From: Bryobacterales bacterium
Lineage (GTDB): Bacteria; Acidobacteriota; Terriglobia; Bryobacterales; UBA6623
Direction of reading: 5' to 3'
Assembly: GCA_963422375.2 (NCBI GenBank)
Contig: OY729428.2
Span: 2,272,001 to 2,336,000 of the forward strand
Length of the DNA: 64,000 nucleotides
Shown piece after piece: positions 1 to 64,000 of this stretch. The translations under genes and the position numbers were made by a program. Position 1 is the stretch's first letter, and each line of letters begins with the position of its first letter. The notes beneath the pieces are model-generated. The model worked only from the letters and a program-made list of their open reading frames with translations, made no database searches and had not been told where the DNA came from.

Positions 1-154
1 GACCTTATTTCTTCATTTACGGTATCCCCTACTGGAACTATTCTACCAAGAAACACCACAGAATGTCAACGGAAAGTCGGAAGAAATATGAAATCTTATA
101 ATGGCTTGATAATTTGCCTACTCGATTCCATCGGCACTCAGATATATAATTCCC
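1..154 (-). mobile_element. Left end of IS1595-family (ISNwi1-like) element, copy A; remainder lies outside the window
   Basis: 131-154 is the reverse complement of the TIR GGGAATTATATATCTGAGTGCCGA; 1-154 closely matches the reverse complement of the left end at 42650-42800. Confidence 0.85.
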
Positions 155-170
155 AAATTTAGAACCGCTG
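155..170 (+). mobile_element. Terminal stub of an ISMae2-like right inverted repeat, directly abutting IS1595 copy A
   Basis: AAATTTAGAACCGCTG is the exact reverse complement of CAGCGGTTCTAAATTT at 1265-1280. Confidence 0.7.
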
Positions 171-202
171 AACTGCGCCCGGACAGGCGCGAATTCGGCC
201 CT

Positions 203-245
203 CCGGGCCTTGCTCCGGTCGCTCCGCTCCCTGCGCAAGGCCCGG
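203..245. repeat. Perfect 11-bp inverted repeat (stem-loop)
   Basis: CCGGGCCTTGC (203-213) pairs with GCAAGGCCCGG (235-245). Confidence 0.6.
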
Positions 246-421
246 CAGCGGCTTGTCCGACGCCGCTGGATCTGCTACTATGGTCCCAGCATCCCAGCCC
301 ACCGCGCCGTACCCTCCTGTCGCACTTCGGAGTTGAATGGGCGAGATGAATACAGCTATCTTGAGTCCTAAACCACCGAAAAATACGCGTAAGCGAAACA
401 GCATCGTTTTCATAATAATAC

Positions 422-830
422 TCACTTAACTACTAACGGATCTCGGAATGATACCCATGCACGAACAGTTGTCTTGTTTGGATATTCGCCAATGACTAAA
501 AAGATGTTGTAATGACCTCTTGGAGGATACCGAAAAGTAGTTGTGAGATCGATATTCCGAAAGGAATGCTCTGGCTCGAGCCTACCGCTATCTGTGAATT
601 GTTGAGCAAAGCTTGCCTCAGCCAGCCAATACCCCTCTGTCCCGACCGGATTGGCACCGTCTGTCACAAATATCTTCGCATAGAGTGTCCCTGTTCGCCG
701 ACGAATTGAGGGATTGTACAATTCATCCATCTCAATTGTGATGGTTCTATTGTTATAGGAGATGCTATATGAACCAATTATTGACAGTTCGGTGATTAAC
801 TGTTCAGAAAATCTCTTGCTGACGAGTGAG
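422..830 (-). pseudogene. C-terminal remnant of an AT-rich gene for a probable beta-sandwich extracellular domain, in frame with a transposase fragment
   Basis: Low-GC segment encoding an alternating beta-strand-like sequence (YSISYNNRTITIEMD...GTLYAKIFVT...YNIFLVIG); its own start is missing. Confidence 0.45.
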
Positions 831-1125
831 CGTGGCAGCCAGTCGCTCGCATGAATTCGGGCGCGGTCCGTGTCCAGCACCTCGTACAAGCATTTGTGGG
901 AACTGAGCTTGCACACCAAGATGTAGTCCATGCCGACGGCTTTGGCGACATCGCAGACCGGCTCGCAGCAGTACAGGTCGTCGCCCAGCAGGATCGGGTC
1001 ACAGTCCGCCAGCGTCGCGCCGTGGGCGGCCAGCCAGCGCTTGGTGGGCTTGTTGCGCCCCGTCAGCCGGTTGGGCAGGGCCGCGGCCGTCTCGCGGAAC
1101 GAGCTCAGGAGAACGCTCGCGATCA
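831..1125 (-). pseudogene. Internally deleted ISMae2-like transposase fragment
   Basis: LLSSFRETAAALPNR and KRWLAAHG...GDDLYCCEPVC...GMDYILVCK match two non-adjacent parts of the 1286-2914 transposase. Confidence 0.75.
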
Positions 1126-1264
1126 GCCTGTTGCGACGCCATCGTCGGTCCGTCGCCTGATCGCCCGAGCAGATGAGTAACGATGGGAGCGGGTTGCATA
1201 GATTCGATTCTTGGTGGCATATCAGTTGACTAAGCTTATGGCATGGTAGCATTTCGTTGCCGGC

Positions 1265-2995
1265 CAGCGGTTCTAAATTTGGCCATCAAGGGGGTGCGTG
1301 AACCTTGTTTCGGAGGATGAGGTGAATAAGTTGACCGAGAGGTTGCGCCCCTGAGGCCGCCCCGCGGGAGCGATCGGACGGCGGGCAGGGCTGTGGCGCG
1401 GCCCGCGTCGCGGGTCCGCCGAGTGCCGAGCCCGCGGCCGGACGCACTCCGGCGGTAGCCGGCTGCGACGGTCGGCCGCTCGCCGGACGCTGCCGGCACG
1501 CAACTGCGCGGAGTCCAGGCCCCGGCTGCCCGGCCGCCTGGCAGCCCGGAGGCGCGCGTCCGTCGCGCACCGCTGCCAGCAGCGTCGGCCAGTCCGGGAA
1601 GCGGAACCAGCGCAGCGCGACCTGCAGCTCCCGGAACAGGGCGCGGCGCGTGACCAGCTGGCGCCGGCACTGCTGCCACAGCGCGCAGACGCACTGCACC
1701 ACGGCGCGGAGCGCGAAGGCGAACAGGTTCGGCACGGCCGGCACGTTGGCCGGCACGTCCTTGCCGTGCCCGAAGTTGCGCTTGCAGTTGCGGCCGTGCC
1801 GCGCCAGGCAGTGGAAGCCCTCGTTCTCGATCTTCCAGCGCGCCCGGCCGGCCCGCGCGATCCGCTCCGCGTTGTCCGCGCTGACCGCGAGACTGGTGAA
1901 GAAGCTGCTGGCGCAGGTGCGCTTGCCGTCGCGCTCCACGGCGTACTCGAGCCAAGTGCCCCGCAGGGCGTCGCGGCCCTGGCGCAGGGGCACCGCGGCC
2001 GTCCGGCGGAAACGGTGCCGCTCGGAGCGCTTGCCCTTCCCGCGCCGCGGCAGCCAGCCGGTCGAGCGCACCGCGCCGCTCGCCCGCCGGCTCTCCGGCA
2101 CCTCGTACAAGTGCCTCTGGGATCGGGGCTTGCATACCCGGATGTAGTCCATGCCGGCCGCCGCGGCGGCCTCGCAGACCGGCTGGCAGCAGTACAGGTC
2201 GTGGCCCGGCAGGACGGGGCGGTAGGCCTGCAGCCAGGCGCCCTGCGCGGCGAGCCAGCGCTTGGCGGCGTTGCGCTCGCAGTCCCGCTTGCGCTCGTCC
2301 TCGCTCATGTCGGCGCGGGTCGCGGCCGCGTCCTGCCGCGGGCACGCGAACTCGGGCATCAGCGGCAGGACGGTGGCGTGGCCGTCGGCCACCGCGGTCG
2401 CCGCGACCATGGTGTGGAAGTGATGCGGCCGGCGCTCGCTGCCGGCGCGCCGCACCGAGCACTGCGGGCAATGCACCTTGTCGGAGCGGTGGAACCGGAC
2501 GCCGTCCGGAGCCGCCGGCAGGCGCTCGTCGAGGCGCTGGAAGGGCTCGAGCGCGCCCTGCGCGGCCACGGTTGCGAGGCACGGCCGGAACGGCGGGTCG
2601 CACGCGGCCGGGTCGAGCTCGTCGAGCAAGTTGCGGATCCGGTTGTCGCAGGGGATGCGGTCCACGCCGAACAGGGTCCGGCAGTTGGAGCGCGAGCCGT
2701 CCCGCTCCATGCGCCGCTGGAACGCGAGGAACGACTCGCACTGCGTGAAGAAGCACGCCAAGGCGCAACCGGCGGCGTCGCTGACCTCGTAGCGCGTGTT
2801 GCTACCCTTGCGCCGGTCGGGCAGGCCGGCGGCTGTTTCGCGAAAGGCGCTCAGCAGCGAGTCTAGGACATGGGGCATACACCCTAGCTCACGAATTCTG
2901 CTAGGAAAAGTCAAGTGCCTGCCTGCGCCAGACTGCCTTCGACACCTTTCTCAGACACTCTGGAAACCCCAAAATGCCCAAATTGAGAATCGCTG
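1265..2995 (-). mobile_element. ISNCY/ISMae2-like insertion sequence, about 1.73 kb
   Basis: TIRs CAGCGGTTCTAAATTTGG (1265) and the reverse complement CAGCGATTCTCAATTTGG (ending 2995); CAG ends; GGC on both flanks is a possible short duplication. Confidence 0.8.
1286..2878 (-). CDS. ISNCY-type DDE transposase, degenerate (many L>P/Y>C changes, extended C-terminus)
   Basis: Motifs LPDRRKGSNTRY, FFTQCESFLAFQRRM, DCERNAAKRW and RARWKIENEGF...NFGHG. Confidence 0.8.
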   Translation of the reverse strand: MPHVLDSLLSAFRETAAGLPDRRKGSNTRYEVSDAAGCALACFFTQCESFLAFQRRMERDGSRSNCRTLFGVDRIPCDNRIRNLLDELDPAACDPPFRPCLATVAAQGALEPFQRLDERLPAAPDGVRFHRSDKVHCPQCSVRRAGSERRPHHFHTMVAATAVADGHATVLPLMPEFACPRQDAAATRADMSEDERKRDCERNAAKRWLAAQGAWLQAYRPVLPGHDLYCCQPVCEAAAAAGMDYIRVCKPRSQRHLYEVPESRRASGAVRSTGWLPRRGKGKRSERHRFRRTAAVPLRQGRDALRGTWLEYAVERDGKRTCASSFFTSLAVSADNAERIARAGRARWKIENEGFHCLARHGRNCKRNFGHGKDVPANVPAVPNLFAFALRAVVQCVCALWQQCRRQLVTRRALFRELQVALRWFRFPDWPTLLAAVRDGRAPPGCQAAGQPGPGLRAVACRQRPASGRPSQPATAGVRPAAGSALGGPATRAAPQPCPPSDRSRGAASGAQPLGQLIHLILRNKVHAPP

Positions 2996-3228
2996 GGCCA
3001 TGCCCGAGCGGCACCCATCCATCCTAGGTCGCCCGGCGGCGAGCATCGAGCGCTGCGGAGAACGCCCACTCACAGCAGGCATCAAGGCAGCCTGCGCAGG
3101 TGTTCTCCATGGCCGTGCCACCGCGAGTCCGAGCAGTTTATTGCGCGCCCTCCTTCCTCCTAACCACCAAGACGCAGGCGGAGCCCCGTCAAGCGCACGG
3201 ATTCTCGGGGCTAGGCATTGCCCCGGAA

Positions 3229-4668
3229 TCAGTCCCCTAGACCGGCGGCGAATTCCTTGCGCTTCGATCGCAGCGCCAGGTACTCGCGCGCCTCCTTCGC
3301 AAGGCGCTTTCGCTCCTTGCCATCGAAGAGCGCATTTCGCACGATCCTCCAAGCGGCCCGCGGCCGGAAGTAGTACTCGTCGTAGAAACGCTCCACCCAC
3401 TGCAAGATCTGCTTCTGGTCGAGTTTCTCGTAGCGCACATTCGGCAGCTGGTGGCCCGACTCGTCCGTCATCGGGTCCGAGGCGAGCCAGCCGCCGGCGA
3501 GCGCCTGGCTGAAGAACGAGGTGCCCGGGTAGGGGTGGGCCACGGAGACCTGTATCGTCTCGGTGTCGAGGCGCTTGGCGAATTCCAGCGAGCGCCGGAG
3601 CGTCTCGGGAGTCTCGCCCGGCAGCCCGACGATGAAGTCCCCGTGTATCTTGAGGCCGGCCCTGTGGGCGTCGCGCGTGAAGCGGATGGCTCGGTCCACG
3701 GTCGCCCCTTTCTTGATGTTCCTGAGAATCTGGGGATCCCCCGACTCGTACCCGACGATGAGGAGGCGGCAGCCCGCGCCGCGCATCGCCTTGAGCGTCT
3801 CGTAGTCGACGTTGACGCGCGAGGTGCAGGACCACGTGCAGCCGAGGGGCTTGAGCTTGGCGCACAGTTCCAGCACCCGGTCCTTGCGGATGTTGAAGGT
3901 GTCGTCGTCGAAGAAGATTTCCTTGACTTCCGGAAAGCTCTCCAGCGTCCAGCGCACCTCAGCGACGACGTCATCGGTCGAGCGCGTCCGCCACCTGTGA
4001 CCCGAAATCGTCTGAGGCCACAGGCAGAATGTGCAGAGCGCCGGGCAGCCTCGCGAGGTGTAGAAGGCCACATAGGGATGCTTGAGGAACGGGACGTTGT
4101 ACCGCTCCGGTTCAAGGCACCGCTTGTAAACGGGCGTGACCCAAGGCAGCGCGTCCAAGTCTGCGATTTGGGGCACGTCCGGGTTGTGGGCGATGTCGCC
4201 TGCGGCCGTCCGGTGGCTGACGCCGCCCAGTTCGCCAAACGGCTTGCCGTTGGCGAAGTCGACCGTCTGGTAGTCGAACTCCTTGCGAACGACGAAGTCG
4301 ATCGCGGTGCAGGCCTCGAGGCTCTCGTCCGGACGCTCCCCAACATGCGGCCCGACGAAGCAAATCACGAGGTCGCGATTGGCCGCCTTCATCGACTCCG
4401 CCAGCGCGCAGTCGTTGGCGAATCCGGGTGTGGAGGTGAACAGCACTAGGAACTCGAAGTCACCCGCCATGGAAGTCACGTCATCGGGCGTGACCCTGTG
4501 CGGAGGGGCGTCGACCACCACGCTGTCGGGCAGCATGCCCGCCGGATAGCAGAGCCAGACGGGATACCAGTAGGACTCGATCTCGCGGGTGGCGGGCCAG
4601 CGCGAGCTGGCCCCGCCGTCGAAATTCTCGTACGACGGCGGATTTAGGAAGAGCGTTCGTTTCGGCAT
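3229..4668 (-). CDS. hpnJ: Hopanoid biosynthesis-associated B12-dependent radical SAM protein HpnJ
   Basis: Characteristic N-terminus LFLNPPSYENFDGGASSRWPATREIESYWYPVWL; CxxxCxxC motif CPALCTFC; 479 aa. Confidence 0.93.
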   Translation of the reverse strand: MPKRTLFLNPPSYENFDGGASSRWPATREIESYWYPVWLCYPAGMLPDSVVVDAPPHRVTPDDVTSMAGDFEFLVLFTSTPGFANDCALAESMKAANRDLVICFVGPHVGERPDESLEACTAIDFVVRKEFDYQTVDFANGKPFGELGGVSHRTAAGDIAHNPDVPQIADLDALPWVTPVYKRCLEPERYNVPFLKHPYVAFYTSRGCPALCTFCLWPQTISGHRWRTRSTDDVVAEVRWTLESFPEVKEIFFDDDTFNIRKDRVLELCAKLKPLGCTWSCTSRVNVDYETLKAMRGAGCRLLIVGYESGDPQILRNIKKGATVDRAIRFTRDAHRAGLKIHGDFIVGLPGETPETLRRSLEFAKRLDTETIQVSVAHPYPGTSFFSQALAGGWLASDPMTDESGHQLPNVRYEKLDQKQILQWVERFYDEYYFRPRAAWRIVRNALFDGKERKRLAKEAREYLALRSKRKEFAAGLGD

Positions 4669-4979
4669 GCCAGTGCCAGCCTGCGGAGCGGACGGGATCG
4701 AGCAGCCCCCGGCAATATCCCACTGTAACCCGAGCTATGCAGGTGGCTTGCCTTGCGCCGAAAACGGGCGGGGCGACCAGCACTCCTTCGTCGGATGTGC
4801 CGTTCAGTGCTGCAAGTGATTCCGCTTGTTCGACCGCGTCGAGTAGGCGAATCGTCTAGGGGCGACTTGAAGTCCGCTGAGCCCGGCGTGCCGGGTCCTT
4901 GAGAAGCTCCAGTGCCGGAAGCGCGGACGCGCGGCTTGCCGCAACTGCTTGCGGCTTTGGTGCGGGACTCCGGAATCCG

Positions 4980-5335
4980 ATGACGTGTTACCTCATTCCT
5001 TGGCCTCATCCTGCATTAGTCTTTGCCAAAGAGGAACAAGCCGAACTCTCGTCTGCGTTTGATAATCTACTTCCGCAATTGAATAATCCAAAACCGAAAT
5101 CCATCCACAAAAGGCCGAAAAATTACCGAAATTCCTAATTAGAAAATGAAGGATTATTCCGGAAATAATAGGAGCATTAGAGCCGAGAAAACCAAGACAA
5201 AAACAGAAGATATACAATTGATAATTCCCAGTATATCGTCGAGTATTTCTCTGTATTATTTCTCAGAAACTTGGGTTGATTAATCAATACAAGTAGCTCA
5301 GAAACATTCTGCGCTAGACCTTCCTACTTCAAATT
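4980..5335. other. AT-rich island, probable foreign or degraded gene/IS remnant
   Basis: Sharp GC drop; only short ORFs; ATAATTCCC at 5221-5229 resembles an IS1595 terminus. Confidence 0.35.
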
Positions 5336-6219
5336 CAGAACCTGTCAATCGCCTTGAGAATACTCGTTGAAAACTTCCCTGCTCCAGCGTTTTGAGTCGG
5401 GACCATCGGATCCGGTTCGCCTCGCATGATCGCCATCATGCGGACCTCCACCTTGACAGGCTGGATGAGGGCGGATCCGGACCGCTGATTCGCTCCTGCC
5501 CCGATCCTCCACATCAACGCCCCTACGACGTAGATGTCCGTCCACGGCCCGAGCCTTCCATCACCTACCTGCTCGGGTGCAACGAGACCCTCGGTGTAGG
5601 GCGCGAAGGACCTTGTCCGGTCTGCAACCGCTTGCTTCGCCGCGCCGAAGTCAATCAGAACCGGCCGGTCCGCTTCCCGTGCCCCGGTTCGCCGAATCAG
5701 AATGTTGCTCGGCTTGATGTCGCGGTGCGGGACTCCCGCGGCATGGACCCGCTTGAGTGCGGCAAGAAGCGGAAGCACGACTGCGAGCATCTCACGCTGG
5801 TCGAACGGTGCGCCGGACGATTCGCGCCTCGCGAGCAACGCCCCGAGAGAATGTCCGTCCACGTAGTCCATCACGATGTACGCCGTGCCGTTCTCGCGAA
5901 AAACGTCGCGGCAAATCACGATGTTCGAAACGTCCCTGAAGTCCATCAGTCGCTTGGATTCTTCAAGGAATCGGCGCAATCCGTCGCCGAAATCGCTCCT
6001 TAGATTGGCGCTCCGTGGAGGCACCGAGTCGCCATCGCGAACGGCAAGGTCGCTCGGGAGCTACTCCTTGATCGCGACGCTGAAGCCGAGATCCCCATGG
6101 CGTGCCTCGTGAACGATCCCGAAGCCGCCCCGCCCGAAATGTCCCTGAACCACGCATGGTCCGTGCTGAAGCGGGGCTCTCACGGGAAGCGCAGCGCGTT
6201 CCCTGTTCTCTCCGGGCAT
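5335..6219 (-). pseudogene. Hanks-type Ser/Thr protein kinase pseudogene
   Basis: GRGGFGIV, VAIKE followed by an in-frame TAG at 6061-6063 (where KEY is expected), then HRDIKPSN, DFG, APEQ and DIY; truncated at the AT-rich island. Confidence 0.85.
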
Positions 6220-6351
6220 CGAAAGAGGCCTACCTTCTGGAGAGGTCCCCACCGAATCTCTCACGTACGGGCTGACCGCATAGGTGTCCGCAGATCACGT
6301 AGGCCGTCGCCATTTTGCGCTCTTCGATCGCGCCGGCTGCGGCCGGAGGGG

Positions 6352-7296
6352 TCACGCCTTCGGGTGCGCCGCGTCGTATACCTTCATCAGCTGCTCCATC
6401 GAGAGCTGCGTGTATTTCTGGGTGGTGGACAGGCTCGCGTGGCCCAGCAGCTCTTGGATCGCCCTCAGGTCCGCCCCTTCGGACAGCAGATGCGTTGCGA
6501 AGGCGTGTCGCAGCGAATGCGGATGCAGCGACGGGTCGCCGATGACCGCCTTGGCGTGTTTCTTCAGGATCAGGCCCACGCTGCGCCCGGTCAGGCGTCG
6601 CAGCTGCCCGCCCCATCGGTGGAGGAAAAGCGCCCTCATGCTCGCGGGGGGCTCGAGTTTCGCCCTTGCCTCCAGGTAGCGGTCCAGCGCCTCCGAGGCC
6701 CGAGAGCCGAAGGGCACCTGTCGCTCCTTGCGACCCTTCCCGCGAACCCGGATCCAACGATCGCTTCTGTCTAGGTCGTTCACGTCGAGACCGACCAGCT
6801 CGCTCACCCGCAGCCCAGCACCGTAAAGCAGCTCGAATATAACGCGGTCGCGCAAGATCTTGTCTGGAAAGCGGTCGTCCTCGCCGGTGCATGCGACTTG
6901 GTCCACCAGCTGGTTGGCCTCCTCCGGATTCATGACCGCCGGCAGCTTCTTCGGGATTCTCGGAGTAGCGACGCTGCGGGCGGGATTTCGCGCCAGACCC
7001 TCCTCACGGACTAGGTAGTCGAAGAACACGCGCAGGGCGGACAGCCTACGGGCCAGCGTCGCCGTGGTCAGGCCGCGATTCCGGTCCTGAGCCATGAACT
7101 CGCGGACGGTGAGACGAGTGATCTCGTCGACGCTCGGGGTCGGCCCTCCCGCCTTCGCGACGTGCTCGGCGAAGAGAGCGAGATCCTTCCCGTAGTTGCG
7201 AATGGTGTTGCCGGAGGCGTTGCGCAGCCGCAGGGAGTCTAGGAACCGCCCCGCGGCGGCCTGCACGTTCCGGTCAGGCTGCCGCTCGGTCGGCAT
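6352..7296 (-). CDS. xerC: Tyrosine recombinase XerC
   Basis: LYGAGLRVSEL, GKGRKER, HPHSLRHAFATHLL and LLGHASLSTTQKYT; follows trmFO; start placed at ATG 7296. Confidence 0.88.
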   Translation of the reverse strand: MPTERQPDRNVQAAAGRFLDSLRLRNASGNTIRNYGKDLALFAEHVAKAGGPTPSVDEITRLTVREFMAQDRNRGLTTATLARRLSALRVFFDYLVREEGLARNPARSVATPRIPKKLPAVMNPEEANQLVDQVACTGEDDRFPDKILRDRVIFELLYGAGLRVSELVGLDVNDLDRSDRWIRVRGKGRKERQVPFGSRASEALDRYLEARAKLEPPASMRALFLHRWGGQLRRLTGRSVGLILKKHAKAVIGDPSLHPHSLRHAFATHLLSEGADLRAIQELLGHASLSTTQKYTQLSMEQLMKVYDAAHPKA

Positions 7297-8626
7297 GCAG
7301 AAACCCGTCGAGCGCTTCGAGGCCGAGCTCGCACTGCCTAGCCCGCCGCTCACGCTTTCGCCGCTTGAACTGCCTTCGCAACTCCTCGGAAGCCGGCGGC
7401 AACAGGTCGAACGTAATGTTGGCCGGCTGGTAGTTGGCAGGGCTCGCACTCGAGATGTAGTGGCACAGCGAGCCGTGGGCCGTCTCGCGAGGCCAGACTC
7501 GAGGGGACTTCGAGCGCGCCAGCAGCGCCGCGTTCCAGCCCGCGACCAAGCCAGTCGCCATGGACTCCACGTAGCCCTCGACACCCGAGACTTGCCCGGC
7601 GAACAGCACGTTGGGGTGCTGCTTCCACTGCAGAGTCGGCAGCAGCAGAGCCGGGGCATTGATATACGTGTTGCGGTGAATCTGCCCGTATCGCAGGAAC
7701 TCGGCCCGCTCCAAGCTCGGAATCATGCGCAGCAGCCGCTTCTGATCGCCGTACCTGAGGTGGTTCTGGAAGCCCACGAGGTTGTACGATTCGGCCCTCG
7801 CGTCTTCCTGGCGAAGCTGCACGACCGCGTAGGCAGATGCGCCAGTACGCGGATCCCGCAAGCCGACTGGCTTCATGGGACCGAACCGCAGGGTGTCGCG
7901 GCCCCGGCGGGCCAGCTCCTCGATCGGCAGGCAGCCCTCGAAGTAGTTGGGGTTGTCGAAGTCCGGCGAGAGGTGCTGCTCGGCCGCGAGCAGCGCGTCC
8001 AAGAAGCGGTCGTACCGCTCGCGCGTGAACGGACAGTTGACGTAGTCCGCGCCTCCGTCCAAAGAGTGGCCGTACCGGGACGCTCGATACGCAACCGACA
8101 TGTCGATGGAGTCCGCATCGACGATCGGGCTGATGGCGTCGTGGAAGTACAGCCGGTCGCTGCCCGTCCGCCGGGCGATCGCCTCGGCCAGGGAGTCGCT
8201 CGTCAGCGGACCGCTCGCCACGATCCAGATCTCGTCCGTTCCGGCAGGCAGGTCGGTGATCTCGCCGCGCTCGACTCGAATCAAGGGTTCCGACTCGATA
8301 GCGGCGGTCAGTCCTCGAGCGAAAACGGCGCGGTCGACCGTGAGCGCGGTACCGCCCGGGATCCTCGCCTCCGCCGCGACCCGCATGGAAACGGAGCCCA
8401 TCCTGCGCAGCTCTTCCTTGAGGAGCCACGGCGCGCTGCCGCGCGTCTCGGTCTTGAGCGAGTTGCTGCAAACGAGCTCGCCCAGATCGTCGGTCCGATG
8501 GGCCGGCGTCCGCCGGCCCGGGCGCATCTCGTGGAGTACGACCGGAAGGCCGCACCGAGCGACCTGCGCGGCGGCTTCAGGGCCGGCTAGGCCCGCACCG
8601 ATCACGTGAATGGGCTTCCGTGCCAC
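7274..8626 (-). CDS. trmFO: Folate-dependent tRNA (uracil-54)-methyltransferase TrmFO/Gid
   Basis: VIGAGLAGPEAA, ELVCSNSL, YFEGCLPIE, FGPMKPVGL, HRNTYIN and GVEGYVES. Confidence 0.95.
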   Translation of the reverse strand: MARKPIHVIGAGLAGPEAAAQVARCGLPVVLHEMRPGRRTPAHRTDDLGELVCSNSLKTETRGSAPWLLKEELRRMGSVSMRVAAEARIPGGTALTVDRAVFARGLTAAIESEPLIRVERGEITDLPAGTDEIWIVASGPLTSDSLAEAIARRTGSDRLYFHDAISPIVDADSIDMSVAYRASRYGHSLDGGADYVNCPFTRERYDRFLDALLAAEQHLSPDFDNPNYFEGCLPIEELARRGRDTLRFGPMKPVGLRDPRTGASAYAVVQLRQEDARAESYNLVGFQNHLRYGDQKRLLRMIPSLERAEFLRYGQIHRNTYINAPALLLPTLQWKQHPNVLFAGQVSGVEGYVESMATGLVAGWNAALLARSKSPRVWPRETAHGSLCHYISSASPANYQPANITFDLLPPASEELRRQFKRRKRERRARQCELGLEALDGFLHADRAAA

Positions 8627-8795
8627 TTGTGCGCAGGTGAGTCCGGCCCGGTCGCGCGGGAACCATCTCCCGCTAGAACATTCTAGCGAGCGCCGGTTTC
8701 CTCTGGCCAGGAATTCCCGGGCGACTCGGGCCGCGACGTTGCGCGGTCAGCTGCAGGAAGGCGCTGGCGCGTCCGGCGCACAGTCATCGGCCGAG

Positions 8796-9017
8796 CTAAG
8801 ACGCCTTGCTGGCTTCCTTTTGCTCGGTCGGCTGCTCGGGCTCGTCCTCGCCCTTGAGGGACGACTTGAACTGGCGGATGCCGTCGCCGAGGCCTCGTCC
8901 GAGCTCGGGAATCTTCTTGCCTCCGAAGATCACGAGCGCGATCAGGAGGACGACAAGCAGCTCCTGCATGCTGAACGGGCCGAAGATGAGGGCCGCGAAC
9001 GGTTCGAAGGGTGCCAT
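8796..9017 (-). CDS. tatA: Twin-arginine translocase TatA/TatE subunit
   Basis: ELLVVLLIALVIFGGKKIPELGRGLGDGIRQFK. Confidence 0.92.
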   Translation of the reverse strand: MAPFEPFAALIFGPFSMQELLVVLLIALVIFGGKKIPELGRGLGDGIRQFKSSLKGEDEPEQPTEQKEASKAS

Positions 9018-9222
9018 CACTCTGTACCTACATTCTAGTACTCCGACAGCCGCGCCGTCAAGGCCGATTGCCCCAGCGCGTGCTGCGATGAGGCAGCGGA
9101 GCCGTTCAGCGAGCTGGCGCCACTGCTATACAGGTCGCGACTTGGTCAGAGCTCCCTGCTGGCAGCGGCGGGCTGCAGCGACCGCGGGAACCGCCAGCCG
9201 CGTCACCGCCCGCGACGGGCGG

Positions 9223-10311
9223 TTAGCCCATCCCGCCGGTGTACGGGCGCAGATCGTCCAAGCCCATGCCGGAGCTGAATCGAGACAATTCGGCGGCGTC
9301 GGCGCGGCACAGAAACAGCGAGTACTCGACACGCACCGACGACCGCGCCGGCACCCATCCGATCGTCCGCTCGCCGAAGAGCCTCCCTCGGTCGATCGCT
9401 TCGCGACGCGTCTCCGGGTACGGCGAGACGCCGAATTCCATCCCCCGAGTGAGCGTCCGGCCGTTCCAAGGGGCGTGCGACCGGGAGTGGTTCTCCTCCC
9501 AGATCCCGAGCCAAGGGAAGTCCGCCCGCCGCCACACGTACCCGAACAGCGTCTCCGTGCCGGGCTGGTAGGTCGCGAAAAAGGCCTCGTCGAGACTCGG
9601 ATCCATCAGGTGGGCCGTGTAAGCGCCCGAAGCATCGCTAGCGACCGTGCGGCGCATGTCGTCCGTACCTCCCGCGGCTAGCGGAGCCATCGGCCAGTCG
9701 AACTCGGCCCCCGCGACGAAGCGGTCGGCGCCGGGGGCGAACTCGGCTTCCATCACCTTGGACCGGGTGGCCGAAATCTCGAACAGCGTCCGCCCCTTCT
9801 CCAAGAACGGCGGCCCGAGGGTCGCGTGCTGCGTCCAGCCCACGGGGCGGTCGATGCCCGTCAGGTTGGTCGCCGCTTCAGTGATCGCGACGCGGCCGCG
9901 GCCGGTCGGCAGCTCTAGGCGCCGCTCCACCTGCATGCCGGCCAAGGGAAGGTCGGCCCTCGCCTCCAGCCAGCCGTCGCCCGCCTCGACCTCCCAGTCG
10001 ACAGACGATGCCTCGCCATGCACTCCTAGGCCGGCCGCCGCTTCCTCGTCGGACGGCACGCCGAATATGTCGAAGCAGAGATTGTGGCCGGCGATGCCGG
10101 CCAGCAGGCGCCCGTCCACGCCCTGCCCGAACTGCGGGTGTGCGACGGGATCGTACGCCGACGGGTCGACGGTATCCCACGGGGGATCCCACAGCGCGTT
10201 GACGCCGTTCTCCTTCAGTTCGACCGCTGCGATGTGCCCGCCGCCCGGAAGCAGCGTGAGCCGGATGATCTCGTTCTCGAGATGGACTTGGCGTCGGTTC
10301 GCGATACCCAT
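9223..10311 (-). CDS. Galactose mutarotase-like fold protein (aldose epimerase superfamily)
   Basis: LENEIIRLTLLPGGGHIA, HGEAS, WTQHATLGPPFL and WLGIWEE; beta-rich 362-aa ORF. Confidence 0.6.
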   Translation of the reverse strand: MGIANRRQVHLENEIIRLTLLPGGGHIAAVELKENGVNALWDPPWDTVDPSAYDPVAHPQFGQGVDGRLLAGIAGHNLCFDIFGVPSDEEAAAGLGVHGEASSVDWEVEAGDGWLEARADLPLAGMQVERRLELPTGRGRVAITEAATNLTGIDRPVGWTQHATLGPPFLEKGRTLFEISATRSKVMEAEFAPGADRFVAGAEFDWPMAPLAAGGTDDMRRTVASDASGAYTAHLMDPSLDEAFFATYQPGTETLFGYVWRRADFPWLGIWEENHSRSHAPWNGRTLTRGMEFGVSPYPETRREAIDRGRLFGERTIGWVPARSSVRVEYSLFLCRADAAELSRFSSGMGLDDLRPYTGGMG

Positions 10312-10426
10312 GGCGCGACTCGGAAGCGCCCAAGAGTAGCACGCGCGGCGCCGCGGCCAGGGGCGGACGCGCTTGCGGTAGCGCTGCTGCGGAGAATGGC
10401 CCCGGCCTGAGTCGGCCGCTAAGCCC

Positions 10427-11227
10427 TTACTGCACCCAGGGACCGTTTCCCTTGTCGCGGTCTCGCATGTAGATCTCGAACTTGCGCCGGGCCCGCCGCA
10501 ACTTCCGCTTCCTCAGCCGAGCCTCGATGTCCGACAGGCCGAAGCTCGGCAGGCTGATGTCCGGGAGGTGCGAGCTCCGGCGTACGAAGTAGAAGCCCAA
10601 CGCCATCCCGGCGAGATGGATGGTGAACGCCGTGCCGGACGGGTTCCCCCCGCGAGCCAGATCCTGGACGGCTCCGAGCATGTTGATGGCGGCGTACCCG
10701 ACGGCCACGACCCACGCGGGCACCGGCAGGATGAACGAGATCAGAATCGGCGTGTTCGGATAGGTCACGGCGAACGCCGTCACCACCGCCAGCACGGCCC
10801 CCGACGCGCCGATGGTCGGTACGCCCGCACTTCCCGTCAGCAGCCGCAGGAGCACGTCGGCCAGCGCCGCGCCGGCCCCGCAGACGAAATAGAACCGCAG
10901 GAAGCGAGTCTCGCCCCAGTCGCGGGCCAGCGTCCCGCCGAACATCCAGAGCGCGAATAGGTTCAGGCCGACATGCCACAGCCCCTGAGGGTCGTGCAGG
11001 AACATGTAGGTGAACGGCTGCCAGAGCGCCCCTCGCAGAAACATGTCCGGCGTGAGGCTGAGCCAGCGGAATGCCCACACCAGCGGCCCGAAGCCGACCG
11101 CGAGCCCGAGCGCGAATACCACCCACGCGAGGAAGTTCGCCCACAACAGCCTCTTGAGGAAATAGGGGGCGGGCGGCATCATCCCGAAGCCGGACGGCAT
11201 GCCGGGCCGTTGATACGAGTACGGCAT
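10427..11227 (-). CDS. Rhomboid family intramembrane serine protease
   Basis: WQPFTYMFLH, HVGLN, catalytic GASG and HLAG; multiple TM segments. Confidence 0.9.
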   Translation of the reverse strand: MPYSYQRPGMPSGFGMMPPAPYFLKRLLWANFLAWVVFALGLAVGFGPLVWAFRWLSLTPDMFLRGALWQPFTYMFLHDPQGLWHVGLNLFALWMFGGTLARDWGETRFLRFYFVCGAGAALADVLLRLLTGSAGVPTIGASGAVLAVVTAFAVTYPNTPILISFILPVPAWVVAVGYAAINMLGAVQDLARGGNPSGTAFTIHLAGMALGFYFVRRSSHLPDISLPSFGLSDIEARLRKRKLRRARRKFEIYMRDRDKGNGPWVQ

Positions 11228-11293
11228 CGACTCTCCTGAGTCTAGCCGACACGCCCGGATGCCCTGTGCGACCGGAGCGCCGAGAGTGCCCGG

Positions 11294-12343
11294 TCAGCGG
11301 TCTCCGCTTGCGACTCCCCACGCAATGCGGGCGGTCGATTCCACCTCTCGGCCCAGTTCGAGAGCGGTGGACGAACTGGCGTTGCCGTCCAGCCCGCGCT
11401 TGTAAACGCCCTGGCCGATAGCCGCCGAGCGGAACATCGAGAACGCCAAGTAGAAGTTCCAGTGTCGCATGGCATCGCGACCGCTCAGCTCGCAGTAGCG
11501 CTGAAGCTGGCATTCAAGCGACGGGATTCCGGAAACCGCCGGGTCGTTCAGCGCGAGGGTGGGGTTGCGCCGGCCCGGGAGGTAGTAGGTCATCAGGTAA
11601 TAGGCGAGGTCGGCCAGCGGGTGCCCCAGCGTGGACAGCTCCCAGTCCAGCAGCGCGACGACGCGGGGCTCGGTCGGATGGAGGATCATATTGCCCAAGC
11701 GGAAGTCGCCGTGGACCACGCGGGTCTCGTCGGAGGGCGGAATGTTGGCAGGCAGCCATTCCATCAGGCAGTCCATCGCCGGGACCGATGCCGTCTCGGA
11801 CGCCCTGTACTGCCGCGACCAGCGACTGATCTGCCGGGCGTAGTAGTTGCCCTGCTTGCCGAATCCCTCAAGGCCCGCTTCCGCGGGCGGGACGGCGTGG
11901 AGCGCGACCAGGACCTCGCCGGCGTGCCGGTAAACCGCAGCCCGATCTCCCGGAGCTACCTCCGGGAGAGAGGGGTCGTGAAATACCCGGCCCGGCACGT
12001 GCTCCATCACGATGAACGGCGTGCCGATCACGCCGGAATCCTCGCACAGCAGCAGCACGCCACAGACCGGGACGCCGCTCCCAGCCAGTGCCCGCATCAC
12101 GCGATACTCGCGCTCGACAGCGTGCGCCGACGGCAGGAGCCGCCCGGGCGGCTTCTTGCGCAGGACGTACTTCCGATCCGGGCACTGCAAGAGATACGTC
12201 GGGTTCGACTGCCCGCCCTCGAACTGGAGGACCGAGCAGGGGCCTCGGAAACCGTCGACCCGGCGCTCGAGATAGTTCGCGAGCCGCCCTTCGTCAAACC
12301 GGTGCGCTTCCCTGACAGGTATCGTGATCGGGGTCGCGCTCAT
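11294..12343 (-). CDS. Phosphotransferase (APH-like, ACAD10/11 N-terminal-like) protein
   Basis: GGQSNPTY, LRKKPPG...SAHAVEREY, HGDFRLGN and LDWELSTLGHPLADL. Confidence 0.9.
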   Translation of the reverse strand: MSATPITIPVREAHRFDEGRLANYLERRVDGFRGPCSVLQFEGGQSNPTYLLQCPDRKYVLRKKPPGRLLPSAHAVEREYRVMRALAGSGVPVCGVLLLCEDSGVIGTPFIVMEHVPGRVFHDPSLPEVAPGDRAAVYRHAGEVLVALHAVPPAEAGLEGFGKQGNYYARQISRWSRQYRASETASVPAMDCLMEWLPANIPPSDETRVVHGDFRLGNMILHPTEPRVVALLDWELSTLGHPLADLAYYLMTYYLPGRRNPTLALNDPAVSGIPSLECQLQRYCELSGRDAMRHWNFYLAFSMFRSAAIGQGVYKRGLDGNASSSTALELGREVESTARIAWGVASGDR

Positions 12344-12429
12344 CGCCGGAATGCGCTGCGATTGTAGCGAACAGGTCCGTTCAGGCCGGCGCGCCGAGGC
12401 ACGTTGCAGCCACCGCTAGCACCCCGGGC

Positions 12430-14682
12430 TCATAGCAGGGGCGACTCGCCGATCAGCTTGCGGTAGACGGACCGGGCATGGTCGTACGCTTTGCGCGCGT
12501 CCTCGCGCTCCGCCTCGCGAATCCGCGGAGCCTTCTGCGTCCAGCACTGGCTGACCGCGGCGAGGCACCACTCGGCGCTCCGTCGCGACGCCCGGATCGG
12601 CTCGCCGCCCACGGTCACGAATACCGGATTCGTGTGAGAGGACATCGGAATCCGCAACGCGACCCACGCGCTTCGGGCGATCTCTGCACTGAACTCGAGC
12701 TCGTGAATCCGTCCGTCGGCGCGAATCGTTGTGGAATCCCGCACGCGGCCGTTTACGACGAGTTCCACCGGCACGTCGCGGGTTCCGGGGATGCGGGCGC
12801 GTTCGACGTCCCAGTAGGGCTTCTCGTCGGGGCGCAGACCGTCGAACCTGGGATCGGGGTGGCGCGGAAGCATGGCCGCGGCCCGCACAGTCACTTCGAC
12901 CGTGCCGCCCTCGGCCAGTTTGAGCTCGGGGGCACCGGAGCCCAGCGCGATCTCGCCCACCTCGAAGTCCATCAGGTGGCTCTTTCCGTCGCTGACATAG
13001 GCCGCCCCGCGGCGGATGCCCTCCACCCAGCCGGCGTAGGTCAGTTCGTCCAGCTTCACGTAGCTGCGCCCCAGACCGACCCGCTCCTGGTAGATGCAGG
13101 GGAAATCGGTCTCGCCCGAGACTCGCGTCCGGAAGCCCACGTTCAGCGCGTGGTACCAGATGTTCATCTCCCAGAAGTACGGCGTGTCCACGGCCGACAG
13201 GAAGTCAATCACGCCCGGGTGCGTGACGTCGACGATGTACTCGTTTGCCCCGATCCCGTCGAAACCCGGCATCTCGTAGGACGGCAGCGACTCCGCACTC
13301 ACCTGAAGGCCCCAGCCGGAGTGGGAGAATCCGGTCACCGCCCCTTGCGACTTGGCCCACTGCAGGACGGGCAGGTCCCAGGAGGGCCACTCCTCGATTC
13401 TCGTCGTGCCCGGGTAATCGTCCTCCTTCAGCCCCAGCAGGACCAAGTGACCGGCGTGGCTGGAAGGAAAGCCCGAAACCTCCACGTCGTAGTGCATGAC
13501 GCGCCGCGCTCGTGAAAGCGGATGGTCGAAGCTCGAGAAGAACTGCTTCTGGAAGTACCACGAGGGGCCCCAAGTCAGGACGGAGCCAATGTTGAGGTTC
13601 TCGCCCAGAATCTGGCGTAGCATCGCCAGCGGGCCCACCCCTTCCGTCGGATTCTTGTAGTGGGCGCAGCCGGAGGCATGCACGTGGTGGTCACCGGACC
13701 ACCATCCGTAGGCGGACGGGTCGATCCAGCGCTGGAGCTGGACCGCGATGTCGAGCGGGCCCTCGGCTGAAACGGGAAACTCCAAGGTCCGCGTGTGAAA
13801 CTCGGGGCCTCCGCCGTACTCGACCGTGTAGTAGCCCGCTGGAAGGCGGATCTCCTCGCCGTCGAAGCGGTACACGTGCTGCTGGAACGGGAAGTCCGGC
13901 TCCAGCCGCTTCGACGGATTCGGGTACACCCTTCCCTGCCGGTCCCTGAACAGGAGCGAGGCAACCCCCGGCTCGCCGTGCTCGTCGCGCACGCGCAAGG
14001 AGATGGCGCGAGTCGGGGCGATGCGGAAGGCCACTAGGATGTCGTTGCGAAAGCCGATGTCCTGCGTCCCCTGACCGACATCCATCGCGATCTTCGCCGA
14101 GCGCTGGCCTCGGTCCCGGCTGTAGGCCTGGAGAATCTCGTACTCGACCGGCAGGCCGCTGAGCCGCGGCGCCATGGGCGGGTCGGAGTAAATCGAGAGG
14201 TCGGCCCACCGCTCCCGCACGTCCGCTCTGCCCAGTTCCAGCGCCGGCTCGTGCTCGCCGCGCGAACGCAGCGACGTCGGGCCGCTGTTCGGGCTCAGCA
14301 CCCGAAGCGGCGCGGTGACTCCGGCTTGGTTGAGGACCTTGACCAAGAAGAGCCGCGTGCCCCGCTCCACCAAGGAGGGACTGGCCGCGCCCTGCCGGAG
14401 CTTGACGCGACTCTCGGGATTGATTTCGACCTCCACGAGCACGAGTTCGTCCAGCACCTGCTGGATCCGGCGCACCGCGCTCCGCTCGTCGTCGATCGCC
14501 ATCGCCTCGTTGATGGCGGCTGACGCTTCCCGCGACAGAGGCTGCCCCAGATACAGCAACGCCTGCTCCAAGCGCCGCGTCTGTTGCGCTAGAGGCTGCA
14601 AGTCGATCTCGGCCTGGCCCCGCAGCCCGACAGGCGCGGCAAGAGAAAGGGCGAAGCAGGTCAAGATCGCGGGTTTCGTCAC
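12430..14682 (-). CDS. CehA/McbA family secreted PHP-like metallohydrolase
   Basis: Signal peptide; WWSGDHHVHASGCAHY, GFPSSHAGHL, SGETDFPC and SHTNPVF. Confidence 0.75.
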   Translation of the reverse strand: MTKPAILTCFALSLAAPVGLRGQAEIDLQPLAQQTRRLEQALLYLGQPLSREASAAINEAMAIDDERSAVRRIQQVLDELVLVEVEINPESRVKLRQGAASPSLVERGTRLFLVKVLNQAGVTAPLRVLSPNSGPTSLRSRGEHEPALELGRADVRERWADLSIYSDPPMAPRLSGLPVEYEILQAYSRDRGQRSAKIAMDVGQGTQDIGFRNDILVAFRIAPTRAISLRVRDEHGEPGVASLLFRDRQGRVYPNPSKRLEPDFPFQQHVYRFDGEEIRLPAGYYTVEYGGGPEFHTRTLEFPVSAEGPLDIAVQLQRWIDPSAYGWWSGDHHVHASGCAHYKNPTEGVGPLAMLRQILGENLNIGSVLTWGPSWYFQKQFFSSFDHPLSRARRVMHYDVEVSGFPSSHAGHLVLLGLKEDDYPGTTRIEEWPSWDLPVLQWAKSQGAVTGFSHSGWGLQVSAESLPSYEMPGFDGIGANEYIVDVTHPGVIDFLSAVDTPYFWEMNIWYHALNVGFRTRVSGETDFPCIYQERVGLGRSYVKLDELTYAGWVEGIRRGAAYVSDGKSHLMDFEVGEIALGSGAPELKLAEGGTVEVTVRAAAMLPRHPDPRFDGLRPDEKPYWDVERARIPGTRDVPVELVVNGRVRDSTTIRADGRIHELEFSAEIARSAWVALRIPMSSHTNPVFVTVGGEPIRASRRSAEWCLAAVSQCWTQKAPRIREAEREDARKAYDHARSVYRKLIGESPLL

Positions 14683-15332
14683 AGGGTGCCCTCCGTGGCC
14701 AACACTCTACATCGGCCGCCGAGCGAAATCACTTCGCTCCCCGGCTGACGCCCGAGCGCCGCGCTGCGGTCGGGCATCCCTCTGCCGTCCCGCCGAAACG
14801 CCGCCGGCCACCGAGCGCCCCGCGTCACGAGACTTGGCTGCCAAGGGGCGGCGAGCCGGTCCGGCGGTGACTTCGGCCTCGGAACGGAAGCCCCGGAGAC
14901 CGACCTCGAAACCAGGTCGCCGCGTCCGCGCCGACGAGGCAGGACCTGCCGGAAGTCGTCGAATCGAGCACCGGCGGGCGCGGGTCCCCGCGCCGGGGTT
15001 TCGCCCGGCAATGCCGACTGGAGGGAGGGGGACGCAGAGGTCGGGTCGCTGCGCGGGCGGTGCGGTCAGAGAAGTCCGCGCGGGGCACTGGGACATCCTC
15101 TCCCGCGGTCCGCGGCCAGAGTCTCCGGTATGGCCGGAGGCCAAGGGAGACGCGACCGCTGCACGCTCGGTCAGACATTAATCCATTGCTTGAATATGCC
15201 AAGTCTAAACCACTCATAATTTGAGTTTTCCTGTCTTTACGATTTTCTTCCGAACCGACATGCAAGGCGGAATCCCGCTGCGCTTGGTCCGATCCCCTTC
15301 AAGGGCGCGACCGGCGGCGCATTGCCCTTCCA

Positions 15333-15361
15333 TTGACATTCGCAGCGGGTTGCGCGATACT
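15333..15361 (+). promoter_or_regulatory. Sigma70-type promoter for the ABC exporter operon
   Basis: TTGACA-N17-GATACT, preceded by an AT-rich tract at about 15175-15260. Confidence 0.55.
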
Positions 15362-15381
15362 CTAGATCAATGGCGTTGTAC

Positions 15382-15494
15382 GGGTGTCGGAGAGCCCCCG
15401 CGATTAGGCTGCGCTCGGGCTGCGGTCGCCCGTTGGAGTGCCGCTTCGCAAGACGGGGGCCAATTGACCGCCCGTAGCGGAGCTCCGATCCCCT
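15382..15494 (+). ncRNA. Candidate structured 5' leader RNA (unassigned family)
   Basis: Nested complementary pairs TCGGAG/CTCCGA, GCCCCCG/CGGGGGC, GCGCTC/GAGTGC, CGGGC/GCCCG and CCGC/GCGG just downstream of the promoter. Confidence 0.35.
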
Positions 15495-15584
15495 CGCAGC
15501 GTTTCCGGGGCCAAGGCTCCTCGCTAACGCCCGATACCGCACTGGCCCAACGGCGGGCAGGAACCGTTCCCACGGGAGGCAGCG

Positions 15585-16733
15585 TTGCGTAACCATCTCT
15601 TCTTGATCTGGAAGAACCTGCGCCGAAACACGCGCCGGACGGTGCTCACCGTGTTCAGCTCGGCAATCTCGGTGTTCCTCGTCGGAGCGCTGATCTCGGT
15701 CTACGCGATGCTGTACGACCGCGATGTCGCTGAGGAATCGGCTTCCCGCTTGGTGACCCGTCACAAGGTGTCGCTCACACAAGCGCTCCCCTACTTCTAC
15801 GGCGAGCGGATCGCCGCCATCGACGGGGTCGAGAGAATGGCCCCGATGAACTGGTTCGGCGGGAAATACATCGATTACCGTCCGGAAAACATGTTTCCCC
15901 GCTTCGCTGTCGACCAGGAAGAGGTCTTCAACATCTACAGCGAATTCACGGTGCCGCCCGAACAGCTCGAGGCGTTCAAGCGCGACCGCCAAGGCTTCGC
16001 GATAGGCAGGTCGGTGGCGGAGAAGACCGGCCTCAAGATCGGGCAGCGCGTCACTCTGCAGGGCGACATCTACCCGATTAACCCGGAACTGACGGTGCGA
16101 GCCATTTTCGAGGGCAAGGACGACTTCCAGTCCTTCTTTCATTTCAAGTACCTCGAGGAGGGACTGGGGCCTGAATTCGGATCCCAAGTTGGCGTCTTCG
16201 CGATACGCCTCCGGTCGGCGGACGACGCGACGCGCGTGTCCCAAGCTGTCGACGAGATGTTCCGTAACGCTCCGGAGCCGACCAAGACCGAGACCGAGGC
16301 CGCCTTCCAGCTGGCGTTCATCAGCCAACTGGGAAACGTGAAGCTGTTCCTCCTGTCGATCGCCGGAGCGATCGTGTTCACCATGCTGATGGTCTCGGCC
16401 AACACCGTCGCGATGTCCGTGCGCGAGCGCACGCGTGAGATCGGCGTGCTCAAGACACTCGGCTTCCCGTCCCGGTCGGTCCTCGGCCTCGTGCTCGGCG
16501 AAGCGGTGGCCATCGCCTTCCTCGGCGGCGCGCTCGGCGTTGCCGTGACCGCGGGGATCACGCACCTCATGGCGGATGTAATGGTGCAGTTCTTCAGCGG
16601 ATTCACGCTTCCAGGCTGGGGCGTGCTCGCCTGCTTCGGCATGGCCCTTGTCGTGGGCCTCGGCAGTTCCGCCGTTCCGGCCGTCCTCGCCGCGCGCACC
16701 AACACCGTCGACGCGCTGCGCCACGCGGGCTGA
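15585..16733 (+). CDS. ABC exporter permease (MacB/FtsX family)
   Basis: KNLRRNTRRTVLT and ANTVAMSVRERTREIGVLKTLGF. Confidence 0.9.
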   Translation: MRNHLFLIWKNLRRNTRRTVLTVFSSAISVFLVGALISVYAMLYDRDVAEESASRLVTRHKVSLTQALPYFYGERIAAIDGVERMAPMNWFGGKYIDYRPENMFPRFAVDQEEVFNIYSEFTVPPEQLEAFKRDRQGFAIGRSVAEKTGLKIGQRVTLQGDIYPINPELTVRAIFEGKDDFQSFFHFKYLEEGLGPEFGSQVGVFAIRLRSADDATRVSQAVDEMFRNAPEPTKTETEAAFQLAFISQLGNVKLFLLSIAGAIVFTMLMVSANTVAMSVRERTREIGVLKTLGFPSRSVLGLVLGEAVAIAFLGGALGVAVTAGITHLMADVMVQFFSGFTLPGWGVLACFGMALVVGLGSSAVPAVLAARTNTVDALRHAG

Positions 16734-16750
16734 AGGCCGCCGCTACAGTC

Positions 16751-17917
16751 ATGCCCGTTCCAATCTCCTACAACGTCCGCAACCTGCGGGTCCGGAAGAC
16801 AACCACCCTGATGACCGCGATGGGGGTCGCGCTCACCGTGGCCGTGTTGCTCGGAATCTTCACGCTGATCGAGGGCCTCCGCAGCTCCCTTGAATCCGGG
16901 GGCGACCCGCTCCACCTCATCGTGATGCGGCAGGGCTCGACGGCCGAGCTGGTCAGCATCGTCAGCAAGGAGGCCTACGACGTGCTCAAGTTCGACGAGG
17001 GAATCGCGCAGATCGACGGGGAGCCCGCGATCTCGCACGAGGTGATCTCGGTGGTGAACCTGGGCCGCCGGGGCGACCCGTCCAGCGTCGCGAACGTCAG
17101 CGTGCGAGGCTTGTCGAAGGTCGGCATCGGCATGCGCAGGGAGGCCGAGCTCGTGGACGGCCGCTGGCTCGATCCGGGCAGGCGCGAGATGGTCGTCGGA
17201 AAGGGCGTACACAGCGCGAGGGAAGGCACCTCCATCGGCGACAAGATCTACTACGGCCGCGACGACTGGACAGTGGTCGGGGTGTTCGCGGCCGGGCGCT
17301 CTCCCTTCAACAGCGAGATCTGGGTCGACGCCGAACTGGCAAGTTCCGACCTCGGGCGCGGGTCCACCCGCAGCAGCATTCTCGTGCACGCGAGGGACGA
17401 AGCTGCCGCGGAGGCCCTGATCAAACGCGTCGGGGACGACCAGCGCCTAGGCCTCGAGGCGGAGCGCGAGAGCGAGTACTACGCCAAGCAGATGACGTCG
17501 GCCGAGCCCGTGCGCTACCTAGGCACGTTCGTCGCGATTATCATGGCCCTAGGGAGCTGCTTCGCGGCGATGAACACGATGTTCGCGGCGGTCGCCAGCC
17601 GCGCCCGCGAAATCGGCGTCCTCAGGCTGCTGGGCTTCTCGCGCTTCAGCATTCTGAGCAGCTTCATGCTCGAGTCGCTCCTGCTCTCGCTGCTCGGCGG
17701 CATTCTGGGATGCATTCTCGTGCTGCCCCTGAACGGACTGGAGGGGCGCATCGGAAACTTCGTGACATTCGCCGAGACCACCTTCGAATTCGCGGTTACC
17801 CCGGCCCATTTCGCGGTCGGGCTGGCGTTCGCCGCCTTCATGGGCGTGTTCGGCGGCTTCGTTCCGGCGCGGATGGCGGCGCGCAAGGAAGTGCTGCAGG
17901 CTCTCGGCGATCGGTGA
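16751..17917 (+). CDS. ABC exporter permease (MacB/FtsX family)
   Basis: YNVRNLRVRKTTT and MNTMFAAVASRAREIGVLRLLGF. Confidence 0.9.
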   Translation: MPVPISYNVRNLRVRKTTTLMTAMGVALTVAVLLGIFTLIEGLRSSLESGGDPLHLIVMRQGSTAELVSIVSKEAYDVLKFDEGIAQIDGEPAISHEVISVVNLGRRGDPSSVANVSVRGLSKVGIGMRREAELVDGRWLDPGRREMVVGKGVHSAREGTSIGDKIYYGRDDWTVVGVFAAGRSPFNSEIWVDAELASSDLGRGSTRSSILVHARDEAAAEALIKRVGDDQRLGLEAERESEYYAKQMTSAEPVRYLGTFVAIIMALGSCFAAMNTMFAAVASRAREIGVLRLLGFSRFSILSSFMLESLLLSLLGGILGCILVLPLNGLEGRIGNFVTFAETTFEFAVTPAHFAVGLAFAAFMGVFGGFVPARMAARKEVLQALGDR

Positions 17918-17926
17918 GGATGAACG

Positions 17927-19288
17927 ATGCCGGATTCGCCTTCCCTCAAGCGGGGGCTAGACAACCTGAAGATCGATCGGTCCAGCCGCTTCGACTCGCG
18001 CAAGCCCAAAGTCTCGGCTCTCTGGATCGTTTGCGGCTCGGTCCTTCTCGCCGCGCTCGCCGGATGGCGCATCGCCTCCGGCCTGCTCGGAGCGACCGAG
18101 GTGCAGGTGCATCGCGTGGTTGTCCCGCGCGCAGGCGACGCCGGCCCGGCGGTCGTCCTGCAGGCGGCGGGCTACGTTGTGCCGCACTACCGCATCGAGG
18201 TCGCTTCCAAGGTCGTCGGCCGCGTCAAGTGGATGGGAGTCGAAAAGGGGGACTTCGTCAAGGGGGGCCAGCCGATCGTCCGCCTCGAGGACGAGGAGTA
18301 CCAAGCGCGCCTGTCGGAGGCGCAGGGCGCCTCCGAGGCATGGAACGCGCGCCTTGCGGAGCTCGAAGCAGGTTCGAGACCCGAGGAGATCGCCCGCGCG
18401 GAGGCCAACCTCGCCGAGGCGAAGGCGCAGCTCACCCAAGCCCAGATCGACTACGAACGGGCCAGCGAGCTCAAGGCTGACGGCGTGATCTCCGTGGCCG
18501 ACTACGACCAGGCGCGCTACGCGCTCGACGCGCTCGCGAACCGCGTCGACTCGCTCGGCAAGACCTTGGACCTGCTTCGGATCGGCCCGCGCAAGGAGGA
18601 GATCGACTCGGCGCGAGCCGAGCTCAGGCAGGCAGACGGCAGGGTCGCGTTCAACCGGACCCAGGTCGCGGCGACCGTTATCCGCGCTCCGGTCACGGGG
18701 ACCGTCCTGGAACGCAACGTAGAGGTCGGCGAACTCGTGACGACCGGCTTCGTCGGCGACCGCGGCGCGAAGGGGTACGTGATTGCGATGGCCGACCTGA
18801 ACGATATCCAAGTCGAGCTCGATATCAGCCAGAACGACTTCGCACGCGTGTTCATGAACCAGAGGGCGGTGATCTCCACGGACGCCTACCGGGACCGCGA
18901 CTACGCGGGCCAAGTGGTCGAGATTTCGCCGGAAGCGGACCGGCAGAAAGCCACCGTTCAGGTGAAGGTGCAGATCCTCGAGCCGGACGAGCTGATCCGG
19001 CCCGAAATGAACGCGAACGTCTCGTTCCTAGCCGCGTCGGATGGACAGGATGCCGGGACGTCCGAAGGCGCGTCGCCTCGCGTGCGAGTGCCGCCAAGCG
19101 CAGTCGTAGACGGGAACAGCGTCTTCCTGGTGGTCCAAGACAGGGCACTTCGGAGGCCGATTCGGGTCCTGCGGACGACGTCCGACGGCGTGGAGATCGA
19201 GCAGGGTCTCGCGGGAGGCGAGGACGTCATCCTCTTCCCTCCGGACGGACTCGAAGACGGGGACCAAGTCAAGAGGAGCGAGTCATGA
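17927..19288 (+). CDS. Efflux periplasmic adaptor (MacA/HlyD family membrane fusion protein)
   Basis: N-terminal [12 protein letters not shown], long coiled coil, IRAPVTGTV and [12 protein letters not shown]. Confidence 0.9.
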
Positions 19289-19977
19289 ACGCCAACGGGG
19301 CAGCAGTTTCCCTGAGCGAGGTCGACAAGGTATACAAGCGGGCCGACTTCTCGGTGGTGGCGCTCGAAAGCCTGACGCTCGAGATTCCGCGGGGCGAGTT
19401 CTTCTGCCTCATGGGTCCCTCCGGCTCCGGCAAGTCCACGCTGCTGCACCTGATCGCCGGCATCGACCGGCCCACCGGAGGCAGCATTCGCGTGCTGGAC
19501 GCCGAGATCGGGGCGATGAGCGAGCGAGCGCTGGCGACTTGGCGCAGCGAGAACATCGGGTACGTGTTCCAGACGTTCAACCTGATCCCGGTCCTGACCG
19601 CGCTGGAGAACGTCGAACTGCCGCTTCTGCTCACCCGGCTCGGCAGGAAGGACCGCCTAGAGCGGGCCCGCACGGCGCTGGAGATCGTGGGCTTGGGTGA
19701 CCGCATGGACCATCTCCCAAAGCAGCTCTCGGGCGGCCAGGAGCAGCGAGTCGCGATCGCTCGCGCCCTCGTGACCGATCCTTCAATCGTCCTGGCCGAC
19801 GAGCCGACCGGCGAGCTCGACGCAGCCTCGGCGGACGAAGTGCTGTCGATCCTGAAGATTCTCAACCAAGACCACGGCAAGACCGTCATCATGGTCACGC
19901 ACGACCCGCGCGCGCAGCGCTACGCCCGCACGAGCCGGTACCTCGACAAGGGCCGGATGACCGAAATGCCCTCCTGA
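19285..19977 (+). CDS. ABC transporter ATP-binding protein (LolD/MacB-like)
   Basis: Walker A GPSGSGKS, signature LSGGQ, Walker B LADEPTG and H-loop VTHD. Confidence 0.95.
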
Positions 19978-20087
19978 CGGGCGGATTCGCGCATAGCGGA
20001 ATCCCCTGCCCGGCCGGCCCGGTGCCGCGCCGGATCGGCAGGACGGGTGCGTCTTCCATGCGCCCTCCTGTCGTAAGCTTTCACTTC

Positions 20088-21359
20088 GTGCCGGCCCGCT
20101 ATCGCACGCTCGGGTTCCTGGTCGTCCTGATGATGATCACGTACATCGACAGGGTCTGCTTCAGCACCACCGCGAGCCCCATGGCCGAGGAGCTGGATCT
20201 GTCCCTCGAGCAGGTGGGGCTAGCCGGCTCGCTGTTCGTTCTCGGCTACGTTCTCTTCGAGATTCCCGGCGGCTGGCTGGCGGACCGGTTCGGTGCCCGG
20301 CGGATGCTGGCCCGCATCGTGATCTGGTGGTCGGCCTTCACCGGGATCTCTTGGAGCCTGGCCTCGCTAGCCACGATTCGCTTCCTGTTCGGATGCGGCG
20401 AGGCGGGAGCGTTTCCCGGCGCGACCTCGGCCATCGCGCGATGGTTCCCTCGCAACGAACTGGCCCGCGCGCAGTCCCTCGTGATGTTCGGAAGCCGGAT
20501 CGGATTCGCCATGACCTCGTGGATCGTGATCGCGCTGATGGCGAGCTACGGATGGCGGGGCGTCTACTGGATCTTCGCGGTGCTGGGGCTGATCTGGGCT
20601 CTGGCGTGGACATCGTGGTTCCGCGACGCCCCGGAAGAGCACGGAGCGGTAGGGCCCCGCGAGGCCTCCCTGATCCTCGAGCACCGCGCGGCCTCGAGCG
20701 GGCGCACGAAGGTGCCCGTCGGCGCCCTGCTCGCGAGTCGCAACGTGTGGGCTCTGTGCGGCATGTACTCCGGGTACACCTGGGGCCTCTACTTCTACAT
20801 CCAGTGGCTGCCGACCTACCTCGAGCAGGAACGGAACCTGGACCTTCCGGAGGTGGGCCCGACGGCGGCGGCGGTGCTGCTGTCGGGAGCCGTTGCGAAT
20901 CTAGCCGGCGGGTGGCTGAGCGACTACCTGGCCCCAAGACATGGCATCCGCGTCGCACGCCGGCTTCCCGCGATCACGGGCCTTCTGGCGGCGGGGGCGT
21001 TCCTCGCGCTGGCCGCCACCCTCGAGAGCAATCTCTCGGCGCTGGCGTGCCTAGGCCTGAGCTTCGGCTGCGCCGAGCTGATCCTGGCAGTAACCTGGGC
21101 TACCTGCCTCGACATCGGGGGATCGGCCGCCGGCGTAGTGTCCGGGACGATGAACTCGCTCGGACAGGTCGGCGGCGCGCTCGCGCCCTGGCTGATCGGA
21201 CTGATGGTGGACCGCACGGGAAGCTGGGAGATCCCCCTTCTTGTGTCCGCTGGCTACTACGTCATCAGCGCCCTGCTCTGGATGGGAATCGACCCCGCGA
21301 AGTGCCTGCGACTTGGAGCGGCGTCGGCTCCAGGCGCCTCCGCACCAGCGACAAGCTGA
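20088..21359 (+). CDS. MFS transporter, anion:cation symporter family (sugar acid-like)
   Basis: ITYIDR, EIPGGWLADRFGAR and RFLFGCGEAGAFPG; start uncertain (GTG 20088 or ATG 20058). Confidence 0.88.
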   Translation: MPARYRTLGFLVVLMMITYIDRVCFSTTASPMAEELDLSLEQVGLAGSLFVLGYVLFEIPGGWLADRFGARRMLARIVIWWSAFTGISWSLASLATIRFLFGCGEAGAFPGATSAIARWFPRNELARAQSLVMFGSRIGFAMTSWIVIALMASYGWRGVYWIFAVLGLIWALAWTSWFRDAPEEHGAVGPREASLILEHRAASSGRTKVPVGALLASRNVWALCGMYSGYTWGLYFYIQWLPTYLEQERNLDLPEVGPTAAAVLLSGAVANLAGGWLSDYLAPRHGIRVARRLPAITGLLAAGAFLALAATLESNLSALACLGLSFGCAELILAVTWATCLDIGGSAAGVVSGTMNSLGQVGGALAPWLIGLMVDRTGSWEIPLLVSAGYYVISALLWMGIDPAKCLRLGAASAPGASAPATS

Positions 21360-21712
21360 TGCCGCCTGCGCGATTCGAAGACGCCCCGTACAGGAGGGCG
21401 CCCGACGAGGCCGATGTGAACCTGCGGGCGCACTTCGACTCGCTGAGCGAGGAGAAGCTGGCCCGGCTGGACCTCGATTGGGGGGATGCCGCTCTGATGG
21501 AGTGGGACGGAGACTTCCGCGACGACGGCTGCCTGATGATGGTCTGCTGCGACCGGGATGTCGGGATCAACGAATACCGGCGAGTGCTCGCGGAATTCCT
21601 CGAGTTCAGGAAGGCGCCAGCGACTGATCCGGAGCGGGTCCTCACGCGCCGGGCCGCTCCGACTGGAGAGAGTAGACTGATTCCTGGCGTTCGCTACCGC
21701 GGGTCGGGTTAG
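21359..21712 (+). CDS. Small acidic hypothetical protein
   Basis: TGATG overlap with the MFS stop; coding-like sequence MPPARFEDAPY...LMMVCCDRDV. Confidence 0.6.
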   Translation: MPPARFEDAPYRRAPDEADVNLRAHFDSLSEEKLARLDLDWGDAALMEWDGDFRDDGCLMMVCCDRDVGINEYRRVLAEFLEFRKAPATDPERVLTRRAAPTGESRLIPGVRYRGSG

Positions 21713-21749
21713 GACGCGCGGGCCCAAATGGAGTCTCCCACTACCCCTG

Positions 21750-23690
21750 ATGCGCGCAGCCCTTCCCATGACAAGACTTCGGTTTCCCTTCCCTGCCGGA
21801 CTGCTGCAGCTGCTCACGCTCCTCTGCCTTCAAGTCCTGCCCGCAAGCGGGCAGATCTACGACCCCGTCCAATGGACCCTGGAACTCGAAGCCGAGCAAG
21901 CGCCTCCGGGCAGCAAGGTGCTGGCGCGCCTGACAGCGGAGATCGAAGACAGCTGGCACATCTATTCGTCCACCACGCCTGCCGGAATCCCGTTGGACAT
22001 AGCCGTCGCCGCATCCGAAGCGGTTGCTGGCTGGCAGGCGTTCCAGCCCGACCCGGAGGTCGTGTTCGACCCCAACTTCCAACAGAACGTCGAATGGTAC
22101 TCCAGCGAGCCCGAGTTCCTCATTGAGCTGGAACTGTCCCCGGAAGCCTCCGGCCGGGTCGATGTCGAGGTCGCGGTCGGATACGGCGCGTGCGACCCGC
22201 GCCAGTGCCTGCCCCCCAAGCGCAAGAGCGCGAGCGCGCAGCTCGACATCGTTCGGAGCGCCATGGCATCGGCGCACGAAGTGCCGGACAGCTACCAGCC
22301 GGCCGCACGTAATCAGCGAGGCCAGCCCGCCTCCGCCCAGGCCGCCGTCGCAGCGGTCCTCGCGGAGACGCCAGCGCAATTCGAGTCACCGGAACAAGGG
22401 CTGTTCCGCTTCGCCTTGGTCGCGCTCGGGTTCGGTTTCGTCGCAGTCCTGACCCCGTGCGTGTTCCCGATGATCCCGATCTACATGGGCAGCTTCCTTG
22501 GCGGGGGCGCACGCCCCTGGCGGGCGGTGCTGCGGCAGGCCGGAACGTTCTGCCTCGGAGTCATCCTGCTCTTCACGGGGATCGGCGGGGCGCTCAGCGC
22601 ATTCCTCGGGCCGTTCGGACTAGGCCAGATCGGCTCCAGCCTGTGGGTCAACCTTTTCATCGCCGCCGTGATGTTCGCGTTCGGCGCGAGCATGCTCGGG
22701 GCGTTCGAGCTCTCGCTGCCCAGCCGCTGGACCACCGGGGCCAGCACCCGCTCGACCGGCAGCGGCCCCGTCGCCACGCTGATGCTGAGCCTCGTGTTCA
22801 CGCTGGCCTCCTTCGCATGCACCGGTCCGTTTGTCGGTTCGCTGCTGGCCGGGTCAATCGGGGAGGGGGGGATGGCGTACCCGGTGCTAGGCATGGGGGT
22901 GTTCGCGACCGGCCTCTCGGCCCCCTTCTTCGTCCTAGCGTTGTTCCCGAAGCTGATGGACCGGCTGCCTCGGAGCGGGGGCTGGCTTGCGATGTCCAAG
23001 CGGGCCGCAGGGCTAGTGCTTCTCGCAGTCGGCCTGAAGTATCTGGGCATCGCCGACCGCCTAGTCGGGTGGGACCTGCTGACGAGGGAACGGTTCCTGG
23101 CGATCTGGATCGTGCTGTTCGGCACTGCCGCCCTGTACCTGTGGGGCGTTCTCCGCATGGAGCACGACGGGCCGACGGAAGGGATCGGTCTCGTGCGGCT
23201 CGGCACCGGCGGGGCGTTTCTGGCCCTCGCCATCAGCCTGGTCCCCGGCATGTTCGGCGGCCGCCTGGGAGAGCTCGACGCGTACGTCCCGGAAGGGGCG
23301 GCCGCAGGCCTGGCGGCTCCGGGAGGAGGCGGCCTCTCCTGGATCAAGAACGATTACGACGGGGCGAGCGCCAAGGCGACCGCCGAGGGCAAGACGCTGC
23401 TCGTCAGCTTCACGGGGTACTCCTGCTCCAACTGCAAATGGATGAAGGCCAACATGTTCACCAGGCCGGAGGTCGGCGAGCTGCTCGAGAAGACGGTCCT
23501 GGTCGAGCTCTACACCGACGGATTCGACGAAGCAAGCGAGCGTCACCAAGAGATGCAAGTCGAACGTTTCCGGTCGTCCAGCACCCCGTTCTACGCCCTG
23601 ATGCGTCCGGACGGCACAGTGGCGGCCACGTTCTCCGGCCAGACAAGGGACGTCTCGGAGTTCCGCAGCTTCCTGCAAAGCGCGTCCTGA
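21750..23690 (+). CDS. DsbD-family protein-disulfide reductase (N-domain, TM domain, thioredoxin domain)
   Basis: N-domain YGACDPRQCLPP; TM motifs LTPCVFPMIP and SFACTGP; C-terminal FTGYSCSNC. Confidence 0.88.
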   Translation: MRAALPMTRLRFPFPAGLLQLLTLLCLQVLPASGQIYDPVQWTLELEAEQAPPGSKVLARLTAEIEDSWHIYSSTTPAGIPLDIAVAASEAVAGWQAFQPDPEVVFDPNFQQNVEWYSSEPEFLIELELSPEASGRVDVEVAVGYGACDPRQCLPPKRKSASAQLDIVRSAMASAHEVPDSYQPAARNQRGQPASAQAAVAAVLAETPAQFESPEQGLFRFALVALGFGFVAVLTPCVFPMIPIYMGSFLGGGARPWRAVLRQAGTFCLGVILLFTGIGGALSAFLGPFGLGQIGSSLWVNLFIAAVMFAFGASMLGAFELSLPSRWTTGASTRSTGSGPVATLMLSLVFTLASFACTGPFVGSLLAGSIGEGGMAYPVLGMGVFATGLSAPFFVLALFPKLMDRLPRSGGWLAMSKRAAGLVLLAVGLKYLGIADRLVGWDLLTRERFLAIWIVLFGTAALYLWGVLRMEHDGPTEGIGLVRLGTGGAFLALAISLVPGMFGGRLGELDAYVPEGAAAGLAAPGGGGLSWIKNDYDGASAKATAEGKTLLVSFTGYSCSNCKWMKANMFTRPEVGELLEKTVLVELYTDGFDEASERHQEMQVERFRSSSTPFYALMRPDGTVAATFSGQTRDVSEFRSFLQSAS

Positions 23691-24208
23691 TGACCGCTGG
23701 GACGACCTCGGCGATGCGACCGGAGCGCGAAGGGACCAGCGTCCCCAGCCCCAGGCGGCGCGGCCTGACCTGCCTAGCCGCAGCGGCGCTTCTCGCGAAC
23801 GCGCAGGCACCCCCAAGCCAGCACGAGGAGTCGGGGGCCGACAGCGGCCAGCGCCTCTTCGAAAGCTACTGCTCAGCCTGCCACCAATACGACCGGCAAG
23901 GCATGGGCGAGGCGCCCCCGCTCGACAGCTCGCCGTGGGTCGCGGGCCCGCCCGAGCGCTTGATCCGGATCGTGCTCCACGGCGTCGAAGGCCGCATCGA
24001 GATCGAGGGCAAGGTTTATGACCGGGAAATGCCTGGTTTCGGCGGCACGCTCTCGGACCGCCAGACAGCCGCGCTAGCCACCTACGCACGGTCGAGATTC
24101 GGGGCTGGCCCGGAGCCCGTCCCGGTGGCGGAAGTCCGGCGGGTCCGCCAAGCCCACGCCGGCAGGACCCGCTACTGGCCGGCCTCGGAACTGCTTGAGC
24201 TGCGCTAG
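23690..24208 (+). CDS. Monoheme c-type cytochrome
   Basis: CSACH heme motif, PPL...PERLIRIVLHG and distal MPGF; TGATG coupling to the DsbD gene. Confidence 0.85.
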   Translation: MTAGTTSAMRPEREGTSVPSPRRRGLTCLAAAALLANAQAPPSQHEESGADSGQRLFESYCSACHQYDRQGMGEAPPLDSSPWVAGPPERLIRIVLHGVEGRIEIEGKVYDREMPGFGGTLSDRQTAALATYARSRFGAGPEPVPVAEVRRVRQAHAGRTRYWPASELLELR

Positions 24209-25299
24209 TCGATGTGCTTGCGGCCCAGTCCGAACTCGTTGCCGATCCGCACGAGCTTCCCGTCCCTCATGTGGACTTCCACGAACTTCGAACCGCTGAC
24301 AGGCTGACCGGTCTCGTCCTTCAGCGTCGCCACCAGCTGCTTGGTCTTCACATCGAACACGTCGGGCGTATGGCTCCAAGCGTACTTGCCGTCCAAGCTG
24401 AAGGTCACCCAGCCGTGTCCGACCTGAGACAGCTCGACATGGCCCTTGGGGGCCGGCGGCATTCTCGTCGAGTCGAAGATGAAGAGCTTCCGGCCCTTCT
24501 GGTCGCTGATCCACAGCTCGGTCTCGTCGGGCGTCAGGCCGACGCCGTGCGTGCGGTGCGGGATCTTGTCCTCGCCGGCGAAGACCCGGTGGATCGCCTG
24601 GCCGGCCTTCAGGTCCACGACGTCGAAACCGACGTGGTTGCCCAAGCAGACGTACGCGTAGTCCTCCCTGCTGTCGATCGTGAACGGAAAGATGCCGCGC
24701 TCCCCGACGTCATTGACCTGCATGATCATCTCGTCCGTGCCTGTGTCGAAGACCGACAGCGTGGTCGTCGTCCCGAGGTAGACCTTGGTGCCGGAGAGGT
24801 TGACGATGCTGTTGTGCGCTTGGAGCCCGACCTTGAGCCTCTTGATGATCTTGCCCGTCTCGCCGTCGACGACGAGAAATCCGCTGTCCTCGCCCTTGTA
24901 CCACCATCCGGTCGGGACGTAAATCTTCTTTCCGTCAAGCGTCACCGAGGATCGGTCGCACCCCGCCTCGTAGAGCTGCTCCCAGACCACCTCCTCGCTC
25001 TCGATGTCGAACCGCCCCAGCCGGTGGTTGGTCGATGAGTAGTAGACGCTGTGCTTCTCGAGGTTCCCGGCAAACCCACGCAGACCCTCCTCGAAGACCG
25101 GCATGTCGATCCGGCGCACGAACTTGTGAGCGTTGTCGATGTCGAAGATGAGGATGCCGGGCTTGGAGCGCCCCTCCTTCTGTGCGCCGTCGGGCATGCT
25201 CATGTAGAGGTACCGCCTGACCTCTCCTGAGCCCGCCCCGGCCAGCAGGGGCAATGCAATGCAAAGGGCGAGGGCTAGGGAGAGCACGAGGCGTCGCAT
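24205..25299 (-). CDS. Secreted YncE/YVTN-like beta-propeller protein
   Basis: Signal peptide; blade repeats (SVTLDGKKIYV, HGVGLTPDETELWI, TFSLDGKYAW). Confidence 0.7.
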   Translation of the reverse strand: MRRLVLSLALALCIALPLLAGAGSGEVRRYLYMSMPDGAQKEGRSKPGILIFDIDNAHKFVRRIDMPVFEEGLRGFAGNLEKHSVYYSSTNHRLGRFDIESEEVVWEQLYEAGCDRSSVTLDGKKIYVPTGWWYKGEDSGFLVVDGETGKIIKRLKVGLQAHNSIVNLSGTKVYLGTTTTLSVFDTGTDEMIMQVNDVGERGIFPFTIDSREDYAYVCLGNHVGFDVVDLKAGQAIHRVFAGEDKIPHRTHGVGLTPDETELWISDQKGRKLFIFDSTRMPPAPKGHVELSQVGHGWVTFSLDGKYAWSHTPDVFDVKTKQLVATLKDETGQPVSGSKFVEVHMRDGKLVRIGNEFGLGRKHID

Positions 25300-25508
25300 G
25301 GCACAATCTTACCTGCCCGCAGGCTGGAGGTCAAGGCTCCCCTGCCCTCGATTCTTTCGTCCGTCCCACCCATGTCGTGCAAGCAAGTCTTTTCTTGACA
25401 ACGGTTTATGCGAGCATTGCAGAGGTGGATTTTCAGCTTCCGAAGCCCTTGCATCCCAACACCGGCCCATGAGTCCAACTCTCAGTGCGCACTTCGGCCG
25501 CACACAAA

Positions 25509-25589
25509 TGACCCGAGCTAGACGCCGACCTTCCCGATCAGAGCAGTTCTAGCCGAATATGGCGTTGTCGGCCCTCAAATATAATTTCC
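25509..25589 (+). mobile_element. Degenerate isolated right end of the IS1595-family element
   Basis: ATGACCCGAGCTAGACGCCGACC...ATGGCGTTGTCGGCCCTCAAATATAATTTCC matches the last 80 bp of the other copies. Confidence 0.75.
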
Positions 25590-25635
25590 AAACGAATGCT
25601 ATTGGTCTCAGCCGGGGATCTGCTATACTGCTGGT

Positions 25636-26122
25636 ATGAGACAACTTGCAATGGCGCTGCTCGGAGCGACCCTAGCCGTTCCCGTCACCGCACAGCACAA
25701 GCTCTTCGTCGAACCCGCGGATCTTGCGGAGCCCCCCCCCCCCCGACGCGCTCTGGGTTCCGGCCAACTTCAGCGGTGAGCTGAAGGCGTCTGTCGGTCA
25801 GTTCGTCCCGCAAGTGCAATTGGTCGCGGACGCGGACGACGCGAATTTGGTGCTGCGGCATACCGCCACGGAGCGAAGCCGGGGACAAAGCACCGCCAAG
25901 CGCCTGCTGGTAGGTCGCGGCGCAAGCGCCCGCGCCTCGGCGGAGCTGGTGGACGGCTGCGGCGTAATCCTGTGGACAACGACTGCCAAGGACACTTCCC
26001 GCCTGCTGGCGGCTACGGTCGGCGATTTCGCCAAGTCGGGCCCCGGCAAGGTAGCGGACCGAATCGCGAATCGACTTAGGGGCGCCCTGCTCAAGGGCGG
26101 CATCAATCCCTGCTCGCGGTAG
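25636..26122 (+). pseudogene. Secreted hypothetical protein frameshifted at a C13 tract (25732-25744)
   Basis: ATG 25636 gives signal peptide MRQLAMALLGATLAVPVTA; a C12 tract would join it in frame to DALWVPANF...NPCSR. Confidence 0.6.
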
Positions 26123-26148
26123 TCCGCTGGCTCCGGCGAACTAAGTGG

Positions 26149-26298
26149 TGCTTGTGACAGAACGAGCAAGCCCTTAGTTTCCAGGCGGTTGCAGCAGGTC
26201 CATGGGACGAAGATCGGGCCGATCCGGGGCGGCTTGCGCGACAATCTTCGTTGAGGAACCCCCCGTGAGGACCGTTCAGGAGAACCAGCTCACCCTTC
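26149..26298 (+). mobile_element. Left end and first codons of an ISDol1-like element (truncated)
   Basis: GTGCTTGTGACAGAACG... and VRTVQENQLTL match 31171-31340. Confidence 0.8.
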
Positions 26299-26299
26299 T

Positions 26300-26628
26300 T
26301 CCGAAGGCTATGGGTCTTGGAGACACACCCCCACGGTCCGCCCCGGCGAGACGTTTCGACGGCCCGGTGGTTGGATTGACGTCAAGGACCGGCGCGGGGC
26401 GCCGTTCGTGCGGGCCTCCCTTTCGCTCGCGCTGAGGGACCGGGCATCCGGGCAGGGCCCGTCCTAGGCGAATGCCGGCCCCTCAGCGGCTCCGGACCCC
26501 GGCTCCAGGGCCGGAGCGGACTCGGCCAGCCGCCGCTTCTCGCACGCCGTCGGCGCTTCCGGGTCGATGACCGGATCGCGTTAGGGCACGCCGTCGCACA
26601 GCATCGCGAACGCGATGCGCACGATCTT
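26300..26628 (-). pseudogene. Possible IS110-family transposase C-terminal remnant with downstream non-coding end
   Basis: Minus strand reads KIVRIAFAMLCDGVP*RDPVIDPEA, resembling the IS110 tail pattern K-x-x-R-x-x-x-AMLRDG-x-PYRDP-x-ID. Confidence 0.4.
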
Positions 26629-26637
26629 GCCGACGGG

Positions 26638-27747
26638 ACCGCGCCACGAACGCAGTGGCCGCGCGGCCGCTGCCGGGCACCGCCAAGGGCGACCTGCAGG
26701 GCTTCGCGCGCGCCCGCGTCGCGCCGGGCGCGCAGCTCCGCTCCGACGAGGCGGCGGCCTACGCCGGCATGGCGGAGTTCCCGCACGAAGCTGTCAGGCA
26801 CTCCGGCGGCGAGTACGTGCGCGGGGCGGCGCATACGAACGGCATCGAATCGTTTTGGTCCCTGTTCAAGCGCGGCCTGTACGGCACCTATCACCGGATG
26901 AGCGTCCGTCATCTCGGCCGCTACCTCACGGAGTTCGCGGGACGGTGCAACGACCGCGACTGCGACACGGCGGAACGGATGCGGCGCATGGCGCGGGGCC
27001 TGGTCGGCCGGACGCTGACCTACCGGCAGCTGACCGGCAAGGCCGCGGTCGCGGCCTGAGCGGCGCCCGCCGCGCTGAGCGCGGCAGCCCGCTGCGGGCG
27101 CGCTCTTCACGCTCGGTGCGCTGCACGCTCGGTACGAGGGGCGCACCGGATGCGGAATGCCCCGGCGCGACCCCGGTCCGGACCGTCCATGCAGGCCGTC
27201 GAGCGCCGGGGATCCGCTGTCTTCGGCCCTCGCAGGGCCTGCAAGCGGCTTGCAAGGCGTGCCCTGCCACCGCCAACCGGGTTCCGCCGGGGCATGCGAG
27301 GCGGCCTCTCTAGTCCGTTCCTCGTCAAGTCCGCTGGCAGGCTCGATTCAGATACGATCCCACCCCACTCCACCCCTCTGTGCCCGCCGCGGCCGCACTC
27401 GCATGACCCCAGCTCGACACCCACCTCCCTGCTCACAGCAGTTCTAGTCGGACATGGCGTTGTCGGCACTCAGATATATAGTGCCCGTGACAAAACTCGT
27501 ATGCCCTTGACAACAAAGGCGTTAGGTCCAATCTCTCAAGGCGAAGATTTCGTTGGAATGCTACGACTAATCCGCAATCCTGGCGATTCTGGGTAGAGCG
27601 CGGAAATCTTCGCGATGGGCGTCTGAGCAACTTCCGACCTTGGGCCCTATATGTTGTGTTTGGAGATCCATCCGACATCAGGATGTAGTATGAAATGCTG
27701 ATCAGGCCAGAATTCAGGGGTTTTGTCACAAGCACTACATAATTCCC
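26638..27747 (+). mobile_element. IS1595-family copy B, 5'-truncated; right TIR interrupted by a MITE
   Basis: HTNGIESFWSLFKRG transposase C-half with TGA at 27057-27059; TIR split as ...CAGATATATA (27480) and TACATAATTCCC (27736-27747). Confidence 0.88.
27481..27735. mobile_element. 255-bp MITE with ISDol1-like ends
   Basis: Ends GTGCCCGTGACAAAA and TTTTGTCACAAGCAC; flanked by TATATA/TACATA duplication; no transposase. Confidence 0.8.
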
Positions 27748-27966
27748 AAATCAATCAGCTGGTCGTGCAGGCAGGGCACGCGCTGGCGGGGTACGAGGAA
27801 GGCGATCCGCTGAAGGCGCGGTGCGACTCGTTCGTGGTGGGAACGAGCGTGCATTACCCGACGGACGTAAGTCTGCTGTGGGACGCGTTGCGCTGCCTGA
27901 TTCGCTCTATTGCGCCGCTGTGCAAGGGGCGCGGTATCGCGGGCTGGCGGCAGAGCGCGCAGATGC
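27748..27966 (+). pseudogene. Internal fragment of an ISDol1-like transposase
   Basis: INQLVVQAGHALAGYEEGDPLKARCDSFVV...HYPTDVSLLWDA closely matches 31772-31990. Confidence 0.85.
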
Positions 27967-29600
27967 TCAGAGTTCCGAACATAGGCAGTTTTACGTTGTC
28001 CAAGAGGCTCGCGTCGGAGGGGCGCGGGACGGTGTGGCCGGGGCGATGGACCGGCCGCAGGGACTCGCGGACGGCCTTGGGGCGAGCAGCCGCGGAGGCA
28101 TGGATCGGGGCCGTGGTACCGGCACGTTCGAGCGGGAGAGCGGTGTCGCCGGTAACTGCGCCGGCCAGCCGGCGGGGACGGGTGCCGGGAGCGGTCCGGT
28201 CACCTCCGGGGAAGGCCGTCGGAGGCGACCGCGGACGCTCCGCGCGGAACCCGCCGCGGTTGGTCGCGGCTGGCTCGGGACCCGGCCGGGGGCCGCGGCC
28301 GGGCCGCCGGGGAGGCCCGCGCTTCCAGCGCTCCGCCCGAGGAGCCGCGCTAGGCCCCCGCCGGGCGCGTCGGAGCGGCCGGCAGGATTTCGTAGACCAA
28401 GCGCAGGTCCGTGCCGGGGAACACCGCCCGGGCGCGGTTGAGATCCGCGATCAGCGGTCCGAGCGCCTCGTCGCGGGCCCGCCTGGATTGGTGCAGCAGG
28501 CTCACGGCGAGGGTGCCCGCGGCCGGGTCCGGGCGCAGGCCGGCCGCGCTGCGGAACAGCGCCTGCAGCAGCTCGCGGGCCGGCTCGGGCGCGACCACGG
28601 CCGCCATGGCCGTCTCGGCCCGGCAGGCCGCCATGCGCGCGGTCTCGAGACAGGTGGCGCAGCGGCGCGGGCAGGACCGTCACGCGGTCCTCCGGGTCCA
28701 GCTCGCCCGCCGGGACGTGCTGCCGGCAGTGGCTCATGCCCCATGCCAGGCCCTTCTCGAGCGTGTCGGCCGCGGCCGGCTGCGCTTGCAGCCGGCGGCG
28801 CAGCCGGCCGAGGCACTCCTCGGTCCTCTCGCGCAGGTTCCCGGCCACGCGCCAGGGCGAGTTGGTCACCCGCGTGTCCGGAGCGACCTCCGCCAGGGCG
28901 TGCTCGGCCAGGGTGTCGAGGCCGAACTCGCTGCGCATGTACTTGAAGAAGTTCTCCTGCGTCCAGCGCGAGCGCAGCAGGCCCGCCACCTGCTCGGCGG
29001 ACAGGCTCGGGTGCGTCGTCAGCGCGGACGGCTGGCGCCGGCCCGGGCCCGGCGCGCCGGCGCGTTGCAGGGGCTGGCGCGGCGGTCGCCCGCGCCCGGC
29101 TGGCGCCGGTCGATCCGGAAGCGGATCTCGCGCGCCTTGACGCCGCCGCCCGGGGCGAAGGGCCGCTCGGCGATGCAGCCTGCCAGCTGCACCGGGCCCG
29201 AAGGGGCCTGCGCGGTGATCGCGGCCGCCTTGAAGTCGGCCTCGGGCCAGCGTTGCTCCCGCTCGTCCTTGATCCACGTGACCACGGCCACGACCTGCCG
29301 CCACAGCTGGCGGAACCGTTCCGGGCTCCAGCCGTCGCGGTCGAACACCAGCGTCAGCCGCGGCGGCGGCTCGCCCTCGGGCGGGTCCGAACCCGCCGGC
29401 AGCAGGCCCTGCGCGAGCAGCGACCGCACCAAGTCCGCCAGCGCCCGGACCATGCCGGGGTCGGCCTGGCAGTGCAGGCACGGCAGGGGCGCGCCGCCGA
29501 GAGCCGCGACCCAGTAGCTGACCGAGGCCGGCAGGGCCAGCCTCAGCCGCGGCACGCAGTGCTTGAGCAAGTTGCCGCGGCCGTGGTAGACGATTTCGAG
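27967..29600 (-). pseudogene. Degenerate putative transposase (unclassified DDE-like family), frameshifted and 5'-truncated by IS1595
   Basis: Fragments LTLVFDRDGW, RWTQENFFKYMRSEFGLD and RAETAMA...LNRARAVFPGTDLRLVYE lie in different frames. Confidence 0.65.
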
Positions 29601-29773
29601 GGGAATTATATATCTGAGTGCCGAGGCAACCGATTTTGCAAATTATCAGTCCATAAATTAATTTCATATTTCTTCCGGAGATCTGTTGACATTCGGTGGA
29701 TTATTTTGGTAGAATAGTTCCAATATATGAGGTCGTCTATGAAGCAGAAAGGTCCCGGGAAGTGGTTTCGTAA
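29601..29773 (+). mobile_element. IS1595-family copy C, left-end stub only
   Basis: TIR at 29601, promoter TTGACA-N18-TAGAAT, start MKQKGPGKWFRK, cut by the right TIR of copy D. Confidence 0.88.
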
Positions 29774-30195
29774 GGGAATTATATATCTGAGTGCCGACAA
29801 CGCCATGTCCGACGAGAACTGCTCTGATCAGGGAGGTCGGCGTCTAGCTCGGGTCATTCGAATGCGGCCGCGGTAGGCACAGCAAGGTGGGATCGTATCT
29901 GAATCGAGCCTGCCAGCGGATGTGACGAGGAAGGGACTAGAGAGGCCGTCTCGCATGCCCCGGTGGAACCCGGTTGGCGGTGGCAGGGCACCCCTTGCAA
30001 GCCGATTGCAGGCCCTGCGAGGACCGAAGACAGCGGATCCCCTGCGCTCGACGGCCTGCATGGATGGTCCGGGCCGGACTCGGGTCGCACCGGGCCATGC
30101 CGGATCCGGCGCGCCCCTCGCACCGAGCGTGAAGCGCATCGAGCGTGAAGAGTGCGCCCGCAGCGGGCTGCGGCGCTCGGCTCGGAGGGCGCCGC

Positions 30196-31038
30196 TCAGG
30201 CCGCGACCGCGGCCTTGCCGGTCAGCTGCCGGTAGGTCAGCGTCTTGCCGACCAAGCCCCGCGCCATGCGCCGCATCCGTTCCGCCGTGTCGCAGTCGCG
30301 GTCGTTGCACCGTCCCGCGAACTCCGTCAGGTAGCGACCCGGATGACGGACGCTCATCCGGTGATAGGTTCCGTACAGGCCGCGCTTGAACAGGGACCAA
30401 AACGACTCGATGCCGTTCGTATGCGCCGCCCCGCGCACGAAGCCCTGCAGGTCGCCCTTGGCGGTGCCCGGCAGCGGCCGCGCGGCCACTGCGTTCGTGG
30501 CGCGGTCCCGCGCCCCCGCCACCGGGGTCTTGCCGACGGGCCCGCGCCCGGCGCGGGCCTTCTTCCTCTCGTGCTTGTTGCGTTCCTTCTTGTTGCGCTC
30601 CTTGCCGCCGACGCAGGTCTCGTCCACCTCCGCCGGGCCGGCGAACAGGCCCTGATCGCGCTCCCGGCACGCCCGGATGCGGTGCGCGAGGTGCCAGGCC
30701 GACTTCCGGCTGACGCCCGGGTCGCGGTGCAGCTTCATGCTCGAGACGCCCTTGAGGCCGGTGGTCAGCAGGAACAGGGCCACGGCCCGGGTGCGGTAGC
30801 CGAGGCTGCCGGTGCGCACGGAAAAGCGCTTGCCGCAGCCGCGGCAACGGTACGGCATCGAAGGGTGGGCCGTGCCGGACTGCACGCTGGAGCCGCGGCA
30901 GTGGGGGCACGCGGGACCGTCCGGCCAGCGCATGGAGGCGAACCACTTTTCCGCGGATTCGTTATCGCGGAACATGGCGATCACGTCAATCAGAGTGAGG
31001 CCTTTACGAAACCACTCCCCGGGACCATTCTGCTTCAT
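30196..31038 (-). pseudogene. IS1595 transposase with in-frame internal deletions
   Basis: Zn ribbon CPHC...CRGC, EVDET and HTNGIESFW; lacks segments present in copy F and has an ERNK duplication. Confidence 0.8.
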
Positions 31039-31170
31039 AGACGACCTCATATACTGGAACTATTCTATCAAGAAAATCCACAGACTGTCAATAGATATCC
31101 GGAAGAAATATCAAATTAATTTATGGATTGATAACTTGCCAAATCGGTTGCCTCGGCACTCAGATATATA

Positions 31171-33020
31171 GTGCTTTTGACAGAACGTCGAAGCCCTTAG
31201 TTCCCAAGCGTTTGCAGCAGATCCGTGGGACAAAGATCGGGTCGATCCGAGCCGGCTTGCGCATTTCCGGGGCATTGTGCGACAATCTTCGTTGAGGAAC
31301 CGCCCGTGAGGACAGTTCAGGAGATCCAGCTCACCCTTGGCCGGACTGCAATCGAGGATATCGATCCCGACGTCCGTTCCCGCGACGATATCCCGGCCAT
31401 CTTGCTAGGAATACAATCCATCTATCGCACCGAGGAGTTGCGGGACAGGGTTTTCGGACTGCTCGAGAGCCGTATCCTCGGCCTCGGCGAGAGTAGCGGG
31501 AACGGCGGGAACGGAAGCGATCCTTCCGCAGGCGAGTCCGGCAGGATCAACCCTGCCCTCGGTCGTCCCGGCATGCAGCTGTGGAACATTCTCGTCCCGG
31601 GCCTGCTCAAGCAGGGATTGAATTGCGACTGCGGCCGCGTGACGGAGCTGGCGAACAAGCACGCGGACGTCCGGCGCTTCCTCGGTCTGAACGCGACGCT
31701 CGACGAGCGGGTCTTCAGCTACCGGACAGTCAACCGGAATCCGAAGCTTCTCACGCCCGACCTCCTCGCGGAAATCAATCAGCTGGCCGTGCGGGAAGGG
31801 CACGCGCTGGCGGGGTGCGAGGAAGGCGATCCGCTGAAGGCGCGGTGCGACTCTTTCGCGGTGGAAACGAACGTGCATTGCCCGACGGACGTGAGTCTCC
31901 TATGGGACGCGTTGCGCTGCCTGGTTCGCTCTATTGCGCCGCTGTGCAAGCGGCGCGGCATCGCCGGCTGGCGGCAGAGCGCGCGGCTGCCGAAGACGCT
32001 GAAGCAGGAATTCAAGCGGGTGCGGCAGGCGAAGAGGAGGCAAGGCAACCCGGAGAGGGTGCGGTCGTACCTGGAGGCGGCCCTGGAGATAGCGCGGCGG
32101 GCGGAGGGTGCGCTGGCGGCCCTGGCGCGGGCCGGGGAAGACCAGGGAACCTTGCGAGCGGCAAGGAGTTACCTCGGGTGCGTGCAGCTCCTGGCGGACC
32201 CGGTGGAGCGGCGCGTGCTGCGGGGGGAGAAGATCCCGCACGAGGGGAAAGTGTTCTCGATCTTCGAGGAACACACGCGCTGGTGCGTGAAAGGAAAAGC
32301 GGGGGTTCGGGTGGAGCCGGGCGTTCCGGTATGGATCGTGGAAAGCGAGCACCGATTCGTGATGAATCACGAAGTGACGTGGAAGGGCAGCGACGCGGAC
32401 GTGGCGGCGGGAATCGTCGAGGGGGCGCAGGGGCTGTACGCGGGGCTGTCGGGCTGCAGCTTCGACAAGGGCTTGCACAGCCCGGCGAACCGGACGCGCT
32501 TGGCGGAACTGCTGTCGTGCCACGCGATGCCGCGGAAGGGGAGGCTGTCGAAGGCGGCGAAGGAGACGGAAGGCGCGCCCGAATTCGCGGCTGCGAGGCA
32601 GGCGCGCCCGGCCGTGGAGTCCGCGATCAGCAATCTCGAGTGCCGCGGTCCGGACGGGGTGACGGACCGGGGAGCGGAGGGATTCGAGCGGATGATCGGG
32701 CTGGCGGTCCTGGCGGCGAACGTGCATCGAGTGGGCCGGATCGGGCGCGACAGAGAGAGGGAGCGTCTCAAGACGGGACCCTTGCCGCTGGCTACATAGG
32801 CAGTCGGCAGCGATCTGGATTGCTCTGAATAGAAACCTTGAAGAGACAAGGTTCAGGAAAATTGTACCACTAGAAGAGAACTAACTGTATCCTCATAATG
32901 AGAATGGAATATGAGGCAATGAGTTCGGGTAATTGGCGCAGTCTGTTTCTTCCATGGCTATCGTTTGGTCGGGCTCCATCGGCTAGAATCCCCGAAATAT
33001 CAGGCTTTTGTCACAAGCAC
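31171..33020 (+). mobile_element. ISNCY/ISDol1-like insertion sequence, 1850 bp, 6-bp TSD TATATA
   Basis: TIRs GTGCTTTTGACAGAA and TTTTGTCACAAGCAC; TATATA at 31165-31170 and 33021-33026. Confidence 0.88.
31306..32799 (+). CDS. ISDol1-like (IS5-related) DDE transposase, degenerate
   Basis: SRDDIPAILLG, GRPGM, RCDSF-VETNVH-PTD, GEKIPHE-KVFSIFEEHT, SFDKG and AVESAI. Confidence 0.82.
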   Translation: MRTVQEIQLTLGRTAIEDIDPDVRSRDDIPAILLGIQSIYRTEELRDRVFGLLESRILGLGESSGNGGNGSDPSAGESGRINPALGRPGMQLWNILVPGLLKQGLNCDCGRVTELANKHADVRRFLGLNATLDERVFSYRTVNRNPKLLTPDLLAEINQLAVREGHALAGCEEGDPLKARCDSFAVETNVHCPTDVSLLWDALRCLVRSIAPLCKRRGIAGWRQSARLPKTLKQEFKRVRQAKRRQGNPERVRSYLEAALEIARRAEGALAALARAGEDQGTLRAARSYLGCVQLLADPVERRVLRGEKIPHEGKVFSIFEEHTRWCVKGKAGVRVEPGVPVWIVESEHRFVMNHEVTWKGSDADVAAGIVEGAQGLYAGLSGCSFDKGLHSPANRTRLAELLSCHAMPRKGRLSKAAKETEGAPEFAAARQARPAVESAISNLECRGPDGVTDRGAEGFERMIGLAVLAANVHRVGRIGRDRERERLKTGPLPLAT

Positions 33021-33149
33021 TATATAATTCCCCTTCGAAACCGCCCCTCAAGCGAGGGCACGGAAAGCAATATCGACCGTACGGGTTACCACGGCAGCTA
33101 GGACCGCTTCCAGTTCATCCGCGTCGGCAAGGGGGCCTCACCCGCGGCC

Positions 33150-33518
33150 CTAGCAGGCGGCCCCGGGCAGCGGCAGCGGGTTCCGCGCAAATACGTATTC
33201 CTTGACCGGCCTGCCGCCTTGGACATGCTCCACGAGGATTCTCTCCAGCACCTCGCCGCTAGCGGAGTGATACCACGTTCCGTCGGGATAGACAACAGCG
33301 ATCGGCCCCTTCTCGCAAACCCTCAGGCAGTTGACCTTGCTGCGGAAGACGCATCCGTCACCCCGTGCCAAGCCCAGTTCGTCGAGGCGGTCCTTGAGGG
33401 CAGTCCATGCCGGGATAGTGACATCCCTCGGCGCGCACTTGGGCTTGGTCTGGTCGGCGCACAGCAGGATGTGGCGCGTGTAGCTCCCTGTCGGGATGCG
33501 CAGCTCGCGCGCCATCAT
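33150..33518 (-). CDS. Thioredoxin-like (2Fe-2S) ferredoxin
   Basis: HILLCADQTKPKC...CLRVCEKGPIAVVYPDGTWY. Confidence 0.88.
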   Translation of the reverse strand: MMARELRIPTGSYTRHILLCADQTKPKCAPRDVTIPAWTALKDRLDELGLARGDGCVFRSKVNCLRVCEKGPIAVVYPDGTWYHSASGEVLERILVEHVQGGRPVKEYVFARNPLPLPGAAC

Positions 33519-34966
33519 CCCACTCCGACCAACCCGTGCATCGCCTTGGTCAGCCTCTCGACGTCGCTCGGCGCCCGACGGGCGAGATCATCGTTCTCGA
33601 AGGGATCCTCCTGAATGTCGTACAGCAGGGGCGCGGTTCCGGCATCCCCCGCCGGATAAGCCGGTAGGTTCGACCCGCCGACGGCCTTGCCGCCGGCATG
33701 CCCCCGGATCAGCTTGAGGCGGCCATCGGTCACGCACCGCCACGGGTTGAGCCCGCTCAGCAGGAACTCGCGATGCGAATCGCTCGAGCCGTCCAATACC
33801 GGCCGCAGCGAACGGCTGTCCATCCCCTGCGGAACGGCCGCGCCGGCGAAGTCGACGAAGGTCGCCGCGAGGTCCATCAGGCTGACCAGCGCGGGTGTGG
33901 ATGCGCCGCGGCGCACGCCTGGACCGGCGATGACCAACGGGACGCCCACCGAGGCTTGCTGGGGGAGCCGCTTCATCCACAGGCCGTGGTCCCCAAGCAT
34001 CTCGCCGTGATCGCTTGAGAATACGACCAAGGTATTGTCGATCTCGCCGCGCTCCTCGACGGCGGCGAGCAGCCGTCCCATCCACGTATCGATGTTCTCG
34101 ATCATGGCGGCGTAGTTGCGGCGGATCTCGACGTGCTTCTGCAGAGTGAACTCGGAATTGCGGTTGGGCTGCGGGAAGTCGACGTCCGCGTAGAGGCCGC
34201 TCATCCGCTTGGTCACGTCCACGGGCTCGTGCGGACCGGCGAAATTGACGACTAGGTGCCATGGCTTCCCGACCGGGGCCTCCTGCAGCAAACGCAAGCC
34301 TTGGGCCGCAATCCAGTTGTCGCAGTAGGACTCTTCGGGCAACGGCGTCGGGAAGGTCGCCGCGAAGGCTCCCTCGACCCGCCGCCTCTCGAAGTCGTCG
34401 CGGTGGATTCCGACCCTACCGCTCTCATGCAGGTGCGCCGTGAACGGATCGCAAGGCTTTTCCATGCCCCAGCGGATCGCGTCCCACTTGCCTGCGCTGT
34501 CGATTCCGGCCGAGAAGCCCCACTCCGGCAGCAGGTGCTGCCCCTCGACGCCCCACGTCGCTTCCGGCTTGTGGAGATCGAACTTCCCGCAGCCCATCAC
34601 GTGATAGCCGGCGTCGCGCAGCACGGAATAGTACGTCGTCTGGTCGAGGGGGTAGTTCCGCCCGTTGTCGAGGACACCGCAGCGGTCGTACTCCATGCCC
34701 CCCGCCAAGCACGCCCTTGACGGCGCGCACAGCGGGGACGGGCAATAGCAGTTCTCGAATTGCACGCCGCGCGCGGCCAGCGCATGAAGATGAGGTGTCC
34801 TCACGGGGATCGACGGATCGAAGCCCGCCCAGTCAGGCCTCAGCTGGTCGGGCATGACCAAGAGCACGTTGGGCGGTCCTTGATCGGACGGAGAATCCCC
34901 CCGACCGCACGCCGTGGCGGCTGCAACGGAACCCGCGAGGAATTCCCGCCGGGAGACGACTGGCAT
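33515..34966 (-). CDS. Tat-exported sulfatase (S1, Cys-type)
   Basis: SRREFL signal, PNVLLVMPDQ, CAPSR, GKFDL and SDHGEMLG. Confidence 0.9.
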   Translation of the reverse strand: MPVVSRREFLAGSVAAATACGRGDSPSDQGPPNVLLVMPDQLRPDWAGFDPSIPVRTPHLHALAARGVQFENCYCPSPLCAPSRACLAGGMEYDRCGVLDNGRNYPLDQTTYYSVLRDAGYHVMGCGKFDLHKPEATWGVEGQHLLPEWGFSAGIDSAGKWDAIRWGMEKPCDPFTAHLHESGRVGIHRDDFERRRVEGAFAATFPTPLPEESYCDNWIAAQGLRLLQEAPVGKPWHLVVNFAGPHEPVDVTKRMSGLYADVDFPQPNRNSEFTLQKHVEIRRNYAAMIENIDTWMGRLLAAVEERGEIDNTLVVFSSDHGEMLGDHGLWMKRLPQQASVGVPLVIAGPGVRRGASTPALVSLMDLAATFVDFAGAAVPQGMDSRSLRPVLDGSSDSHREFLLSGLNPWRCVTDGRLKLIRGHAGGKAVGGSNLPAYPAGDAGTAPLLYDIQEDPFENDDLARRAPSDVERLTKAMHGLVGVG

Positions 34967-35046
34967 CGCCTACGAGTGTACCCGCAGCGCCACGGGCACG
35001 GCGGGCGGGACCTGCCCGCGACGGGCGATCTCTAGAATGGACGGGC

Positions 35047-36471
35047 ATGCGGTTCGGACTGACCCTGATTCTCGCTTTCGCGACGGCGCTGCCGTTGTGC
35101 GCCGTCCCGGACAAGCCCAACGTCCTCTTCATCGCAGTGGACGACCTCAACGACTGGGTAGGCTGCCTCGGCGGGCACCCCCAGGCGAAGACGCCGAACA
35201 TCGATGCACTGGCCCGGTCCGGGGTGCTGTTCGCCAACGCGCATTGCGCGGCCCCCCTCTGCAACCCGTCGCGGACGGCCCTGCTGTTCGGCAAGCGGCC
35301 GACCACCACCGGCGTGGTCGGAAACAACGACGACTGGCGCACCTTCCCCTCGCTGAAGGGATCGGAATCGCTGCCCCAGCTCTTCCGCCGCAACGGCTAT
35401 TTCACGGCCGCCGCCGGAAAGATCTTCCACGCCAACCACGGCGGCTGGCGCGGGGCGCTCAACCGCGAGGAGGGGGCTCCATACGCCGGACGCAGCGGAT
35501 TCGGCCAGCCGGAGGCCTGGGACGAGCGGTTCCCCGCCAAGACGATTCAGTTGCCCTTGGCGCCCGTGCTGATCGACACTCACCGAAACGGCATCGACCA
35601 TCACTGGGACTGGGGACCGCTCGATTTCAAGGCGGACCTCACGGAGGACGGGCAGACGTCCCGCTGGGCGGTGCGCCAGCTCCGGGAAGAGCATGCTAAG
35701 CCGTTCTTCCTAGCGGTCGGGATCTACCGGCCCCACGACCCCCAGTACGCTCCCAGCGAGTACTTTGACGAGCATCCCCTCGGCAGCGTCGAGCTGCCGA
35801 GGGTCCTGCCGAAGGACCTCGACGACATCCCCGCGATCGCCAAGCGCTACACGCTCGCCGCCAACAACTACGAGACCATGATCCGCAAGCACAACGCCTT
35901 GCGGTCGGCGACCAGGGGCTATCTTGCGGCAGTGACGTTCGCTGACGCCATGGTCGGGCGCGTGCTTCGCGCTCTGGCGGCCAGCCCGTACGCCGACAAC
36001 ACGATCATCGTGCTGTTTTCCGACCACGGGTACCACATCGGCGAGAAGCAGAAATACCACAAGAGCACCCTCTGGGAGGAATCGACGCGCGTTCCCCTGA
36101 TCTTCTCCGTCCCCGGCGTGACCGCGACGGGAAGCACGTCACGACGCGCCGTGAGCCTGATCGACGTGTATCCGACATTGGCCCAGCTGGCAGGGCTGGA
36201 AGCGCCGGCGGACTTGGACGGCGAGAGCCTGGTCCCCCTGCTCAGGGACCCGGGCGCGTCGCGCGACAGTCCCGCGGTGACCACGAGGCAGGGCCGGCAC
36301 CATGCCGTGAGAACGGATCGCTGGAGGTACATCCGATACGGAGACGGCAGCGAAGAGCTGTACGACCACGACGCGGACGCGACCGAGTGGACCAACCTCG
36401 CAGGCGACCCGCGCCACGCAGAAACGAAGCGCAGACTCGGCGCGCTCCTAGACCGGACCTTGGTCCCGTAG
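35047..36471 (+). CDS. Sulfatase (iduronate/choline sulfatase-like, Cys-type)
   Basis: Signal peptide, PNVLFIAVDDL, CNPSR, GKIFH, RPH and SDHGYH. Confidence 0.92.
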   Translation: MRFGLTLILAFATALPLCAVPDKPNVLFIAVDDLNDWVGCLGGHPQAKTPNIDALARSGVLFANAHCAAPLCNPSRTALLFGKRPTTTGVVGNNDDWRTFPSLKGSESLPQLFRRNGYFTAAAGKIFHANHGGWRGALNREEGAPYAGRSGFGQPEAWDERFPAKTIQLPLAPVLIDTHRNGIDHHWDWGPLDFKADLTEDGQTSRWAVRQLREEHAKPFFLAVGIYRPHDPQYAPSEYFDEHPLGSVELPRVLPKDLDDIPAIAKRYTLAANNYETMIRKHNALRSATRGYLAAVTFADAMVGRVLRALAASPYADNTIIVLFSDHGYHIGEKQKYHKSTLWEESTRVPLIFSVPGVTATGSTSRRAVSLIDVYPTLAQLAGLEAPADLDGESLVPLLRDPGASRDSPAVTTRQGRHHAVRTDRWRYIRYGDGSEELYDHDADATEWTNLAGDPRHAETKRRLGALLDRTLVP

Positions 36472-36480
36472 CAGCTGCGG

Positions 36481-36804
36481 TCAAGTGCCGCCGTAGTCCG
36501 GCGGATCCGCCGTACGGTAGGGATTCTCCGCTTCGCGCTGCTTGCGAGCCATCCTTGCCACCAGCGCCACGACCAGCAGGATTCCGATCACGACGACAAT
36601 GTCCTCGACGCCGCGGAAGGCTAGGTAGAGACTCCCGAGGAGCGAGGCTAGGAGAAACACTGCCACCGCCCGGACCACGAGCTGCCGAAACGTGGTGCGC
36701 GTTTCGGACGGATGCCAATCCTCGACGTGCTCGGCGAGTTCCTCAGGATCGTCCGCAACGCTGCCCGACAGGGCAAGTCTGTCGGCCGAGCCAGATTCGT
36801 GCAA
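36481..36804 (-). CDS. Small membrane protein (two TM helices)
   Basis: Two hydrophobic stretches; directly downstream of msrP. Confidence 0.5.
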   Translation of the reverse strand: MHESGSADRLALSGSVADDPEELAEHVEDWHPSETRTTFRQLVVRAVAVFLLASLLGSLYLAFRGVEDIVVVIGILLVVALVARMARKQREAENPYRTADPPDYGGT

Positions 36805-36825
36805 GGCGCTAGCGTCCGCCCCCAG

Positions 36826-37767
36826 TCAGTACTCGTCCCCGGTGTAGAGCTCCGAGACAAACGACTCGTACCCGTTGTACATCAGGGTCGGCCTGAACTC
36901 GCCGGTCTCGACGATCCGCTCGCGGGCCTGGGACCAGCGCGGATGGGGCTTGTTCGGATTCACGTTGGAGTACCAGCCGTACTCGGTGGGCACCGCCTTG
37001 TTCCACAGCGTGGGCGGACGCCTGCTCGTGAACTCGATCGCGACGATCGACTTGATGTTCTTCAAGCCGTACTTCCACGGGATGACGGCCCGGATGGGCG
37101 CGCCGTTCTGCTTCGGTAGCGGCTTGCCGTAGAGCCCGGTGCCGAAAAGCGCCAGTTCGTTGCCAGCCTCCTCGAGCGTCATGGCTTCCTCGTAGGGCCA
37201 GTCGTAGTGCGGCTGCGAGACGATTCCGGGCATCTCCTTGGGGCGGTAGGCCGTGACCATGCGAATGTACTTCGCCGCCGGCTTCGGGTCCGCCTCCTTG
37301 ATGAGCGCCGACATGGTGAAGCCCGTCCAAGGCACCGCCATCGACCAGGCCTCCACGCAACGGAAGCGATACAGGCGCTCCTCCAGCGGAAACCGTCGGA
37401 TCAAGTCGTCGATATCGTACTTCTTCGGGTTGTTGACCAAGCCCGACACCTTGACCGTCCACGGATCGATCGAGAAGCGATCAACCCTGAAGCGGACCTG
37501 CTGCTTGTCGAGGGTGAACTCGTAGAAGTTGTTGAAGCCGGTGGCGACGGTCTCGGCGGTCAGCGGGCGGTCGAGGGTGTACTTGGAATTCCGTCGCGCC
37601 GGATACAGCGGTCGGGTGTCGGTGGCGGCGGGCGCGGCTTGCGCCAGCGCTCCTCCGAGGCCCGCGCAGCCGAAGGCCCGAAGGATCTCGCGCCTGTTGC
37701 GAAACCGGCTCTCCGGCAGCGCCTCGCGCTCCGGGATCTCCCATCCTCGCGGGACCTTGACAAGCAT
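36826..37767 (-). CDS. msrP: Protein-methionine-sulfoxide reductase catalytic subunit MsrP (YedY)
   Basis: Tat-like RNRREIL, NNFYEF, ERLYRFRCVEAWSM, QNGAPIR, PWKYG and HPRWSQA. Confidence 0.93.
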   Translation of the reverse strand: MLVKVPRGWEIPEREALPESRFRNRREILRAFGCAGLGGALAQAAPAATDTRPLYPARRNSKYTLDRPLTAETVATGFNNFYEFTLDKQQVRFRVDRFSIDPWTVKVSGLVNNPKKYDIDDLIRRFPLEERLYRFRCVEAWSMAVPWTGFTMSALIKEADPKPAAKYIRMVTAYRPKEMPGIVSQPHYDWPYEEAMTLEEAGNELALFGTGLYGKPLPKQNGAPIRAVIPWKYGLKNIKSIVAIEFTSRRPPTLWNKAVPTEYGWYSNVNPNKPHPRWSQARERIVETGEFRPTLMYNGYESFVSELYTGDEY

Positions 37768-38081
37768 CGCTTCCTCCATCGGCCAAGCCGACGCTCGGCG
37801 ACGCGGAGCGGCTTCCGGCAGGCCTGATTCAACGTAGCACAGCCGCGCCCCGCCAAGGCGGGAAAAGGCACCAGCGCGGCACGCCAGCAGCCTAGGGCAT
37901 GGACCGCCGCCCGCGCCAAGACCGATCAGGCCGGGCTTCGCCGACACGGAGTGCTCCTACGCCTAGCCCAGACCCGTTCGCATACAATTGCCATCGGGAT
38001 TGCGAGCGTCGGCATCATCGGCAGAATGTGCTGCCCGTCAAGCGCTTTCCACCGCGGGACGCAACTGGAGGAGCTACAGCC

Positions 38082-38144
38082 ATGCAGTGCCTGATCGTCA
38101 TTCTCTTGATCGTCATCATCGCCATGCTCGCCGGCGCGTGCTGA
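38082..38144 (+). CDS. 20-aa hydrophobic peptide MQCLIVILLIVIIAMLAGAC (Ibs-like)
   Basis: GGAGGAG RBS at 38067-38073, 8 nt before the ATG; TACAAT -10 box at 37983-37988; single TM composition. Confidence 0.55.
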   Translation: MQCLIVILLIVIIAMLAGAC

Positions 38145-38256
38145 CAGGGCCCCTGAATCGCAGCCGAATGCCGAATGGACGGTTGATTCCGCAAGCCTTC
38201 TCGACCGCCCATCCGAACGACCGCAAGCATCCGACTAGTCGTCACGGGAACGAGCC

Positions 38257-40575
38257 ATGCGACCCGAGCTGACGTACTTCGCGCGGTCACTGGCATGCAT
38301 CGCCCTCGCTGCGCCTGCCAGCGCAGGCGACTCCTTTGCGATCGCCGCGCGACGCGTCCTAGACACGCACTGCATTGCGTGCCACGGCAGCGCCCGGATT
38401 TCGGGCCTTGATCTGCGGACCTCCGAGGGCGCGGCTGCCGGCGGCACGCGAGGCCCCGCGATCATTCCCGGGGACCCCGCATCAAGCCTGCTGCTGCGCG
38501 CTGTTGCCGGCGAGGGGCAGCTCAGAATGCCGCCGAGCGGAGACGGGCTCTCGGACACGGACATCGAAACGCTCGGGCAGTGGATCGAGACCGGCGCGCA
38601 AGGGGCGAATCCGGAAGGAGATCCGGACCGGCCGCTATGGTGGTCCTTCAACAAGCCGGAGCGCCCGCCCGTCCCCAACACCGGAGCCGATCCGTGGGTG
38701 CGAAACACCGTCGACGCCTTCGTCCTAGCAAAGCTTCAGGAGCAGGGACTCGAGCCGGCCCGGCCAGCCAGCCCCAGAGCTCTCGTGCGACGGGCGTACT
38801 TCGACCTGCACGGCCTGCCGCCCCCGCCTGCCGACGTCGACCGATTCCTCGAGGACGATTCCGACAGTGCTTACGAGGCGCTGATTGACCGCCTCCTCGA
38901 GTCCGAGCGCTACGGGGAGCGGTGGGGGCGCTACTGGCTGGATCTTGTCCGCTACGCCGACACGTCGGGGTTCGAGACGGACCATTTCTACACCACTGCG
39001 TGGCGCTACCGGGACTACGTGATCGACTCCTTCAACCGCGACAAGCCCTACACGACCTTCGTACGAGAGCAGATTGCGGCCGACGAGCTGTGGCCGAATG
39101 ACATGGACCTCGAAGGCACCCTGACGCTGCCCGAAGAGAAGCGGGAGAACGCGTACAGGCGGATCGGTACCAGCCTTTTCACCCTCGGGGCGTTCCCGAT
39201 CGAGTACACGTACTACGGCGACCTCTACCGCGCCGAATGGCGCGCCGAAGCCATCGACCTTGTCGGCTCGGCCTTTCTCGGCCTGACTCTGGAATGCGCG
39301 CGCTGCCACGACCACAAGTCCGACCCCATCAGCCAGAGGGACTACTACCGCCTGACGGCATTCTTCGCAGGCAGCGTGGAACGCGAAATCCCTCTCGTCA
39401 GCCTGTTCGACGTGCAGACCAGCACGCGCAGGTTCCCCCTCTTGGAACATGCCCGCGCGCTGAAGAGGCTGGCCAAGCAGGCATCCAAGAAACTAGGCGC
39501 CGAGGAGCGGCGCAAGCTGCTCGAACGCCTGGGCGAGGCCTACCTGAATGCGCCCGAACCGTACCCCTCGGCCAAAGTGCTGGCGCACGAGGAGCGGGTC
39601 CCGCCGACGTATGTGCTAGCGCACGGCGACTTCCGGCGCGCAGGCGAGCGCGTGGAGCCGGGCTTCCCGGCCGCCCTCCAGGTCGGCCCCGAGATCGACG
39701 TGCCCGACACGGAGCGATTCGCACTTCGCAGGCGGGCCGCGCTCGCGGAGTGGCTCACATCCGAGGAGCAGCCCCTGCTTGGACGCGTGATGGTCAACCG
39801 CATCTGGCAGCACCATTTCGGGCGCGGCCTCGTGCGTACGCCCAGCGACTTCGGACGCCAAGGCGATCCTCCTACCCACCCGGAACTCCTCGACTGGCTT
39901 GCAGCCGAATTCGCGGAGCGAGGCTGGAGCATCAAGGATATGCATCGCCTGATCATGCTGTCCGCCGCCTACCGCTCTTCAAGCATCGCGCCAAGCCAAG
40001 CCCTGGAGATGGATCCGGACAACCGCTTCCTCGCGCGGATGAACCGGCACCGTCTGGACGCCGACGCGCTCCGCGATTCCATACTTGCCGTCTCGGGCAG
40101 GCTGAACCTCAAGATGGGGGGCGTCGGCGTGATCCCGCCTCTCGTCAAGGAGGAGATTCTTGCCGCCCGCATGCCCTACCTCTGGCCGGCCAACCCGGAC
40201 CCAGCGGAGCATTACCGCCGCAGCGTCTACCTACAGGCCAAGCGGTCGATGGCCGTGCCAATGCTGCAGGTCTTCGACGCACCGGACACCGCGCGGAGCT
40301 GCGCCCGGCGCGAGACCTCAACCGTGGCCCCGCAGGCGCTGGCACTGATGAACAGCGGCTTCGCTCTCGAGCAAGCCGACGCGTTCGCCACGCGCCTGCG
40401 CGACGAGACCGATGGCACACCGGAGGCGCTCGTCGAGACCGGCTGGAAGCTCGCTTTGGGGCGTCCGCCCATTCCAGAGGAGAGGTCAGCGGCTCTCGGA
40501 TACCTCGAGCGGAATTCCCTGCCCCAGTTCTGCCTGATGCTGTTCAATACGAATGAGTTCGTGTATGTGGACTGA
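38257..40575 (+). CDS. Planctomycete cytochrome c / DUF1549 (PSD1) / DUF1553 protein
   Basis: CIACH, RRAYFDLHGLPP, YGERWGRYWLDLVRYAD, CARCHDHK, NRIWQHHFGRG and PTHPELLDWLA. Confidence 0.92.
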   Translation: MRPELTYFARSLACIALAAPASAGDSFAIAARRVLDTHCIACHGSARISGLDLRTSEGAAAGGTRGPAIIPGDPASSLLLRAVAGEGQLRMPPSGDGLSDTDIETLGQWIETGAQGANPEGDPDRPLWWSFNKPERPPVPNTGADPWVRNTVDAFVLAKLQEQGLEPARPASPRALVRRAYFDLHGLPPPPADVDRFLEDDSDSAYEALIDRLLESERYGERWGRYWLDLVRYADTSGFETDHFYTTAWRYRDYVIDSFNRDKPYTTFVREQIAADELWPNDMDLEGTLTLPEEKRENAYRRIGTSLFTLGAFPIEYTYYGDLYRAEWRAEAIDLVGSAFLGLTLECARCHDHKSDPISQRDYYRLTAFFAGSVEREIPLVSLFDVQTSTRRFPLLEHARALKRLAKQASKKLGAEERRKLLERLGEAYLNAPEPYPSAKVLAHEERVPPTYVLAHGDFRRAGERVEPGFPAALQVGPEIDVPDTERFALRRRAALAEWLTSEEQPLLGRVMVNRIWQHHFGRGLVRTPSDFGRQGDPPTHPELLDWLAAEFAERGWSIKDMHRLIMLSAAYRSSSIAPSQALEMDPDNRFLARMNRHRLDADALRDSILAVSGRLNLKMGGVGVIPPLVKEEILAARMPYLWPANPDPAEHYRRSVYLQAKRSMAVPMLQVFDAPDTARSCARRETSTVAPQALALMNSGFALEQADAFATRLRDETDGTPEALVETGWKLALGRPPIPEERSAALGYLERNSLPQFCLMLFNTNEFVYVD

Positions 40576-41998
40576 CGAGTCGAGACGCCGCTTCCTCAAG
40601 CGTTCCGGCCTAGGCCTGGGCTGGCTGGCGGCAGCGGATCTGTTCGCACAATCGGAGCCGCCCGACGCCGATCGGGGCCCCCTGTCTGCGCGCAGGCCCC
40701 ATGGACCGGCGACAGCCAAGAGCGTGATCCATCTGTTCATGCAGGGCGGCCCGAGCCAAGTGGATACGTTCGACCCGAAGCCGCTGCTCAACAGGCTCGA
40801 CGGGCAGCCCCCACCGGCAAGCTTCGGGGACGTGGTTTTCCAGAACGGGCAATTCCGCAATCTTACGCTGATGGGCTCGCCGAGGACGTTCCAGCCCTAC
40901 GGCCAGTCGGGGCTTCCCGTGTCAGACCTTTTCCCGCACGTCGCGCGGCGGGCCGACGAAATCGCGGTCGTCCGCTCGGTCTATCACGAAGGGTTCACTC
41001 ACTCGCAGGCGCAGTTCCTTATCCACAACGGCTGGCCTCGCATCGGGCGGCCCAGCCTAGGGTCATGGGTCCTGTACGGGCTGGGAACCGAGAACCGGAA
41101 CCTGCCCGGTTTCGTGGTCCTCCTGCAGGGCGGCGTAAGATCCGGCCCGGAGGTATACGGCGAGGGTTTCCTGCCCGCTGCGTATCAGGGCACGTCGTTC
41201 CGGCCCGGTCCGGAGCCGATTCTCTATCTCAATCCACCGGAGGGAAGGACAAGCGCGCAGCAACGCGACCTCCTCGGCACGCTGCGGACTCTCAACGAGC
41301 GCCACATGAGCGAGCGCAACTTCGACAGCCAGCTGGCCGCCCGTCTCGATTCGTACGAACTCGCCTTCCGGATGCAGATGGCAGCACCGGAGGCCACCGA
41401 CATCTCCGGCGAGACCGAAGCCACCAAGAGCCTCTACGGCCTTGACGATCCGGTTAGCGCCGACTTCGGCGGCCGGTGTCTCCTGGCTAGGCGGCTCGTC
41501 GAGCGGGGCGTGCGGTTCGTGCAGGTCTGGTCCGGAAACGGCCAGAACGCCATCGACTGGGACGGTCACACCGAGTGCGATCAGAACCACCAAGATCGCG
41601 CTGCGGAGACCGACAAGGCCGTGGCCGGCCTGCTGACTGACCTCAAGTCGCGTGGCCTGCTCGAGTCCACCCTCGTGATATGGGGAGGCGAGTTCGGGCG
41701 CTCTCCCACCACCGACGGCGGAAGAGGACGGAGCGAGGGCCGCGACCACAATCCCTACGGCTTCACGCTGTGGATGGCCGGTGGCGGCGTCAAGGGAGGC
41801 AAGGTCATCGGCTCCACGGACGAGCTCGGCCTGCGGGCCGCGGAGGATCCCGTTCATCTGAATGACCTGCACGCGTCGATTCTCGCGCTGCTCGGTCTCG
41901 ATCACACGCGGCTCACATACAGACACCTCGGCCGCGACTTTCGTTTGACGGACGTGGGCGGCAGCACGGCCTTGGCTGACAGGCTGCGCCGGGCCTGA
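40565..41998 (+). CDS. DUF1501 domain protein (Tat signal)
   Basis: SRRRFL, FMQGGPSQVDTFDPKP, LLARRLVERGVRFVQ, GGEFGR and GRDHNP. Confidence 0.92.
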   Translation: MWTDESRRRFLKRSGLGLGWLAAADLFAQSEPPDADRGPLSARRPHGPATAKSVIHLFMQGGPSQVDTFDPKPLLNRLDGQPPPASFGDVVFQNGQFRNLTLMGSPRTFQPYGQSGLPVSDLFPHVARRADEIAVVRSVYHEGFTHSQAQFLIHNGWPRIGRPSLGSWVLYGLGTENRNLPGFVVLLQGGVRSGPEVYGEGFLPAAYQGTSFRPGPEPILYLNPPEGRTSAQQRDLLGTLRTLNERHMSERNFDSQLAARLDSYELAFRMQMAAPEATDISGETEATKSLYGLDDPVSADFGGRCLLARRLVERGVRFVQVWSGNGQNAIDWDGHTECDQNHQDRAAETDKAVAGLLTDLKSRGLLESTLVIWGGEFGRSPTTDGGRGRSEGRDHNPYGFTLWMAGGGVKGGKVIGSTDELGLRAAEDPVHLNDLHASILALLGLDHTRLTYRHLGRDFRLTDVGGSTALADRLRRA

Positions 41999-42649
41999 GC
42001 GGCTCGCGACGGAAGTCTGCCCTTTGTCCGAAGCGGCTGGGAGTGCGCTCCGGGGAGCGGATTACGGCACAAGACGGGTCCGTTTCCGTCGTTGACCGTC
42101 AATCCGACCCACGGCCCGACCTGCTACCGGGCCGTCGAGATCTCGCGGAGGAACAACTGGCAGCGTGTCGGAACCCGACGCCTCCGTTGATTCGCGAGTC
42201 GCTACTCGCTCAGTTCTAGCCTTCGCGAAACCTACAGCCGGGGGCATCCTTGGCTGGAATGCGGAAGTCTTGGAGCAGGATAGTCGGCAGGTTACCGAAG
42301 TCCGCAGGCTGGATCTCGTGCTTCGGCCCCTAGCTCGGCCTGTGCGTGTAAGTCGGGATTCGGAGCGCGCCGCCCTATTGGACGCCGGACAGGAACTCCA
42401 ACGCGAGGACGACAATCAGCAGCACGCTGATCATCGTGCGCACAGGACACAGAAGACCCGCGACCTGCTCGGCAGCTTTGGTGCCAAGCTTGTCCGGGCT
42501 AGCCGGTCACTGAGTCAAGACAGCGAACTAGGCAATCGGCAGGTCCCTCGGCTTGCAGCGCCCGAGGTCGACGGCCCGGCGCGTCGCCGAGCATAAGACC
42601 TTGAACATGCCGCAACAGTCCGACTGGACGATGGCTGTTCTTTCCGATT

Positions 42650-44162
42650 GGGAATTATATATCTGAGTGCCGAGGGAATCAAGTCGGCAAATTATCAATC
42701 CATAATAAGATCTCATATTTCTTCCGACTTTCCGTTGACATTCTGTGGTGTTTCTTGGTATAATAGTTTCAGTCTTAGATACCGTAAATGAAGAAAAAGT
42801 CCACGGAAAGTGGTTCCGTAAAGGCATCACCTTGATCGAAGTGATTGCCATGTTCCCCGATGACGAATCCGCGGAAAAGTGGTTCGCCTCCGTGCGCTGG
42901 CCGGACGGTCCGGCATGCCCCCGCTGCCGCGGCTCCAGCGTGCAGTCCGGCGCGGCCCACCCTTCGATGCCGTACCGTTGCCGCGGTGCGGCAAGCGCTT
43001 TTCCGTGCGCACCGGCAGCGTGATGGCCGACACCAAGCTCGGCTACCGCACCTGGGCCGTGGCCCTGTTCCTGCTGACCACCGGCATCAAGGGCGTCTCG
43101 AGCATGAAGCTGCACCGCGATCCGGGCATCAGCCGGAAGTCGGCCTGGCACCTCGCGCACCGCATCCGCGCGTGCCGGGAGCGGGATCAGGGCCTGTTCG
43201 CCGGCCCGGTGGAGGTGGACGAGACCTGCGTCGGCGGCAAGGAGCGCAACAAGCACGAGAGCAAGAAGGCCCGCGCCGGGCGCGGGCCCGTCGGCAAGAC
43301 GCCCGTGGCGGGGGCGCGCGACCGCGCCACGAACGCAGTGGCCGCGCGGCCGCTGCCGGGCACCGCCAAGGGCGACCTGCAGGGCTTCGCGCGCGCCCGC
43401 GTCGCGCCGGGGGCGCAGGTCCGCTCCGACCAGGCGGCGGCCTACGCCGGCATGGAGGAGTTCCCGCACGAAGCCGTCAGGCACTCCGGCGGCGAGTACG
43501 TGCTCGGGGCAGCGCATACGAACGGCATCGAATCGTTTTGGTCCCTGTTCAAGCGCGGCCTCTACGGAACCTATCACCGGATGAGCGTCCGTCATCTCGG
43601 CCGCTACCTCACGGAGTTCGCGGGACGGCGCAACGACCGCGACTGCGACACGGCGGAACGGATGCGGCGCATGGCGCGGGGCCTGGTCGGCCGGACGCTG
43701 ACCTACCGGCAGCTGACCGGCAAGGCCGCGGTCGCGGCCCGAGCGGCGCCCTCCGAGCCGAGCGCCGCAGCCCGCTGCCGACGCACTCTTCACGCTCGGT
43801 GCGCTTCACGCTCGGTGCGCGGGGCGCGCCGGATCTGGAATCCCCCGGCGCGACCCGCGTCCGGCCCGGACCGTCCATGCAGGCCCTCGAGCGCCGGGGA
43901 TCCGCTGTCTTCGGCCCTCGCAGGGCACGCAATCGGCTTGCAAAGGGTGCCCTCCACCGCCAACCGGATTCCACCGGGCATGCGAGGGCGCCTCTCTTAT
44001 CCGTGCCTCGTCCATTCCGCTGGCAGGCTCGATTCAGATACGATCCCACCTTGCCGTGCCTACCGCGGCCGCATTCGAATGACCCCAGCCAGACGCCGAC
44101 CTCCCTGCTCACAGCAGTTCTCGTCGGACATGGCGTTGTCAGCACTCAGATATATAATTCCC
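42650..44162 (+). mobile_element. IS1595-family copy E, full length; transposase frameshifted; no TSD
   Basis: TIRs at 42650 and ending 44162; 1-bp deletion near 42986; stop mutated TGA>CGA at 43740; flanks TTCCGATT and TTACACAG differ. Confidence 0.9.
42735..42764 (+). promoter_or_regulatory. Consensus sigma70 promoter inside the IS1595 left end
   Basis: TTGACA-N18-TATAAT with TGn extended -10. Confidence 0.7.
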
Positions 44163-44661
44163 TTACACAGAGCGTAAGGGCTTCTCCGAGGGTTCGCACC
44201 GTGTAGCCTACATTTTGTGGCTCGCTAAGATACGTGCCTATATGGAGGATAGGATGCTGGAATCACCATTGACGCACTGGGTAGTTTCACAAGTAGCTTC
44301 CGGAACCGGCCGAATGCCGCCCGTCTCATCTGTCTTGTTAGGGCATTGAGGCGGGTCCACTCGGCTGGAGCCCTCATCCTATCCGTCGAATCGACACGGC
44401 CGGGCCGAGCGACCGGCAGCTTCGCATGCACCGCACCTCCCCGACCAGTTACTTGTCCGTCTTGTCCAAGCAGACGACCGGCCGCCGCTCGCAGTACGGC
44501 CGGGCATAGCATTCCCGACCTAGAGACGGTGCGACGCGAGATCCCCATTCGGGAAACGGACCGGAACACGCGCCAGTCGAAGATCGACTCGCACTTCACC
44601 ACGGACGACGATCGAACCAGGCTGAGACGCCCTTCTCCGTGGAGATAGGGGTTACAACGTA

Positions 44662-47600
44662 CTAGAAAGGTTGGGCCCCAATTGAGCCCTCGAGAAAACC
44701 GAGGTAACTCGGTGCCCTCACACGTTCGAGCTCCGTCCGGGCCCGTGCCGCCCTTGCGACCAGCCCCAGCCGTCCCGAGACTTCGCCCGTCGAGTCCAGC
44801 GCCCGTGTGTCGGCGATGTGCCCGATCACCAGACGCGCTCGCCTGACCGCTCGGGACTGGGCCGCCACGAGACGCTCCCTGTACCAATCGCTTGCCAGCA
44901 CGGTCTCGCGAGTGAACTGATCTCGGAACTCGGGACTGGCCGCGGTCATGCCGTCGCAGCTACCGAAGGCCATGATCGCCAGCAGGACCCGCACCGGAGG
45001 GCAGACGGCCTCCGCGGACCCGTCCTCGAAATACATCCGAGCTGTCCTTGCATGCGCGTCGGTGATGTAGCGCACGCCGTCGGCAAACGCCGACGGATCC
45101 TGCGTCTCCGGGCGCAGGATCGGCTCGTCGAACACCATCGTGGGATTGTCGAAGACTCGCGCGACGAAGCGCCGGACGAACGGCGCATTGATGCGGTAGC
45201 CGAGTCGGCTCGCAAGCACCGGGCCGCCCGGATCCTCGAAATCCTCGAGCCGCTCCAGCAGCCCCTCCGCGATCAGCAACTGCGGGTCCCGCTCCTCCGG
45301 GCTCATCCGGCACCAAATCTCGGGAACGAGCAAGCTGATGTCGTGCATCATCTTCACTCCCGGGCCGATGTGACCGGCCGCTGTCGAGAATCCGCTGAGA
45401 CCCGTCAGCGCGTAGGAGAGGAACGCAGCGTTCAGGTCGGCGGCCGGCCTGAGCGCGTTGAACGGCCCCTTGGTGAGAGCTCCCTCGCTTCCGAATCCCG
45501 TGGTCGACGGGCTCTTCCCTGTCAGGGACGCGATGAAGTCCATGAGCAGTTCCGGGAGCTCCTGGTAGTGGATCGGGTTGTAGACCGCCAGACCGCGAAT
45601 GCCGGCCGCCTTGTCGGGCGGGTTGTTGCGTCGACCCACCAGCACGGAATTCACCGGCAGATGAGCCGGCTGGCCCGCGGGGATTCCCCGGAACAGCCGG
45701 ACGCCCATTTCGGCGGCATGGCGGTCGATCGGCGAGGCGATGTCCGGGCGGTCCTGCAGGTAGCGCGGGTTCTTCGTGGGCACGCCGCCGACGAGCCTGG
45801 GATTGGCGGAGCAGACCGCGAAACGGGCCTCCGACTCGCCCACGTCGGTCAGGAACCGGCGCATGGGCGCGGTGAAGTGCTCGAAGTCCGCCACCTTCTG
45901 GGTCATCTCGCGGACCTGGGAAATCCCGAGCGGCTCGAAGTTCGACAGGAACACTCCGCCTCTCGCGAGGTCCGCCTCGGTCTGCTTGTCGAGCCCCCGA
46001 TAGATCGCGTCGTCGGGACGCTGGAACAGGCGGAACTCGCAGTTCTCCGCGAACTTCACGCTGGGCGGCGCGTTGCGAGCCAAGCCCGTCAGGTGCCTGG
46101 AGGGCACGACTCGGGAGGCACTGATGTCGTCCTCGGTCTGGATCTTCTCGGCGGACACGAAGTCCTGGCGACACTTGAAGGTCCTCCAAGCGCTGTCTCC
46201 GATCAGCCCAACGCGCAGATACGTCCCGACCAGCCTGCGGCCCCTGTGCTTGAGCTCGTGGCCAAGCTGACCGTTCGAGATGTCGACTTGGAACTTCTCC
46301 CGCCACTTGCCGCCCCATTCCGGCTTGTAAAAGCGCTTGATGACGAGCACGAGCGAATAGACGTGGTTCGGCATCCGGGCCAGCCACTTGTTGAATTCCG
46401 GGGTGTAGCCGCTCGACGGCGTAAGGAGCTTGATGACGCTGCCCAAGGAGCGGGAACTGCTCAGGATCGGTCGGCTGGGACGCTCGTCGTAGATCGCGCG
46501 GATCGGCGAGTCGGCGGGCCACCGGTCCCGGTAGTCCCGGTCGAAAATCTCCTGCACGGCGTCCAGGTCGCTCTCGATGTCCGAGACGAAGACCGGGCCG
46601 TACAGCATGTAGTCGCGGAGCGACTTGCTGATCTCGCTCTTGCCCCCTCCGCTAACCGTGCAGGGCTTGTGGCAGAACACGCCTTCCGGAATCGTGCCGC
46701 GAAGCCTCCACGACGGTGCGGCCGGGTGCTTCTCGATGCGGATGCGGTACCCGGACGGGGCCATGTAGATCTTGCCGGGAACGAGCGGCAGCGAATGCTC
46801 CGTGCCGTGCTTGATCCAGCGGATGTCCTGCGTCCGCAAGCTGACCGCCGCGTCTTCCGAGATGTAGAAGAGGTCGCCGAAGCGGCGGTCGCGGCCGTAG
46901 CCCTCCGGGAAGAGCTCGATGGTTTCGGGGTGATGGCGGGCGACATCCTCCAAGCTTAGGGAGTTGTACTTGCGCGAGTTGAAGCGGAATTCCTCTCCGA
47001 GGTTGTAGCTCGGGAATGCGATGGCGCCTCCCGCATGCTCCTCTTCCGCGTTCCCGAGCAGGTTTGCCGCGTAGCTGATCTGGGTCTTGACTTCCTTCTT
47101 GCAGTAGCCGAAGTAGTTGTCGGCGATCAGCGTCACCATAACTCCGTCGGTCGTGCGGCAGGTTAGCTTGAACGGGCTGCCCTCGTTGTACGGCTCCGAC
47201 TCCGTCCTCCAGCACATCCCGTCACGCCTCTGGCGGTCGGTCGCCTCGTCGAAGTGTGGCAGTCCCACATCCTTCTTGCGCACCCGCTCCAGATGCGGGG
47301 CGAGGATGACTGCCCCCGTGTGGCCGCTCCACCCCTCGACGTCTAGGCCGGCGTCATTCTCGGGCAGGTACGGGTCGCCGGCATTGCCGAAGATCGATTC
47401 GACGAAGTCGAGGTTGCTGACGAGACCGCCGGGCGCGAAGAAGCGCGTCTCCATGCGCCTGGCCGGGGAGAATCCCGGCACCTCCGGCGTGACAAGAGGG
47501 CGCAGCAGCACGGACACGAAGCAGCGAGCGGCCGGATCGAACGGCAGGCCGAGGGCCTCGGGAGGCGGGCTGAGGGCGGTTCGCAGCAATTTCGCGAACG

Positions 47601-48099
47601 TCCGCTTGGGCACGGCCTTCTTGTCCCCCGGGATCGGCAGGCCTCCCTCGGCGACGTGGAACGTTCCCTTGGTGGTGCGGCGATCGTAGCGCGGATTGTG
47701 CAGCACGCCGTTGGCGACACGATAGGACCGGACGTACTCGGAGACGTACTCGTCCCCGTCGTCCGGCAGGGACAGCTCGCGAGCCATGCCGTGGCGGTCG
47801 AGGACCAGAGTCCGACCGGGCAGCCACCGCGCCTCGCCCAGGTCGACGTCTGCGAAGTGCTTGGACAAGAATTGCTCGATCCTTTGATCGGCGCCGCAGC
47901 GGTGATCGAGGAGCAGGCGCGCCTGCTCGCGGTAGCTCGCCAACAGGCCGTCGGCCTGCTCGGCGAGCTCGCCGCCGTCGGGCGCAAGGCCGCTGGCGTA
48001 GAGACGGAGCCGAACGTACTGACGGAGACTTCGCCGGTATTCGGCTTGCGTGCCTGCATCTGCGTCCCGGTCGTATCCGTAGGCTCGTTTCAAATCCAT
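44662..48099 (-). CDS. Pyrophosphate-dependent phosphoenolpyruvate carboxykinase (PPi-PEPCK / PEP carboxytransphosphorylase)
   Basis: 1145 aa with LHNPRYDRRTTKGTFHV, SNLDFVESIFGNAGDP, ADNYFGYCKKEVKTQIS, CHKPCTVSGGGKSEISKS, RLFQRPDDA and GKSPSTTG. Confidence 0.82.
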   Translation of the reverse strand: MDLKRAYGYDRDADAGTQAEYRRSLRQYVRLRLYASGLAPDGGELAEQADGLLASYREQARLLLDHRCGADQRIEQFLSKHFADVDLGEARWLPGRTLVLDRHGMARELSLPDDGDEYVSEYVRSYRVANGVLHNPRYDRRTTKGTFHVAEGGLPIPGDKKAVPKRTFAKLLRTALSPPPEALGLPFDPAARCFVSVLLRPLVTPEVPGFSPARRMETRFFAPGGLVSNLDFVESIFGNAGDPYLPENDAGLDVEGWSGHTGAVILAPHLERVRKKDVGLPHFDEATDRQRRDGMCWRTESEPYNEGSPFKLTCRTTDGVMVTLIADNYFGYCKKEVKTQISYAANLLGNAEEEHAGGAIAFPSYNLGEEFRFNSRKYNSLSLEDVARHHPETIELFPEGYGRDRRFGDLFYISEDAAVSLRTQDIRWIKHGTEHSLPLVPGKIYMAPSGYRIRIEKHPAAPSWRLRGTIPEGVFCHKPCTVSGGGKSEISKSLRDYMLYGPVFVSDIESDLDAVQEIFDRDYRDRWPADSPIRAIYDERPSRPILSSSRSLGSVIKLLTPSSGYTPEFNKWLARMPNHVYSLVLVIKRFYKPEWGGKWREKFQVDISNGQLGHELKHRGRRLVGTYLRVGLIGDSAWRTFKCRQDFVSAEKIQTEDDISASRVVPSRHLTGLARNAPPSVKFAENCEFRLFQRPDDAIYRGLDKQTEADLARGGVFLSNFEPLGISQVREMTQKVADFEHFTAPMRRFLTDVGESEARFAVCSANPRLVGGVPTKNPRYLQDRPDIASPIDRHAAEMGVRLFRGIPAGQPAHLPVNSVLVGRRNNPPDKAAGIRGLAVYNPIHYQELPELLMDFIASLTGKSPSTTGFGSEGALTKGPFNALRPAADLNAAFLSYALTGLSGFSTAAGHIGPGVKMMHDISLLVPEIWCRMSPEERDPQLLIAEGLLERLEDFEDPGGPVLASRLGYRINAPFVRRFVARVFDNPTMVFDEPILRPETQDPSAFADGVRYITDAHARTARMYFEDGSAEAVCPPVRVLLAIMAFGSCDGMTAASPEFRDQFTRETVLASDWYRERLVAAQSRAVRRARLVIGHIADTRALDSTGEVSGRLGLVARAARARTELERVRAPSYLGFLEGSIGAQPF

Positions 48100-48401
48100 G
48101 GTTCACTCCGTGGGCTGAAGGGGCCCGCTCACGCGGCAACCCAGATGCCGCGCTTCGCGCTCCGGCGGGCCGCTACGCCCGCCGGGCAGAGACGAGGCTG
48201 GCGGGTCTTCAACGCCTGCGGCAGGGAGACCGGATGCGGACCGCAGCCACGACGGGATGCCCGCGGTGGATGCCCGCGGTGACGTTGCGCGGCTCCCGGC
48301 CTAGCCGCGAGCCACACTCCCATCGTACTCGCTTGGCACCCTGCGCTAGGAATTGCTAGGCAGGCACTCGTCGCCCGCCGCCCCCCGGAGCCAGGTCGGC
48401 C

Positions 48402-49502
48402 TCAGCCACCGTGCTGCCGATGGTGGCCGCGCGCCTTCAGCCGGATGCGGTACAGGCTCTGATCGACGGTCACGTAGAGCACGTTGCTGTCCTCGCCGAG
48501 ACCGAACTCCACGTTGCTTGGCAGGCCCGAGGGATTCTCGGGGGGCTTCTCCAGCCCCTCGATCTCCTTCTGCGTGAAGGGTGTCTCCTCGGCCTCCACT
48601 CCTTTGGAGGTAGGCAGGAACCCCACTTCCGAGCCGTCCGGGGCAAGTACCAGGATTCCGGGCTTGGAAGGCTCGCGGACCGTGAGATACACGTTGCCGC
48701 GCTCGTCGACCGTCATCCCGTCGCAACCGAACTCGGGTCCGAAATCGTGGAAGACGGTCCGGGGCCCGCTGACCAGCCCGTCGCTGCCGAGCGGGAAGGC
48801 GTAGATCCGCATCGGGCCGCGATTGCCGGGCTCCACCCCGGGCATGCCGTCGCTGCCGTTGTTGGTCTCGGCGACATACAGGATCTTGCCGTCGGGGCTG
48901 AGCGCGATCCCGTTGGGCTTGGTGACGTCGCGCGTAACTTCGACCACTTGGCCGTCGGGTGTTGTCCGATACACCGCCCGCCATTCGAGCTCGCGCGGCT
49001 CGTGGCCCGTGTAGCGCGGATCCGTGAAGTAGAAATTGCCTTCGCTATCGACGCAGATGTCGTTGGGAGAATTGAACTTCCTGCCCTCGAAGCGGTCAAC
49101 CACCAGGGCTCGCTCGCCCGTCCGCACATTCCACTTGGAAATCCTGCGGCCGCCGTGATCCGCCCCTTCCGCCGCGAATAGAAAGCCATCCGCGCCGAAG
49201 ATCAGGCCGTTGGACTTGTGGCTGTTTTCCGCGAATGTCGTGACCTGCCCGCCCGCGGGGTCGAATCGGTGGATCCTGCCGCGATGCTCGCCGCGCAGGA
49301 TGTCGGAGAAGTAGATCGAGCCGTCCGGCGCGACGGCGGGGCCCTCCGTCAGGCCGCCCCTTTCCGTCTCGGGCCGCGTGTAGAGAATCTCGAACCTAGC
49401 GCCCGGGTCAACGATCGTGTCCCCGGAGGGCGCCGGGAGGTCGAGCTGCCCGAAAGCCGCGACCGGCAGCTGGGACGCGAGCAAGATTCGGCGCAGCAGC
49501 AC
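48402..49502 (-). CDS. SMP-30/gluconolactonase family protein
   Basis: TEGP, SNGL, NSPND, FTDP, PNGIALSPD and DGMTVD. Confidence 0.9.
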   Translation of the reverse strand: MLLRRILLASQLPVAAFGQLDLPAPSGDTIVDPGARFEILYTRPETERGGLTEGPAVAPDGSIYFSDILRGEHRGRIHRFDPAGGQVTTFAENSHKSNGLIFGADGFLFAAEGADHGGRRISKWNVRTGERALVVDRFEGRKFNSPNDICVDSEGNFYFTDPRYTGHEPRELEWRAVYRTTPDGQVVEVTRDVTKPNGIALSPDGKILYVAETNNGSDGMPGVEPGNRGPMRIYAFPLGSDGLVSGPRTVFHDFGPEFGCDGMTVDERGNVYLTVREPSKPGILVLAPDGSEVGFLPTSKGVEAEETPFTQKEIEGLEKPPENPSGLPSNVEFGLGEDSNVLYVTVDQSLYRIRLKARGHHRQHGG

Positions 49503-49506
49503 GGCG

Positions 49507-50655
49507 TTACCTCGTGTAGAACTTGTAGACCGTGGAGGTCGAATAGGTCTCCCCGGGCCGCAGCACAGTGGACGGGAAGTCGGGCTGGTTCGGCGAGTCC
49601 GGGAAGTGCTGCGTCTCGAGACAGAACCCGCTCCGATGCTCGTAGGCCACGCCGCCCTTCCCGAGGTGGTGGCCGTCCAAGAAGTTCCCGCTGTAGAATT
49701 GGATGCCCGGCTCCTCCGTGCGCACGTCCATCGTCCGGCCCGTCGACGGGTCATGGACCGTCGCGGCCAGCGCCAGACCCTCCGCTTCGCGGCCCACCAC
49801 GTAGTTGTGGTCGTAGCCCGCGCCGAACCCGAGCTGCTCGTTCTCGTCTTCGATCCGCGCTCCGATCGGCGTCGCCTCGCGGAAATCGAGCGGCGTGCCA
49901 TCGACCGCTGCCAGTTCGCCGGTCGGAATCAGATTCTCGTCAATCGGCGTGAAACGGTCCGCGTTGATCGACATCTCGTGCTGGAGGATCGAGCTTTCCC
50001 CGCCGTCCTTGAGGTTGAAGTAGGAGTGGTTGGTGAGATTCAAGACGGTGGGCTTGTCCGTGCGCGCCTCGTACCGGATGCGCAGCTCGTTGTCGTCGGT
50101 CCACGTGTAGGTGACCTTCGCTTCCAGCTGGCCGGGATACCCTTCCTCGCCGTCCGCGCTCGTGTAGGCGAACTCCACGCTGTCCCCGGACGCTGCGGGC
50201 GTCCCCTCCCAGACCACCTTGTCGAAGCCCTTGTTGCCGCCGTGGAGGGAGTTCGGCGGGTTGTTGACCGGGAGCTGGTAGGCCGTTCCATCGATCTCGA
50301 AACGCCCCTCGGCAATGCGGTTCGCATAGCGGCCGGTGATCGCGCCGAAATACGGGGTGTCGGCGACGTACGACTCGAGGTTGTCGTATCCGAGCACGAC
50401 GTCACCGAGGCTGCCGTTCCGATCCGGCACATTCAGGCTGACGACGATGCCGCCGTACTCGGTGATACTCACTTGGGCCCCGGTATCGTTGGTCAGGATG
50501 AACAGCTTGACGGGCCTCCCGTCGACCGCGCCGAAATCGGCGGTCTCGAGCGCGCGCAGTCCCGGAGCCTCGGTCTCGGCCGGGCCGCACGACAACGCGG
50601 CGAGACCGAGGCACAGGGCCGCGGCCCCAGTGCTAGGCAGGATTGTGAGCTTCAT
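49507..50655 (-). CDS. galM: Aldose 1-epimerase (galactose mutarotase), lipoprotein-type signal
   Basis: GRYANRI, LHGG, NLTNHSYFNL, GYDHN and CLETQHFPDSPN; LAALSC lipobox-like. Confidence 0.92.
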   Translation of the reverse strand: MKLTILPSTGAAALCLGLAALSCGPAETEAPGLRALETADFGAVDGRPVKLFILTNDTGAQVSITEYGGIVVSLNVPDRNGSLGDVVLGYDNLESYVADTPYFGAITGRYANRIAEGRFEIDGTAYQLPVNNPPNSLHGGNKGFDKVVWEGTPAASGDSVEFAYTSADGEEGYPGQLEAKVTYTWTDDNELRIRYEARTDKPTVLNLTNHSYFNLKDGGESSILQHEMSINADRFTPIDENLIPTGELAAVDGTPLDFREATPIGARIEDENEQLGFGAGYDHNYVVGREAEGLALAATVHDPSTGRTMDVRTEEPGIQFYSGNFLDGHHLGKGGVAYEHRSGFCLETQHFPDSPNQPDFPSTVLRPGETYSTSTVYKFYTR

Positions 50656-50818
50656 GCTGGACTTCCCTTCGCCTTCCAGTGTAGTGCCGGGCGGATCGGA
50701 CGAAGCACGAGGACGCCGGCTTCCCGGGCGACCGCGCCGCCATTGCCCTCGTCGGCGCAAGGCGAGAAATAGAAGGTCCGGTCGCCGTCACGCCTCCGCT
50801 CGCTGTCCGCGCCGGACG

Positions 50819-51142
50819 TCACTGGATGCGGCGGAGCGGAATGTATGCGCCGTTCTCGAATCGGTCGAAGACGCGGTCGAGCGCGGGATGGACGACCGGC
50901 TCCGGGTTCGGATCCCTAGCGAGATTGCGCTCGGCGACGTAGGTCGCGTGGCCAGCGCCATGCACGAGCACGCGGTACCAAGGCCGGTCCTTGGGCGGTC
51001 GGCTCCGGGCGACCTCTTCATACCATTGCTCGCTAAGGCTGAACCAGGGATCCACGTCGTACACGACGCCCCGATACCCGAACATGACGTGCCGGACCAC
51101 CTCTCCGATCGCGAACCGAGCCTGCGTGCCCCCTTCCTCCAT
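50819..51142 (-). CDS. hspQ: Heat shock protein HspQ (YccV family)
   Basis: ARFAIGEVVRH...YRGVVYDVDP...RPWY...TYVAERNL. Confidence 0.9.
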   Translation of the reverse strand: MEEGGTQARFAIGEVVRHVMFGYRGVVYDVDPWFSLSEQWYEEVARSRPPKDRPWYRVLVHGAGHATYVAERNLARDPNPEPVVHPALDRVFDRFENGAYIPLRRIQ

Positions 51143-51146
51143 GGCG

Positions 51147-53117
51147 TCACGACTGCGGGCTCGTGTCGAGCATCCCCCGAAGCATTACGCCCTCCAGCGC
51201 CTTGTTGAACGGACCGGGATCCTCGATCTCGGCCCCCTCGGAGAGAAGAGCGTAGCCGTAGAGCAGCTGGGCGTAGTCGCGGAGCACCGGATCCGTCTTG
51301 TCGTTGTCGAACCGATCCTGCAGTCGCTGGAGGATGTCGTGCGACCCGTTGACCTCCAGTATCCTCTTCTGCTTCGGCCCGTCCGGGCCGGTCATGCGGA
51401 GCATGCGCTCCATCTGAGGACTGAGGTCGTGCTCGTCCACGGTGAGGCAGGCAGGCGAAGTGGTCAGGCGGCTCGACAGGCGCACCCGCTTGACGTGATC
51501 CTCCAGGTGCTTGCCCAGCAACCCGAACAGGCTGCCGAAACGGCGCTCCTTCTCCTTCCGCCCGGTTTCGGACTCGTCGTCGGAGTCGACGGCATCAAGC
51601 TTCAGGTCGCCCTTGCCCACCGACTTCAGCTTCCTGCTGTCGAACTCGGGCAGGCGCTCGACTAGGAACTCGTCAACCGGATCGGTCAGGAACAGCACCT
51701 CGTAGTCTTTCTTGCCGAACGCCTCGATCAGCGGCGAGTTCTCGACGATCACGCGCGATTCGCCCGTGATGTAGTAGATCGACTCCTGGCCGTCCTGCAT
51801 GCGTGAGACGTAGTCCGCGAGCGTCGTCAGCTTCTCCGGGTCGTTCGACGACTCGAACATCAGCAGCGGGACGATGCGGTCCTTCTGCTCGGCGCCGGAC
51901 CCGACGCCTTCCTTGAGCGCCCGGCCGAACTGCTTCCAGAACTTGAGGTATAGCTCCTCGTCCTCGCGCTGCAGCTCCCCAAGCCTGTCCAGGACCTTTC
52001 TCGCGAGGAACTTCTGAATCCGGGCCAAGTGGCGGTTCTCCTGCAGCGTCTGGCGGGAGATGTTGAGCGGAAGATCGGAGGAGTCGACGACGCCCCGCAC
52101 GAATCGCAGGAACCTAGGGAGCACGGCGCCGCAGCGCTCCGTGATCATCACGCGCCGGGCGTACAGCTGCAGCCCGTACTCGGCGCCCCATACGAACATG
52201 TCCGGCGCTGGCTCGGACGGCACGAAGAGGAGCGACTCGTACTCGGAGATGCCCTCGGCCTTGAAACGCATGTGGAGCATCGGATCCTGCCAGTCCGCGG
52301 TGGTGTGCCGGTAGAATTCGCTGTACTCCTTGTCCTTGACCTCGGACTCCGGCCGGGTCCAGATGGGCTTCATGGAGTTCAGCGTCTTGTCCTCGAGGAC
52401 GACCGTCGTCTTGCCGTCCGCCTTGACGACGCCCTTCTCCTCCGTGTCGCGCTTCTCCCGCCGCACCCTGTGGCGGATCGGGTAGGCGATGAAGTTCGAG
52501 TATTGCTTGACGATCCGCTCAAGCGTCCACTCCTCGGTGTAGTCCTCGATACCGGCGTCCTGGTCGACCGGCTTCAGCTGCAGCTTGACGCTGGTGCCGT
52601 GAGCCTTGCGGGACCCCTCGGAAATCGTGTACGTGCCGTCGGCGTTCGACGTCCAGAGCGTCGAGGCATCCTCCCCGGCCTTGCGGGTCTCCAGCTCGAC
52701 TGTGTCGGCAGCCATGAACGCCGAATAGAATCCGACGCCGAAGCGTCCGATCATTTCCGGCGTCGCTCCGGCGTCGCCCTGCTTCCGCAGCTGCTTGAGC
52801 AGCTCCTGCGTTCCGGACCGGGCGATGGATCCGATATTGTCGATGACCTCCTGGCGGGTCATGCCGATACCGTTGTCATGGATCGCCAAGGTGCGCTTGT
52901 CTCCGTCCGGGTCGAGCCGGATCTCAAGCTCCTCACCGTCGGGCAGCAGACCCGGTTCGGTGATCGCCATGAAGCGCAGCTTGTCGAGGGCGTCGGAGGA
53001 GTTGGAGATGAGCTCGCGCAGGAAGATCTCCTTGTTCGTGTACAAGGAATGGATCATCAGGTCGAGCAGCTGCTTGGTCTCGGCTTCGAATGCTCGTGTC
53101 TCGGTCGTGGTTTCCAT
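51147..53117 (-). CDS. htpG: Molecular chaperone HtpG (Hsp90)
   Basis: HSLYTNKEIFLRELISN, DNGIGM, GRFGVGFYS and DLPLNISR. Confidence 0.96.
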   Translation of the reverse strand: METTTETRAFEAETKQLLDLMIHSLYTNKEIFLRELISNSSDALDKLRFMAITEPGLLPDGEELEIRLDPDGDKRTLAIHDNGIGMTRQEVIDNIGSIARSGTQELLKQLRKQGDAGATPEMIGRFGVGFYSAFMAADTVELETRKAGEDASTLWTSNADGTYTISEGSRKAHGTSVKLQLKPVDQDAGIEDYTEEWTLERIVKQYSNFIAYPIRHRVRREKRDTEEKGVVKADGKTTVVLEDKTLNSMKPIWTRPESEVKDKEYSEFYRHTTADWQDPMLHMRFKAEGISEYESLLFVPSEPAPDMFVWGAEYGLQLYARRVMITERCGAVLPRFLRFVRGVVDSSDLPLNISRQTLQENRHLARIQKFLARKVLDRLGELQREDEELYLKFWKQFGRALKEGVGSGAEQKDRIVPLLMFESSNDPEKLTTLADYVSRMQDGQESIYYITGESRVIVENSPLIEAFGKKDYEVLFLTDPVDEFLVERLPEFDSRKLKSVGKGDLKLDAVDSDDESETGRKEKERRFGSLFGLLGKHLEDHVKRVRLSSRLTTSPACLTVDEHDLSPQMERMLRMTGPDGPKQKRILEVNGSHDILQRLQDRFDNDKTDPVLRDYAQLLYGYALLSEGAEIEDPGPFNKALEGVMLRGMLDTSPQS

Positions 53118-53509
53118 CGTTTTCGCGAATTGCCGTCCAGGGACAGCCGGAATCAAGGGGGCAAGCGGGGCGAACCCCTACCTCTGAATCTATTGTGGAA
53201 CGAAGCGAATCGTCAAGCACAGACCGCGCCCCGGCGGCGCGGACAGCCTCTCTTGGGAGCGCCTGGCAGAAGCAGGCACCCTGGCGCCGAGCGACAGGGT
53301 GGCTCGGGACGACGACGGCCGCCAAGCCGACCGGCGCGACGGCGTTCTTCGACGACCGAGACCGATGCCAGAGGATGACCTGCTCTCGCAGCGGCTCCGC
53401 TGTCCCGCGCCATCCCCGGGGGCGGGCCAAGGGCCTCCCCTGCAGGGGATTTGGTGCGGCCCGACCGCACCTTCTTTGGCGTCTCGCGATTTCTCGCGAG
53501 AGAAGCCCC

Positions 53510-53925
53510 TGGGGGCGCTACGCTGAAACGACCTTGATGGTACCCGGTCTCCAGATCGTCCCCCTTGCTGGGCTTGAAGTCGGTAAGAGGGAAAATCCGC
53601 GTCGCCCTGCCGGGAAGCCTTTCGGTGAACCAGATCTGGTCGCGTCGCAGCACGGGCAGGGACATCAGCCGAGTATCCTGTGTCCTCGCCAAGAGTTGCG
53701 CACCCTTCGAATTCGACCGCGGCGAGCAAAACAGTCTCACGACTTCCTCGCATGCGACGCTGTGCAGACTGGCGTCAAGTTCATCGACGAACAAAGGAGA
53801 TCCGTCGTCAATCGCCTGAAACGCTCGGATAAGAAGTACTAGAAGTCGCCCTGTTCCGGCACTCTCCCAATCAATATCGAGGTAGACTTGCGTGCCATCC
53901 TGCCGCTAATGGCCCAGTTCTACAG
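53510..53925 (-). pseudogene. C-terminal fragment of an RloA/AbiEii-type AAA ATPase
   Basis: ESAGT, Walker B VDELDASLH, degenerate H-loop, LRRDQIWFTE and GRF; in-frame stop near 53906; N-terminus absent. Confidence 0.75.
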
Positions 53926-54539
53926 TGAGTTTTATTTCTAGCAACGAATTGACACGTGTTGCCATCTGGAATCCCTTGTGGAGAATTCGACTCAGCCTTG
54001 TCTTGCAGCGGTCGAATTCAAGAATCTGGGAAGTCTTGCAACTAAGCTCCAGAGGGACTCATGCACCGCCAAGACGTTGGTCAGCCGCCTCAACGGTCGA
54101 CTGCGGACCAACGGCGCCCCGCCCGCGCTCGCCTACAGCGACGAGGATCCGCATTGAATCTAGGCGGCGTCTCCTTGCCAGGCTTCCGGCACGTCGCATC
54201 GCCTGCGCTGGCTTGCTACGGCCGGGAGCACCCGTTGCCCGAATCCGTCTCGTGTCGGGTCCGCATGTACCGTCGGGGCGTACGGCAGCATCCTCCGCGC
54301 AACTGCGCTGAAATCGGCCCGGCCGCCGACACATCCCGGACGCGGACGCGACTCTATCGTTACGCCCGATACACCGGGTGTCGCGGGCGGCTCCGCGGAA
54401 CTCCCCGGGTCAGCGGGTCGTTCCCCGAGAGTCTGCCGCCGATGCGATCATCGAGCGGGTCCCGCGGGCATCGCATTTGACCTTCGGCGGGCAGTGCTGG
54501 TAGGTTGGAAGTCGGTTCCCGACCGCAAAGACGCCATCC

Positions 54540-55040
54540 ATGAGCAGACAGACCACCCTGAAGGGCACACCGCTGGAGCTGCAGGGAGAAGAACTCTCTC
54601 CCGGCAGCGCCGCCCCCAAGTTCAACCTGACCGGTGCCGGCCTGAGCGAGGTCTCGCTCGCAGACACCGAGGGTGTCCGCATCTTCAACGTGGTCCCCTC
54701 TCTCGACACCCCTGTGTGCGACCAGCAGATCAGGCGCTTCAATGATGAGGCCGCTCAGCTCGAGAGCGTCTCGATCTACTGCGTGAGTTGCGATCTGCCG
54801 TTCGCCCAAGCGCGCTGGTGCGGCGCGGCCGAGGTCGAGAACGTGACCACGCTGTCCGACTACCGGGACGGAAACTTCGGCAGGGCGTGGGGAACGATGA
54901 TCGACGCGCTGCGGATCCAGTCCCGAGCGGTGTTCGTCGTGAATTCGAGCAACACGATCGTGCATGCGGAGTACGTGCCCGAGGTGACGGAACACCCGAA
55001 TTACGACGCGGCGCTCGACGCGGCACGCGGAGCGGCGTAG
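54540..55040 (+). CDS. tpx: Thiol peroxidase (atypical 2-Cys peroxiredoxin)
   Basis: VVPSLDTPVC, DLPFAQARWCG and EHPNYDAAL. Confidence 0.95.
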   Translation: MSRQTTLKGTPLELQGEELSPGSAAPKFNLTGAGLSEVSLADTEGVRIFNVVPSLDTPVCDQQIRRFNDEAAQLESVSIYCVSCDLPFAQARWCGAAEVENVTTLSDYRDGNFGRAWGTMIDALRIQSRAVFVVNSSNTIVHAEYVPEVTEHPNYDAALDAARGAA

Positions 55041-55092
55041 ACCGAGCCTGTAGCGCGTGGCTCGAGGTGCCCCGCGTCGCGAAAACGGCCGG

Positions 55093-56229
55093 CTAGACCG
55101 GCTGCGTCGGCGCAGGCGAGCCTGTCGGCAGGGTCTCCAAGAAGAAGCGGCACCAGTTCCCGCTGAAGACCGCCCCGACGCTCTGTTCCGAGTACCCGCG
55201 ACGGAGCAGGATTTCACCGATCCGATGCAGGTCGCAGATGGTATTCAGGTCAAGCGGGGTCTGCTCGGTTCCGAAACCGCCGTCGAGGTCGCTGCCGATT
55301 CCGACGTGGACGCTGCTCCCGGTTAGCGAGCAGATGTGGTCGATGTGATCCGCCACGGCGTCGAGCGTGACTCTCAACCGGCCCGGCTCGCCGCGAGCGT
55401 AGCCCGGCGAGAGCATCCACTCGTCCATCACCACGCCGATCACGCCGCCCCGTCCAGCAACCGCCTCGATCTGCCGGTCGCTGATCTGCCTGTCGCCGGG
55501 CACGAGCGCCCGGCAGTTGCCGTGGCTGACGAAGACGGGGCCCGAGTAAACGTCGAGCGCTTGCTCGAACGCAGTGTCGGCGGTGTGGACCAAGTCGAGC
55601 AGCAGGCCCAGCCGGTCGAACTCCCGGAGTAGTTCCCTTCCCGCCGGCGTGAGGGGCCCGTCGCCGCCCGTACCCATCGCATAGGCACTGGGCCCGTAAT
55701 GGGCTAGGCAGGCCGTGCTCAGCCCTTGCGCATGCCACCACTCCGCTTGCGCCGGGTCGATGATCGGGTCGCATCCTTCCATGCTCAGGATGATGCCCAA
55801 GGGAGCGTCCGGTCTCCGCCAGTGGCGCTCGAGATCGACGCTGCTGCGGATGAACTCAAGGTGCCCCTGCTGCTCGAGCAGCCTGTAGTAGGCCAGCTGG
55901 CCTTGCGCCATCGCGCTCGTGATCGTCTGGCTGGCGTAGTCCAGATCCTCCCGTAGGAGGACTTCGGCCCGGCGGCGGTCGCCAATGCCGCCGACATTGG
56001 CGGCCATCTCAGGCACCTGCGCCGGCCGGGCGCGGCAGAGGAGCGTGGCAAGGCAGACCCGCACGTTGCCCCGTCGCATCTCGGGAAGACTTACGGTGCA
56101 TCTCGATCGGCACGCGCCGCTCATGCCTACTTCGCGGCGTCGCATCTCGCCCAGATCCAGCAGCTGGTCCCGGTCGAACGAGAGAGCGTTCCAAGCGATG
56201 TCGAGGTGGGCGTCGATGATTCGTCTCAT
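55093..56229 (-). CDS. Membrane dipeptidase (M19) family protein
   Basis: IIDAHLD, LSMEG, DLVH, SHGN, HIDHIC and GIGSDLDGG. Confidence 0.88.
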   Translation of the reverse strand: MRRIIDAHLDIAWNALSFDRDQLLDLGEMRRREVGMSGACRSRCTVSLPEMRRGNVRVCLATLLCRARPAQVPEMAANVGGIGDRRRAEVLLREDLDYASQTITSAMAQGQLAYYRLLEQQGHLEFIRSSVDLERHWRRPDAPLGIILSMEGCDPIIDPAQAEWWHAQGLSTACLAHYGPSAYAMGTGGDGPLTPAGRELLREFDRLGLLLDLVHTADTAFEQALDVYSGPVFVSHGNCRALVPGDRQISDRQIEAVAGRGGVIGVVMDEWMLSPGYARGEPGRLRVTLDAVADHIDHICSLTGSSVHVGIGSDLDGGFGTEQTPLDLNTICDLHRIGEILLRRGYSEQSVGAVFSGNWCRFFLETLPTGSPAPTQPV

Positions 56230-56236
56230 GGCCCGC

Positions 56237-57619
56237 TCACATCAGCCTCGGGATCGAGCGCCACCAGCCGAGCAGCGCGCCCTTGAGGCGCTGGGCGACG
56301 TGCGGATGCTCCGACGCGACGCTCGCCGTCTCGTCGAAGCCCGCGCCGAAGTCGTACAGCTCGACATCGGTGCCATCCGGATTCATAAGCAGCTTCCACC
56401 TACCGTCCCGGACTGCCAGCGCCGGGCTGCGGTCCGACTCGAGGCCCGGGCGGAGATAGGTAGGGTCACGCCCGTACTCCCAGAACAGCGGCCGGGGCCG
56501 GACCGACCGCTCCCCGCGGAATGCCGCGCTCATATCGACACCGTCGAAATCCGCTTCCGGGGCTGCAATGCCGGCCAGCTTGCAGAACGTGGGGAAGAGG
56601 TCGACAGCGCCAAGCACGGTCGCTGCGTTCTCGGCGCCCGCGGGCACCACGCCCTTCCAGCGCGCGATCAGGGGCTCGCGGATTCCGCCCTCGTAGAGGC
56701 TCCACTTCCTCCCGCGCAAGCCGTTCGTCCTGCCGGGAGGCTCGAACCCCTCCTCGTAGTACCGCTTCCAAGCGGTGGGCCCGTTGTCGCTCGCCAAGAC
56801 TACGAGTGTCTTCTCGCCAAGGCCCAGTTCGTCGATCTCGCGGAACAGGCGTCCGAGCTGCCGGTCCATTTCGTCGATCACGGCGAAGTACTGCTGCCTG
56901 TAGGGATTCGCCGCAAACGCCTCGAACTTCGCGAGGAGCTCCGGCTTGGGGAAAAAGCGGTCATGCACGTCGTTGAGCCACACGTGGAGATAGAACGGCT
57001 TGTCGCTGTTCCGGCCGACGAAGTCGATCGCTCGGTCGACGTAGATCTCGGTCATCTGGTGCTTGGCGACGGCGCGGATCGAGCCTCGCCCCAGCTCCCG
57101 GCTCTGCTCCGAAAGCCGGCCCGGCGGCAGAATCCTGTCTCCCAGTCCCTCAAACGACACCAGCGACTCGTCGAACCCGTAGGCCTCCGGCAGCGGGGCG
57201 TCGTCCACGTCGCGGCCGCCTCCCATGTGCCACTTGCCGAAATGCGCCGTGGCGTACCCGGCCTCCCGGAACGCGCGCGCCACGGCGGGAGCTGCGGGGT
57301 TCAAGTAGTCCCGCATGCCGCGCTCCCGGTTGCGGTTGCGCGAATTGAGAAACGAATGAATCTGATGTCGAGCCGGATACTGGCCGGTCGTCACGGCGAC
57401 GCGCGACGGAGAGCAGATGGGAGAACCGACGTAGAACTGCTCGAACCGGATTCCCTCGCTGGCCAGGCGATCGATGTTCGCTGTGCGAATGTCCGGGTTG
57501 CCGTAACAGCTCAAGTCCCCGTACCCCATGTCGTCGATGAAGACGAAGACGACGTTGGCGCGCTCGGCGGCGCCTAGCGCAAGCGTCGCGGCCAAGGCCA
57601 GTGCGATGCGATGGAGCAT
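56237..57619 (-). CDS. Arylsulfatase-like sulfatase (Cys-type)
   Basis: FIDDMGYGD, CSPSR, GKWHMG, SDNG and LYEGGIREP. Confidence 0.92.
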   Translation of the reverse strand: MLHRIALALAATLALGAAERANVVFVFIDDMGYGDLSCYGNPDIRTANIDRLASEGIRFEQFYVGSPICSPSRVAVTTGQYPARHQIHSFLNSRNRNRERGMRDYLNPAAPAVARAFREAGYATAHFGKWHMGGGRDVDDAPLPEAYGFDESLVSFEGLGDRILPPGRLSEQSRELGRGSIRAVAKHQMTEIYVDRAIDFVGRNSDKPFYLHVWLNDVHDRFFPKPELLAKFEAFAANPYRQQYFAVIDEMDRQLGRLFREIDELGLGEKTLVVLASDNGPTAWKRYYEEGFEPPGRTNGLRGRKWSLYEGGIREPLIARWKGVVPAGAENAATVLGAVDLFPTFCKLAGIAAPEADFDGVDMSAAFRGERSVRPRPLFWEYGRDPTYLRPGLESDRSPALAVRDGRWKLLMNPDGTDVELYDFGAGFDETASVASEHPHVAQRLKGALLGWWRSIPRLM

Positions 57620-57833
57620 GGTAGGTTTGAGTGCATCCGATTCGGCCCGTCCCCGGGACGCGGCGGATACAGCATCATACCCCCGACCGGAGCGCGTAGA
57701 GGGATTCGCCACGCTGCCGATTGCCGAAAGCCCGAACGCTGCGAAACCGGCCGAGCCGCGCGACGTCCCACCAAGTGTGCTCCGACCGCGCATCCGGCCC
57801 GGCCTAGGGCGCTGAGCGAGGGCCCCGTCCCGC

Positions 57834-60344
57834 ATGTTTCTGCTTAGAGACCTATCCGTAGCCCTCCGGGCCGTCGGCAAGAATCCGGGGTTCTTCGCCG
57901 TGGCTTCGCTGACGCTCGCGCTCGGCATCGGCGCGAACACCGCTGTCTTCAGCTTGGTGGAGGCGCTGATGCTGCGTTCCCTCCCGGTGGCGCGCCCGGG
58001 GGAGCTGGCGGTGCTGGGGCCCGGGACGGTCGGGGTGTTCAGCCGGAGCGACCGCCCGCAGCCCGCGGTCTTTTCGTATTCCCAGTACGAGGCGCTGAGC
58101 CGGGACAGCAAGGGCGTGTTCTCGGCCGTGGCGGCCGCGCCAACATTCGACACTAGGGCGTACTGGGGCGACCGTGGCGAGGCCGGAGCCGAGTTGCGCC
58201 GGGCCTCGTGCCAGCTCGTCACCGGCTCCTACTTCCCGCTGCTGGGCATCCGCCCGTTTCGAGGGCGGCTCCTCGACAGCAGCGACGACGGCTCGCAAGG
58301 CGCGAATCCGGTAGCCGTCGTCAGCTACCAATTCTGGGCGACCCGCCTAGGCTCCGCGCCGGACGCGGTCGGCTCGACGATCCGGATCCAGAACGCGCCC
58401 TTTACGATCGTCGGCATCGCGGAGCGGCCTTTCCGTGGGCACACGGTGGACTTCCGCACCGACATCTGGGTGCCTATGTCCATGCAGCGAAGCGTGACGC
58501 TGGGGCCGTCGCGACTCGAGCCGACTCGCCCCTACGAGACGTACTGGCTCAACATTCTCGGGCGCGTCCGTCCCGAGATGTCATTCGAGCAGGCCGAAAC
58601 CGCGCTGAACGCACGCCTACAGGAAGTGTTTCTCGAGCATGCTGGCGACGGAATCACGGACGAGGGCCGCAGCGACCTCGCCAAGATCCGGGTCCAGCTG
58701 ACCCCGATGGGCCGCGGCATCTCGCGCGTCAGGAACACCGCGACACGGCCCTTGGCGCTGCTCTGGGGTGCAACCGGCCTGCTCCTGCTGGTGGCCTGCG
58801 CCAACCTAGGCAGTCTGCTGCTCGCCCGCGCGGCGGGCCGCCAGCATGAACTCGGCGTGCGACAGGCGCTGGGAGCCGGGCGGGGGAATCTCATGCGCCC
58901 GCTGCTGGCCGAGGCCGCGGTGGTCGCGGGCATGGGAATGGTCGCTGGCTGCGCGCTGGCGTACTGGCTGGTCCCCCTGCTGAGGGGCTGGCTGGCCGGT
59001 ATCCGCGGCGCCGGATCGCTGGACGCCCGGCTGGCCGGGCCGGAGTTCGCCGTCGCCGCCGCAACGGGGGGCCTAGCCGTCCTGCTCTTCGGCGTCGCGC
59101 CCGCGGCCCTAGCCGCTCGGGACGCCGTTTCGGCGGGTCTGCGCGCCGGCGGCCCGGCGGCCACGGCGGGCCGCGGCTCGGTGCGCGCCCGCAGCGTGCT
59201 CGTCGGCGGCCAGTGCGGTCTCGCGGTCGTCCTGCTCGCTACGGCGGGTCTGTTCCTGAGGACGCTTTCGGAGCTGCGCGCCTCCGACCTAGGACTGGCA
59301 GGAATCCATGCCGTGGGAGTGCGCGTCGACCCGCGGGCGGGCGGATTCGCGCCGGAAACGCAACCGTCGATGCGCGCCCGAATCGTCGAGAGAGCCCAGG
59401 GGCTGCCGGGAGTCGAGTCGGCGGCCTTCACGAGTTCCCTGCCCCTACGCGGCAACTTCGGGATGAGCACGGTTTCCGTTTCGGGCTACACGCCGGCCGA
59501 GAACGAGGAAATGAGCGTCATCGAGGTGTGGGCCGGCCCCGCGTACTTCGAGACGCTCGGAATTCACATCCTGCAGGGGCGGGCGCCGGAACCCCGGGAG
59601 CTCGACGCTCTCGTGGTCAATCGCGCCTTCGCCGAGCGGTTCTATCAGGATGCATCGGCCCTCGGGGGCGTGATCGGGCACCACGGTGGAGCGATCGAGC
59701 GGAAGGGCCGCATCGTCGGGGTCGCAGCAAACGTCCGGCAGGTGTCTCTACGGGACGCCCCGCCTCCGATCATCTACCGCCCCGCGGCAGGCTACGAGGG
59801 ATTCCTGCAGACCCTCGCGGTGCGTTCGTCTGCAGCGCCGGAACGCACCGCCGCCGCCGTGCGCGAGGCCGTGAAGGGGATCGCGCCCGCGATGCCCGTG
59901 GCCCGGGAGTTCGACACCGTGGCCCTGCACCTCGAGCGCGCGGTGGCGCTGGAGCGGATGCTGGCGAGACTGGTGGGAGCTTTCGCCGCAGTGGCGGCGC
60001 TGCTCGCGTCACTGGGCCTGTTCGGCCTGTGCAGCTACACGGTGCGTACCCGCACGAGAGAGATCGGCGTGCGCCTCGCGCTCGGCTCGACCGGCGGACG
60101 GGTGCGGGCACTGGTGTTCCGCCAGGCCGCAATACCCCTTGGCTACGGTGCGGTCGCGGGAATCGCGGGTGCCGGCGCAGTCGGGCAGGTCGTTTCGGGA
60201 CTGCTGCATGGGGCGGAGCCGTTCGAGTGGGAGGTGTCCGCGTTGGCGGTGCTGGTGATCGCAGCCTGCTCCGTCATAGCCGCCGGCGTACCGGCGCTGC
60301 GCGCCGGCCGAATTCAGCCCGCCGAGGCACTGCGTCACGCCTAG
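57834..60344 (+). CDS. Acidobacterial duplicated orphan permease (ADOP family)
   Basis: LALGIGANTAVFS, LLVACANL, ELGVRQALGA and REIGVRLALG; two MacB/FtsX halves with no adjacent ATPase. Confidence 0.88.
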   Translation: MFLLRDLSVALRAVGKNPGFFAVASLTLALGIGANTAVFSLVEALMLRSLPVARPGELAVLGPGTVGVFSRSDRPQPAVFSYSQYEALSRDSKGVFSAVAAAPTFDTRAYWGDRGEAGAELRRASCQLVTGSYFPLLGIRPFRGRLLDSSDDGSQGANPVAVVSYQFWATRLGSAPDAVGSTIRIQNAPFTIVGIAERPFRGHTVDFRTDIWVPMSMQRSVTLGPSRLEPTRPYETYWLNILGRVRPEMSFEQAETALNARLQEVFLEHAGDGITDEGRSDLAKIRVQLTPMGRGISRVRNTATRPLALLWGATGLLLLVACANLGSLLLARAAGRQHELGVRQALGAGRGNLMRPLLAEAAVVAGMGMVAGCALAYWLVPLLRGWLAGIRGAGSLDARLAGPEFAVAAATGGLAVLLFGVAPAALAARDAVSAGLRAGGPAATAGRGSVRARSVLVGGQCGLAVVLLATAGLFLRTLSELRASDLGLAGIHAVGVRVDPRAGGFAPETQPSMRARIVERAQGLPGVESAAFTSSLPLRGNFGMSTVSVSGYTPAENEEMSVIEVWAGPAYFETLGIHILQGRAPEPRELDALVVNRAFAERFYQDASALGGVIGHHGGAIERKGRIVGVAANVRQVSLRDAPPPIIYRPAAGYEGFLQTLAVRSSAAPERTAAAVREAVKGIAPAMPVAREFDTVALHLERAVALERMLARLVGAFAAVAALLASLGLFGLCSYTVRTRTREIGVRLALGSTGGRVRALVFRQAAIPLGYGAVAGIAGAGAVGQVVSGLLHGAEPFEWEVSALAVLVIAACSVIAAGVPALRAGRIQPAEALRHA

Positions 60345-60641
60345 CCGAAGGCGACGCGAACGGCCCGGCCGGTCGCGACGCGTGTCGCTCGGGCGATACA
60401 GCGAGAGTTGCCGGCACCGCTCGACCAAGTGTCGACCGCAGCGCGACGGCGGCGACGGCGGGCGGCGCGATGGCCGTTGCCGACGCAATGAATTCAGAAG
60501 CGACCCGCCGCGACCGACCATCGAAGGGACTACGGAGTGGCTCGCTACGCGTACATCCTCTAAGTCTGGCCATTTCCGGATGTCCGGAGTGCCTGAAAAA
60601 GGTGTCGAAGGCAGTTTGGCACAGACAGGCGCTTAACTTTT

Positions 60642-62157
60642 GGGAATTATATATCTGAGTGCCGAGGCAACCGATTTTGCAAATTATCAGTCCATAAATT
60701 AATTTCATATTTCTTCCGGAAATCTGTTGACAGTCGGTGGAGTATTTTGATAGAATATTTCCAATATATGAGGTCGTCTATGAAGCAGAAGGGCCCCGGG
60801 AAGTGGTTTCGTAAAGGCATCACTCTGATTGAAGTGATCGCCATGTTCCGCGATGACGAATCCGCGGAAAAGTGGTTCGCCTCCATGCGCTGGCCCGACG
60901 GTCCGGTATGCCCCCACTGCCGCGGCTCCAGCGTGCAGTCCGGCACGGCCCACCCTTCGATGCCGTACCGTTGCCGCGGCTGCGGCAGGCGCTTTTCCGT
61001 GCGCGCCGGCAGCGTGACGGCCGACACCAAGCTCGGCTACCGCACCCGGGCCGTCGCCCTGTTCCTGCTGACCACCGGCATCAAGGGCGTCTCCAGCATG
61101 AAGCTGCACCGCGACCCGGGCATCAGCCGGAAGTCGGCCTGGCACCTGGCGCACCGCATCCGCGCGTGCCGGGAGCGCGCACAGGGCCTGTTCGCCGGCC
61201 CGGTGGAGGTGGACGAGACCTGCGTCGGCGGCAAGGAGCGCAACCAGCACGAGAGGAAGAAGGCCCGCGCCGGGCGCGGGCCCGTCGGCAAGACGCCCGT
61301 GGCGGGCGCGCGGGACCGCGCCGCGAACGCAGTGGCCGCGCGGCCGCTGCCGGGCACCGCCAAGGGCGACCTGCAGGGCTTCGCGCGCGGCCGGGTCGCG
61401 CCGGGCGCGCAGGTCCGCTCCGACGAGGCGGCGGCCTGCGCCGGCATGGAGCAGTTCCCGCACGAAGCCGTCAAGCACTCCCGCGGCGAGTACGTGCGCG
61501 GGGCGGCGCATACGAACGGCATCGAGTCGTTTTGGTCCCTGTTCAAGCGCGGCCTCTACGGAACCTATCACCGGATGAGCGTCCGTCATCCGGGTCGCTA
61601 CCTCACGCAGTTCGCGGGACGGCGCAACGACCGCGACTGCGACACGGCGGAACGGATGCGGCGCATGGCGCGGGGCCTGGTCGGCCGGAGGCTGACCTAC
61701 CGGCAGCTGACCGGCAAGGCCGCGGTCGCGGCCCGAGCGGCGCCCTCCGCGCCGAGCGCCGCAGCCCGCTGCCGACGCACTCTTCACGCTCGATGCGCTT
61801 CACGCTCGGTGCGAGGGGCGCGCCGGATCCGGAATGCCCCGGCGCGACCCGCGTCCGGCCCGGACCGTCCATGCAGGCCGTCGAGCGCCGGGGATCCGCT
61901 GTCTTCGGCCCTCGCAGGGCACGCAAGCGGCTTGCAAGGGGTGCCCTCCACCGCCAACCGGATTCCACCGGGGCATGCGAGGGGGCCTCTCTTATCCGTG
62001 CCTCGTCCATTCCGCTGGCAGGTTCGATTCAGATACGATCCCACCTTTCCGTGCCTACCGCGGCCGCATTCGAATGACCCCAGCCAGACGCCGACCTCCC
62101 TGCTCACAGCAGTTCTCGTCGGACATGGCGTTGTCGGCACTCAGATATATAATTCCC
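60642..62157 (+). mobile_element. IS1595-family (ISNwi1-like) copy F, full length, 8-bp TSD TAACTTTT
   Basis: TIR GGGAATTATATATCTGAGTGCCGA at both ends; TAACTTTT at 60634-60641 and 62158-62165. Confidence 0.93.
60780..61736 (+). CDS. IS1595 transposase (open frame; native stop mutated to CGA, so it reads through)
   Basis: CPHC/CRGC Zn ribbon, EVDET, SDE and HTNGIESFWS; CGA at 61734-61736 where copies B and D have TGA. Confidence 0.85.
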
Positions 62158-62904
62158 TAACTTTTCCAAGCGGGATTTGCGAGTGGGATCTATGCCCCAT
62201 ATCTTGGACCCGCTGCCGGCGCCTTCCGCGAGACGCCCTCCGGCCTGCCCGACGGGCGCACGGGTCGCAACACGCGCTACGAGGCCAGCGACGCCGCCGG
62301 TTGCGCCCCGGCCTGCTTCTTCACCCGGTGCGAGTCGTTCCGCGAGTTCCGGCGGCGCATGGAGCGGGACAACTCCCGCTCCAACTGCCGGACCCTGTTC
62401 GGCGTGGGCCGCATCCCCTGCGACAACCGGATCCGCAACTTGCTCGACGGCCGCGACCCGGCCGCGTTCGACCCGCTGTTCCGGCTGTCCCTCGAAACTC
62501 AGCAGCGAGTCCAAGACATGGGGCATAGACCCTAGCTCGCGAATACCGCGACGAAATGTCAAGTGCCTGCCTGCGCCAGCCTTCTCAGACACTCTGGACA
62601 TCCCAAAAATGCCCAAGTCTAGAATCGCTGTGCTTGGATGTGAGCGGCCCGGAGGGTCGACGCTCGGCAACGCAGGCTTCCCAGGCGTGGCTCCGGCTAG
62701 CGGCGACGACCCAGCCGCGAATCTCGGGCCGGCTCGGAGTAGGTTCCGCCAAGCCCGCTTGCAGCAGGGCTGGGTTCACTCGGCCGGTGGGACGCGTCTA
62801 CCTCCTTTGGGGCCGCGGCCTCGCGAGCCCCAAGGATCGTCACTCATCCTGTAAGCTGAGGCGCGACGGAGCGGGCACCCCGCTCGGTCGATTCGGGAAC
62901 CATC

Positions 62905-64000
62905 ATGAATCGCAGACAGATTCTCACCGCCGCAGCGGCATCCGCAGCCTCCTACGAGAGGATCCTCGGTGCGAACGGGCGCGTCAGCGTCGGAGTCATC
63001 GGAACGGGCAACCGCGGCAGCCAGGTTTGGGAGACGGTCCTGGCCGAGGACGACGCGCTGCCGGTTGCGGCCTGCGACGTGTATGAGCCGCATCTCGAGA
63101 AGGCCCTGAGCATGGCGAACGGCCGCGCAAAAGCCTACCGGGATTTCCGCGACCTTCTGGAGCACCGCCCCATGGACGCAGTGCTGATCGCGACGCCCGA
63201 TCACTGGCACGCCATTCAGACGATCATGGCCTGCCGGGCCGGCTTGGACGTCTACGTCGAGAAGCCGCTCTCGCTAACGGTCGCCGAGGGCCGCAAAATG
63301 GTCGAGGCCGCCCGGAAGCACGCACGGGTGGTCCAGACCGGGAGCCAGCAGCGGTCCGGCCCCCATTACAAGGAAGCCGTGGACTTGGTGCGGTCCGGGG
63401 AGATCGGCACTGTCCATCACGTGGAGGCCGGCATGGAGCGGAACTCGATGCCGGGATTCGGCACGCCGGAGGATGCCGCGCCTCCGGCGGACTTCAACTA
63501 CGAGATGTGGCTCGGCCCGGCACCTACCAAGCAATACAACCCTCTGCGCGGCCACTACCACTTCCGCTGGTTCTGGGACTACTCGGGCGGCCAGATGACC
63601 AACTGGGGCGCGCACAACATTGACATCGCGCGGTGGGGGCTGGACTGCGAGTGGCCGGATTCCGTGTCGGGATGCGGCGGTCGCTACGCCATCCGAGACA
63701 ACGGCGAGACCCCCGACGTGCAGGAGGTGGTGTACGAGGTCGAAGGGGGCGTCCTGACCTGGGCGGTCCGGGAGATGAATGGAGTCCGCGGCTCGTACCT
63801 CGTGTTCCACGGCACCAAGGGCGACCTCGAGGTCGGCCGCAGGGGGTACTCGCTAAGGGGCCAGCAGTGGCAGCGCAAGGATCCCCCGATGGCCGAAGAC
63901 CGGGAATCCTACCCGGAGAACGCCCAGCGTCGGCTGACCGCCCTGCACATGCGGAACTTCCTGGACTGCGTCAAGAGCCGGGAGCGCCCGAACGCCAACG
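62905..64000 (+). CDS. Gfo/Idh/MocA family oxidoreductase, Tat signal (runs off the window end)
   Basis: MNRRQIL, GVIGTGNRG, ATPDHWH, DVYVEKP and NWGAHNID. Confidence 0.9.
   Translation, partial: MNRRQILTAAAASAASYERILGANGRVSVGVIGTGNRGSQVWETVLAEDDALPVAACDVYEPHLEKALSMANGRAKAYRDFRDLLEHRPMDAVLIATPDHWHAIQTIMACRAGLDVYVEKPLSLTVAEGRKMVEAARKHARVVQTGSQQRSGPHYKEAVDLVRSGEIGTVHHVEAGMERNSMPGFGTPEDAAPPADFNYEMWLGPAPTKQYNPLRGHYHFRWFWDYSGGQMTNWGAHNIDIARWGLDCEWPDSVSGCGGRYAIRDNGETPDVQEVVYEVEGGVLTWAVREMNGVRGSYLVFHGTKGDLEVGRRGYSLRGQQWQRKDPPMAEDRESYPENAQRRLTALHMRNFLDCVKSRERPNAN

Follow-up and report, generated by a model that had tools for sequence, protein, structure and literature searches.

The stretch analysed here, which we call the window, comprises 64,000 nucleotides of a Bryobacterales genome (G000:C2:2272001-2336000; the genome, G000, measures 6.0 Mb at 67% GC and is 96% complete). 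Part of it is a pile of nested mobile elements (Table 1), in which two copies of an IS1595-family element, both degenerate, each carry a passenger within one terminal repeat: an 1850-bp insertion sequence in the left end of one copy, and a 255-bp MITE in the right end of the other. The insertion point is the same for both, a TATATA that occupies positions 7-12 of the IS1595 terminal repeat, and both passengers have duplicated this word (TATATA/TATATA around the insertion sequence, TATATA/TACATA around the MITE) and pushed the 6-bp IS1595 tip outward. A sequence-only reading of the window had reported both nested insertions and argued that they split the IS1595 end; we find both where it placed them, with the tip ATTCCC displaced beyond each passenger, and correct the start that it gave for a third passenger copy from 26149 to 26148. 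The host of the 1850-bp element spans 1397 bp, compared with about 1515 bp for a full copy, and retains a partial transposase of 284 amino acids at 30196-31050. The host of the MITE adjoins sequence from the interior of an older ISNCY copy, and thus likely inserted into that copy. Contigs assembled from three public runs in two studies, one of which runs may be the source sample, are identical over positions 32918-33400 and show no difference at the right junction of the 1850-bp element, which is therefore not an assembly artefact.

Table 1. Nested elements in the window (positions count from the first nucleotide of the window)
Feature	Position	Strand	Details
Second, broken ISNCY copy, left end	26148..26297	+	non-IS1595 site, preceded by TAAGTG
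Host IS1595 copy 2	26634..27480	+	5'-deleted, 3' half only, right end kept
Left target-site duplication TATATA of the MITE	27475..27480	.	in IS1595 right terminal repeat
MITE with ISNCY-type ends	27481..27735	+	255 bp; ~65 genomic copies
Right duplication TACATA of the MITE (27736-27741) and displaced IS1595 tip (27742-27747)	27736..27747	.	one substitution in the duplication
ISNCY transposase gene, internal fragment	27748..27967	+	positions 610-829 of the full element; belongs with the broken second copy
Fragment of another transposase	about 27961-29600
Third IS1595 copy, left end	29601..29773	+	interrupted by host copy 1
Host IS1595 copy 1	29774..31170	-	internal deletion; right end (29774) intact, left end (31170) split
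Left target-site duplication TATATA of the 1850-bp element	31165..31170	.	positions 7-12 of IS1595 left terminal repeat
ISNCY-family insertion sequence	31171..33020	+	1850 bp; terminal inverted repeats ~14 bp, imperfect, starting GTGC
ISNCY transposase ORF	31306..32799	+	~497 aa from likely GTG start; NF033593
Right target-site duplication TATATA (33021-33026) and displaced IS1595 left-end tip ATTCCC (33027-33032)	33021..33032	.

The 1850-bp passenger has the organisation of an ISNCY element, with a single ORF between terminal inverted repeats and a direct repeat on both flanks. Its transposase matches NCBIfam NF033593 (transpos_ISNCY_1) at 361.6 bits against a cut-off of 325, and it is further like the elements of that family in its size of about 1.85 kb, its short terminal repeats, its target duplication and the DDE_Tnp_1-type matches of its relatives. 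Copies of the element range from 1850 to 1885 bp, and the 74 pairs of flanking duplications comprise 69 of six and 5 of seven bp, which bears out the duplication length of 6-7 bp named in the earlier reading. Both properties fit what we take to be the criteria of the ISDol1 group within ISNCY, namely a length of 1600-1900 bp and a 6-7 bp duplication. The copy in the window has drifted, with 92.7% identity to the best-preserved genomic copy; many conserved positions of its transposase are substituted, and the candidate DDE residues are kept in the motifs RCDSF, SFDKG and AVESAI. The transposase is best preserved in the copy at G000:C1:1182974-1184843, to which the one at C2:254896-256765 is identical. 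A search by sequence for a relative of the transposase with a solved structure returned nothing significant. Across an alignment of the transposases, D160, D365 and E416 are invariant, and family members match the models DDE_Tnp_1 (3/7) and DDE_Tnp_1_6 (4/7); together, these matches and residues suggest that the passenger transposase is a DDE enzyme.

The second passenger has the properties of a MITE: it is 255 bp long, non-coding and multicopy (67 left and 64 right ends genome-wide), with ends like those of the autonomous insertion sequence and the same TANNTA target duplication. Its similarity to the full ISNCY element is confined to the terminal 16-30 bases or so, ruling out an origin by internal deletion of the 1850-bp element and pointing instead to a partner with matching ends. 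Since ends and target motif are common to both elements, the ISNCY transposase probably moves the MITE in trans.

The host carries a transposase with the zinc-ribbon and ISXO2-like DDE domains PF12760 and PF12762 (NF033547, 105 bits, cut-off 75), and its end presumably places it near the ISNwi1 group, which it resembles. It duplicates 8 bp of AT-rich target, perfectly in 40 of 78 paired copies and with at most two mismatches in 50 of 78; an IS1595 member with an 8-bp direct repeat is described in a passage of PMC12561309. Mismatches per duplicated base are alike in host and passenger (3.25% over 50 IS1595 pairs, 3.0% over 72 passenger pairs), and IS1595 has itself jumped into passengers: among the 13 abutting ends listed, we read 6 as such cases. 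These reciprocal insertions and similar mismatch rates show that the two families were active together.

Genome-wide, 169 passenger ends resolve into 97 insertion events (72 paired and 25 single, or 74 and 23 after manual joining of two further pairs), of which 17 lie in IS1595 ends (13 right, 2 left, 2 tip only) and 80 elsewhere. The duplication is TA-N2-TA or TA-N3-TA in 63 of the 74 pairs and one base off in the other 11; beyond the hexamer, we find just a mild preference for G immediately outside it (0.50 vs 0.35), which is absent from both host ends. Words of the form TANNTA are scarce in this assembly, numbering 1638 compared with about 4260 expected from base composition, and some three quarters of all TATATA occur in IS1595 ends (205 empty sites there vs 69 listed elsewhere). 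With paired elements removed and all 1522 TANNTA sites scored, 70 are occupied. IS1595 ends and tips are occupied at 17 of 235 sites, compared with 4 of 66 other TATATA (p=1.0) and, by a codon-model gene caller that is crude and likely under-calls (75% coding), with 34 of 642 intergenic TANNTA (p=0.33); genic sites are occupied at 18 of 620. The sequence-only reading had proposed this comparison of IS1595 sites with other AT-rich hexamers, and the outcome is largely insertion in proportion to the number of sites. A weak excess at IS1595 ends appears against all non-end TANNTA with genes included (53/1287; p=0.042). The most-used word is TAACTA/TAGTTA (13/110) rather than TATATA, and of two 100% identical 1870-bp copies, the first occupies an IS1595 right end and the second an unrelated TAGTTA. 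The two IS1595-end insertions in the window are thus no more than the target motif predicts.

The two ends of IS1595 are not hit alike: 13 of 115 right ends carry a passenger, compared with 2 of 113 left ends (p=0.006). Among intergenic sites, counting paired events only, 23 of 388 are hit where the 50-bp flanks have a GC fraction of at least 0.5 and 3 of 246 below that value, a cut-off picked after the bins had been inspected (p=0.003). Surroundings are GC-rich for 100 of 112 right ends and 37 of 113 left ends, and flank GC predicts 6.1 hits at right and 3.1 at left ends, compared with 10 and 2 observed. Avoidance of sites in AT-rich surroundings therefore largely explains the bias toward right ends. 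The same direction is seen within the TAACTA class (7/45 with GC-rich and 2/46 with AT-rich flanks), and of 65 AT-rich intergenic sites that lie within repeats, one is hit; older IS1595 ends are hit no more than others. As candidate causes of this avoidance we considered H-NS and Lsr2, and dropped both when no homologue of either was found in the 96% complete genome. Right ends exceed intergenic sites in occupancy (13/115 vs 34/642, p=0.02), an excess that falls to p=0.28 when they are matched to GC-rich non-coding sites.

The target motif is conserved in relatives of the element. ISNCY transposases score above the cut-off in 18 of 61 genomes, G000 included; of the 60 other genomes, 4 contain the IS1595 end found here, in no more than one or two copies each, and it is absent from the 7 relatives sampled. 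Among 80 fetched copies, duplications are TANNTA or one base off in four genomes (G007, G019, G015 and G025); in G008 and G028 the fetched stretches contain one element end only, and the ISNCY elements of G034 were put aside as another subgroup, with different ends and an apparently shorter duplication. Among a further 59 loci from other taxa in several phyla, the ends could be resolved at 30 (26 by direct calling and 4 once shifted by one base; the other 29 loci were unresolved or spurious), and 25 of these 30 have TANNTA duplications, none of them TATATA. Because it is kept in relatives that lack this IS1595 end, the motif is a trait of the ISNCY lineage that is independent of IS1595.

One relative provides a parallel with another host family. 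Of the 45 rows recorded for passenger ends or events in G007, 13 fall within ends of an IS66 element (NF033517), a parallel that is new. IS66 ends reading GTAACTA are hit in 13 of 51 cases and those reading GTAACTG, which also differ further inside, in 0 of 76 (p=2.5e-6). Compared with other TAACTA sites (4/74), the IS66 ends are in excess (p=0.0025; words counted in G007 were TAACTA and TAGCTA only). For a matched comparison, 50 of the roughly 70 empty sites outside IS66 ends were classified. GC-rich and non-coding were 26 of them, from which we dropped three that we took to be rRNA-like and one next to an IS66 end. Within the stretch examined, the matched counts are 8/37 vs 3/25 (p=0.50), and extrapolated they are 13/51 vs about 3/34 (p=0.087), with two of the three occupied controls being single ends of assumed GC. 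Pooling the matched data of G000 and G007 gives an odds ratio of 2.0 at p=0.059, a borderline excess at IS ends.

We consider it probable that a DDE transposase reads a spaced TA..TA word, makes a 6-7 bp staggered cut and moves both insertion sequence and MITE. The ISNCY transposon and its matching-end MITE insert at TA-N2-TA, and sometimes at TA-N3-TA, and duplicate the word, which the transposase would cut as a palindrome-like target. Words in AT-rich surroundings may be avoided or purged, which would largely account for the low number of hits at the left, promoter-side ends of IS1595. The main reason why IS1595 ends are hit is likely that each holds one TATATA and that such words are scarce at 67% GC, and insertions there would be retained because they are likely neutral. 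Each new jump of IS1595, or of IS66 in G007, would replenish the supply of target words, so that IS ends containing the word may amount to a large pool of neutral sites that can be renewed, irrespective of the host family. A plausible consequence for the host is that a split end would immobilise that IS1595 copy.

An unlikely alternative, and yet the one that fares best against these data, adds to the motif a real preference for IS ends, by which TANNTA words within transposon ends are favoured two- to fourfold through DNA shape or bound proteins such as the host transposase or IHF/HU, with IS ends serving as a safe landing site. Speaking for it, the excess recurs in two genomes with unrelated hosts, at IS1595 right ends and at IS66 ends, and is borderline when these are pooled. 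One young G007 clade has three of its four copies in IS66 ends, and similar IS-end junctions occur once each in G019 and G023. Moreover, the similar ages of IS1595 and passenger imply that some IS1595 ends were absent when the passengers jumped, which may inflate the end denominators and place the true per-site rates at ends somewhat higher. Against it, the excess is not significant in either genome once sites are matched, and left IS1595 ends, whose first 12 inner bases are the same, are hit below average. The IS1595 and IS66 ends have no flank sequence in common, and neutral retention by itself predicts an excess at IS ends, from which an approximately twofold extra preference is indistinguishable by these counts. 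Quite unlikely in our judgement is the stronger version, in which the ISNCY lineage hunts transposon ends in general, its TA-NN-TA recognition and two- to fourfold bias being tuned to words that IS1595, IS66 and other unrelated IS families are obliged to retain in their ends; if true, it would give the lineage self-renewing and harmless landing sites and disable competing elements, all with no guide RNA.

The sequence-only reading had suggested a possible IS-on-IS parasitism. Insertion sequences are found repeatedly at one position of another element's terminal repeat in the case of IS4321/IS5075 and the Tn21 family, as a passage of PMC11187229 describes. These IS1111-group elements have DEDD enzymes that work with a guide RNA at a single specific site. 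The ISNCY element is like them in outcome only, in that an insertion sequence lies repeatedly at one spot in another's terminal repeat. Terminal repeats of Tn21-family elements are reportedly where Partridge and Hall found IS4321/IS5075 in 2003. In support of a comparable mechanism here, the same position of the IS1595 end has been hit 17 times independently. The ISNCY element differs in its family, which is not IS110/IS1111, in its probable DDE chemistry and in duplicating its target. Most of its events (80/97) lie outside IS1595 ends, where TATATA is occupied at the same rate as at those ends, and relatives with many family copies lack this IS1595 end. The search for a guide RNA gave no Rfam hit, and the longest matches of the non-coding parts to the IS1595 end, 5-7 nt, are at shuffle level, so that we dropped the idea of a guide. 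Exclusive targeting of IS1595 is ruled out by the share of events at its ends (17/97), and dedicated targeting of these ends after the manner of IS4321/IS5075 is highly improbable.

Scarcely credible is a last alternative, raised as hitch-hiking in the earlier reading, in which a few insertions were multiplied by IS1595 or IS66 moving together with the passenger by way of the residual tip. Some composites are still surrounded by the host 8-bp duplication (clearly so for one composite in G000, and for five in G007, where the duplication is exact in four and nearly exact in one), but a later arrival of the passenger would leave the same arrangement. Three identical young passengers in G007, all in IS66 ends and in one orientation, might also be read as such copies; their hosts, however, differ in sequence as far as the junction itself, suggesting separate recent jumps. 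We looked for hitch-hiking in G000 and in G007 and found it in neither. Both passenger orientations occur, and 0 of 21 same-orientation pairs share both host and passenger sequence. The end-resident MITEs are scattered on the copy tree, where the 8 complete end- or tip-resident MITEs among 56 copies require 8 changes, compared with a shuffled mean of 7.6 (tree support is weak). The insertions are thus independent, as the earlier reading had held for the two in the window.

Returning to the word-directed insertion that we favour, its nearest parallels lie among elements with short, AT-rich duplicated targets and non-autonomous miniatures. IS630/Tc1 elements use a TA target. According to the part of PMC2266710 that treats them, IS701 duplicates 4 bp and IS1634 an AT-rich 5-6 bp. 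The ISNCY element shares with these families, and with their MITEs, the short AT-rich duplicated target and the non-autonomous miniature form; it differs in its spaced TA..TA with a variable centre, in duplicating 6 or 7 bp and in belonging to another transposase family. A search of literature listings and abstracts found neither a TA-N2/3-TA consensus nor AT-rich avoidance described for the ISNCY/ISDol1 group, and a search of listings, abstracts and passages found no report of ISNCY elements in IS1595 or IS66 ends.

Our analysis gives a target rule for an ISNCY subgroup of which little has been described: insertion at TA-N2/3-TA, and seldom where the surroundings are AT-rich. It also illustrates how apparent targeting of one element by another can arise in a GC-rich genome where a rare word occurs mostly within the ends of another insertion sequence. 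G007 offers a clean natural test of this principle, in that a single base of the IS66 end goes with being hit or not. If the residual excess at IS ends is real, it would represent a guide-free preference of a DDE transposase for the ends of other elements, and one IS family may thereby limit the spread of another.

Among the IS66 ends of the relative G007, the ISNCY family seen in the Bryobacterales genome (G000) occupies 13 of the 51 with TAACTA (for example L007:230-270 and L083) and 0 of the 76 with TAACTG, and all three identical young ISNCY copies in G007 lie in IS66 ends. At a separate locus there (L108; G007:C1:2324551-2324560), the target word in an IS66 end carries a 4-bp duplication (TAACTAACTA), which an element may have left behind on excision. 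Another relative, G034 (L071-L080), where a first look gave 349 candidates, holds an ISNCY subgroup that is more distant; its ends differ, and its duplications are CTAG-centred and apparently shorter.

The TANNTA word duplicated by one ISNCY copy often receives the next, generating tandems, which account for 5 of the 20 copies sampled in a third relative, G019 (L023, L028, L029, L032 and L040), and are also present in G000 (see table). At two loci an identical 8-bp site within an ISNCY copy (AAATCAAT) holds IS1595 in the same orientation, and both of these IS1595 copies were later struck in their right end by ISNCY-type ends. The shared site may reflect an insertion hot spot or an ISNCY copy moving with IS1595 aboard. 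IS1595 also inserts into itself, repeatedly at one site close to where its transposase gene begins and occasionally in its terminal repeat. The repeat family represented by a fragment in the window has at least five further copies in G000.

Seven of the eight full-length ISNCY copies in G000, including that at window 31171-33020, differ from the best-preserved copy mainly by A/T-to-G/C changes, many of which are common to several copies and fall at conserved codons, whereas private changes in the MITEs run in the opposite direction to those of the full-length copies (33 versus 60). The changed copies may represent a defective sub-lineage that spread in trans, or they may reflect systematic sequencing error. 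In one MITE variant of G000, a 1.4-kb insert bearing inverted repeats of 30 bp lies about 18 bp inward of the MITE end; because the variant is found at three loci, it seems to have moved as one unit.

Coordinates of nested, tandem and neighbouring elements in the window and elsewhere in G000
Feature	Window	G000
IS1595 within ISNCY, 8-bp site	27748-27755	C3:433388-433395
IS1595 self-insertion	29766-29773	C2:2145328; C2:3087581
ISNCY tandems		C2:2584941; C3:82042; C3:432877
MITE with 1.4-kb insert		C2:1457665-1459320; C2:1438084-1439809; C1:422841
Disrupted copy of a further multicopy element with a fragmented Transposase_29 (PF21804) gene	27961-29600	
Fragment of separate repeat family, between ISNCY left end and IS1595 remnant	26296-26630
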